From the NCBI RefSeq assembly GCF_026571515.1, contig NW_026859403.1, positions 1-64,000 of the forward strand: DNA of 64,000 nucleotides. Reading direction: 5' to 3'. Positions 1-64,000 of the stretch are shown here, in pieces; within the stretch, counting starts at the first letter, position 1; the number at the start of each line of letters is the position of its first letter. Both the position numbers and the translations under genes were made by a program. Origin of the DNA: Ruditapes philippinarum. Taxonomy: Eukaryota. Below the pieces are notes generated by a model, which searched no databases, was not told where the DNA came from, and was given only the letters and a program-made list of their open reading frames with translations.

Positions 1-1365
1 GTTACAGTTTGAATCAGAAATGTGGCAAGTTTAAATTGTCAGAATCAGTTTGGCGCTCGAAATCAGATTCGGAAAAAACATTGTTAACAATTAAAAATGT
101 CTGAACGTGACAAGTGAAATTGAGTAACTAACACATATTTCGTCAGGTGGTGAGTACACTATTGGTCATACACCAGCTGTGGCCAAAAGACCCGTCTTAC
201 AGTAACAAGAACAATCACACAAAGGGAGTGAACCTGTTAAATTATTCTGTTAGAAACAATTAACATCTCGCACCATCGCACTTAAATGCACCTTTAAGGG
301 AAATAAAAACATCACTGACTGATGTATCTCTATTTTTATGTATTTGTGTATAGATAGTGTAGCAATCGAAAGATTAGATGGTCACAATGCACACATGTTC
401 GAGCTAGCCTAGATCAACACTTTCGACATATAAGAACAATGTGATTCATCATGCTATGTTAATATATAAATCTTTTGACATGTTAATGCGCATAAGTGTT
501 CATATTTATTTTGTCATGATCTCGGTAAATGATAAATTAATTTCGGAAAATTAGCAACACAATGCATTCATTCAGTTTTGCCGCCATTCAACCGCTTCAT
601 TTATTTATCTAAATTAAATGCCACTGCATTCAATTAAAATTTGTTTTCATGAAGTCGAAAGCGAACCAGCATAGACGGCAGGATAAGCTTCTTCAAGATG
701 TGCGCACATTGCATGAAACAATTCCCAAGCTCGAGTCTCAGTATTATCGAGCGTCTTTAAGTAACGTGTATTTTGAGCCTCTTTTTCCACATGTTAAGTT
801 CACTATCTAAGGTGTATCTGAAATATTGTAAGGATAAAAATTAATGAAGCATCACCTGTTGCTCTTACCAGGCCGGTAACATCAATGAGAAATGTTAACA
901 AAATACATATTCTACGGGAAAGCACTGCTCGTACAAAGAAAGAGCTGTGCTGATACGTAAAAGGCAAATAATGACCCATCAAACAAAGTAATTAAAATGG
1001 ACCTGCAGTCATTTTACGGTGCCCCAAATAAAACGCACATGTCTTGTATTTTAAGACGAAACTCACTTGTCATAACTTGACACTCATGGATAGAAATTAA
1101 AACAGAAGTACACTGCTACTTTTAGAATGAAAGACAAAAGCTTATTCGTTTGCATCGTTTATAGCTGATAATAATGAATATGGTATCAGAATCAACACTG
1201 ATGTGAAACATAATTATTTTGTTGTATATTGATTGGTGAAAGTATCAAAACAGGTTTTGTTCAATTATTCATACCACATTTGTAGAAATAACACAAACGG
1301 GGACATATACAGATAGATGTACACTCGCTTTACAGTGTCATCGAGAGAAAACTTGAATGCTTTAG

Positions 1366-1585
1366 TACTTCACTTCAGTTATATTTTTCTCGTCCTTTGG
1401 GATCATTGATGCAAGCACAAGTGTTGAGAAATGAGTACCACTCAAGCCGTTGGTAAGGGGCGTGAGGGATGTTGCACTTATTCATTATCCCTCATGTACA
1501 GGCTCAATCAAACCGAGTCTGCAATTTTCATATAATTTTGTTATGATTAATGCTTCCGAGGTATCACTTTGATTACAGATTTTTA
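1366..1585 (+). mobile_element. Small non-coding interspersed repeat, family Y (structured module), diverged copy
   Basis: Aligns by eye with 6853-6990 and 8158-8391 and shares the 3' end gatcactttg...cagattttt. Confidence 0.8.
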
Positions 1586-1794
1586 AACATAAAAGTGTGT
1601 GTTTCCCAAACCTATTTATTACATGCTTTTGTGGTTATAGGTATAGCAGGAAAACTTATTTAGGTCTTTTTTCTTTGTCTATTTTGGTAATTTCCATTTA
1701 ATATATCAGTAATTTAAGTCTTTTCTCTTAAGTCTAATTTATAATTTGTCATTGCATGTATCAATTCATCCCAGCGATTTCCTCAACAGTTGCT

Positions 1795-1950
1795 TTGGAT
1801 TATTTCATGTATGGCAGCTAGCTCACGGGACGTTGGTAGTTCTACCAAGGTCATAGTGAATAATGCATGAGGAAGCCCAGGTATTCCATCACCAGCAAGC
1901 GCACCAAATGACATCTACTATTGTGGTAAGATGTAAAACCTAACCAAACA
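1795..1950 (+). mobile_element. Degenerate copy of SINE family A (body and tail)
   Basis: cagctagctcacgggacgttggtagttctacc...aataatgca...gtaaaacctaaccaaac resembles the reverse complement of 10587-10860. Confidence 0.6.
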
Positions 1951-2446
1951 ATAATCTTAATGTCATATGATAGCATGATATTATGCTTGTACATGTATTA
2001 AGTTTAAATGTTCGTTTATATTGAAACCAACTGACCCCGCCTATCATGTAAAAAATCGATTTTGATTAAGGCAAATAATCCAGTATATCAGAGATTTAGC
2101 AAAATATAGTCCATATGTACATAACATGTTTACTTGAAGATTCTGCTATTCGTACTGCATTGAATAATAATTCATTCATATTAAACCTATTTCATTAATA
2201 TACGCTTTTTACATATTTAGAAGAATTGCCAGCGTTTCTAGACTCTATAACAGGATACAATTAGCTGAATTCATTAATTACATGTGTTACCTACAGACAG
2301 AAATTTACGGTTGAATTATGCATTATTTTAAAAAAAAGACCAAATTATTCAATAATCACATGTATGTAATTCGCTTGATTAAAACGACATATCCTAGTTT
2401 TGAAATGCGTTTACTTACACAAGATATACAAGACTAAGAACTTAAA

Positions 2447-3058
2447 AAAATATGATAAACAAGATCAACAAGGAAAGGCGGCGTTCAATAAACGCAACAA
2501 ATACACGATCCAGCAACAAGACAGTGGCAAGGAGTCCAGGAGGACCCAAAACAAAAACAGGACAGGGCACAAGGTAGAGCATGGGCAGGTTAATCTCTAA
2601 AATCATACACAAGAAGAAATAATTAGAGTCAAAGAAAAAAATAAATGATTGAATAATAGGCCCATACGGGCACATATGAAGGGGACAGGAGACCGGGGGA
2701 TAAATTAAAGAAATAAAAACTAGGGGCAAAGGGGAAGATACTTTCCGTAGACGAGAAAACAAAAAGGGACCCAAAAGTGTCACCATAACAGTATGCAATA
2801 ACGAAATAGAAAAAACAGAATCCCTAAAGATCTTCAAGTCCAACACAACAAAATTGAAAATGTTGCAGGCTCGGTATGATTGAGTCTGTTCATGGACGGT
2901 ACTGAAAAGTGCAAGTTACCGTCCATGCCCCCTAGCACCGGCTTAAAAAGACATACATATGTGGAACACAGAGGGGCACCGCCTTTGAACGGTCAGCTGC
3001 ATAAGTACTGCTGGGGAGTTTAAACAGGTTATTGGTTTACCAAACCTCACTCTCAGAC
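2447..3058 (-). mobile_element. Interspersed repeat family X, interrupted by a family Z insertion (2804-2946)
   Basis: Reverse complement matches 8786-9249 (gaggtttgg...ctgaccgttc[c/a]aaggcgg...ctttccttgttgatcttgtttatcat). The 8786 copy lacks the Z segment. Confidence 0.8.
2804..2946 (-). mobile_element. Family Z structured small element nested in X
   Basis: Matches 7206-7350, 10906-11040 and 19623-19699. Confidence 0.8.
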
Positions 3059-3299
3059 ATATTATGTACATAACTGGCGTACTGTGGTATTTTCCGCGGT
3101 TCCTTAATCCGTAGATTGATTTTAAAAGTATTCAATTAAGAATAGTTTTAACGTGAATTTCAGTGAGTCATGTTGACATAACTCATACGAAAATTATTTA
3201 TCAGGACATGCCTGCATGTTATTCATAATTACCTTAGGATTAAAACAAGGTTGTCTGGCCGGCCCGATACTTTTCTCTTTCTATATAAGATGAAAGTGG

Positions 3300-3570
3300 C
3301 ATAAGAGGAATTCAATTACACCCATCTGAGACACAACTTTTATCATTAATGTTTGAAGATGATATTGCTCTTCTTTCTGATAGTTTCTGGCTTATAAAAG
3401 CAGTTAGACACTTTGTCAACTTTTTGCGATATATAGTAATTTTAAATGAATGAAAGTAAAACAAAAATAGTTGGGTTTATTTTTAAATGGCGATACCATA
3501 GCTAAAATTGAAAATTGGACTTATAGAAACAAACGGATTGAGGTTGTCAAAGCTTTTAGTTATTAGTAGT
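3300..3570 (+). pseudogene. Decayed LINE reverse transcriptase fragment
   Basis: Translates as LSLMFEDDIALLSDS (decayed F/YADD motif), followed by KQLDTL...NESKTKIV...WTYRNKRIEVV across frameshifts. Confidence 0.75.
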
Positions 3571-3865
3571 TCTTTAAGCCCTTTGGGACTGAATTGTCTT
3601 AGTGTTCGTCTTCTATCTTGCTTCGTCGGGCCCTTGTAGGTGATTTTCTTGTTACTTTTGTTATAGTCATTACGTTTAGTTTTATATGTATCTACATGAA
3701 TATTTCTATGTTTTACTTATTTCACTTTTTGTAACCATAACAATTGTTAGAATTTCGCTTGGCGGGAATTCATTTTATTTACAATAGCTCGTTCAAAAGC
3801 AACATTTTTGGGCTAAGAGTGAAGTTTGGTGCACAAACTTGTTTCTCTCTATTGTAACACCCGAG

Positions 3866-4076
3866 TTGTTTGTTTCATTTTACGCCTTTTCCCAACAGTA
3901 TTTCAGTCATATAGGCGGGTAGTTTCCTAACCACCGTTCCTGGAGAGTTACACCAGCACTAGACTACCTTGCTTCGTGCTAAACTACCAAAGCATCTCCC
4001 GGGGATCGAACCCACGCCATATAGGTAACTGGGTTTGAAGTCATCGACTATAACCCCTCGACCACGGAGGCGGTCA
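3866..4076 (-). mobile_element. tRNA-derived SINE family B, full length
   Basis: A box TGGTCGAGGGG, B box GGTTCGATCCC and (AAAC)n tail. Flanked by a 12-bp TSD GTAACAYCCGAG (3854-3865 / 4077-4088). Second copy at 12140-12304. Confidence 0.9.
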
Positions 4077-4092
4077 GTAACATCCGAGCCCC

Positions 4093-4292
4093 AAAATATG
4101 ATAAACAAGGAAAGTCGGCGTTCAATGAACGTTGCTATTGCCTTGTTGATCTTATTTTGTTTTTTAGCCATCTCTCCGTGCTCTCCCTGTTTTTGTTTGG
4201 GGTCCTCCTGGTCTCCTTGCCGCTCGTTCTTGTTGCTGGGTCGTGTTGGGGTTGCGTTCAATGAACGCCGCCTTTCCCTGTTGATTTTTTAA
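4093..4292. mobile_element. Family X 3'-end fragments in inverted plus direct arrangement
   Basis: 4093-4131 is the reverse complement of the X 3' end. 4140-4292 contains forward X 3'-end sequence including GCGTTCAATGAACGC. Confidence 0.7.
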
Positions 4293-4300
4293 TCCTATTT

Positions 4301-4443
4301 TAGCCGTAAAAAGTTGCCCCGCACTTCACGTCAGTATTGTAATATTTTTCTGGTCCTTCGAGATCATTGATTCCAGCACTAAGTATTGACCAGCACTAAG
4401 TATTGAGAATGAATGAAGTACTGCTCAAGCAGGTGATAGGGGC
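4301..4443 (+). mobile_element. Family Y 5' portion
   Basis: gtaaaaagttgccc...gatcattgattccagcact...ctcaagc matches 8165-8270 and carries a short internal duplication (ccagcactaagtattga x2). Confidence 0.7.
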
Positions 4444-4600
4444 TAAGTTTTCGTCATCTGCTGTGATGCTCGGGAATTCTTTGCGGTTATATCATTTGTT
4501 TCCTTAAGGAGTTACGTTTCCTTGATGCTTACTGATTTGTTCAAACTAAGCTGCCTACATTACTGGGTCATATAACTTAATAGACCACTTTGTCAAATAC

Positions 4601-6420
4601 AACTAGAACTATCACTAAATGTGATTAATACCCCCCACAAGACTGCTTCGGAAATGAGGATGTTACTAGTAACAGAATACCTTGTAAAAGAATTGAAATA
4701 TAGAGTTATGGTTGTGGGCAATTAAAGATAGTTGTGGTTCTTGTATATTGCATTTCCTTTCAATGTGGTTGGCCATTGATGAAGTTTTATTGAATTACTC
4801 TGTAATAAGTCCAGAAAGACAAAGAAAAGGAACAAAGGGCAATAACTCTATAAATACTGAAGATGTAGTTATAGTTCTTGTGCACTGCACTTCCTCTTTT
4901 TGTGCTTGACCATTGTATGAAGTTGTTTTGAATTTCAACCAGTATGTTTTAAGTTATGCTCCGGACAAGGAAAAGTATCAAAGGGCAGTAACTCTGTATT
5001 TTGTCAAAATGGAGTTATGGCTCTTATGCACTGCACTTCCTTTTAATGTCCTTGACAACTGTATGAAGTTGTATTGAATTCCAAACAGTAGTTTTCAAGT
5101 TATGCTCTGGACAAGGAAAAGTAACAAAGGGCAATAACTCTGTAATTAGTCAAGATGGAGTTATGGTTCTTGTGCACTGCACTTCCTCTCAATGTGCTTG
5201 ACCATTGTATGAAGTTATATTGAATTCCAACCATTAGTCTTCAAGTTATGCTCCGGAAAAAAAAGCAATGGAAAAGTAACAAAGGGCAGTAACTCTGTAT
5301 TAGTCAAGATGGAGTTATGGTTCTTGTGCACTGCACTTCCTCTCAATGTGCTTGACCATTGTATGAAGTTATAATGAATTCCAACAATTAGTCTTCAAGT
5401 TATACTCCGGACAAAAGAAAGCAATGGAAAAGTAACAAAGGGCAATAACTCTGTAATTACTTTAGATAGAGTTATGGTTCTTATGCACTGCACTCCTCCT
5501 TACTGTGTTTGACAATTGTATGAAGTTGTTTTGAATTCCAACCAGTAATTTTCAAGTTATGCCCCGGACAAGGAAAAGTAACAAAGGGCAATAACTCTGT
5601 AATTAGTCAAGATAGAGTTATGGTTCTTGTGCACTGCACTTCCTCTCAATGTGCTTGACCATTGTATGTAGTTATATTGAATTCCAACCATTAGTCTTCA
5701 AGTTATGGTCCGGACAAAAGAAAGCAATGGAAAAGTAACAAAGGGCAATAACTCTGTAATTACTTTAGATAGAGTTATGGTTCTTGTGCACTGCACTTCC
5801 CCTTATTGTGTTTGACAATTGTATGAAATTGTTTTGAATTCCGACCAGTAGTGTTCAAGTTATGCCCCGGACAAGGAAAAGTAACAAAGGGCAATAACTC
5901 TGTAATTAGTCAAGATAGAGTTATGGTTCTTGTGCACTGCACTTCCTCTCAATGTGCTTGACCATTGTATGTAGTTATATTGAATTCCAACCATTAGTCT
6001 TCAAGTTATGGTCCGGACAAAAGAAAGCAATGGAAAAGTAACAAAGGGCAATAACTCTGTAATTACTTTAGATAGAGTTATGGTTCTTGTGCACTGCACT
6101 TCCCCTTATTGTGTTTGACAATTGTATGAAATTGTTTTGAATTCCAACCAGTAGTGTTCAAGTTATGCCCCGGACAAGGAAAAGTAACAAAGGGCAATAA
6201 CTCTGTAATTAGTCAAGATAGAGTTATGGTTCTTGTGCACTGCACTTCCTCTCAATGTGCTTGACCATTGTATGTAGTTATATTGAATTCCAACCATTAG
6301 TCTTCAAGTTATGGTCCGGACAAGGAAAATGCAACGGACGTCTGGACCGACCGCCCGACCGACCACCGGGTGACTCCTATATACCCCCCCCCCCAAACTT
6401 CGTTTTTGGGGGTATAAAAA
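4601..6420 (-). mobile_element. Non-autonomous Helentron/Helitron2-type element (DINE-1/pearl-like) with internal satellite array
   Basis: One end has a TATACCCCC...GGGGGTATA hairpin followed by an A-run (6378-6420) next to a (GACC)n microsatellite. The other end (AACTAGAACTATCAC...GTGAT..ATACCCCC) matches the terminus at 18020-18058 in reverse complement. Confidence 0.88.
4835..6330. repeat. Tandem array of ~10 units of 146/155-157 bp
   Basis: AAGGGC(A/G)ATAACTC-type anchors at 4835, 4981, 5127, 5282, 5438, 5584, 5741, 5887, 6044 and 6190. Confidence 0.95.
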
Positions 6421-6852
6421 TGGAAATCAGAGATTACATTTGAATGTGAACAAATTTATGCCAACTATATTTTTGTTAGCTATTTACCGTTTTACTTAAA
6501 CTCGAAACGTCCATTGTTTTCTCATACGCACTTGAACGTCTTTTTCAATAGCCGCAACAATGTATTTTGTATCATTTCTTTTGTTAGTACAAATGACACT
6601 AACAGCGATATACCAAAGCAAGAAAATACTACTTTTGTTATTGTTACTAGTAGTCTAATATATCTAATAATAAAAATATGTGCCAGTAGTAGCTAACAGA
6701 ACAGGATCGGCTGTGTTATTTGTAAGATATTGAAGCATATGTCAAGGAATCATTCATTGTGATATCTACCTGACAAATTATTAAAATCAAATTTGAAATG
6801 GAAGTGTTTGTTTTCGCTTCTTTCACGTCATCATTTCATTTTTCATTTTCTC

Positions 6853-6990
6853 GCCGGTGCTAGGGGGCGTGAGGGATGTTGCACTTATACAGTATCCCTC
6901 ATGTACAGACTCAATCAAACCGAGTCTGCAATTCTTATGTAATTTTGTTGTGATTAATGCTTCCGAGGGATCACTTTGTTTCCAGATTTT
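6853..6990 (+). mobile_element. Family Y, 5'-truncated copy
   Basis: Stems TGAGGGAT/ATCCCTCA (6870-6877/6894-6901) and CAGACTC/GAGTCTG (6906-6912/6922-6928). Confidence 0.85.
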
Positions 6991-7205
6991 TTTTTTGCTC
7001 TAATTCCTCATGAACTAAAGCTGTACAGTATTTTGAAAATGTAAAACACAAGAGTGACCAATGCGATCATTCGAATAGATAAAACTTGTGTTTATTGTCT
7101 GGATTACTTGACCATTACAATGATAATATATTTTACAGTAAAAATTAGCATGGGTCTTCAAATTTAAAGAAATATAGTTATAAATTTTAACTGACTTGAT
7201 AATAA

Positions 7206-7350
7206 TAAAATAGAGATAAACAGAATCCCTAAAGAAAGCCCAACACGGCAAAATTGAAAATGTTGCAGGCTCGGTTTGATTGAGCCTGTTCATGGACGGT
7301 ACTGGAAAGTGCAAGGTACCGTCCACGCCCCCTAGCACCGGCTTAAGCAG
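7206..7350 (-). mobile_element. Family Z copy
   Basis: Stems CAGGCTC/GAGCCTG (7266-7272/7282-7288) and TGGACGGTAC/GTACCGTCCA (7293-7302/7316-7325). Confidence 0.85.
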
Positions 7351-7503
7351 AATTCAACATTAAACATGCACTTGAATTTTGAATTTTGAAACATCCGCAG
7401 ATGTGTTCATATGACGGTTATCATGGAACCTTCAATGTGACACGTAAGTGCCATTCCATGAAAAGCGGCATATAAGACCACTTTTACCAGAGCCCCAATT
7501 TAC

Positions 7504-8391
7504 AGGGATTCTGTATTTATCTATTTTATAGCTCTTTGTCCTGTCCTGTTTTTGTTTGGGGTCCGCCTGGGCTCCTTGCCATTGGTTCTTGTTGCTGGGT
7601 CATATGGGGGTTGCGTTGATTGAACGCCGCCTTTCCTTGTTATCATATTTTGTGCTCACAACCGTGTTGTTTGTGTTGTGTGGCGGCTGTAAAAAGTCTC
7701 CCCGTACATGCAATCAATGTTGTTATATTTTCATCCTCAAGGGATTGTTCGGCGTCCAGTGTCGGTGTCCCCCTCCATGTCCAGCCTTCATAGACTAATG
7801 GTTTATACCCACATTTTCCTACAAATTATTTATCATTTAATGATTTACCTGTCCGTGCTCTTTGTCCTGTCCTGTTTTTGTTTGGGGTCCGTATGGGCTC
7901 CTTGCCATTGGTTCTTGTTGCTGGGTCATATGGGGGTTGCGTTCATTGAACGCCGGCTTTCCTTGTTGATCTTGTTTATCATATTTTATAGTGTTGGGCT
8001 TTCTTTAGGGATTCTTATTTTCTCTATTTTATCCCTCATGTACAGACTCAATCAAACCGAGTCTGCAATTCTCTTGTAATTTTGTTGTGATTAATGCTTC
8101 CGAGGGATCACTTTGTTTCCAGATTTTTATACTTCACAACAGCAGGTGTCAAGTGCTGTGTGGCAGCTGTAAAAAGTTGCCCCGTTCTTCACTTCAGTGT
8201 TATATTTTTCTGGTCCTTAGGGATTATTGATTCCAGCACTGAGTACCGCTCAAGCCGGTGCTAGGGGGCGTGAGGGATGTTGCCCGTAATTATTATCCCT
8301 CATGTACAGTTTCAATCAAACCGAGTCTGCAATTCTCTTGTAATTTTGTTGTGATTAATGCTTCCGAGGGATCACTCTGTTTCCAGATTTT
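7504..8391 (+). mobile_element. Head-to-tail stack of X, Y and Z fragments
   Basis: Order: Z tail 7504-7529, X 7531-7650, Y 5' part ~7655-7750, X ~7808-7989, Z tail 7991-8030, Y 8030-8129, Y 8158-8391. All are in the same orientation. Confidence 0.8.
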
Positions 8392-8785
8392 TGATAATGT
8401 ATGTTTATATATTACCATGCTCTTCTCAAATACTGTAACCGCCGTCATATTGTTAAAGGCGACGAACATGTAATGTTAAGAATTGAAATTGAATTGTCAG
8501 CTTACCAATAAATTAAAATAAAATATATTTGTACATTTTCTTAATTGTATGGGCGGAAGGGTGGGATGTACATGAATATCTACATGTAAATACTGCCAAA
8601 AATACTTGTGTCGAGTGAAAAAGAGCGGGCAAACAGGTCTATAAATATCAGATATTCACGAAAATAACGTGAAATTCATGAGCAAAACTAAAACATCTTA
8701 AGGTGGACAGACTTAAGCAGTTATTATATCAGAAACGAGAATAATTTAATTTTATTTACACTGTCTCGTTTATAGGAACATGGTG

Positions 8786-9249
8786 GGGCTAAGAGCGAGG
8801 TTTGGTGCACCATTAACCGGTTTAAACACCCCAGCAGTCATTATTATGCTGCTGACCGTTCCAAGGCGGCGCCCCTCTGTGTTCCTCAGATGTATGTCTA
8901 TGTTGTTTCATACTGTTTTGGTGACACTTTTGCTTGTGTCCCTTGTTGTTTTCTCGTCTACGTTAAGTATCTTCTCCATTACCCCTAGTTTTTATTTCTT
9001 TGATTAACCCCCCCCCCCTTTCCCCTTTGACTTTGTGGGCCTATAATTCAATCATTTATTTGTTTTCTTTGAATTCCTAATCAGTTATAAATTATTTATC
9101 ATTTAGTGATTAACCTGTCCGTGCTCTGTCCTGTTTTTGTTTTGGGTCCGCCTGGGCTCCTTGCCACTGATTCTTTGTTGCTAGGTCATATGGGGGTTGC
9201 GTTCATTGAACGCCGCCTTTCCTTGTTGATCTTGTTTATCAGATTTTAT
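8786..9249 (+). mobile_element. Family X, longest uninterrupted copy
   Basis: Matches 2447-3058 in reverse complement. 3' hairpin GCGTTCA-T-TGAACGC and terminal ...tttatcagatttta. Confidence 0.8.
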
Positions 9250-10586
9250 GTGTCCGGTCCATGGCATCACTGCATGCCAACATCAACTATCAATCAACTG
9301 AATGACTTAAGGCCTCATAGTCGATTGTTGTTTGTTTGGTTTTACGGCACACCGACAACAATTCTGGTGAATAACGTTTTCATAATGAAGCTAAATGTAT
9401 GTTCATGAGGTATGAGACAGTATAAATCTATGCCGTGAAACAATGAAAAATGTACACTTGTGTTATTTTGTCGATGATATCACAATGAATGATTCAATGA
9501 GGAATGGGAAAGCATATCATAATGTAAACATTTTGTATAGCAATTTAATATACACTTTATTAATCATGGCATACAAATTAACAAATAATCCATTTTTGCC
9601 ATATCTTAATCCATTGGACTTGAGAATAATATTTTTTGTATAACAATAAATCAAAATAAATTTAATAAACAATAATATCCGTATCCATTCATATTAGTTT
9701 TACATCCAAAATAACATAAACAGAGTGTTTAACTTTTAAATTATTACTTCTTACTTATTGTTGATTTTGGCCTGTCAGGATATAATGAAATATATAGCCA
9801 AGTGGAATGGTTTGACGGCATACCAACACGGTTCTAGTTTTCAAAATGAAGCTTATATATGTCCATGAATAAAATGATGACGTGAAACAAGCGAAAACGT
9901 ACGCTTCCATTTCAAATTAGATTCCAACAATAAATTTATCTGGACAATTCTTTTTAAAAAGTATGAAATTGTATGTGTTATTTTGTCAATGATATCACAA
10001 TGTATGATTTTCCGGCAGATGCTTTCCCAAACAACAATTGTACTTGCATTATATTTTTTGATTGATTCATTGCAATATATGATTGTTTGTTATTTGTTTG
10101 TTTGTTCTGTTTGACACATAACTGGCCATACCGCGCCAAACACTATTATTGTTAACATAAGAAAATTAAATGGATTGAGATAGAGTAAAAGGCTTTTCAG
10201 TGTTAGTTACACGCTACCTTACGATTGACCTGAGGCCATTTTTAGTCTATCACATTTTCAAAATTTTCTTAACACATTTTCTCAAACGAAATCAAGTGTT
10301 TGAGGTCTAAATACAGCATTTTTTGCTATTTGAGGCCTCAAAAGGGGGATGAATAGGCGTTAAAAGACGTTCATATGAAGAAACAAGTTACTTACTAATT
10401 TAAATTATCTTTAAAATATGCATGTATGTTTGCCATACATTTGTTGATCCTTCTACTTTCTATCATTGTCAAGTACGAGCTACACTAACATTGTCAAAAG
10501 AGCATACGTCATAATGCAATTTGAAACAATGAATAATGTCTTGTACAAATTAGGCTTAAGGCAGTGCAAGGGAGTCATAGTTGTGT

Positions 10587-10860
10587 GTTTTTTGTGTTTT
10601 TGGTTTTACGTCACATCGACACATTATAAGTCATATCGCGATGTTCCAGCTTTACTGGTTAAGGAAGACCTCAGGTGTCACTCCGTGCATTATTTCAGGC
10701 CCGAACGGGCACCTGAGTAGAACAACCGACGTTCCGTAAGCTAGCTTGATAGCTTCCTCACAGGACAGAATCCAAAGTCCCTGTCGGGATTCGAACCCAT
10801 AGCAGTGAGGGACAAGTGGTTTGAAGTCAACGACCTTAACCACGCGGCCACGGACGCCCC
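10587..10860 (-). mobile_element. tRNA(Ser)-derived SINE family A, full length (body reminiscent of molluscan V-SINE-type elements; family assignment tentative)
   Basis: Head GTGGCCGCGTGGTTAAGG (A box) and GGTTCGAATCC (B box), with an AC-rich tail. 10-bp TSD ATAGTTGTGT at 10577-10586 and 10861-10870. Confidence 0.92.
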
Positions 10861-10905
10861 ATAGTTGTGTTTAGGTAACAATCGATCGATAAGGTCGATG
10901 TGCTT

Positions 10906-11040
10906 AAAAAAAGAGAAATAAAGAATCTCTTAGGAACGCACAAAACGACTAAATTGTAAATGTTGCAGGCTCGGTTTGATGGAGCTTGTCGGAAAGTGCA
11001 AGTTACTGTCAACGCCCCTTAACACCGGTTTAAGCAGTTT
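10906..11040 (-). mobile_element. Family Z, diverged copy
   Basis: aatgttgcaggctcggtttgat...gtgcaagttactgtcaacgcccct..caccggtttaagcag. Confidence 0.7.
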
Positions 11041-11337
11041 TCAAAATTTAGATATTAAGGAAGTATTATTATGCGTCCGGTCCATGGAATCACTGCATGC
11101 TAACATCAAATATAAATCAACTGAATGACATGATTGTGTTTGTTCGGTTGGTTTTACGGCACACCAACAAACAGTTCTAGTGAATCACGTTTCAAAATAA
11201 AGCTTTATGTATGTTCATGAGGTATAAGACAGCGATCTCTGCAATGTTCATTTAATTTTGTAGTGATAAATACTTCCGAAGGACCACATTTTGTCCAGAA
11301 CAGTTTCCGTATAATTGCGTTTTATGAAAATTGCTTG

Positions 11338-12125
11338 TTTTTTGATGCCACCGCAGCATCTGCGATGCGGTGGCATATAGCGATTCACCTGTGTGTTTGT
11401 GTGCGTGTTTGTTTGTGTTATATAGATTATATAGTGAACTTAAATTTTCTTGTAAAAAACCACTAGTTCAATTTCAACCAAACTTGGCAGGATTGATCCT
11501 TGGGTGAAGGGCTTCCAAAGTTGTTCAAAGAATTTCATTCCATGCAGAAAATCTGGTTGCCATGGCAACGAAAAGGAATTATAAAATAAATTTAAAAAAT
11601 CTTCTTGTAAAGACCCAATAGGCCTAGAGCTTAGATATTTTGCATAAGGCACTGTCTAGTAGACCTCTACCAAGATTGTTCAAATTATAGCCCTGGGTTC
11701 AAAATCAGCCCCGCCCCGGCAGTCATTGATTTTCACTATATGTACATATAGTAAAAACTTAAAATACCTTCTTGTGAAGACCCAAAAGGCCTAGAGCTTA
11801 GATATTTTGTATAAAGCATTGTCTGGTAAACCCTTACCATGATTGTTCAAATTATAGCCCTGGGGTCAAAATCGGCCCCGCCCCGGGGGTCATTGATTTT
11901 CACTATATGTACATATAGTATAAACTTAAAATACCTTCTTGTAAAGACCCAAAAGGCCTAGAGCTTAGATATTTTGTATAAGGCATTGTCTGGTAACCCT
12001 CTACCCAGATTGTTCAAATTATAGCCCTTGGGTCAAAATCGGCCCCGCCCCGGGGGTCATTGGGTTTCCTTATATGTATATAGTAAAAACTTATAGTAAA
12101 AACTTTAAAAAAATATTTCTTCTAG
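11338..12125 (+). mobile_element. Non-autonomous Helentron-type element with 167-bp tandem units, 3'-truncated
   Basis: T-run followed by hairpin ATGCCACCGCA/TGCGGTGGCAT and a (GTGY/GTTT) microsatellite. Units start at 11601, 11768 and 11935 (period 167). Confidence 0.85.
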
Positions 12126-12139
12126 CAATTTACTTTAAT

Positions 12140-12304
12140 CCAGTTACCTCTCTGGCGTGGGTTCGATCCCCGGGAGATGCTTTGGTAGTTTAGCACGGAG
12201 GAAGGTAGTCTAGTACTGGTGAAACTCTAGGAACGATGGTTAGAAAACTACCCGCATAAATGACTGAAATACTGTTGGGGAAAAGGCGTAAAATGAAACA
12301 AACA
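12140..12304 (+). mobile_element. SINE family B, 5'-truncated
   Basis: Matches the reverse complement of 3866-4035. Confidence 0.85.
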
Positions 12305-12320
12305 TTATCTCCCCATTTTC

Positions 12321-12458
12321 TACTCAGGTGCCCGTTCGTGCCTGAAATAATGCACGGAAGGGCACCTGAGGTCTTCCTCCACCAGTAAAGCTGGAACGTC
12401 GCGATATGACCTATACTGTGTCGATGTGACATAAAACCCATAACAAAACAAACAAAAA
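12321..12458 (+). mobile_element. SINE family A, 5'-truncated
   Basis: Matches the 3' half of 10587-10860. 14-bp TSD ATCTCCCCATTTTC at 12307-12320 and 12459-12472. Confidence 0.92.
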
Positions 12459-14047
12459 ATCTCCCCATTTTCATATGAAGTACATTAAAATGAATGCTTA
12501 TTTAAATGATATAATGACACAAATTGGTTGGATAATTTGAGGTAATGCATATTATTTATCTCATATATTCGTCTATTTTGCACTCAGTTCTTTAAGACAA
12601 AGACCTGCCACTGCGAATATTTCTGATACTCAAGATCCACCTTGGATCAATGAAATACAATTTTGAATCACAGCAATATTGCATTTCTTTTTTGATTCGT
12701 CAGTTTGTTTTGTTCACCAATCGCTAGGAATAAAAACAGCTTGACGACAAATAACTTATAACGGTATAGCTGTTTTTTTATTTCGCGATTAATTTTATTT
12801 TAAGTATCATTATTGATATTTAACATAAATGAATTTCGAAAATATAAATACCATATACATGTTATATTATCAAATAAACGAACCTTTGTCAGCGCACATA
12901 ATGCAAAAGAATTGTCTTAATCTGATATTATAGAGATAACTATGTTTGGTTCTAGAATGTAATATAACAGAAAATGTATTCAAAGACAAATCCCATTTTA
13001 GCATCTCAGTGAACAAAATGTAGAACTGAAATTCAGACAAATTTCTTTGCAATTAAGGGCCATAAAATTAATCATTTTATATGTTGTGATTTCAATCTCC
13101 ATTCTCTTTGAAATAGGTTATATCGGAGTAAGTTAATTTTAGAAAATGAAAATTTAATAGTTCATTGTTTGTACAAGTGTCTACTTAATAGAAACATATG
13201 TGATAATCTTACAGATGCTTTTTAGAAAATTTGAATTGATTTATATACTGTTAGATATAATTGCATCAATATCAAACGAAATATAATGAGATATATGAGT
13301 AAGATAATACAGTATGGAAAACGTATTTCTAGAGATATGGCAGCCATGTTCTTTTTATTACTCAACTGTTCATTAAGACCCGGTTTAAATAAGTTCCGTT
13401 ACTGACATGAGTAAAACGGTAGCAAGTTATAACGCTTTTTATTATACCCCTGCCATAAAATGTGGAAGGGGGGGGGGTATAATGGATTCGTTTTGTCGCG
13501 TCGGTCCGTCCGTCTCCATTATCGTGTCCGCTTTATAAATCCTATACCAATTGAAGGATTTTCTTCAAACTTGGCCCAAATATTCACCTAAACACGGGAA
13601 TGTACAGAACCCCTGTTGCCTGTGTGTCAGCTCAAGGTCAATGTCACAATTGAAAGTCAAATATCAAACAATCAAATATTAGACAGTATGTTGTGTCCGC
13701 TCTGTAAGTCCTACACTATTTGAAAGATTTTCTTCAATCTTTGCTCAAATGTTCACCTCAACAAGGATATGTGCAGAAGGCTTAAGGTCAAGGTCACACT
13801 AAAAAGTCAGAAATTGACTTAGAAAATATTCTTAAATTTTAACATGTATTTAAATATTTCTGAAACTAGAAAAGGTATTTGCTTGAGACTTAAAATATAT
13901 ATGCAGTGACACAGTTAAGATATGCAGGTCAAGTTTCATAACTCTGTATTTCATTTTGACAAAGTTATGCCCCTTTTTAACTCTTCACATTTACATACAA
14001 TCAATTACTAGACATTAATGTCGTGTCCGCTCTATAAATCCTATACT

Positions 14048-16876
14048 CAGGGCTGGGAATCAAAACTGCTTCGTATCCTACAAAATGTAAACAAACACCG
14101 CCATCTTGGAAAGAAAAATGTATGTTTTTGTTTATAACTCTTTTTGTTGAAAATGACTGAAAACCAGATATATGTATTAACACGCTACACTATTTTCCGC
14201 TTCGTTCGGTATATGTTGCTTTAAAACTATTTTGTAAAACAAAAGTTATAGCGAACTTGCAACTCGAAGCGGAGCAGAATTTTTATGAAATTGTGTGGAT
14301 ACGACGCAGTTCATATTGCTTTGTCTATCGTTTTTTCCTTCAATCAATTATATACTCGTTTTCAGAGTTCACCATAACTTTCAAAACATAATTTTGCATC
14401 ATTTACTAAACTTTCAGTAATAAGAGATGTTTATTTTCCAAGATAATAATGATTTTTACGAAATGATACGACGCAGTTGAAAATAAAATATGATACGACG
14501 CAGTTGTATTTTCATTGCAGTCTGCATATTGGTTAACTATTTAAATTATGTGCTAGGTATGCTAATAACGTCCAACAACATTTCTTGTTTACAACTTAAG
14601 TCAAAAGCAGAGGTCACTCAATGGTTCCATAAAAATGGAAATTTAATACAATTCTATTAAGGCTGCATTTTTCGGTCGCATTTTAGTACCTATCGTAAGC
14701 ATCTACAAATTCAGAAAAAGCTGTATCAAATGTATTATACATTTAAAACACGTGATCGCACACCCATATAACAACATGTTCCAGTGTTTCCTTAGCATGC
14801 TTCTAAAATTGTTCCCGTGAGTTTGAAATGGGAGTGATTACTATTTTTGATACAAAATTCAATATTCCAGTGTTACCTCTCCTGGACCCTGTATTAATCA
14901 GGAATGACCTTTAAAAAAAAAAGAAAGAGAAAGAATTACAATTTTTGAAAAGGTCTCTTGCTATCGGAAGAGAGCTATGCCTTCCTTTGTTACTTGTAAT
15001 TAGCAATAATTTCCGTCAATTCCGTTATTACTTATGTCTTTTACGTGCGGATTTTATTGTATTCATTTTCTTAATAATCGGTGAGAACAGATATGAGCTT
15101 TATTATTTGACACTGAACATTAAAGTTTTTAAAATTATATTATAAATGGTTAAGCTACAATATATTTTTGCAAGTAGGTTATGCGTTCAGTTTAGTCATT
15201 TTATGTTCAGCGCCGCGGAACTTTACCGCTGATTTTGTCGTAAGGTCTACGGAATGTTTTTTCTATATTTGCACTTAAGTACCATTCTTCACCATTAAAA
15301 AACTTTAAATTTTCAAAATCGAGTTACATATGATACAACCAACTACAAATTATTTTGTAAAGAAGGTGTCCGTTTTTGCAAAGGTATTTTACGCTGTGCA
15401 CCGATACATTTGATACAGGCAGACATGATCTTTCAACAGTATTTAAGAAGTTTTAACAATATTGAACAGAAAATTTACGTCAGATTATCGCATCGAATTT
15501 TCAACAGACTAGAGACATGGCATCTTAACATACCTTCATACTAAAGTGTGATTTTTATTTGATAATGAATTGCCTGAAAACTTAAACAAAAGTTTTCAGA
15601 AAATGACTTCACAGAGGATTACCCCTGTTTACATTGAAAATTTCTCTGCTAGTCATACCAAAATAAGAAATTAAAATGTTATTCTCTTAATTAATTCAAA
15701 TATTTATAATCTTAAAACTTCACGCCAGAAGTTAATAAAAAGCTGTTTAGATGTACAGCTGACGTTAACAAATTTTGTTGAAAAAAATCAGACAGGTGTG
15801 TGCGACCGAGGCCGAGCTGTTTATGTTTACTGAATTCAAATCACTTGAACCAGGGACTTTTTATTCTTTCGTGTGGAAAACCTATCAAGCTAGTTTCAAA
15901 ATGTCGATGGTTCTCTGCAGGTGCAACATTTTGACTGAAATAATGCACAAAGGCGCACCTGAGGTCCTCGCCCCTAGTAAAGCTAATGTGTAGAGTGAAA
16001 GTTTGAAAACAAACCACAAAAAAGCAATCATTACCCTGAACATGCAGAACCACAGTTAACTTAGAGCGTAGCTAGCCAAAATGAATTAAAGTTAATAGAT
16101 TTCTACTTCTTTTTTTGCGAAAAAAAAAATAGGGATAATATTGAATATACAGGAACATATAAGAAATTATTTCAGATATTATGATCAATTAGGTAACATG
16201 TTCATGTTTAACTGAAAAGTAGCTTCCGCAATGAAAACTTTTAAATTAAATTTTATATATTGGACATGACACAATGTATTCTAAATAACCAAAATCAACA
16301 GAACATTGCTATACACAGCAAATGATCTGGGTTTTTTTTATTTAGCGCAAGTGATTATTCCATAAAATAGAAATATATTGCCAAAATTATCCCTGTTGAA
16401 AAGACTGTCAAAAATACAACTGCGTCGTATCATATTTTATTTTCAACTGCGTCGTATCATTTCGTAAAAATCATTATTTTCTTAGAAAATAAATATCTCT
16501 TTTTAATGAAAATTTAGTAAATGATGCAAAATTATATTTCGAAGTTTATGGTGAACTCTGAAACAAATATATAATTGATTTGAAGGAAAAAACGATAGAT
16601 AAAGCAATATGAACTGCGTCGTATCCACACATTTTCATAAAAATTCTGCCCCGCTTCGAGTTGCAAGTTCGCTATAACTTTTGTTTTACAAAATAGTTTT
16701 GCAAGCAACATATACCGAACGAAGCGGAAAATAGTGCCGCGTGTTAATACATATATCTGGTTTTCAGTCATTTCCAACAAAAAAAGTTATAAACAAAAAC
16801 ATACGTTTTTCGTTCCAATATGGCGGTGTTTGTTTACATTTTGTAGGATACGACGCAGTTTTGATTCCCAGCCCTG
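14048..16876. mobile_element. Non-autonomous DNA transposon with ~465-bp terminal inverted repeats and 5-bp TSD
   Basis: Starts CAGGGCTGGGAATCAAAACTGC and ends GCAGTTTTGATTCCCAGCCCTG. TIRs span ~14048-14512 and ~16410-16876. ATACT is duplicated at 14043-14047 and 16877-16881. No transposase ORF seen. Confidence 0.92.
15800..15990 (+). mobile_element. Degenerate SINE family A copy inside the TIR element
   Basis: ttcaaatcacttg...cagggacttt...ctatcaagctag...ctgaaataatgcac...gcacctgaggtc...agtaaagct. Confidence 0.75.
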
Positions 16877-19622
16877 ATACTAATGGAAAAATTTTCTTCA
16901 AACTTTACTCAATTCTTCACCTCAATAAGGTCATGTGCAGAACAAATGTTACCTTTTTGCCGGCTTAAGGTCAAGGTCACACTTGAATCTTAGAAAATGT
17001 TCTTAAATTTTAACATGTACTTCAATATTTCTGAAACTAGCACAGGTATTTGCTTGAAACTTAAAGATATATGAGGTGTCACAAGTAAGATATGCAGGTC
17101 AAGTTTCATTACTCTGTATTGGATTTTGACAAAGTGCTGTCCCTTTTTAAGTCTTTAAATTTACATACAATCAATACAAGACAATAAGTCGTGTCCGCTC
17201 TATAAATTCTATACTTATGGAAGGATTGTCTTCAAACTTAATTCAAATCTTCACCACAACAGGGCAATGTGCTGAACCCATCTTACCCTTGTGCCAGCTT
17301 AAGGTCAAGGCCACACTTGAAGGTCAAAATTGACTTAGAAAATGTTCTGAAAATTTAACATGTACTTGAATATTTCTAAAACAAGAACAGATAATCATTT
17401 GAAACTTCAAATATATATAAAAGTTGCAAGTAAGATATGCAGGTCAAGTTTCATAACTAAATAAGTGTGGGGGATAAATTTGTATTGTATTCTGACAAAG
17501 TAAACTTTAAATTTATTTACTATATTTCTTAAACCAGAACAGATATTTACTTGAAATTTAAAATTTATATAAATGGTTACAAGCAAGCTCAGATGAGGAA
17601 AATTCTACAATTCCATTGAATTATGACACAAGTTATGCCCCTTTTAGGCTTAGAAAATGTTCTGATATTACCATTAATACTTAAATGTTTCTGAAACTAG
17701 AACAGATATTCACTTGAAACTTTATAATATATGAAGGGTCACAAGTAAGTTCAATATGCAAAGTTTTTCCAATCTTAATTACATTTTGACATAATTATGC
17801 TATTTTCTTAACTTCACTGCTTTTGTTTGTTTTAGTACATTTGGAAAATGAAAGGTTATTTGTAACTGTTTCGAGCATGATTTGACAATATGTATTTATA
17901 CTATTACCTGTACAATTGTTTTTACCAGAGATAATTTCTTTTTATATTTATGTATTTGTGCCACATAAGATGACTAAAGTTATTTCCTTAACCACAAGTC
18001 GTCTTCTGTCAATGACATTGGTGGGGGTATGAATCGCATTCAGCGATAGTTCTAGTTTCAAATGCTATCCTTATACAATAGTCATTATTTACGCTTTATT
18101 TTTATCATTTAATCAGGGTATTTCAAAGACCCGGATTAAATGAAGAAGCATAAATATACTTTAAATATACTTGTCATATGATAATTTTTACAAGAATAAT
18201 GGAAATTGTTGCAACAGTTGCTGAAGTTTACTTCAGATTGTTAAGCTTTATTTTCCTTCCAATATAAACATTTTCCAGGTAAAAACATATCATAAAACGT
18301 TTTTTTTTATAAATAATTGACGTATTGTTGGAAACAATTCACTAATTATTAGAAACGGGAGGAAACACACGTTTACATGATACATGATAATTATTCATTC
18401 TTGATAAAGTAATTGGATAGATTCTTGATATTTGTTTCTGTTGTTGTTCTTTAAAAAAAGAACTAGAAAAAAACAACAACAATATAAATACAACGTTAAA
18501 ACTTTGCTAAACATCGCGAGTTATTTACATTAAAAGCAGACGCCTTTAGAATATTTTTTCATTTCAGTTTGGCTTACGTGTCACACGTGTTACAGGCCAT
18601 TGTCACAATTATAGAAAACTACAGTTTTTTTTATTAAAACAGAAATCTGAACATCAAGATGTAAAACATAATAGAAATGATTTTTTCGTCAACCAGTACA
18701 ACAAATATTTTCAAATTTTTCAGCAACCCTCGTCTGTTGTTCAAATAAAATATAAATGTACATGTGTAATTAGGTATATTTGTTTTAGCAGATATATGTC
18801 TAGTGATACTTTTAAAAGATTCTTAACTTGCTTACAAACGTACTTGTGTGTTGTAACATCATAATTCTTTACAATAAACGCTGGTAATTACGTTAGTTAA
18901 CCAGTGACATGAGACCGACATTTAAAAATTGATGAACAATTAGTCGATTACAAAAATTATTTGCTCATGATACGTATATGATAGCCTCAACCCTTTTATA
19001 CTACCAGTACTACCACTAAGGCGTCTTATACGATTTTGAAGTAAATTTTGTCACACTTGGTGCAGAGCTTAATCCAGTTGTTGCAGGTTGACTACAAGTG
19101 GTTCGCGACATTGTCCAACAACATAGAAAACTGAGGCGAAATGCCGGATGTGAGGAGAAGGGTTGGAGCTATCATCCGAGCACGTAGCAGTGACACACGT
19201 TCATAACAATTTGGCTACATAATGTCATTTTATGTTACGTAAGCGTCAACATTTACTAAAAATATCCACCAGTAAATGTTTTGTAAACGCTCCAACACCA
19301 TATGTATAAACACTTACATTTTTGGTAAAAAACAACACATTTGCTTATGCTTCAATAATTTAGTTAAAAAATAACTAAACTCATAAATGTACTGGGTTAT
19401 GATTACTAAATTGTTATCGCTACTTATCACATTACTATTTCTGACCTCAATTAAGTCGTCATCACATGACAGTGCTTTCAATCACAACCAATTTTAAATT
19501 TCTAGGGAGTACTTATTTCCAGGTATATATTTTATTTAAAATGAAATAATTGGAAACATATACTAGTATCTATCACTATCTACAACAATATATGTACTTG
19601 ACTCATTATGTATATGTACTCA

Positions 19623-19699
19623 TTAAAAAATAGAGAAAAACAGAAACCCTAAAGAAAGCCCAATACGGCAAAATTGAAAATGTTGCAGGCTCGGTTTGA
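19623..19699 (-). mobile_element. Family Z, short 5'-truncated copy
   Basis: Near-identical to 7206-7279. Confidence 0.8.
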
Positions 19700-20384
19700 A
19701 GTACTGTTAAGAAAATTTACAAGCAAGATACAACCATTTCTTTAGGGCAATTTATACTGACAAAAGTATTTACAACTCTTATGTTTATTCGTTCACGGAC
19801 AAAATAGATCCGCAGTTGATCAATTTAATTTTGATTGTAGCTTTTGTCAGTAAAAATTCTGCTAGACGTGTCGAATCGAAACAACGAGCCTCCTTATAAA
19901 TCGTTGTTTTCTAAATTTGGGAGGGGAACTTTGTGACTGACCAATGTCAACAAAATGACGACTGTGTGGTCCCAAAATTCCATGACGTCGACCATTTTTA
20001 TCAATCAACGTATCAGTTAAGTGATTTTTTACGTTTGTATAAAAAGTGTCGGAATCACGGGTATGTCGGATTAAGGTGTTATTTCTCTTAAATAAGAATG
20101 TAAAATGCCAAGTAATAAGAAGGTAAACAAAAATAAATGGAAAAAGGGAACAGAAGTAGTACAAGTGATGAACAATTTTTAGCTGTTAGTAAAGTATTTA
20201 AATCCACGACTTCGCCGCTGGCAAACAGGTTTCGTATTGAACGAAATAATCTCGATATTGTATGACAGTGATACCATCTCACCAGTAATATCGCCTTAAG
20301 ACATAACTGTTGGGATTATTGACGTAAGTGGAAATACGTCAGTTTAAAACATGAATGGTAAAACTACGGAGAGCCAGGTTGGAC

Positions 20385-20845
20385 AGAAGAAAGAAAAAAA
20401 TTTATTGACGTAAACAGTACAGTTTTTTGTCATACATTTTACATATTTACACAAATATATATTTGTCACAAAAATAAATACAGGTATTTCAAGGAGGATG
20501 AATAAGCAACTTACATTTTCTAGTTAATGAGAGAGTTTTGATGTTTCAAATTATTAATTTACTGTCTTTCTTAAATTAAATGCGTTGTATATGAATTCTG
20601 TCAGATTTACAACAGTAACACAATCGTCACATCTCAAAAGCTCTATAAACTTCATTGCTTTTAATTTGGCCGTCTATGAAAATATGCCTTAATGAATTGT
20701 TTCCTTATACTAGCGTATGCTGGACATACCATGACTTACCATGACAAAATGATATTCGTCTTCTATATCTCTATTGCTACAAAATATACAATATCGCACA
20801 TTTCTTTCTACTCTATTCTGGACCCACACGACTGGCATACTTAAG
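20385..20845 (-). pseudogene. 3' end of a LINE (CR1/L2-group-like)
   Basis: Translates as RYCIFCSNRDIEDEYHF (C-terminal Cys/His knuckle). The 3' UTR ends in AATAAA followed by a (TTC/TTTC)n tail near 20385-20410. Confidence 0.75.
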
Positions 20846-20939
20846 CCAAACAAAGCTCAAAAAGGCCAAGGCGTTCCACTGGTGTTGCCTATAATGAGCA
20901 AATAGAGAGTTGTAAGTCTGACCCCTTTTTCTATTGAAC

Positions 20940-22300
20940 ATGTTAAATCGATAAGTTTGGATGACAAACTCGTGTCAATGTTTAAACTGCTGACGTGTAC
21001 CAACAGTAACACAGACAATCTTAATACACGTGTATCAAATGTTTAAGATGATATTGTAAATATGTCTTATGCTTATGTGCAGTTAAATAGGAGAGTCAAA
21101 ACCCTTGAATATGAACGTATTGACGCTGAAGCTCGTAACCGTAGAAATAAATAAGTTTTCTGAGGTATTAAGGAAAATTTTTTATCCAAAAATTGTGATT
21201 CGCTTGTATAAATTCTCAGGGTTGAACTTGATATTGACCTTACAAGTATTTGTGTAGTACGTGCTCATTGGCTTGGAAAAGTGAATCCGGCAAAGACACG
21301 ACCAATTATAGCCTGTTTCAATGATTATCGACTGTTGAGCATATTTTATCTCATGCGTATAAATTGAAAGGTAAATACAACTTTGGCATAAACAGAGATT
21401 ATCCCAAGGAAATTGTTGAAGCAATGTCACGCATCTGGCCTAAATACAAGGAAGAGCGGTAAATAAATCCTCTTAAAACTGTTTATATTGGCTTCCCAGC
21501 AAAACTTTTGCGAAAAACAGAGTAGTGCAAGATGAATTTCCACGTTGGCAAAACGTTATGCAAATGTCACGTCACATAGAACGCACGCCGGCTAAAGGAG
21601 ATACCATTACAAAGCAACATGACAGGTTGCATAAGCAGCGTACAGAAAATCGCGTGCTTACGAGTAATCCTTTTGGCGCGTTATCAGAAATGTTAACAGA
21701 CAACAATTCTAGCAGCGATAACGAAGCAGATAACATAGGTGAATACAGCCAGTCAATACGAGTAATCACGACAAAAGACAAGCATTTTGTCTTAACAGCG
21801 TCACTACGTGTTACACCGATGTGGGATTCTGTGCCTTTCACAAATGAGGATACGGCAGTCAATTTAACGATTAACAACAACTCCTAGAGGACTGGGGTGA
21901 TACCCTGAATAACTCATGTGCTAATAGTTCTATTAAATTATAACCCGTTGACGTAAATGATAATTTGGAGGCAGCTATCGGAAATTCTTCATACGAGAAT
22001 AATAACGAAATTAATTGCAAACCTGCCAAACTAAGGATAGGATGATTAAATGTGTGTTGCTTGAAAAGGAGATTGAATTACATTGAATTTATTGAACTTG
22101 TTAACAATTACGATTTATTCTTAGTTACTGAAACCAAACTTGTATGACCAAATTAACTTAAGTGGTTACACTTACGTTAATATTCTGAGAAAACAAAAAA
22201 GTGGTGAGAAAATCTGGTGGTCTTGGTGCATTTATAAAAAATGAAATATTTCCATTAATTGAAGTTATACGTATACGCATTGTGACTATTTGTTTTGGTT
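20940..22300 (+). pseudogene. Decayed LINE 5' half: ORF1 (coiled-coil/RRM type) and start of ORF2 APE endonuclease
   Basis: ORF1 motifs EARNRRNK*VF*GIKE, VRAHWLGK...TRPIIACFNDYR and FGINRDYPKEI. APE motifs LRIG*LNVCCL, DLFLVTETKL and KSGGLGAFIK. Confidence 0.85.
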
Positions 22301-22309
22301 AAACACGCC

Positions 22310-23515
22310 TGGTAAATGATAGAGCTACCTCTTTCGGAGGTATACGGTAAATCGCTCTATCGCAACTTCCGAGCTAGTGAATGTCGATATAAAGCGCTTC
22401 TCTTATTTGCAAATAAAGTGGACATTTAACATGTAGCTCATCTTCAATGTTATTACTACAATTAAATTCTCTCATTAATTGGTAAAGCGTCATAACGACC
22501 AGTCTCAATTTTTAGAGGAGCAACTCCACATTTAAATTTGGATAATGCGCTCCTATAATGTCTTTTTATTATTTCAGACTGAACATAGTGTTCAGTTTTA
22601 TAATCTTTCTTAAATAGTTTATATTGTCTCAGTTTGTTGCCTTCCGTTCGTCCGCTAACACCAGAATTTGAATTTATTCTTGTTAACCAATCATTTTTGA
22701 AATCCAGAAACAATTTGTCTTGCAATGAGTTCAAAAAATTTGATCTCTCAGACTGACTATAGTATATGTTTAATAACAAAGATTTATGAAGACACTTGTG
22801 TATTTGTATCTATATCATATCACCAATTTTTCATTTTGTTTGGTATACTATATGACCGTTTAAATACTTGTAGATGGCATATTATTTAACCTAAACCAAT
22901 GTCTTATCAAAGGGGGGAGCCATCCCATGTCGCCTGTAACTGCGTCGTTCGGAGTATATTTGCCTACACCAAGGAAGAATGGTTAACTGCGTTTATCGCT
23001 GAGTATTCTCGGGTTCCCCATATTGCTGCTCCGTAACTGATCTCTGGCCACACAATACTGTCGTATAATTTGGTATAAACTGTATACGGCATTCCACCCG
23101 TGAGTTTTTATTTACGGATAATTAGACCGAGAGCACGAGTAACTGATTGTGCAACGTATTTTGCTATTTTGGCGTAATCTAAAGTTTCATTGAGCATCAA
23201 TCTGAGATATTTATATTACGCTACACAGTCTATTTCGTTACCTTTTAATGTGAAATTATACTCTGTTTTCTGGATGGATGGGTTACGGAAATGCATGACT
23301 TAAGTTTTGTCAATGTTTACACACATTCTGTTCTTAATACACCAGTTTGCAAGCTCATTCATAAGCGATTGAAGTTCTGTTTCATTTTCAGCGATAAGCA
23401 CCAAATCAACGGCGTTTAATAGGTGACATATATTTTTCCATCGACTTTTATTCCTATATTCATATGATCAGTCTTTACACTCAAGTCATTTATGTACATG
23501 TTGAAGATCGTTGTA
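22310..23515 (-). pseudogene. Decayed LINE ORF2, RT C-terminal half to 3' end
   Basis: Motifs TIFNMYINDL, HLLNAVDLVLIAEN (decayed YADD), NDAVTGDMGW and LKIETGRY (ORF 22462-22779). Confidence 0.9.
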
Positions 23516-23583
23516 CAGCCAGGTGTATTATAATTACATAATATATCAAATGACAATGCACAATGATCTGACCATTCCATTAA

Positions 23584-24109
23584 AGGTGAAACACTAAAAT
23601 TATTGATAAACTGAAATTCTTGATCTTTTAATAATAAGTAGTCTATTACACCCGATGCTAGACTATTAAAAATGTAAAAAAAACCCGTTATGACAATTTC
23701 CTAGTCTACCATTCGCAATCCGTAATGACGTACCTGTTGTGATAATTAAATTTGTTTAAAGACGGGTGGATATTATAAATGCAACACAGTTCATCTCTCT
23801 TAAACAGTTTTAAGAATTATTCATTACATTTATGGTCATACATTGTCATACATTTTCTAGCATAAAATGAGTTCAAATTTAATTTTGCATTTTACTATAA
23901 TATAAACCTGAAAAGGTCATAATATTTAGACAATCATACAAAATCTCATCAGGTATATGTTTATGTCTACATGGTAAAAATAGATATAAATGGTCAATAT
24001 TCACAAATAGAACAACTCTATTAAATGGTAATTTTATTGATATGGAGTTGATTAACGAATGTTATATTATTTATTATAGAGAAGTAAGATTTTTCATTTA
24101 CGGTTCCCT
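23584..24109. mobile_element. Possible Kolobok-type MITE
   Basis: Bounded by TTAA|AGG...CCT|TTAA, but the TIR match is short and imperfect. Confidence 0.3.
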
Positions 24110-24639
24110 TTAATCGGCCAGTTTATTGAACAATGCTATCCTTTGTTCTTTTGAGGGAAATTAAAATATCATTTGTTCACATAATATAATTATAGCTAGC
24201 GTTAAAGTGGTAAATGACTTTGATATTTCGCTGTAAATATTCTTCTGGGCCCTGTTCTACATATGATCTATTACTTATCTAAACTAGACTAAATTTATAA
24301 AAAAGATGTAATGCTCTATAGGACTACTGGTGTTTTGTGTGAAAAGTCCGATAGACACATTAAAAAGGGAATCAAGGCTGAATTCCATATCATTGTTTTC
24401 ATTGTTCACGAGATATCTTCATATTTAAAGTCAAATTGATAAATCAAGACATAAAATATATTGATATTGTTAGACTTTCAGCTTAATGTATAAATCTAAT
24501 GAGTATCTTATAATAGTCAGCAGCACAGACAAAAACAAATCAAAGGAAAATACATATTGTACAAGAATACAGAATTGTGTTAACAATCAATGAAGTTTAA
24601 TTATTTTTATATAAATGAATAATTTACAAATAAATTTTG

Positions 24640-25340
24640 AGATGATAATCTGAGTTTAGTAAATCCTAATCCTAAATTTCTAACAGTCAACGATGTTTAT
24701 GTAAAATATATGAAGTCGTTGGCCGGGCTCTTATTAAGTAAAAACAGTTAAGTTTTTCTGAGCTAAAATTCATGTTTGTATTCAAATACAAAGAAAACCA
24801 AGAATGTCAATTTTACATCATATACAGAACACCTTATGTACGATATTTTATAAATTTATTCCCAAAAATAAAGCTCATGATTTACTCAGTAACCTCAACA
24901 GTAACAAATGTAATTTTAATAGAATGTAGTGGATCATCTAACATATGCATCGAACAGGTTGAAAATAATATCAATGGGAACTAGCTTCCATCTAGTTACA
25001 TTAAATCGTGGGCTCATAGCCCGTAGTGCTTTACCTATTAGTGTTTTGTCGCTGGTTTGAAGGCATGCATAAGTCATTGACGTTTTTCACAACTACAATT
25101 GTTGATCCCCTGTATCGCATGTGCATTAGTAACTTATATTTTTATAAACACAACACTATGAGTGTTATCAATATTTATGATCAGGTGCCATGTACTATAT
25201 TTTTAAACAGTTTTAAGAATTTCGTAAACCTTGAGCAGACTCCGAACAGATAACGGCATCATCTGCAAATAATACAAAAAAATCAATTTTGATCTTTTAT
25301 TAAAATACCATTCACTTATTTTGCAATAAATTTTCTTACA
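24640..25340 (-). pseudogene. Decayed LINE RT fragment
   Basis: Translates as FVLFADDAVICSESAQGLR at ~25225-25280. Boundaries are approximate. Confidence 0.7.
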
Positions 25341-26649
25341 AATTCACTAACAGACTGAAGTTATCTCTCCTTGAAAGAGACTAACTTCGCTACTGAAATG
25401 AATCTGATAACTCTTTTTTATTTCATGAGGATCAAAAATATATTAAAAAATACACATATATTTAAATAACAACAAATAAGTACATGTAAAACTAACAATC
25501 GTTGTTTCAATTATAATTCTTCTAATTCCCCTTTATGAATGATATAGTTTGACAGTCATACAAACCATCTCATTCTGCAAGTGCAGGAAATTGTTTTATT
25601 ATTTAAAATATTAATTAGCAAATATGTTTTTCTTTTAAATTTAATGTCGAATTCTTTTTGCTACTTTATTTTTGTATCCGTCTTAATATTTGTAATTGCT
25701 CATGTGTATAGTGTTCAAACATATTTTCGTTTCTATATCTTATAATGCTAATGTTGCTAGAACTTGATGTTCAACCCTTTTCCCCTTTGTTAAATTTTTT
25801 TATTTTGTGGAAAGAATGTTCTTAAATTGTATTCAAAGAGCAATAAAATATTATTAAACTAAAGAATCTGACAACACACTGTCATGTTTACATACAATTT
25901 AACATTGAATATATTTCAGAAAACAATATATCATCAATACCCCCTGTTATCAATTTATACCATAGTTAATTCGCAAATCATATTGATCGATAAAACAGCA
26001 CAACAATCTTCTTCGTGTCATTTATAAACTTTTGCAATCAATGAATGTAATATTAAATTAGCATCTTCATTACTATAATCTATTCAAAACCCAGACTGTC
26101 ATTTTGTCAGTTTCCTTAGACCGACCATTTGAATAACTATTAGTAAGCATTACAGATTGTTATTGAACTACCCCTATATAGATTCGGATATGTGGAATCG
26201 TCCTTTTTATTTTAAGTGATGATAATAACAGGTTAACGTTCATTTATTTCTCTTCATAATTGTCGAAAAGTAACTTATAATAATAATAATAAAAGATAAT
26301 AGTATATTGGATGACTTACAAGATGTTTTAAGATTTAGATAATAGCTTTAGGCATAACATTATTATTATTATTATCTTTATTTCCTCCATAACTGAAGAG
26401 CATTTACATAATATGTATTACAGTTCGTACAAAGGGTCATATGTACAGTAAATATAAATACAAGATTTTTATGTATAATATAAATTAGTAAAGAAAAGGC
26501 ATATTTATAATATGTACAACCATTTATATATTTACTCATACTAAAAGATAACTAATACAATTAATCTGTGATATCTATTAACAAATGCCAATTGAGTGAA
26601 AATATTATAAAAAAAATAATAAAAAAATAAGCTACTTAGTTGTATAGAT

Positions 26650-27045
26650 ATCAGGTTCATATGTATACATCAAAAGCATCTGACATGAGCTTGTTTAGTA
26701 ATAGAAAGAGCACCGAAACACGAGGTTATCTGATTTGTACGAGGGGGCGTAGCCCCCCGAGTATTAATCAGATTACCGAGTGTTTTGGTGTTCTTTCTCT
26801 TTTGTATCATAATCAAACATAAAAACACGTTCCCTGCTGTTACAATATGAAACCCCGGCAAAAATGAACCAATGAACGAGCATCTAAATATGACATTTCT
26901 GTCGATTTCACTTTCACTGCCGTCACAATATGTAAACCCCAGCAAAAAAGAGCCAATCAATGGGCATGCTCTGGAGTGCGGGTAACTAATACCTGCACTC
27001 CAGTTAACGCACTGTGCATGTATATGTATACGATTTAACCCTGAC
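26650..27045. mobile_element. Palindrome-containing non-autonomous element (Crypton-like, tentative)
   Basis: Imperfect 96-bp palindrome at 26703-26798 centred on GGGGC-GTA-GCCCC. Weak terminal inverted match (tcagg..tt..gtatacat) and an internal ~46-bp direct repeat. Confidence 0.45.
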
Positions 27046-27308
27046 ACATTTTCAACAGAAAGGTCTCCAAACTATGATACAAGTGAAACAAAATCGCTTA
27101 AGTGAAGGCAGAGGTAAAATCCAAATCATTTAGGTAATTTAAAGTTACAATAATTTCAATTTTGAGGAAAGACGATGAATAATTTTGGGAAAAAAAAGCT
27201 TTATGATATTTAAATGATTGCCAAAAACACATTAAGTAATTAGCCTTAACCGAAACGAAATTATCAAGGCGATTAAGATGTGTTTAAGCTGGGCCAGTTG
27301 TTATTGTT

Positions 27309-27368
27309 TTATATATGAATAAGGGCACTTACGCAAACTTATATATGAATAAGGACACTTACGCAAAC
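27309..27368. repeat. 30-bp tandem duplication (also present in copy 2 near 30005-30064)
   Basis: ttatatatgaataaggRcacttacgcaaac x2. Confidence 0.9.
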
Positions 27369-30351
27369 TATAAATTATTGACTATCTATAATCTACTTTG
27401 TCTATGATTTAAATTAAGCAATAGTGAAAAAAAGGAATTCTTAATGAAAACAACACTTGTATGTTAACCTTAAACCGAAAACGAAACATTAAGGTGTGTA
27501 GGTTGTGTTGTGAACAAAGAGTAATGATACCACAAAAATGTACATTTATAATAGGAAAATTCATAAAACAAACATGAATAATTAAAAATATATAACATTC
27601 AGTATTAAATCTTTATGTACACGTTCATAACTCGATATAACTTAACGCAATGAAGTTATTCGCCATCTGCTAATATCACAGTAGTCATGTTATAGACACT
27701 TACTAGGAACACCTTAAAACATGATACTCTCAGGCTATCGTTCATGTCAAAAGAATCAAAACCACTAAACATTTCAAAAAGTTGTGATTCTGGTGAAAGG
27801 GTACAAAACATTTCGAATTGTTGTATGATGTATATCTGATACTCAGAAGAAAACAAGGTGTAACACAATATATTCAGTGGGTAATTCACATTTATTACAC
27901 GTTACTTCATAGCTTCTTGAGAAAAATTTAGAAAGAAGTCTGAATGCATAGACACATTGAAATTTGCGACTGAATCTCCATAACATACAAGGTTCATACT
28001 TTGTGTGCAAGCGGGAGAAACTAGATAGACTGGCATCGCATAATAGTCTATTGCGCCATTCAAATTCAACAGTTTTGTGAATGGCTGATTTGATCGTGCA
28101 ATAATTGCTTCAATTGTTTTCAATTTTCGATACAGATACTCACTGTATATTAGTCTGTTCAAATAAAATCCCTGGGGTCCAAATTGACCTCGCCCGGGGG
28201 GTCATTGTTTTCCCCTATATGTGTGTAGTAAAAACTTTCTTGTAAAAACCCCAAAGAACTAGAGCGTAGATATTTATTATGAAACATTTTCTAATGGGTG
28301 TCTACCAAGTTTGTTCAAATAAAAGCCCCTGGGTTAAAATTGGCCCCGCCCCGGGGGCTTATATCCAGGAGAGCGATCTCAGGGCCATCATGGCCCTCTT
28401 GTTTTCTTTGTATGCGTAGCAGGGATTGCTTTTTTTTAGAGGCGTTTCATTATTTTCTGTAAATGCAGCCTTTTTTCTGAGACTTGTCTCTCTCAAGAAC
28501 GCTTTGTATACAATTGTAACAACCCGCAGTTCTCGCTTTTTTAAAATAGTATATGACTGTGTTTGTATACTGTTTTATTTTCAATTAGTCACAAGTAGTC
28601 ACTCTTTTCATATGAAGAGTATTTATCAACAATCATGCCATTAATTCTATATACATGTACATAAATGTTAGCCGGGTCGATAGTCGGTAAAGGCTAGATG
28701 TACAGTAAATGCTCACATGAAGATGGTGTCACATTTTGTTTTGAAACTGCATTGTATTACAACGTAATTCTTAGACCAGTCTCTCTAATGTACGCTTCTT
28801 ACACAATTATAACAACCCGCAGTTAACAGGAAACAATTAGCTGAAATCTTGTGAATATTTCATTTCACTGCAGACAGTTCTGAACTGACGCATAATCAAG
28901 TTAATGAATGCATACTTATTATAATGACTTTTTTTGTTTTACGTATTTCGTATTTCCACATCAGTATTTACGGTTTATTCACATTTTGATGTATGATTTA
29001 TATAAATTTCATATCGATAATTGTGAAATTTGATATCAAGAATGAGGAAACATTTATGACGTTTTTATTTACCATAAACCATTTTAATGAGGTAAAATGT
29101 TAAACGAATATCATTACTATTTTTCGTACGAAATAAATGCTTATTGCGTGCTTGGTAAAATCATATGAAACATAATTTATAATACTAGATGCACTTTAGG
29201 ATAGTATTTTTCATTAAAACAGAAGCCTGATGCATTCGTTCTAAAACAAACATGTACAATATTGGGCAATAATGATGGAAAAGTGTGTATGTTTTTGTAT
29301 TATTGCGGATGAAGTCATACTGACATGTTAGAGATCATATGGGAACTTCCACCTTTATAGTTATTAAATCCAGTGATTGCACATGTAAGTTTTGGCTTCA
29401 GGGAATAAAGGTGTTGATATGTTCTCACAACATAATTTCCTTGTTACGACAAGTTTTGTATTTCACACCTTCAGTTGATAAATTGCTGTAAATACCCGAT
29501 AATTACCAAACAATCGATGTTTTTTGATGCAATATTAACCAAACAATAACAAACAAATAGCAAAAGAATACAAATGGTAAGCATTTATAGTCTAAATACA
29601 TGTACATTGTTCAATAAAATGCCCCGAATGAAATTACCGCTGCCGTAAAATACCGACTACACCTGTGATTAGTGACAGATACATTTGTATTGCTTTTTCA
29701 CGGCAAATGTGCCCACCCAAACAAGTCAGAAAGTTGCTGCTACTTCGCTTTTAACGCACTTCGGATAAAACGAACGATATTCAAATGTCCCATTAAGTGA
29801 AGGCAGAGGTAAAATCCAAATCATTTAGGTAATTTAAAGTTACAATAAGTTCAATTTTGAGGAAAGACGATGAATAATTTTGGGGAAAAAAAAGCTTTAT
29901 GATATTTAAATGATTGCCAAAAACACATTAAGTAATTAGCCTTAACCGAAACGCAATTATCAAGGCGATTAAAGTGTGTTTAAGCTGGGCCAGCTGTTGT
30001 TGTTTTATATATGAATAAGGGCACTTACGCAAACTTATATATGAATAAGGACACTTACGCAAACTATAAATTATTGACTATCTATAATCTACTTTGTCTA
30101 TGATTTAAATTAAGCAATAGTGAAAAAAAGGAATTCTTAATGAAAACAACACTTGTATGTTAACCTTAAACCGAAAACGAAACATTAAGGTGTGAAGGTT
30201 GTGTTGTGAACAAAGAGTAATGATACCACAAAAATGTACATTTATAATAGGAAAATTCATAAAACAAACATGAATAATTAAAAATATATAACATTCAGTA
30301 TTAAATCTTTATGTACACGTTCATAACTCGATATAACTTAACGCAATGAAG

Positions 30352-30909
30352 TTATTCGCCATCTGCTAATATCACAGTAGTCATGTTATAGACACTTACT
30401 AGGAACACCTTAAAACATGATACTCTCAGGCTATCGTTCATGTCAAAAGAATCAAAACCACTAAACATTTCAAAAAGTTGTGATTCTGGTGAAAGGGTAC
30501 AAAACATTTCGAATTGTTGTATGATGTATATCTGATACTCAGAAGAAAACAAGGTGTAACACAATATATTCAGTGGGTAATTCACATTTATTACACGTTA
30601 CTTCATAGCTTCTTGAGAAAAATTTAGAAAGAAGTCTGAATGCATAGACACATTGAAATTTGCGACTGAATCTCCATAACATACAAGGTTCATACTTTGT
30701 GTGCAAACGGGAGAAACTAGATAGACTGGCATCGCATAATAGTCTATTGCGCCATTCAAATTCAACAGTTTTGTGAATGGCTGATTTGATCGTGCAATAA
30801 TTGCTTCAATTGTTTTCAATTTTCGATACAGATACTCACTGTATATTCCTGTAGTGACTGTCAATATTGTAATTATTATACATTCAAAACTGAAATCCAT
30901 TAGGGGCAT
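30352..30909 (-). pseudogene. Possible decayed secreted-protein gene (two ORFs in one frame split by a single TAA)
   Basis: ATG at 30909 with a hydrophobic N-terminus (CIIITILTVTTG). ORF 30352-30585 continues in the same frame 12 nt after the stop. Loose resemblance to PAN/C-type-lectin-like molluscan proteins (LNILCYTLF). Confidence 0.25.
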
Positions 30910-31793
30910 ATTTTACTTTATCGCAATTCAACAGACTGTAGACGACCGTGGTTTTACTTGTTGTGAAAACACAAATTTTGTGTGTCTTGCCATGCCTGTC
31001 AAGCAATTACACAAGAGGCCAGAGTTGGTCTATATCGCTTACCTAAAAAATTGAAAAAGGAAATAAAAAGATCACGAAAATGCAGAAACATTTCACCTTA
31101 TAACTATTATTTACAAAACATTTGTAGTGGACTTCTCTACATAATATCCATAGCTATTTGTATGCACCTAATAACATTGAAATTCATTTTGTAAGTGTTG
31201 AAAGTGAAAACATGTTCACAGAACTTGAAAAGTGTAACAAAGCTTTTGTTGTAATGTAGTGAGTCCTTAGACTAGGATTAAAAACAAAATATATGTAAAT
31301 AGAAAAAAATCAGCTTCAATTATTTAAACAATTATGTGCCGTGGTTAGTAAAATGTCTGATATAAATTAAATCTTTACAAAAACATAGTTGTAAAGGGTA
31401 CCGTTGAAGGTCGATAAACACAGCATAATAAGTTTTTAAATATCTTCAATTTAAGAAATGCAAGTTAAGTGGATGATAAGTATGAACTTTACATTTGTAC
31501 CTATGTAATTTTAAAGAAGCAAAATAACAATTGTATTCCCTGTGCAATAATATTAGGGGGTGGGGGCGGGGGGCATAGTGCACTTACGATGCCGTCCAAA
31601 ACGCGTAAAAAACAGTTTTCTGGTCTAAAATAATATATTTGTATAATCATTTTTGGTAGTAGTTTATATCAAAACATGTTAAACAGCGTAAAACCCTCAA
31701 AGGGATCATTATTCATAACAGAATTTCTGAAATGCAAATTGAGCATTCTTGATGTCTACTATAAACGAGGAAAACGATATCATTTCTCGGTGC

Positions 31794-31868
31794 AATCATG
31801 TAAGCCTCAATTACAGGTAATCATGTGAGCGTTAGTTACAGGTAATCCTGTAAGCGTCAATTACAGGT
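31794..31868. repeat. 25-bp minisatellite x3
   Basis: aatcatgtaagcctcaattacaggt-type unit at 31794, 31819 and 31844. Confidence 0.9.
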
Positions 31869-32002
31869 CACTTCAGTCATAGTAAGTGGATAATCATGCA
31901 ACAACAGGACAACAGTTTGAGTTATTAAAAAATTTAAAATGAAGCGTTAATATCAAAAACGGGAAATCTAAGATTGCGCCTAGTTATGTGATTTACTACA
32001 TG

Positions 32003-33061
32003 TTTTTAGCTCACCTGTCACAAAGTGACATGGTGTGCTTTTGTGATTGCTTTTCGTCCGGCGTCCGTCCGTCGTCCGTCCGTAAACTTTTACTTTAAAC
32101 GACATCTCCACAAAAACCGCGAAACCAATTTAATCCAAATTTCACAGGAATGTTTCTTGTGTAGTTAACTTTAAAAATGTTCAAAGAATTTAATTCCATG
32201 CAGAACCCTGGTTGCCATGGCAACCGAAAGAAAAAAACTAAAAATATCTTCTTTTAAAAAACTGAAAGAGCTAGAGCTAAGATATTTGGCATGAAACATC
32301 ATCTAGTCCGTGTCTTACAATTTTGTTCAAATAAAAGCCCTGGGGTCAAAATTGGCCCCGCGCCGGGGGTCATTGATTTTCCTTTTTTGTATATAGTAAA
32401 AACTTAAAAAATCTTCTTTTAAAAAACCAAAATAGCTAGAGCTTTGATATATAGCATGAAACATCTTCTAGTGTGTGTCAACCAAGTTTGTTTAAATAAA
32501 AGTCTTTGGATCAAAATTGGCCCTGCCCCAAGCGTCATTGTTTTTCCCTTGATGTATATAGTAAACACTTAAAAAATCTTCTTTTATCCTAAGAGCTAGA
32601 GCTAAGATATTTAGGATGAAATTAGATTCTAATAATTGTCTAACAAATTTGTTCAAATAACGGCCCTGGGGTTTAATTGGCTACGCCCCGGGGTCATTGA
32701 TTTTCCTTATATGTGTATAGTAAAAACTTAAATAATTTTCTTTAAAAAAACTCCAAAGAGCTAGAGTTAAGATACTTAGCATGAAATATCTTCTAGTGAG
32801 TGTCTACCAAGTCTGTTCAAATAAAATCCCTGGGGTCCAAATTGACCTCGCCCGGGGGGTCATTGTTTTCCCCTATATGTGTGTAGTAAAAACTTTCTTG
32901 TAAAAACCCCAAAGAACTAGAGCGTAGATATTTATTATGAAACATTTTCTAATGGGTGTCTACCAAGTTTGTTCAAATAAAAGCCCCTGGGTTAAAATTG
33001 GCCCCGCCCCGGGGGCTTATATCCAGGAGAGCGATCTCAGGGCCATCATGGCCCTCTTGTT
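32003..33061 (+). mobile_element. Complete non-autonomous Helentron-type element with ~160-166 bp tandem units
   Basis: 5' TTTTTAGCTCACCTG plus hairpin and (GTCC)n, ~5 units, and 3' CAGGAGAGCG...AGGGCCATCATGGCCCT-CTTGTT. Units resemble those at 11601-12100. Its last ~250 bp are duplicated at 28152-28403. Confidence 0.92.
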
Positions 33062-34953
33062 TTCTTTGTATGCGTAGCAGGGATTGCTTTTTTTTAGAGG
33101 CGTTTCATTATTTTCTGTAAATGCAGCCTTTTTCTGAGACTTGTCTCTCTCAAGAACGCTTTGTATACAATTGTAACAACCCGCAGTTCTCGCTTTTTTA
33201 AAATAGTATATGACTGTGTTTGTATACTGTTTTATTTTCAATTAGTCACAAGTAGTCACTCTTTTCATATGAAGAGTATTTATCAACAATCATGCCATTA
33301 ATTCTATATACATGTACATAAATGTTAGCCGGGTCGATAGTCGGTAAAGGCTAGATGTACAGTAAATGCTCACATGAAGATGGTGTCACATTTTGTTTTG
33401 AAACTGCATTGTATTACAACGTAATTCTTAGACCAGTCTCTCTAATGTACGCTTCTTACACAATTATAACAACCCGCAGTTAACAGGAAACAATTAGCTG
33501 AAATCTTGTGAATATTTCATTTCACTGCAGACAGTTCTGAACTGACGCATAATCAAGTTAATGAATGCATACTTATTATAATGACTTTTTTGTTTTACGT
33601 ATTTCGTATTTCCACATCAGTATTTACGGTTTATTCACATTTTGATGTATGATTTATATAAATTTCATATCGATAATTGTGAAATTTGATATCAAGAATG
33701 AGGAAACATTTATGACGTTTTTATTTACCATAAACCATTTTAATGAGGTAAAATGTTAAACGAATATCATTACTATTTTTCGTACGAAATAAATGCTTAT
33801 TGCGTGCTTGGTAAAATCATATGAAACATAATTTATAATACTAGATGCACTTTAGGATAGTATTTTTCATTAAAACAGAAGCCTGATGCATTCGTTCTAA
33901 AACAAACATGTACAATATTGGGCAATAATGATGGAAAAGTGTGTATGTTTTTGTATTATTGCGGATGAAGTCATACTGACATGTTAGAGATCATATGGGA
34001 ACTTCCACCTTTATAGTTATTAAATCCAGTGATTGCACATGTAAGTTTTGGCTTCAGGGAATAAAGGTGTTGATATGTTCTCACAACATAATTTCCTTGT
34101 TACGACAAGTTTGTATTTCACACCTTCAGTTGATAAATTGCTGTAAATACCCGATAATTACCAAACAATCGATGTTTTTTGATGCAATATTAACCAAACA
34201 ATAACAAACAAATAGCAAAAGAATACAAATGGTAAGCATTTATAGTCTAAATACATGTACATTGTTCAATAAAATGCCCCGAATGAAATTACCGCTGCCG
34301 TAAAATACCGACTACACCTGTGATTAGTGACAGATACATTTGTATTGCTTTTTCACGGCAAATGTGCCCACCCAAACAAGTCAGAAAGTTGCTGCTACTT
34401 CGCTTTTAACGAACTTCGGATAAAACGAACGATATTCAAATGTCCCATTGAGTGTCGACTGTATTTAAAAATCGGGATTCAAATGCGTTTTTTCTTGAAT
34501 TTTCAACATTGCATAAGGCAGTTAGAAATGTTTCAATGATTTTACATGTCTTGAATAAAAGCAAAAACGACTGAAATATTTTCAATTAATATTGTGTTTT
34601 CATTTCTCTTCTCCATGATGCTAATATATCAATGTTATTTGGCAAAAGAAGAAAGTATTAAAAACTTTTTGTTATACACTCATCGCGTGGGTGCTGTCCC
34701 ATTATTTTAGGATAAATATAATATTTAAATTAGATTTAGACCCGAAAACTTAAATTGCCAAGTTAGTAAATCAGTGCTTGCATCGAATATATCAAACACG
34801 TTTCAGGCGGAGGTAGTCATCAATGTTAGACCATGAACTGATGGATTCTAAGAAATCTAAGCATATGTTAACGTAAACGCTCATGTATAGTACTTTTCAC
34901 ATTCCCTGACGTTCAATAACGTCCGATGATGGCTTGATAATTTTCATTTCCAG

Positions 34954-35392
34954 GCCCAGTGTTCACTAAGAAAAGATCAGGATCAAGTGATCCTGATTTA
35001 ATTTCCTTGTTTTATGTTATTAAAATTAATCGTGTTTTGCTTGAATTAAATCGTAAATATTCAAAATGTAAAAAAAATGCTGATTTGCAAAGAAACCAAT
35101 CAATTTTGGGATGAAATCAAGAAATAGCAAAGCAAATACAAATTTTTTCGGATCAAAAGAAAGATCAATTTTAGGATCAGGATCATTATTTGGATCAACT
35201 GTAAAATGCCTGTTTCTTGCAAAAATAACAATGAATTTATTCTAAAATTTCAAAAACTTGCTATTGCAAGTCTAGTTTTATCAAATAGATATTAGATATT
35301 TAATCTATGAGGATAAATAATAAAGAATATAAGAGTTTTTAAGTTTGGTCCTGATCTTGATCCTGATCCTTAAATCTTTGTGAACACGGGAC
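34954..35392. mobile_element. PIF/Harbinger-like MITE
   Basis: TIRs GCCCAGTGTTCAC / GTGAACACGGGAC with subterminal GATCAGGATC repeats in inverted orientation. 3-bp TSD CAG at 34951-34953 and 35393-35395. Confidence 0.7.
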
Positions 35393-37576
35393 CAGAAGAA
35401 CCTCATACTTCATGTAGTATCATGAATAAATGTCCTTAAATAATGTACCAGACTTTTGCCGGTAACTTTGACCAGATCATCTACATAATTTGATACCGTA
35501 AAGCGGCAACCATTCTCAAAATTAACAAAAGATATATCGTGTATGTTCACAATTTAAGCTCCCTGGAAAAGAAAAATGTCAGCGTTACATATAGGAGGTC
35601 GCATGTTATGAAAGGGCGTAAAATTGGCTTCGTCTTGTAAAAAGTAAGCTAAGATACAAGAGCATAATGTGCAAACCTGTGAATACCAATAAAACCACCT
35701 TAGGACCATTATTTTGAAAAAAAAAAACAACATAATCAACGTTGTATTGGTATTCCATTACCCGTGCAAAAAACACTGTTTTTTTTCAGCGGTTATACCC
35801 CTCGTTGCATAACACCCAATATTTCATATGTATACCCTTCAACAAAGAGGTGCAAGTGTTGTTTTTTCATACACTCGAATAACCTCCTTAAAAATATCAA
35901 AGTTATACAATTTTTTACATTTCAATTTCGATTCGTAAGATTGTTGGCGAAATGCCAGTCAGAAAAGAACAAGATATCTTCAATTTACCAAATGCAAAAC
36001 AAGGCAGGATTCACCCTTTTTTCTTCTTGTTTATAATTGTTTATCTTAGGAAATACAGGTTATTTTGCAAAAATATTGATAAAAGCTCAATGATTCCGTT
36101 GCATATTAAGAGACAAAAAAAGTGCAGGAAATAATTTATTTCAACACATTTCAACGGCATTATCTTTGATAAAAAAGAATCTTAGATAATTAGCCATCGT
36201 GTACACACCGATGAAAAAAATTGTTTTAGGTTTCAAAATGCAATAAATCGTAATAAAAATCCATTTTACATCACAATAAACATTGTAGTAAGAGAGATAT
36301 TTTAATTAGTTTTCAAAAATTAAAAGTCTTGGATCCGAGACAGATTTCTTTGCAATGATCGGGCCATAGGATAAATCAATATCTGTAATGACTTGTTCCC
36401 TACTTCATACATTAAAATATTTCAAGTGTTTTCATCTCAACACAAAAATATGAACGTATACACAATATTTTTAAAATGCGTAAGAAAGGAGTCATGATAT
36501 TTAAAACAATGGAATTTTGATATATTTTTTTGTTTGAACATTTGCGTACTTTATAATCTAATAGACGTTTTGCATAAAATTTGAGTTGATTTAAATACTA
36601 TACATACTGCTTGAATTTATTGCACCTCCATTGTAAATAACATATTAAATGATTATGCTGAGATATGATTATAATAACATTAAATTTTAAATAAAATAAT
36701 AGGGAATGCTTTTCTAGAGCATATGTAACACTATTTTCGTTTATTTAGAGGCGGGGATGTGTGTGTTTGTGTGAGTACCCAGCTTGATCGGGTTTATTAA
36801 AATCTTGTTCACTTGTCCAATAACAGTATGGGTTAATAAGTAACATTCTGTCGCCTTTAAATAAAATGTTTACGCCTTCTTAATACATTTATATACATTT
36901 CCCTGACCCGTTTTACACCATTTTTAAGTGTTATTAATTATACGAGCATTAATGTTCTAAAACAATCACAAGAACAACATAAATTACTGCAACTGCTACC
37001 ATAGTTTTATTTTGATAATGTTTGTATTTCCAATAGAAACTACATGCCAGATACCAAAAAACTGAATAACGGCTTTTCTTGCAATAATTGACGTATGGTT
37101 GGGAATTATGCACAAATGATCGGAAACTGAGAGGTACACGATAGTCTGATAACGTAATAGAATAACACATTGGCTACATTTTTTTCTGTAAAGAATTTAA
37201 TTCACCTGATACTTAATGATAAAGTTGTTTGCAAAAAAACTGCATATCAGATTACTTATAATGCAAACAGGCGTCTACAAGTAGAACAACAACCTTATTT
37301 CTGTTTTTCTTTCATGTCAGTTTAGGTAATATCAGTACACTACTGTCTGAAATGGAGATGTTTTTTAGACATAATCTTCAAAATCTGGAATCCGAAATCT
37401 AAAAAAAAAAGCTTTTAATAAACCTCTATCAAATGTTTCCTACTTTGTCTTCTAATACTTTGCCTGTAGTTCAAACTATAAAGTAATAAATCAACGGCAC
37501 GGGGGTAGGTAAATTTCGAAATTAGAATTACGAAATCATAATCTGGTTATAAGACTTATTTACGTGTGTGGATACA

Positions 37577-37640
37577 AGCACGCGCGCGCGTGCACGCATG
37601 TATGTGGAGCTATGTGAGTGCCAGCGTGCGTGCGTGCGTT
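37577..37640. repeat. Alternating purine-pyrimidine microsatellite ((GC)n/(GCGT)n)
   Basis: gcacgcgcgcgcgtgcacgc...gcgtgcgtgcgtgcgt. Confidence 0.8.
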
Positions 37641-37914
37641 ATGGAAAGTTTATTTTCCATGAAAATATTTCGAGCAAATTTATTTTTTGGTTTTCATATC
37701 ATGTAAACAACGCTATTGAAAAAGGATAAAAAGAAAGTAATTAAATATAATTTTTTAATGTTCCGGTATATTTTACATGCTTAAACTTTATTCAGAGATC
37801 TCTTTAGCTCAGATCCGACATTCACATGAGTTTGCTGCGCACTATCAAGATAGAACGGGCATACAAATTATTACTGGAAGTTATAGAGCAACGTTTTTAG
37901 AAATTCAATTAATT

Positions 37915-37920
37915 TTTATT
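37915..37920 (-). promoter_or_regulatory. Candidate polyadenylation signal (AATAAA) of the GPCR
   Basis: AATAAA on the minus strand ~180 nt past the stop codon, with another at 37787-37792. The hexamer is common by chance in AT-rich DNA. Confidence 0.25.
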
Positions 37921-38101
37921 TCAGATAAATTGTTCAGTATGCTCAAGTTAAAAAATCATTGAAAATTATGAGTTTGTATCGTATGGTCTTTTCGATATTT
38001 CATAAAATGATTGGTAATGTAATTTAAATATTATGATTGTTATTCTAAATACATTTTCGTACAAAGGAATCTCTTAAGTTTATAAGAACATCTTTACAGC
38101 A

Positions 38102-38539
38102 TCACGTGTCACTATGGATACTCCTGTTTGGAAGCATGTATTCCTCTGACATCAAATCTTCAAAGTTGTTTTTAGGTCTAGGTGTTCGGTTATTATTTTT
38201 CATACTTTCCTCCATTTGAAGCTCGTATCGCAAACGCGGAAATATCATATGTATCTTTTGATAGATTTCTTCATCTGACGCTGATGTCGTCTGTTTCCTC
38301 TGAAAACAACTGTTTAAAGCCAAACGCAGTCCAGTTCTAAATTTAGGACTCATCCAAAGATAAATGATTGGATTGTAACAACTGTTGCTCATCGAGAGCC
38401 AATGGAAACACAACCATAATATCGGTATATATTTATTGTTGTAGATCTTCGGGTTATGATCACCGACAAGTGTTATTGTATGAAGTGGTAACCAACACAG
38501 GGCGTAAAATATCACTACGGTGACCATCATCTTTATCAT
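38102..38539 (-). CDS. Same GPCR, coding exon 2 (TM6, TM7, C-tail)
   Basis: Acceptor tttgtttcAG|ATG at 38540/38539 joins in phase to give KKK-MIKMMVTVV. TM6 CWLP and TM7 HWLSMSNSCYNPIIYLWM are typical of RYamide/luqin/tachykinin-type receptors. Stop codon at 38102-38104. Intron 38540..41616 (~3.08 kb). Confidence 0.93.
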   Translation of the reverse strand: MIKMMVTVVIFYALCWLPLHTITLVGDHNPKIYNNKYIPILWLCFHWLSMSNSCYNPIIYLWMSPKFRTGLRLALNSCFQRKQTTSASDEEIYQKIHMIFPRLRYELQMEESMKNNNRTPRPKNNFEDLMSEEYMLPNRSIHSDT

Positions 38540-41500
38540 CTGAAACAAATAAAGTGAAACAATGTTATAGTTACACTTTAGTCATGATGGTATGATAAAA
38601 GTTTATCTAAGTCCAACGCAAACATTTTTATGATACCAAAGACAGTGTACAAATGTTTCTAATAATATACCAGATGGTATTAATGTTCCAGCAACAAGAC
38701 CATACTCCAGCACACCAGAAGGTACGTTTACACAAATGGTATAAACATATCGAAATTAAATTAATTGAGACAAAGTAAATAAAAATTTATGTTACCAGAA
38801 ACAAAAGATATATTTTGAATAAAAACATGTGTAACAATAAAATATTTCTGACGTCAATTACAAAGCCAGAGTCAATCAATAATAAAACGATTTGGCACAT
38901 TTAATAGATGATAGAACCAATTTAAAAAAAAGAAACAAGAATAGCGAATACATCTATGTTTGACAATATTATTAAAAATATTATTATTATTATAGTTTAG
39001 CTTGAGTAAATCAACCTCAATAATCACTCTCTGTTACAATATTTACGCCATACAAGTTGGTCATAATAACACTAGATTAAAAATTGAAAAAAAAACTTAT
39101 TTATATAACTCATATACCTAAACTCGAGACATTGTTATTTCTCAGAAGATTGTTTTATCTCATGAATTTCAATTATCATGAAAGTCGGCATCGCAAACAT
39201 TTGTGACAAATGCAGTTTAGTTTTGTTTTTGCAGGTATATTAAAAATTTTGGCAATTGTATATTTGATTGATTCAACTAGATATTTCTATATTTTCCTTT
39301 TTCAGTAGTGATTTCATTAAGCAGGCTAAAATGTGTAAACTACCGAACAATTTACCGCTGATCTCTTCTAAGGTGACGTGCTGGATTCTAAATACATCAT
39401 GTTCTATACATCAGGTTCTATAATCGTTGCAGTGTATTGCATAATGTTACTCAAGGAGCATGACGTATATATAAGCTTCATGAATATTTTCCAAGAAATA
39501 AGGGCTTAACCTTTAGCAAAAATTTCAGTTCATCTTCAAACGTAAGGGTATTGAATATGTATTGTTTTATGTGCATTTCATTTTTATCATTCACTAGTTA
39601 GATGTGGAATATGATTGTGTTGAGTAATTTTATTGGGCAAAATACTTCAGTGATAATCAGAATTGTTCTTCTTTTACTCAAAGTGGTAATAAAACATATT
39701 GACATACATTAGTTGTTGATTTTGCATTTACATTCTATATAATTATGTTTAGTTTTTCATAAGTAGTTATAATTATGATTATTTTGATTACTTTGCAATA
39801 CTAAATCATTGCCATCATCTTTTGTAAACAAAGTTATTGTTGTTTAATAAACTTTTTCATGGATCACTATCTATTTTTGGAATAGTTATGTAAACAAATT
39901 ACATGCTTTATACATTTGTTTAGTTAGTTCTGGTTGGCTGTACTTTGAAGGCCAATCAGAAGAAATGTTACATACAGTGCCACCTGTATGTTTATGTAAT
40001 GTAAGTCTGTGATTCAAAGTTCATGTAACCAGGCATCTCAGGAAATTTTGACATTCTGCTGGTAATTTTGGAAGAATTAACATCTCTAAAGCACTTTAGG
40101 ATTAATTAATTAATTGTTGAATCTATTTAGACACTTTGGGTTGTAAATGAACCTTAGAGATTATCTTAATTCACTGAAACATTTTTCTGTAATTTTAGCA
40201 TTTTTGTACAAAAGTAACTAAGATTAATTTATATTCTTGTTTCTTAGTGGCAGTCATCTTGAATTATAAGATTTTTAATCTTGTTAGTACAACTTGCATT
40301 GCTACTGTTTAGTTTTATTTGTTTAATAGTAAAGGCTCATTATGGTTACTTTTCAAAGTTTCAGTTAATTATAACATTTTCAACTGGTTCAACTCTTTAA
40401 TTCAATATTATTTTCAATAATAATGTGTTTTGATTAAGTTTATTATTAAAATACATTTGTTAACCTTTGATGTTAGGGAAAACCTTAAATACGATTAATA
40501 AGTAAATGTTTGTTTTACATACCATCAATGTTATAATACTTAATCGGTCGATTACTTCATAAGAAAAGTTTATTTGCTATACTATAGCGCTGACAAACAC
40601 ATGGCTTAAACACGTTATGAAATAATTAAACAACTAGGTATACTTCTTGCTATGTTTTATTCTAGTTTTTTTACTGACATGTTTATTGAACCCTGTGACA
40701 GATTGCTGTCTCTTATCAATTAAAAATAAATGTGAAATGTTAAATTTTATAGATTAACATATTTTCAATTGTTTTCATCCTCAAATACCTTTGTTTGTAG
40801 CCGCCGCATAAACAAGACGCCTATCAATTGTGTTGTTCATTCGGAATTCTATGAAAAGATCATGAAAGAATGCGTACATTTATTCATAATTATTGAATAG
40901 ATAAGTGATCATAGCATTTGAAATGATTTTTAAAGCCCTTTAGTCATTTTGTACATGGAGGAATATATAAATAAAAGATTGTAGGAACTTGATATTATAG
41001 CATGTAGTTGCGAGAATCTCTATTTTACCTTTGTTCAATCCCCACAAAAACACATTACAGTAACAAAACAACTGTTTTTATGATTCGCCGCTTTTTTATT
41101 GAGACATATTCACTATCTATATTACAATTACTAATTACAATTTTAATCATATTTTTATTGTGGACATATTCTGAAGCAGAAGGTCAATGAGTTTATTTGT
41201 CACTTTACATTGTCAGTTATAAGAAATAATCACTTACAATCATATTTTTGTTTTATTACACACCTCTTCCCTCTTCCAATACATAAATAATATTTAAATA
41301 GGATGGCTTTCCTTTGGTTTTGGTTAGTAATCAGTTAGTATTTACATCAATGGTAGAAGACTGTCTTCAGAATAAATAAGTAAAAACAGTTGTAAAATAA
41401 CCTTATTGGATTTTAACATATTTTTTATAGAAAAATCGGCACATGATTTGTTTTCGGTTAAATAAAAAATAAAATATGAAGCACACATTTCATTAAAATA

Positions 41501-41616
41501 CAATACATATAACAATATAAAGTCAATTTATAACACATGCTTGTGCTTCTAAACTTCGTATATTTGCCAAATTACGACTGAGTGAAAAAGCACTTATACT
41601 AATACATCTTTCTTAC

Positions 41617-42333
41617 CTTTTTCTTAGCAGTAGCTAATTGAAGTTTCCTTTTATTTCTATCTGCACCTTGAATATTTTTTATCCATATGTTGTATCCAAT
41701 TTTAGAATAAGAAAACAATAAAAGTGTCAATGGTCCAAAATAATGTAAAATCATAAGTGACAACCCATATGTGTATTGTCCAGTGTTATTTTCCCAAGTT
41801 TCTAAGCATTGTCCACTTGTATTTGAATGATATATTACACGTGATTTTAAAAACGTTGGTAACGGAATTGCAAACGAAATAATCCATATTCCAATTATAG
41901 TTAAAGCAGTTTGTTTTTGCGTGATTCTGGGTTTAAATGGATGAACAATTACAATATATCTATCAATGCTCATGGCGACAAGGGTATAGGAACTCAAAAA
42001 CACTGCAACAACCTGTATATAAAGAACAATTGGGCACATTGTCTCCCCAAATGGCCAGTAGTTGAGAATAAGATTGGCAATAAACGTAAATGGAATGCAA
42101 AATAAGGCCATAATGATATCACTGATAGCAAGGTTAACTATGAAGTAGTTCGGCACGGTATGCATACGTTTGTAAGCATACACTAGATAACAAACTATAC
42201 TGTTGCCACCTACAGCTATAATTGTTACAACAGAATACATAACAATTATTAACACTTGTACATATTCCGAAATTTGAAATGCTTCGTCAGAAGCTTGCGT
42301 AGAGTTCCTTCCAATTTTATACTCTTCTGACAT
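41617..42333 (-). CDS. Class A (rhodopsin-like) neuropeptide GPCR, luqin/RYamide-receptor-like; coding exon 1 (N-terminus to ICL3, TM1-TM5)
   Basis: First in-frame ATG is at 42333 (MSEEYK; the ORF track starts at an upstream GTG). Motifs: N-glycosylation site NST, TM1 GNSIV, TM2 YFIVNLAISD, ECL1 WPFG with TM3 Cys, SIDRYIVIVHP, TM4 W...LP, ECL2 Cys (QCLETW), TM5 HYFGPL. The exon ends KKK at a canonical donor AAG|GTAAG (intron begins 41616), phase 0. An upstream non-coding or short coding exon cannot be excluded. Confidence 0.93.
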
Positions 42334-44730
42334 CTTATATGCACATACTTGAGTAGTTGTTTTTGTATTAATCACATTGCCATCCTTAGAATGCACATGT
42401 AATTATAAATAATATGAATTTCTATAACACCATTGATATCTTTATATTATAGTTGACAATAATTTAATCTTAAATCCAATATATTTCTTGTATATATGCT
42501 CATAACATAAACAATTATATCCAAAATTATTTCAATTCTTGAACAGTCGATACAATATTTAGATATTTTATAGCGCTGAGTTATTTATTCCATTCAGATC
42601 AAACAGTACAATGATGCGCGTTACGGTAAATCCAATAGAGGGAATCTGTTCAGCAAATGCTCAAATATCTGTTAACAGGCGGTATTCAAGGCAGCAGAAT
42701 AAATACACAGTGTTGAAAGAGGATCACGTATATACGTACTCCTACAAGTTTTACATTGCGATAATGTTTTGGCACAATTCTATGATTAATATTTTAGCAT
42801 ATCATACGAAATACAGAGATATATTGTTATAATATTTATCTCACAATAGAAATGCGAAATACAGTAATAGTCAAAATTGCAATGTAAGCCAGAAAATGCA
42901 TTATTTTACCATTTTTATCAGTTTAAACAATTATATTAAAAACAATTTAATCCGATATGCATTCCAAAGATATAAAAAATAAAACTGTTTGATAACCAGA
43001 ACATTAGATGCTCCAGTCAATACATACTTGATTTAAGCTCCTAATTGACATGTCTTGTTCGCTTAATGGGGATTTAAACTATTGACTTTCAGCATTTAAT
43101 GTTAATACTTTTGCTCAGCATGCTTAATAATCCCCTTCATTTAAAGGAAGAATATGGAGAAATATTGAGAAATGAATAGTTGTAAATCAGAGAACTAGAA
43201 TATTGCACAGCGGAATCGATAAAAAAGAACACAAACAAATGACCATGCATACAAAACATAATCAAGTCAGACATGCCAAGCTCATTGCAATTCAAGCAAT
43301 AATGTAAATTCCATAATCGTTTTCTACGGTAATCCTACAGAGAAGACCGACCTTTCTTTAAAGAGGTGGGGACTTTTGCGTGAGAATGAATATTTGCGTG
43401 TTTTTAATGGCCCATTCCGTATTATTCAACCTGATTTGTTTTTGTATCCAAAACATGAATAGTTGAAACATGTTCTTGTGCAATGAGTACGTATGAATGT
43501 TTTAATGTAAACACTTGAGGTAAAAGAACAAGTTCATTGGGTATTACGAATTAAGGGTAAGGCTAATATAAAATTAATTGCAGTTGTTTTATCCATATTA
43601 CATATGATTATAATTGCCCGGCGGTAAGTTGCAATCATTGTTATCCAGGTGTATTATAACATGATTAATATAGCGGCTGTACCTAGTGCCTTATTGTGAG
43701 ATTATGATTATATTGTATTCTTGAAACACGCTTTGAATTATAATCAAGGCATAAAAGGACGCCAAAATGAACTAATATCAACGAACACAATTTGACAATT
43801 TAGGAGCTGTAGTCATTCTGCAAAACATAAAATTTTTTTTCCCTACATCCAATAACAAAAACAAACTAAGAAATTTCCGTTTTTTCTATATGTGTATATA
43901 CAACAACGTAAAACCCTCAAAACAAACAAAACAAAACGAGACTATTTTAATGATACAAACAGATGTAGGTTTTTGTCCCAGGTAAATCATTTCATTGTAA
44001 TGTTGATCAGCTTTGGCATACTAACATGTCAAGTATGTATGTTACCTCATCAACGAGTGCTATTCATTTTGTTTACCTCTACTTTATGTCATGATCAAAA
44101 GACAATGTCAAATCAAGGTTAAGGTAAAGTGCGAAAATATTTAGCAAGTTACATTTATAAAAATGAGAATAAAAGTAAATATAATCTAAAGGAAAAGAAG
44201 AAGAAAAAAGCAAACATTCAAAAACCAACAAGCCGATTTGAATTTGATTTGAATGAATATCTATAATATTAATATATCCTTAAAAAGGATATTTAAGTAT
44301 GATTATTGCAGAGTAATGATTATTTTAGTATTGTAACGGTAAATAAATCATTGTTCATGTAGAAATAATATTTTCAGCCAGTCTCACTTTACATTTTGTA
44401 GGTTTCTTTGGGGACTTATATCATTAATAAAAAATAATACTTAATTCATAGAAATAGAAAACATGGCCTTTACAATCATTATAATTTATCATATATGTCA
44501 CAGGGTCATTTGTCATTATATATACATGTATATACTTTACCATTATTATATCCAATATGATATATAGTGCATTTCTTATAAATATATTCTTCCTTATCCA
44601 TCCACCCTTCATCTCATATTTACTCCCATAACCTCATAATATCATTCATCATATGTCATACACTAACTATAGTAACTGGTGACGGGCCTCATTTTCCCGC
44701 TCATGATTTACCGCCACGCATGCGCACGGC

Positions 44731-45011
44731 AGATTTGAATTACAGTTGTAGACGTGAGAACGAAACTTCTGACTTTCTTGTTTATTTATTTATTTTGCTG
44801 TCTCTGTGTGTTTTACAGGTAATTTACTTATATAAGTGTATTGATATATATTCATTTTTCATTTTCTCATTCATCGTTTGTTTCATGATTTTGACGGTTT
44901 TGTATATTTATGAAATGCACTGAAGATTTGAATTACAGTTGTATACGTGAGAACGAAACTTCTGACTTTCTTGTTTATTTATTAATTTTGCTGTCTCTGT
45001 GTGTTTTACAG
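44731..45011. repeat. 88-bp direct repeat, period 193
   Basis: agatttgaattacagttgta...gtgtgttttacag at 44731-44818 and 44924-45011. Confidence 0.9.
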
Positions 45012-47404
45012 TCTCAATCACAAGAGAGAACTTTATAAAACCCTTCGACCAATATAGAAGGTAACATATACATTTAATTGCTATATATATTTGAAAGCCA
45101 ACTTCCCACCAATTTGCTAACATTTGACTTTCTTAATTGTAATGTTTAAAACAAATAAGATGGACTTTTCATTCCATATGATAGTAAACAAAAGGAACAG
45201 TAAAAATTATTACTATATTTAGCCTAAAACATTACAATAAGAAAAGCATTAACGTTTAGACAATTTTACATTTGATTGTTTTAATTTTGTTTGATGCTAC
45301 TTAACATATAGTTCCAACACATTTTCATCAGTGATGTTAATGAATCAAATTGCGACATAATTTAACAAAGTAACCAGCTTATGACTCTTCTTAGGTATAT
45401 CGGTATGTATGAATATATATATTTGCATTTGCAATCTTTTGTTCATCAATTATAGCTGACGAGAGATAGCCTCTTCAAAATCGAACTAAAGAGATATGTA
45501 AAATGTAACATTTTCCATGTTTTCTTTTACTTCACCATGTACTTAATAGTAATAGTATTGCAAATTGAAAAGTAAGTTCAAATTTGTTTGTGCTTTGGTT
45601 TCAGAAATGTGAAACTGGGTATTTAAATAATAATAATGCAATATAAAGTTCATGCACAGAAATAAATCCATGCTAAAAGTATGCAAAAACGAGTGTCGGT
45701 CGAACATGTATGAACATGCAATTCCATTCATAAAACTGAAGTTTTTATTCATCGACAAAACATATTACATTAATCAAATGAAGACAAAACAAAACTAAAC
45801 AACAACAACAAATCAAACAGAAAAAAACTGTAGGTCTTTGCTCTAATGAGCCGAAACAATACAAAACGTGTAATATTTATGAGGAAAACTTGTCAGAGGA
45901 AGCACTAATGATGTAGGCCGACTTGATATAAATGTGGTTGTTAACCCTGACTCTTGATATAACCAATTCACACTTAATAAACATACGTTAAATGAAGCAA
46001 ATAAGTTAAGTTATTGATATTTTACAAAAGGATCATGTATATGGCAATCAAAAATTTGAATAAGAATGATAAATAATTTACATTACCACCGGCCCATTGT
46101 ACTTTTAAGTCACCTTAAGCATATTCATTTCTATACATATTACAATATTGTAATTATATTAACTGTCACAGACTCATACAAAAGGGGTGTTCAGTCACTG
46201 AAATAAATATTAAGCCCAGAGATAGTTTAAGCTTAAGGTTAGAATAGAGTGTCCTATCATAAAAACATATTTTTACGATTAAATAAATTTTTTTTTACTT
46301 AGTAAGCGTTAACAAGATATTTAGCTGTTTTTTTAATAAAATGTTTATGACCAGATATTTCGTTTTATTAAAATCGTTCATAATTTTGAAAAATTTGACA
46401 CTGAAAGTGTTTACTCTAATATAGACGTACATGTAAAATGAATTTTTGATTAAAAATGCACTTTAACATTTTGATCATCACAAAATAAAGAAGTTCTCTT
46501 AATTGGTGATTTACTGACATAACGCCCCATCTGGACCATTATTAACTGAAAAATGCAGTACCCTAATTTGGCTATCTATGACCTGTCAATCTTACTGAAA
46601 AATATCTGTTCTGTAAAAAATATTTAGACAGTTACAAAGGTTCGTAATTTTAACACTTGAAGTACATCCGTTTTCCAAATATTGGCATAATGTTCAATTA
46701 TTTAGGTATTAATGGTTTTAGAACTGACAGTGGATTTGTTTTTTTTATCTTACTGACCAAGTTCAATTGTAACATATCTGTTTGAACGATACTACACCAA
46801 ATATTTCGACACTTGATGAAATCAATGTAAAAGACACGTTTTATTATCACTAGATAATTTTAGTATATTCTTATACCATTACAACAATATCTAACGGCGA
46901 TAATTGCTTTGAAGTCTACCAAATCTCATGTAATTGCTAGTTTAGGACGCATAGATGATAGACTTTAGCACAATTTTGTATAATTATAATATTTTAAATG
47001 GTAATGTGAGAATTACAATAGTCTGAAATTGGTACCAATAATGATTCAGAACGTTTTGTAAATGATGTAGATTCAAGATCTTTTTAGTTTTGCATTTTGG
47101 AGATAATGTTTTACAGAACACGACCTGCACCTTTTGCTTGCTCTTTACAGTGAAATGAATAATCTTCCTTGTCATTGAAAAATAAGGCCAAGATACCTAC
47201 ATCGATCTATTGTTTTTAGGGTATTGTCAAAAGATGGAAATTATAGGCAGTTTGTACAGCATGGGTTTTCAACAATGTATGCACCATATTTTTGTTGTTT
47301 ATAAGCACGCGACATTTCTACCAACAATATTAGATGTAGAACGTTTAATATGATATATGACTTTTCCTTGCTCTCCAGCGATGTCCCCTGTTTATAATTT
47401 TGTT

Positions 47405-47600
47405 ATCATAACAGCAAGCATGTGATGGCGTGTGTCGGCCGTAAAAAGTTGCTCCGTACTTTGTCTCACTGTTGTTGTATTTCTTTGATATTTTCTGATC
47501 ATTGATACTTATATATTTAGTGTTAAGAGTTGAAAACCGCTTAAGTCGGAGATAGGGGTGTGAGGGGTGTGACAGGTATTGCACATTAGAACAGACTCAA
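47405..47600 (+). mobile_element. Diverged family Y copy
   Basis: ggccgtaaaaagttgctccgtactt...gatcattgat...gcttaagtcggagataggggtgtgagggg...acagactcaa. A reversed Y 3' end also lies at ~48152-48205. Confidence 0.55.
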
Positions 47601-50600
47601 AGAAATAAAATATAATATTGTCACCTGTATTTTCAGTAACTGTTGATTGACGTATAAATATCATTCGCGTACAAACAAATAGACAGGTCAAGATTAGGTT
47701 TTTGGCAAATATCGACCACAAATTGTCTTCCTGTCTTAGTCAATTGACATATGAGAACCATTCTGTTTATTGCTGATAATTATATGAACACATGCTCTAA
47801 ATTAAGCATGACATATTAAATTTTACCGTCTATATACATTGTAATTGAGAAGTAGATTATAAACATCGATTTTTTATCGATAAAGTCAGAGCAATACCAT
47901 AGGTCGACGTACTCTGTGAAGAGGTTATTTAACGAACTATGTTATTTAACACGAAAACATGATCCTCAATGATCAATTTTCCAGTAACCCCTTTATTCAT
48001 CGGCTAATATGTCGATATTGATTTGCTCTCAACACTTTGTCCAATGAACTGCACTGTTTACTAAGCTCGGAAAATGGCCATTGGCAAACGTGTATCTGAT
48101 TGGAAGTCGTTTTGACATTGGGTAAATATTTTTTGCCAGGAATATAGTATAAATATCTGGAAAAAAGCGACCCCTCGGAAGCATTAAAAAAAGCAAAATT
48201 GCATATTATAAAAAATATTTTATCTATGCAATTCACTAAAGCAGAAAAATTCACAATTTTGAATGGTAGTAATAAAAATATATGCGGTTTAAGCTAATTA
48301 TTTCATGATTATATCATTTATGATGCAAAGGATATACAACATTATCAACTATTTGGTACATGCATTTTTGTTCTATTTATATTCAACAGATTTGTTTCGT
48401 AATATGCATTACAGATTTTATTATTTTGTCATAAACATGAAGCAGCATTCCATCAGATTTAACACTTTCAGTGGCGGTTATAACCTCATCATAGTTACGA
48501 TGTAATTCAATACAAATTAACGCAGATGAAACAATAGAGTTTCTGATATTCCTCAAACTTATAGACTTTCTAAAATGCATTTCATTAGAAATAAAGACTT
48601 TTTCAAATAATATTGTTTTCCATGAGAACATGTTAAAATACATTAATTGGGCTTCTGGTCCAGTTCATTATTGCATATATAAGTCTCCTGCGATTTATAT
48701 CTGATAGGGAAACGTGTGTTCTTTTGTCTTCAGAAACGCCTGCGGGTGCCTTTTGTTTACGTTGTTTGTAATATCTTATAAAACAGATAATACTAGGTTG
48801 TTGGTAATGATTTTTACATTATCATTTCAGTAACAGATATGTCAGGCAACAATATTTGTGTTTGTATTGATGAAAATTAATATATACTCTAAGTTGATAA
48901 GGTAATGTCATATTAAATTGTTTAAACTCAGGAAATTTTTGTACAACACAAATCATTTGGCAAATTGTTGTGTTATTTTCCCAGTCAAGATACCTGGCAA
49001 TATTTGCAGACCTGCCATTTGCTTTATTTATTTTACAAATGAAATATACATGCTATTTTAATTATTGTTTGTGAATATGTATTTATATCAAATCCTGAGT
49101 CAAACATTTATGATTATTTATATATAATTATTTTTATTTTGCCCAACATTTAGCGAGTGAGAATTCAGAAACATAAGGAAACAAACATAATGAAATATAG
49201 TACATGTAAACAGTCAAAACAAAGAAATATTGTAAAAAAGCAAAACAAATGATATCATTTTAATGTGCATATATTATTGACTGGTGTAGAGCAAGATTTT
49301 TTCTTTGACACAGCATATGAGGAAGATAACATGATGTACAGCTTTGAGCATAAGAAGAAAATTCATTACAATATAAAATATTTCTATTCGTATATGAAAG
49401 GGTAATACAAAGTGTAAAATTAAGAAAAAATTCCGCACTATTTACAAAATCTTTATTTGAATGATTGTATTCAAAAATATACAAACGGGACGAAATAATT
49501 CGTTTATAATCAATTATATCAATTAATTATGCCTTTGATTTTATAACTTTCTGTTCGTAATAAAACTGGTCATCCCTGGTATAACAGTTGTAAAAATAAA
49601 TTTGTTTTTTAACATCGGATGAAAAAACACTCGAGCTTTTTGTCGACATTTTATATTATGAAAGCCGTGGAATAATTTGAATAACATCATTTAAATTAAT
49701 GAGCAATGATGAATATTTATGAATACAGAAGATATTGTTCAGTAGTAAAGTAATCAACATTTCTCCTCTTAAATAATTGCAATATTTCATCTTCCGGAAA
49801 GCAAGTAGTGTGTATGATAATTCAAATTGCAATAATAAAGGCAGCAGATTTGTTTCAATAGCACTTGTAATGTATTCTGATGTTTTTGCCTTTTATCTGC
49901 TCGGTATAAAATCTCAAATTTAAAAGGAATACTTCGGGGGAAGATAAAGCTCAGGGACATTTTCATTACAATAGTTTTATTAAGTCATTAAATTAAAATG
50001 GCAAATTGCTAGGAATAATTATGGTTTGGAGAATATAAATAAGTTCCGAAAAATCAACGATTAAAAGTATCACTTAAGATAGCATAATTTATTTCATATA
50101 CGTACATGCCTTTCGCTGTTGCCCTTTTGTGAAAAAAAATTCGTTCAAAATGGCTTTACATTCGCGAAATTTTGTTCTGACATTTTACTGAGAATGACAA
50201 TAAACGTGTTATCGGAATAAAAAATGCTTCAGTGTCTTTGCACAATCATTGTGCTATAATGACTATTATTTACCAAGATGCAATAAATGAAACGAAATGC
50301 TGCATAAATGAGTTTATTATTGGCATAAAGCCGTGATATATGATGAATCACCTTTCACCCATGGAATGTTTTACACAATTTTGACTGAATTTCATATAAT
50401 TAGTCAATTTAGTATTTCTAGATAATCAAATATGAACCAAGGTCGATGGTAAAAATTGTATGCGTTAATATATTTCTATCCGCCTGAGAAAAAACAAGCT
50501 TATCCTTAATCTGCATGTATGTGTAGTAAACGTATTATTAAAACTATCGCGAATACACACTTACTTTAAAATAAAATCACGTATAAATCTTCTTTTACGT

Positions 50601-53484
50601 ATAATTGACTGGATAGTAGATGCCAATTTACTCGCATGTGACATTTCTTTTTTCTCATTTATTTGCAATATACATGTTTTTAAAATGTCAAGTTTGAAGA
50701 CAAACTGTTTGTGCATGACACTGTACAATACTATCATTGAAAAGTATGATAAATTTGGTTTTATATTGCACATATAATGCAGAAAATATGTTCTTTGTAT
50801 TTCTAAAATAAACGCAGTACCTTGTAAATATATAATATGAATGAAAACACATTAAAGCACTTTTGCACTAATTTCAGAAAAACAAAATCTGAATTAATGT
50901 GAAATTCATTCAAACAGAATTCAAGAAAACACAATTCTACAATTATTTACTTATTTTCACAAGCATAGAAGTGAAACAGAGACCAAATAAATTGCATGTA
51001 CATGTATACTCGTACAGTGTTGTTTTCTAATAAGTATGTTAAGATAAAATTCAAGAAGGTCTATTTTGCATTGTGTGATACAATTGTGTGATAATAATAT
51101 ATATGTAGTCCAAATATACAAATTGTTAAATTGAAATGAGAAAATATTGGTTTTATCTTTATAATCGACGAAAAAAAATGTTTACACAATTAACTTTAAT
51201 TTTAGTAGCAATGTGTAAGCTATAGAAAAGTTCTGTTACATGATTACCCAAACAAACCTGACATATATGTATGTATCTACTTTATGTTGGTGTATACGGC
51301 TACAATTTCGGTTATACTTATTAGATAAATATTGATACAAGAATATCATATCATACTGACACACCCTTATTATTTTGCAGTCAAAATATTGTCTCATTGG
51401 GATCGTTGAATTATCTAACATGTGATATGATCTTGTATGAGTAGAGAGTCCTTAAAGTATTTACAAACCGACAATGAGTGTATTATGTCTCAAGAAAACG
51501 CAGAAAAGTCCCGTTTGTGGTACCAGTTTTGTATCAAACGCGTGTAAATTGAAGAAATACTAATCATTTATATGAAACAAGCGGCACCATATGGTACAAT
51601 AATCTTCCTAAATAGACATTTTTCCATTAAAACAAAACAAAAATCATTCAAAGAAGGTTTGATTATAACTAAGTTTTTTTTCAAAATCAGTACTTGAAAT
51701 ATAACACATTGAGAAAAAATAGGAAGATGAAAATCCTTCACTCAATCAAGGTACATTATGCCTCATAACTAATATTTTTTTAATTGTTTGAAAATGTCAA
51801 ATATGTCTTTAATTATGTTTGATATTGGATTTAGAGCATGTAATAAGATACCAAAAATAAAAAGTTTTTGAGAAAATAAAATTCAGCCTTTCTGAGGCAT
51901 AATGTTTAACAAGCATGAATTACATAAAGCATTGAGCCATTGATCTTCAGGTTTCTATAAAAACAACTTCTTGAAATAACTCGTTCTTATAAATGTTTCT
52001 GCATTTGATGTTAAATTTAAGATATTAATCGGCTTTCACATGAAGTAAACGATTGCCTTAAAGTAATTAAATCAGACTTTGATCAAGGCTAAGCGAATTT
52101 GTAAATCATCTAGTATCTTGTCTGTCAAATACATCTGTCATTATAATTTAAAAAAAAAAGTTTAAACCTTTTTCTTAAATCTTACAAAAGTTGTGTTTGT
52201 ATTTCACTTCGAGTATTATATGGAAATAAAATAGATTGGAGAATTGTCTTATGAAAAAAAAATGTATGTGAAACTTCTTTACATTAATGTCCATTTCTGA
52301 TGAGTAAATATCGTTCTGAAAAAATATTCGTTTTCACTTCATTTTAATTATTGTAATCAGATCATTTGTAATGATTAAAAACTAGGAAGAAACTTTTGTT
52401 GTAATTAGCTTCTGAGAAAAGCTTTAAATAAAGGGCAATAGAAACACCTATGATTTATCCTAATGATGATTGGGAAGATAAATAGCAATTAATAGGTATA
52501 CTGTTAACCTAACATTCTTGTAACAACCATTTTATTAAGTATGTGTTATTACGCTTCTTTTATAATATCAAAGTATTATTCATGCAGGCTCTACTAGATA
52601 ATAATATTTTTTTTTAAAGCCATCAACTGACATTGAAACGATAAACACATTGATAAGCCCTGATCATTTGTCACCGTGAATCGATGGAGGATTAAATTTA
52701 ATTCGTTCAATAACAATATTTACAAATATAAAATTTAGTCTGGAATTTCCAAACGGGATAAAATATACCAGTGAAACAAAAGAATCAGAAAATGTTTTGA
52801 AAATGGAATACTAGTATATAAAAAGAATTCTTCAAGCACTTAACATTAAATAACAAACATTAATAACACCGATGCGTTATCAAAAGAAGGTTAATTTATA
52901 AATACATGTACTTTGAAAAGTCGGCATGGAAATATCTAAATCACATACAGTTGTGGTTATTTCTCTATGTAATGAGCAGCAGAAGGAATTCTAAATTGGT
53001 CATGTTTCAGGGAAGAGAACATATCAGAATTACTCGGCTAAAATGTTGTTATAAAGACATAATTTAGATAATCAATACATAGGTTGTAACCGTAGGTTAC
53101 AGTACCTGAACACTTATATTGATTGCTTATTAATAGTTTAAAAAGTTCTATAAATGGTCTTATAGTGGATTGATCTACAATTAGCACATTTTCCTAAAGT
53201 GTTTCAAATATTAATAAAGGCAATAGAAATGTGTCGTTTGAATTTTAATATAAAGATATCAAATATCGTTTGAAGTGATTTAGTATGAACATTTATATAA
53301 TGATTTATAATGTTATGTTTCTTCTATATAAGTAAATGTAATAGCGGATAATGCATTATACATTTACAAACAGCATACATATGCAATCATTTCATTGTTT
53401 GTTGTTTTGTCTAACACAAAATAGTAGAAACGTAATTATTTTCTGTAAAAAAGACCTTACTTTAATGTAGCACAACTACCAAAC

Positions 53485-54196
53485 AAACAGGACATGTTTA
53501 AGACAAATGTCCCGAAAGTTCGACATAGTAAAGGAACATGACCTTTGACTTCAAAAGAGCGTATGCATGTAAAAATAAATATTATGTTTTAATAATATAT
53601 AGAAACTTTAACAAACACTTTCTTGTATTCCAATTATTTCAAGACGCATTAATGAATGAATGGCAAAATATGACAAGAAACATACATCATTGGAATATTG
53701 ACATCAAAATGCATGTATACAATTCATCTTTTTAATTGTCAACTGGTACTAGTATTTGCTTGTGTCATGTCTTATTTATAATGATCTAGGCATGCTTGAC
53801 TCAACACAACTTGTTTGTACTTCTAGGGAAATTACATATTGAAACTGTGGACGTACACTTGTCACCTTGACCTTTGAGCAAGAAACATGACTATTGCTAG
53901 TAACACACTTTCGTTGATGTAACACATATTAACGCCAAAGAATAAAAAATTAATCCAATAATGACTGCATTGTTGATAGGTTGCTTCGACAAATTCATAA
54001 TATTAATTTAGATGTTCACGTGTGAAAAGAGACCAAATTCTCGCGTATGGCAAGTCGTTATTGTGAGCTACATATTTCTGCCAAGTTATTAAAATATATC
54101 CAACAATAACAGAATCTTTGACGACAACAATATTGCTCATGTATCTTATCTAACAATACTGTTAGAAAAAATTTAAATACATTTCGGGGGACATAA
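53485..54196 (-). mobile_element. Highly degenerate Helentron-type element
   Basis: Starts aacaggacatg...aaatgtccc, contains tgacctttga motifs and ends ttcgggggacataaa. Confidence 0.45.
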
Positions 54197-56966
54197 AGCT
54201 AAAATGCATACAAAGAATTATAAAAGCAAAAAATTATTTAAATTCATAATTCACACAATATCGTAATTGTCTATATTAAACAATTATCATAACAACATTA
54301 AATGATTTCTATTCAAAACTTTCATCAGTGCCCATGAAATGGAATGGAATTATTTTGGAAGAATATTGTTTCGGCATAGCATTGTGTATGTTATATTTAA
54401 CAATATAATTAATTGATGACAGACTTGTCAAATGATTAGTTTCATCAGTCCAAGTGTTAATTAAACAAACACACTCTTGCAGTTTAATGTTTGCTGTCTT
54501 TTGATAACCAACTTATGCTGTCTGGAGAGATCTTTAAGCCTTAATCCGTCAAATCGACTTAAACCATTTCTGATCTTTATAAATTAATTAATTAATTGTT
54601 TAATTCGCCTTAAACAATTAAGTTGTCGCTGTCAATTTTGTTTAAAGTTTTATACTTCTTGCGACCAGAATTAATACATATGTCTTTCAATATATATAAA
54701 TACCCTTTAAATACATTTTAAAGTTATCGTACTGGCATTTTCAAACTTTCCTAAGTCTGGTTTACTTCAAAAGTGTCATCAAATATGCATGTTATTGGCA
54801 GCAATATATGTTGTGAGAGATGGAGAGAAATGGACGCAGTAATATGTCTTCAACTCGTTTTCTTAGAGAAAGGATTTTCTGCAAAAATGATTAAACATTA
54901 CTTAAATACTTCCTCATACGTAATAATAGAAAAGAATGTATAGCTCTTTAGTAATATCAGACACGCGTATAAAATTGATGCATATTTCAGTTGAGAAATT
55001 CAGAAATTCAGAGCATGTTTGCAGCCAAAATACTAATGTATATGGAAATAAATTAAAAACGTTTTCTAATTATGTTTTAACTCAAATGCCATGAAATATG
55101 TAAGTCACTGAATTTGCAAGGCTATATTTATATTGCTTTGAAATGCTCACTAACAGTAACAGGTATAAAAAAGATAACAGAACATGAACAAGCAATATCA
55201 ATAGATAATCAAAGCCAAGGATCATTGACTTAATATGATTTGATTTTTATCGGAATATTTATAAAGAATGTTCTTGTCTTTTGAATTGAAAGCTGTACAA
55301 TCCTTGATATTCAATACAGAATATGTACAGAATATAACATGCTCTCTAAAGTGCATTAGTCTGTAAACGAAGGTCTGTAATATAATGGGTAACAACAAAC
55401 CACGGATGAGTTATACATGGAAGTTGATGGCAAATGTGAGAAACATTATCCGATATTACTTACATTTACACTGCAGGTATTATTTATCGATACAACGGAA
55501 GACTGTTACCTGAATTTTAGAAAGGTATGAGGAAATTCAATAACATCATGTTCATGCGAGTCAAAGATATCAAAGCAACTTGACATTGGTGATAAATAAA
55601 GAGTTATTGTTAATTGAGTTTTTTTTGTTGATCAATCTATTTTTTTATTAAATTGCTTCAAAGCCTCGACTGACCCACCAGTTAATGTTAACCCCACAAC
55701 ACCTCAGACGAAAGTCCCGGTTGTTAAATGTCAAAGTATTCGGCAAATCAACGTTCCACCTAAACCACCATAAAATCAATTGCCTAAAAACAAAAATCAA
55801 TCAACTTCTTACAACAACAAAAAATCAGAAAAAATAAGGGTCGATTAAATAATAACGATAAAAGAACTGTCAAAAATGCAATCAATTTACTGGAAATAAC
55901 CTACGGACAAGACATTTTCAGAATGCTACTGCTAAGATATAACAATTCGTAAAAAATTGACCTAAGTTTATAATTGAAATATTGTTTTAAAATAAATTTA
56001 TTAAAAGTTCAAATCATTGTTAAATATGTTTGCATTTAATTTCCTGCAAAATATCCTAGTTCGTTATTTATTACCATAGCGCGACAAGAATGACCGTTTC
56101 GTTTTAACAACCATTTTACCACTCGGAACGTCCGAAAAGTTGCGATTGCCCTTCCCCAAATATGAATTCATTCCATAATGGGCGTCGCACTTCGGCGCGG
56201 ACGCCAATCATTCTTCAGATAAGTCATTCTAAATCACTACGAATTTTACTGATACATTGTACTAGTATTTCCTTTAATAAGAATACCCAAATGATACATT
56301 TCTATTGTTTTTTTATCAATTTCTATACAGTGTATGCCTATTTACTTTAAAATAGTGACAATTCGAACTTTTGAGGTCTTCCAACACTTCCAACATGACA
56401 CAGTAATGTAAATAAAATAATATATGAAACAAGAAATTGAATTATTTTATTAAATTCCGTTACAAAAGATGATTTGTGTGAAACATTATGGAGTGCTAAC
56501 GACTAATTAAACTTGATTTACTGTGGTATGACGAAAAACATATTCAGAAGTATCCTGATAAATATAAAATAAGGCGTTTTGGGATTATATTCCAAGACAA
56601 ATTTGATGACGCACATGGCTTTATTAGATAAGCGGGCTGTTGTTATCAAATAACAGAGTCAAGATCTCAGATTTATAATTATATTCTGTATGTTAAAAGT
56701 CTAATCTGGTACATTTATTGTTCCTTAAAGATATACCTGTCTGAACTTTCGCAGACTTAAAATAACTACTTTTATATGATGATGATCAACTGCTATATGT
56801 TTTACGGTAGATAATAGGCCAATTGCGTCGGATGTGCCTGTCTTGTATACATATTGATAAATAACCATATTTATATGTTAACACAAGTAACGATAATTAA
56901 CATATTCTTAACTTATCTCTTCATATGATTGAATCGTCGTACAATGAGCACTTTTAAAATTAGTTG

Positions 56967-57274
56967 ATTATTTAGTCTTAAACAAGCCATTTGTGCTCAA
57001 AATTGATGTTTTATCAACAAGTAAATAAACGTGGTTTTTAATAGTTCCTACACTGCAATAATGACATCTGATAAAATCTGAGACCACGTGACCTTGGTCA
57101 AGGCAAATACATTCATGAATTATTATTTAGTCTTAAACAAGCCATTTGTGCTCAAAATTGATGTTTTATCAACAAGTAAATAAACGTGGTTTTTAATAGT
57201 TCCTACACTGCAATAATGACATCTGATAAAATCTGAGACCACGTGACCTTGGTCAAGGCAAATACATTCATGAA
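56967..57274. repeat. 153-bp perfect tandem duplication
   Basis: 56967-57119 equals 57122-57274, separated by TT. Confidence 0.95.
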
Positions 57275-60200
57275 AAGATAATGTTTCGCCTGAACATTCA
57301 ATTTTCTATGCATAAATACATTAAACGCATGATTCTTGCCTCCATTTGCCTCCATTTGTTTTTCATGTGTTTTACCTCTTATTTTCTGATAATTACATGG
57401 GATCATCAATATCATGTCCTTTATAAGACATCTTTATTACACACAGTTTGATGAAATGACATGAAAAGAAGTACGATTTCGACTGTGTGTTTTTGATATA
57501 GATAATAATTAAAAAATTTGCAAATTTAGGAGATATTTTCATATAGTCTCAATTTAATGTGGTTTTTAGATAAATAATATTCAAAAATATGAAGGAAAGG
57601 CTGTATTATGTATATCATTATTATAAAGTCTTGATTATATTTTCACAAAAAAATGAAAAACAAAAGACATGATACAAATACTTACGTGTTCTATGTATTA
57701 TATCAATCTTTTGCTTTACGTCATATTGTGTACAATTAAGCAAATCTATGATGGCAAAATCTGAATAACAATTTTTGTTTTGCAGCATCATTTTCGTGAA
57801 TAATGCTCGCCTATTTGTTGAAATGAATTGAATAACACATAGAGTTTTATGCTTGTTTCTTAAATTTTAACAATCCTTTTTTTATCAGTTACATGAAACA
57901 GTTACCGTGTGGAATATTTTTATTCGTGCACATAACTTTTAAATCCGAATATCCTCTTTTATATAATGTTAATTGTATCATGTGACAAGGAACATAGCTT
58001 GTTTAGTTTACAGAATAAAGAATCTTGAATCTTGTATTTTACATTCTTTCTTGAAAATGCTTGACTAAATTAATGTATGGTGTGTTTGGCAACCTTTTAG
58101 GTTCCAACTTGATCTATTTTTGATTAAACTTGCAAAAATATAATCTTAAAATTCAACAAAAATGTTCTGTATGGTCACAGATATAGTCATTAATGTTTTT
58201 GTATTCCGTATCTTAGACTTTCTTGAGTTAATGCTCAAGTTTTAAATAAAGCAAAACACCATTATCCGCTTTATTCAACAATTTATCTTCCGGCGTAAAA
58301 TGACGTTTATTAGCGAGCATAGAAGAACATGAAACAGAACGTGACGAAATGACGAAAACAATTATGCCAAAAGGTATAATTTTAGTGAGACACATCAATA
58401 GTTTAACAATAATAGGTTATTAACTAAAAGTACAATAATACATTCAGTTCAAACGGTACAAGCATGCACAGTTGTATATTAATTTTAGTGACTACATGTT
58501 TCATAAAATTTTACTACATTTCAGATCATCATGTATATATAAATTAGAAACACTTTTATTTTTTGAATGACGTAAACAAATTTCTATTTATTATTACGAT
58601 TGTTATAATTTCCCACCTTTTTTCATCGTTCGCATAACATTCAATTATTGAATACCGCTGCAATTGCTCGACATATATACAGTGTCAGTTTTATGATGTT
58701 GAAACTATGAAATTAATAGTAATAGTATTACTAGTTGAAATGTAGGTATCAAATATGTATCGCTTTGGTTTTAGAAAGTTTAAATTGGGTTCTTAATAAA
58801 TATTGTAATCTGAAGTTCATGTACAAAAATAAATTCATGATAAAAGTATACAAACGAGTGCCAGTCGTACATGTATGAACATGCAATTCCGTTCATAAAA
58901 CTTTCATAAAAAGTTTTTATTCAACAGTTGAAAACGTGCAAAACACGATACATTAATCAAATGGCAAATAATAATAATAAAAAACAACAACAGCAGCTAA
59001 ACGACTGTAGCTTTTTGTTCTGAAGAGCCGAACAATAGAAAACGTGTCATATTTATCAAGAACATGATAAAATACATTAATTGGGCTTCTGGTCCAGTTC
59101 ATTATTGTATCTATAAGTCACCTGCTATTTATATCTGATAGGGAAACATGTTTTCTCTTGTCTTCAAAAGCGCCTGAGGATGCCTTTTGTTTACGGTGTT
59201 TGTAATATCTAATAAAACAGATAAATACTAGGTTGGTAATGATTTTTACATTATCATTTTAGTATCAGATATGTGAGGCAACAATATTTGTGTTTGTATT
59301 GAAGAAAATTAATATACACTCTAAGATTGATAAGGTAATGTCATATTTAATTGTTTAATCTCAGAAAATTGAACCGCTGTTTTCTTGTACAACACAAATC
59401 ATTTAAGCAAATTGTTGTGTTATTTCCCCAGTCACGATACCTGGTAATATTTGCAGACCATTTATTTTACAAATGAAATAAGATTGAATACAAATATTTT
59501 AAGTCGCGCTATCTTAATTATAAATAACAGTTTGTTTCTGTTTTGTAAATATGTATATCAAACCCCGGGTCAAAAATTCATTTATGACAGAAAAATATCA
59601 TTATACGGTATACATATAATTGTTTGTGGTTTTGGCACATCATTCAGCGATTGTGAGGAAACAAACATAATGAAATATATTACATGTAAAAATTCAAAAC
59701 GAAGAAATATTGTACAAAAGCAAAACGCACAGTGTTTGAGTGTACAGATTTGTTGAGCATAAGAAGCACTTTGTTGAAATAAAATTCAATATGAAATATT
59801 TCTATTCGTATATGAAAGGGTAGTATGTAGGGTAAAATTTACAAAAATACCGCACTATTTACAAAATCTTTATTTGAATTATTGTTTTCACAAATATACA
59901 AAAGGGACAAAAAGTTCGTTCATATGTAATTATATCAATTAATTATGCCTTTGATTTTATAATTTTCAGTTTAAAAACTGATCATAGCTGGTATAACAGT
60001 TGTAACATTAAATTTGTTTTAAATATCGGATGAGAAAACACACGAACTTTTTGTCGACATTTTTTATTATGAAAGCTGTGGAATAATTTGAATAACGTCA
60101 TTTAAATTAATGAGCAATGATGAATATTTATGAATACAGAAGATATTATTCAATAATGTAGTAATCAATTTTTCTCCTCTTAAATAATTGCAATATTTCA

Positions 60201-61066
60201 TCTTCAGGAAAGCAAGTAGTGTGTATGATAATTCAAATTGCAGTAATAAAGGCAGCAGATTTGTTCCACGAGCAATTGTAATGTATTCTGATGTTTTTGC
60301 CTTTTATCTGCTCGGTATAAAATCTCAAATTTAAAAGGAATACTTCGGGGGCAGATAAAGCTCAGGGACTTTTTCATTACAATAGTTTTATTAAGTCATT
60401 AAATTAAAATGGAAAATTGTTAAGAATTTTTATAGTTTGGAGAACGTTTCATAAATAAATTCCAAAAAATCAACGATTATACGTATCAATTTAGATAGCA
60501 TAATTAATTTCATGTACGTACATGCCTTTCGCTGTCCTTTTGTGAAAAAAGTTTCATTCAAAATGGCTTTACGTTCGCGAAATTTTGTTCTGACATTTTA
60601 CTGTGAATTTTACTCAAACAATACAATAAACTTGTTATCGGGATAAGAAATGCTTCAGTGTCTTTGCATAATCATTGTGCTATAATGACTATTATTACCA
60701 AGATGCAAAAAATGAAACGAAGGTCTGCATTAATGAGTTTATTATTGGCATAAAGCTGTGATATATGATGACATTAGATACCGTGGAATCACCTTTCACC
60801 CATGGAATGTTTCACACAATTTTGATTGAATATCATATAATTAGTCAATTTAGTATTTCTAGATAATCAAATATGAACCCAGGTCGATGTTATAAATTAT
60901 ATGGGTTAATATATTTCTATCCGCTTGAGAAAAAAACATCAGACAAGCTTATCCTTAATCTACATGTATGTGTAGTAAACTTATTATTAAAATTATCGCG
61001 AATACACAATTACTTTAAAATAAAATCACGTATAAATCTGTTTTTACTAATAACTGACTGGATAGT

Positions 61067-64000
61067 GAACAGAACAGAACAGAACAAACATTTTATTTGG
61101 CACAAACATATATACATGTTCATCGCCAATACGTTGTAACAATGTATGGCGGTAAAGAGTAACATAATTATGAGAAAAGTATAACATAATTTATCACACA
61201 AACATATTAACAAGACATTCGAAAAGCTGTTAACAAATTATATATACAAACTATAGTACAGGACATACATTACATATGTAAATTATTAGTACATACGTGT
61301 TTCATAAACAGGGTGATTGACATTTTTAATTGTATTTTAAGAATTTAGTTCATGTAGACAATTTTGAGAAAATAAAATAAATATTTTTATGACAATTATA
61401 CAGTTAAGACAGTAATTTAATTTATTTAAGACTTGATAAAATAATATTTAAAATGGGTACTTTATATAATTTGATAAAAGTATATTAAAATTATATTATA
61501 TAAAAAAACTTTACAAATAATCACTTTTAAAATTGAAAATTTTCCACTTTTGCAATTACCAAAAGTTTAGTATATTTTGGCAAGTTTTTTTAGAGAAACA
61601 TTTATTTTCAAAATTTCATCAAAATTTTTAAATTTTGTAATTTGGGCCAAAAAATTTAATATTTTGGCAGTTTTCCATTTTTAAATTGATTTAAAAATAT
61701 GGAAAATACCTTTTCAAGAAATGGAAAATTCATTTTAAATAAAAATTAAATTTCCCTATTGCATTTTCTATTTTTTTATAATATTCCGTTTTTCTGCTTT
61801 TTTCAATCAAAAATTTTATGTGCAGAAAAATGAAAATCAAAACAATGCATTCCTGTAATTTTATTATTAATACATATAAGATATTTCTTGTGGAAAATTC
61901 GTTTTTAATAAGCAAATTATGAAATTTTTTAATACTTTGTATACAAATTATCCCACTTTTAAAATGTATTTTTCCTTTAACTCTTTTGGAAATTTTCAAT
62001 TAAACCTTTGAGATTCAACTTTTTTACAAAATCGAAAAAGCCAAGATCATCAAATGTTCTTAAACTTAAAAAGACCATCTTTTCACAATAAACCATTAAC
62101 CTTCCCATTTCATACACTTTGAAATCAAAAAACCCGATTATTCTCAACTTTGCAATTTTTAAAAAATTCTTATTTTTCTATACACATAAAAAGGAAATCT
62201 CCCCTAGTTCCAATAAAGGTTGCTTTTACAGTTTTTTTGGCCGGTTTTTTAATTTTTGTTTTAAAAAATTGATTTTAAATATCCAAAATTCCCTTGGGGG
62301 TTTAGGGAAAGGCCCCCAAATTAAAGAACCATAATTTAAAATTTGAAATACCTACCCATCAAAAAATTTTTATCTTTTCGGGAAAATATCCATTTGCACT
62401 TTGTAAAACCCGGGGAAATTTTAATAAATTTTAGTGATTTTTTTGGGCCTGCTTTGACAAAGGGCTTTCTGTTTTTTGATAAAATTTTAAACCATTTGAA
62501 GATAGAGAAAAACACCAAGAATTTTAAAAGGGTTTTTAACAATATCCCAATTTTTCATTATTAAAAAAAAAAAATTTTATTCCGATTTCCTTTTAAAAAG
62601 CATTACTACATTTTTGTTCGTTTTTACGATAATACCCCCACTTGATTTTAGTTTGTTTTAAAAAAAGGGCTGAAAAACCACCACAAGTAAGAAAAAAAGC
62701 AGTTTTGTAAAGCAAATACAATAGAAATTCAAAAATTCGAAACAGTAAATGAAATTTAAAGTTTTTTTCCCCAAATTTTGAATTCGTCTACCCATTAAAA
62801 AAAAACAGAAAAAAATAGAGGAGAAAATTTGGTTTTTCTTGTTTTACTCCCTTTAAATTTTGGTGTGAAATAGTCAGAAAAACAGCCTTTTTATTTTTGA
62901 CACTTTCTTTACATTCCCAAAATATACTTTAAGCATTTTAAATTTTTTTGATGATGCACCATAAAAAATTAATTTAAACCCAAAACCCTTTTTCTGTATA
63001 TCCACATCAAATCTTTTTAAAATCTACAAAAGCAAATTATCCCTTTTCTTTTTTTAATTTTCCCAATATTCAAATTTAAATACAAAATTTCAAAAAAAAT
63101 GCAATCAACAGTGTTTTTTTCCTTTACTAAAACCAATTGACATTCATACTAATCATTTAGCATTTTGGGCGACACATTTCTTAGTCGTTATTAATATGAT
63201 TGAAAATATTTTGAAAAGATACTTGTAAGGGTAATACTCTAAGAATAATTTACATTAGTCAGGTCACCTTTTTTAGGTACAGGCACCACAATACCTTAGT
63301 CCAACTTTCTGGATATATAACCTTTTGAATACATGTGGTTAAAAAATTTACATAATAATGCCTGAAATAATGTGTTTACAATCTATAATAAAGTTTAGGT
63401 GTAAGAAGATCATCCCCACTACTTTTGCCTTTTTTCAGAGACGTAAATTGCCCTTTCAATTTCTTCAATTGAAAAATCTACATCTTATATTCATCAACTA
63501 AAATATCGTCTGATTCCGAGTTATTTATATTATCTTCAACATGCCCTATCAGTAAAAATATCCCTGTCTGTACCGTTAACAAATCTTTAAAATGTTCATA
63601 AAATTGATCTTTATTTTATTTTAGACCCTTTTGGATTAATTGACTTAATTTTTTTTAATCTCAGACCAAAATTTTTTGAGGACTTTTTTTGCTAAATTTA
63701 AATTTTACCCTTTCGCCCTTTTTTTGAAATTGTCAAATCGCTCTTCGTTTTGTTTTTTTTATATCGTCTTGGGCCTTAAAAAAAAATCTTTATTACCCGT
63801 AGCCATTACATTTTTTATAATATTTTTCTTTAAACTTTAATTCTTTCTTGCAACTTCACATTCTTTTTTAAAACCAAGGATTTTTCCCTTTACGTTCATT
63901 GTTTTTTAAAAACAAATGTACAATTTTTTCTGTCCCAAAAACAAAAACAAGAAATTATCATAAAAAACAGAGTTTTATCATTTTTACCTGATAAAAATCT
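61067..64000 (-). mobile_element. LINE (CR1/L2-group-like) ORF2 and 3' tail, heavily frameshifted, extends beyond the window
   Basis: (TTCTG)n tail with AATAAA at 61067-61100. RT N-terminal motifs LKKGKSSGDDLL (~63400-63440) and GIVVPVPKKGDLTNVNY..SITLTSIFSK (~63210-63295). ELGRFP-like motif near 62190-62215. Confidence 0.85.

Follow-up and report, generated by a model that had tools for sequence, protein, structure and literature searches.

A 64,000-nt stretch of the Ruditapes philippinarum genome (contig NW_026859403.1, positions 1 to 64,000; hereafter the window) contains two small repeats, Y and Z, that carry the same pair of hairpins with different stem sequences, and the locus raises the question of what this module is and what it does for its carriers. 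Rereading the letters confirmed the two-hairpin pattern that the initial annotation had reported in Y (6853-6931, plus strand) and in Z (7342 down to 7263, minus strand). In Y, a conserved strand starts with GCCGG at 6853 and is followed by stem 1 (6870-6878/6893-6901) with loop 1, TTGCAC (6879-6884), a TGWA linker, stem 2 (6906-6912/6922-6928) with the loop AATCAAACC, and CAA (6929-6931). Stem 2 reads CAGACTC/GAGTCTG in Y and CAGGCTC/GAGCCTG in Z. The linker is TGTA in Y only and TGAA in the other families described below. The two hairpins form the middle part of a larger predicted fold of ~100 nt, in which a third helix, P0, encloses the module by pairing the strand that precedes TTGA with the one that begins at CAA. 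Both stems of the fold as first drawn were retained; this closing helix had been overlooked. The Y copy at 6853 is 5' truncated at GCCGG and lacks TYAA.

Two alternative pairings had been proposed for GGTGC. The upstream partner CCAGCAC is present in Y only and varies even within Y. The candidate GGTGC/GCACY pseudoknot is compatible with the sequences, which show a one-sided G-C/G-U change only, but it has no two-sided covariation. Compared with shuffled sequences, the module folded with z-scores of -3.4 in Y and -2.7 in Z for the sense strand; for the antisense strand, the values were -4.5 and -3.7, respectively. Since both strands fold well, energy alone cannot choose the strand on which the module acts.

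A model built from the module (R1) found eight copies in the window at an E value of <0.001. The truncated Y module at 6853-6931 (+), supported by sequence, fold, and R1, ends in the P0 3' strand and continues through a Y 3' region (6932-6991, +) that holds strand D of a junction helix described below and stops at the fixed unit end, the putative start of reverse transcription. The Z module at 7258-7369 (-) is complete, with both P0 strands, and scored 124 bits with R1, a model whose training set included this copy; it lies in a 5'-truncated Z piece (7207-7473, -; unit nt 360 to 630) that stops at the fixed 3' end. A partial tandem of Y at 8029-8392 (+) consists of unit nt 184 to 283 followed by nt 2 to 283 with a deletion and has its module at 8227-8337. 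An older Y copy occupies 1365-1588 (+; module, 1419-1529), a Z 3' piece fused to a piece of the Naiad motif X introduced below occupies 2804-3056 (-; module, 2858-2970), a decayed Z copy with a stem 1 deletion lies at 10897-11058 (-), and an old, diverged Y-like copy (about 73%) lies at 47406-47629 (+). The mixed form of stem 2 that had been read in two of these copies holds at 1499-1521, where a G-U pair is formed, but not at 2866-2888, where the minus strand has an A-C mismatch and a mutated loop. Genome-wide (1.41 Gb), the loop 2 pattern gave 24,697 matches, and its reversed control gave none. The window also holds a tRNA-derived SINE-like repeat at 10581-10850 (-), with an inverted partner at 12318-12459, that is by eye unrelated to the module, and tandem repeats of 146/157 nt and about 165 nt with a 4.66-kb near-identical duplication (4696-6350, 11580-12113, and 28152-34409).

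The initial annotation treated Y and Z as two different elements. This was wrong: they are 70% alike over about 240 nt, the greater part of the Y unit, which makes them sister families, Z having a long extra middle. Both are head-to-tail tandem repeats, with units of 283 nt (Y) and 630 to 640 nt (Z). When metagenomes were scanned for the pattern, 27 of the 41 loci recovered belonged to a third family, W; the other 14 were unrelated and were dropped. Family W is a roughly 280-nt tandem family in AT-rich DNA that we infer to be animal host DNA; its stem 1 is TTGACAGT/ACTGTCAA, and its stem 2 is CAGTCTG/CAGACTG. A fourth family, V, is represented by a partly deleted copy in a 35%-GC stretch, probably host carry-over, of a contig titled Candidatus Thiodiazotropha. 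Among three matches in GTDB contigs, this family V copy was one and the other two were due to chance, and viral contigs gave no matches. At locus L199, an animal-type repeat sits within a bacterial symbiont MAG contig, a probable case of host contamination.

The full named structure, tentative central helices included, was 93.5% paired over 25 copies, versus 39 to 49% when the pairing was slid. In these copies, pairs with two-sided changes numbered five in P0, six in stem 1, two in stem 2, and one in a tentative helix, and RNAalifold recovered the same three helices (P0, stem 1, and stem 2). Between families, every two-sided change remained paired (8/8 for Y-Z, 9/9 for Y-W, and 6/6 for Z-W), and columns outside the helices were more often invariant than those within them (46/55 versus 23/48). 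The 29-nt central strand showed no clear two-sided change among the compared copies. Helix covariation in these alignments is strong, yet at the family level it is drawn from the three intact families Y, Z, and W, and three lineages do not amount to a phylogenetic test. The proposal that selection acts on the fold is supported, since the stems of W, a family from another organism, differ in sequence yet are paired. We conclude that the module is a real, conserved RNA domain. Among the papers listed by literature searches, none describes the module or a non-autonomous Naiad. The module motifs were also not found in the supplement of Craig et al. (PMC8557442), in which line breaks may conceal matches.

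An Rfam scan, which had been suggested as a check of novelty, gave no matches at gathering thresholds over the window, so that no known family was assigned. At relaxed E values, the only matches were one to SECIS, which falls in the 3' untranslated region (UTR) of the Naiad element discussed next and led us to reject a SECIS identity for the module, and others at chance level. The impression that the module fits no hammerhead, HDV-like, twister, or pistol consensus was borne out by descriptors, which gave no matches in Y, Z, or W; those for pistol and HDV-like ribozymes covered the core motifs and the nested pseudoknot. Specifically, no type I hammerhead core was present in these three families, and the twister P4 with its 8-nt L4, T1/T2, and the U-A site had no match on either strand. 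The lack of a P4/L4 match sets the module apart from type P5 twisters (PMC5408937).

Reverse transcriptase (RT) fragments are coinserted at several Y/Z loci. The element to which they belong is 4,249 nt long and has CxC, DKA, and RT besides an N-terminal GIY-YIG; it also shows in-frame TGAs that are conserved and a hairpin resembling SECIS. The SECIS_1 match in its 3' UTR scored 33 bits, under the cutoff of 35, with an E value of 0.002. Pfam returned no families for this partner, so its assignment to Naiad, a clade of Penelope-like elements (PLEs), rests on motifs and on its likeness, judged by eye, to Naiad_Mmer in the supplement of Craig et al. (PMC8557442). The partner has all of the motifs listed above in common with the clam selenoprotein Naiads of that paper, Naiad_Mmer and Naiad_Scon. 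Loci L091 to L100 carry a young, abundant Naiad with up to five or six TGAs in the open reading frame, one of which is Ser in a subfamily. A first look gave at least 3,482 candidates for the Naiad RT piece, and the module occurred within 10 of 30 Naiad RT loci versus 2 of 60 background windows from seven large contigs. Nucleotides 1 to 87 of the unit are 87 to 92% (Z) and 78% (Y) identical to the Naiad 5' end. In the window, a Naiad junction at 7533-7806 (+) runs from the 3' end into about 150 nt of the 5' end and has a hairpin (block A) and a strand B in common with Y and Z; a Naiad 3' end is fused to a Z 3' end at 7820-8030 (+), and a piece of the Naiad 3' UTR, 89% identical to L091, lies at 8746-9246 (+).

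After deduplication, the 3' end coincided with the unit end (within 8 nt for Y and Z) in 68/91 cases for Y, 82/130 for Z, and 57/95 for Naiad, and the 5' end coincided with the unit start in only 4/88, 2/125, and 2/95, respectively. Bounded insertions were longer than one unit in 35/67 cases for Y and 14/76 for Z; the loci were picked by anchored searches, so none of these counts describes a random sample. Units within indel-free arrays were near-identical (0/319, 2/352, and 2/482 differences), even where the array differed from the reference by 3 to 5%; indel-bearing arrays gave uninformative lag counts. This array pattern suggests that reverse transcription begins at a single fixed site and passes over the unit junction without a pause. 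As expected of non-autonomous Naiad or PLE dependants, Y and Z have 3' ends that are fixed and show 5' truncation, inversions, and partial tandems; they resemble the clam Naiads in the last three of these and in the 5' block (PMC8557442). They differ in being noncoding and in carrying a module for which Naiad has no counterpart. A Helentron/HINE identity, which calls for subterminal inverted repeats with two fixed ends, was rejected because the 5' ends are ragged. At L026:1604-3083 and at L025, Z unit variants alternate A-B-A, as if a dimer template had been copied repeatedly.

A 12-pair helix spans the unit junction, with the unit end (strand D) pairing with about nt 80 to 95 of the next unit (strand B). 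Pairing was 12/12 in Y, Z, and V, 10 to 11/12 in W, and 9/12 in Naiad (with a one-column offset), and over the alignment, from which the junctionless row Y016 was omitted, 103 of 108 cells were paired, versus 41 to 71 when the helix was slid. Because the helix spans the junction, the fixed end lies inside a conserved rod. Internal initiation of reverse transcription has been reported for the lizard PLE PAc, with a protein-binding motif hypothesized in the same stretch (PMC11167929). Among 12 Z pieces that start at loop 1, 10 are fused precisely to the 3' end of Naiad, while 1 continues from a diverged Naiad-like end and 1 from a Z end; such Z-Naiad chimeras are the outcome expected if the Naiad RT switched templates. 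Taken together, Y, Z, W, and V are very probably noncoding, head-to-tail, non-autonomous Penelope-like retroelements, and the sequences suggest that they are likely copied by the Naiad Penelope-like RT. At L308:399-1698, five 244-nt units consist only of Naiad nt 4160 to 4249 and 1 to 153, so tandems can form without either the module or motif X. The L308 units always reenter at nt 153, possibly at a second fixed RNA end or through repeated template jumps. In L091, the Naiad unit junction lies between GTAAGT and polypyrimidine-CAG signals (at unit nt 3965 and 211, respectively), and an intron there would take the RT start out of the mRNA.

We looked for traces of cleavage in reads and in 5' ends. 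Runs X21 and X22 are labeled RNA-seq yet are full of GATC-GATC ligation joints and were treated as Hi-C-like DNA. Two unstranded, shallow RNA runs, X23 and X24 (1,297 and 2,757 reads), had no read-end pileups and few junction reads, and 84 to 85% of their reads ran into unlike sequence. The 5' truncations were scattered over the unit with no dominant stop. A junction hotspot at loop 1 (TTGCAC) was seen in Z (22 versus 5 and 5) and weakly in Y (6 versus 3), and it joins almost solely Naiad, whose start has TGC in common with loop 1. Microhomology accounts for this hotspot, and we rejected a reading of cleavage from the 5' ends.

The Naiad partner carries a motif of its own, X, which lies about 370 to 460 nt before the 3' end of the element. 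The window copy (8783-8877, +) has point changes and resembles type P5 twisters by descriptor, with a predicted cut at 8833/8834; the match was scored on the L091 copy. The descriptor (P1, P2, P4/L4, T1, and T2 in P5 order), written after X had been seen, gave one match in X and none in 200 shuffles. By this descriptor, X would share P4/L4, T1, T2, P2, and the U-A site with the type P5 twisters of PMC5408937, and it differs in having CC/GG at T2 instead of the usual GC. X also occurs at L053:2782-2876 and in the published Naiad_Scon and Naiad_Mmer consensi (PMC8557442), where by eye the flanking stems are changed yet paired; decayed forms in two loci from hosts of W were missed by the descriptor. 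Rfam did not detect X even at relaxed E values, which shows that the sensitivity of that scan is limited. X may already be cataloged in a twister survey that includes bivalves (PMC11662667). By eye, Naiad_CGi, Sglo, Olur, Tgra, and Pmar in the supplement of PMC8557442 have in common another conserved motif in the 3' UTR, whose palindromic stem varies and which is a further candidate ribozyme, as well as a hairpin at the 5' end that recalls block A.

The reading that we tentatively favor as a whole, at somewhat under an even chance, is a family of elements copied by Naiad and equipped with a self-processing module. Under this explanation, read-through transcription of tandem copies would give RNA spanning the unit junction. 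The Naiad protein would bind the junction-spanning hairpin and rod, as the shared structure, the ends, and the chimeras suggest, and cDNA synthesis would begin on nicked, AT-rich DNA, at the unit end and so at an internal position of the RNA. A start at that position requires a template that crosses the junction, either a multimer or a circle. The module, which lies 60 to 150 nt upstream of the fixed unit end in all families, would do the job that hammerheads do in retrozymes and that the twister-like X would do in Naiad, the least secure of these steps, and self-processing would yield unit-length linear or circular templates. That the module and X both lie upstream of the same start, and that each retrozyme unit has one hammerhead, favors this role; the analysis leaves it a real possibility, short of probable, that the module is a self-processing RNA that cuts the element's own tandem transcripts to unit length. 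Against this role, no cleavage site was seen in the reads or the 5' ends, tandems can form from the Naiad junction only, and hammerhead cleavage in PAc was dispensable for insertion in vitro (PMC11167929).

Other functions were weighed against the same observations. The module might instead be a noncatalytic scaffold for a host protein, putatively stabilizing the RNA, exporting it, or tethering it to ribosomes and so capturing the Naiad RT in trans within the same pairing of element and partner, much as SRP9/14 serves Alu. Loops that stay invariant while their stems covary would suit such a scaffold, as would the lack of a catalytic core and the absence of the module from Naiad, which would have cis preference; the 24,697 loop 2 matches also exceed the at least 3,482 Naiad RT candidates, although these are different measures. 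The UUGCAC loop resembles the U1A/SNF binding heptamer, but its first base is not the A of that heptamer, loop 1 can form internal pairs (59-70 and 60-69) that would hide it, and the TGTA linker found in Y is TGAA elsewhere. We regard the scaffold as possible but doubtful. An RT recognition signal, as suggested earlier, or an enhancer to which the Naiad protein binds would fit the position of the module, 60 to 150 nt from the fixed end in all families. However, the module was not found in three Naiad loci with R1 or by BLAST, the structure that Naiad does have in common with Y and Z is the junction rod, and Naiad arrays of junction sequence only exist. A module that Naiad lacks is unlikely to be its RT signal, and we consider this function quite improbable.

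A remodeled tRNA-like head, serving as a polymerase III promoter or an RNase P/Z cut signal, would assign P0 to the acceptor stem, stem 1 to the anticodon arm, TGWA to the variable loop, and stem 2 to the T arm. The helix connectivity is indeed cloverleaf-like, with stem 2 directly on P0 and a 4-nt linker between the hairpins, and loop 2 resembles the B-box consensus, features reminiscent of tRNA-derived SINE heads. Unlike those heads, the module is internal in a tandem unit, has T runs downstream (3 runs of at least four T's in Y and 13 in Z), and has no detectable tRNA homology: ARAGORN found no tRNA genes in six loci, cmscan gave no tRNA match for the module at an E value of ≤10, and in 11 of 12 tests, alignments to the host tRNAs Arg, Lys, Thr, and Cys did not outscore shuffles, the exception having an uncorrected P value of 0.01. 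Where a T loop has its C, W and V mostly carry A, and no 5'-end pileup marks the head. This origin is therefore rather unlikely. Finally, the stems could be functionless, kept paired through template switching or DNA hairpin repair, with the loops reflecting common descent. The good folding of both strands would agree with this, as would the kinship of Y and Z, which makes their counts not independent, but unpaired columns are more conserved than stems (46/55 versus 23/48), and the long-range helices P0 and D-B covary as well, the latter being rich in G-U pairs on the sense strand. We give a functionless origin very little credence, and the self-processing module remains the reading that we carry forward.

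The closest known systems are the non-long-terminal-repeat retrozymes (Cervera and de la Pena 2020, PMC7229834; Li et al., bioRxiv 10.64898/2026.07.22.740005), which like Y and Z are short, AT-rich, head-to-tail units that are highly self-paired, present in thousands of copies, and dependent on PLEs as non-autonomous elements. The Y and W units fall within the retrozyme range of about 150 to 450 nt, and Z is longer. Each retrozyme unit carries a type I hammerhead, whereas Y, Z, and W have none, and the partner of Y and Z is a Naiad, a clade reported by Craig et al. (PMC8557442) to be without canonical hammerheads. Retrozymes also give abundant circular RNA; for Y and Z, the two unstranded RNA runs gave few junction reads. 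Non-autonomous Naiad partners have been described for Chlamys (MRC1) (PMC8557442). As far as its sequence allows us to judge, the element is a new hammerhead-less, retrozyme-like dependant of Naiad that carries an undescribed predicted fold. A bolder statement, that clam Naiads are parasitized by retrozyme-like circular RNAs that lack hammerheads and are driven by a self-cleaving ribozyme of a new class, with Naiad itself using an unrecognized twister, is conceivable, but we would not yet expect it to be right.

Craig et al. leave open how Naiads spread without hammerheads (PMC8557442). The present analysis offers three testable handles on this question: a conserved junction structure that, in Naiad and its dependants alike, places the proposed start of reverse transcription internally in the RNA; a twister-like motif in the 3' UTRs of clam Naiads; and an unclassified, covarying domain of ~100 nt that is similarly placed in the dependants. 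Searches at sites where a known ribozyme has been replaced have already uncovered new ribozyme classes (PMC6765202, PMC10085705). If the ribozyme reading is true, Naiads "lacking ribozymes" would have ribozymes of other kinds, and it would be worth searching Naiad 3' UTRs and the elements that depend on Naiads for new catalytic RNAs. Should the domain not cleave, it would still mark how a noncoding passenger captures the reverse transcriptase of a Penelope-like element.
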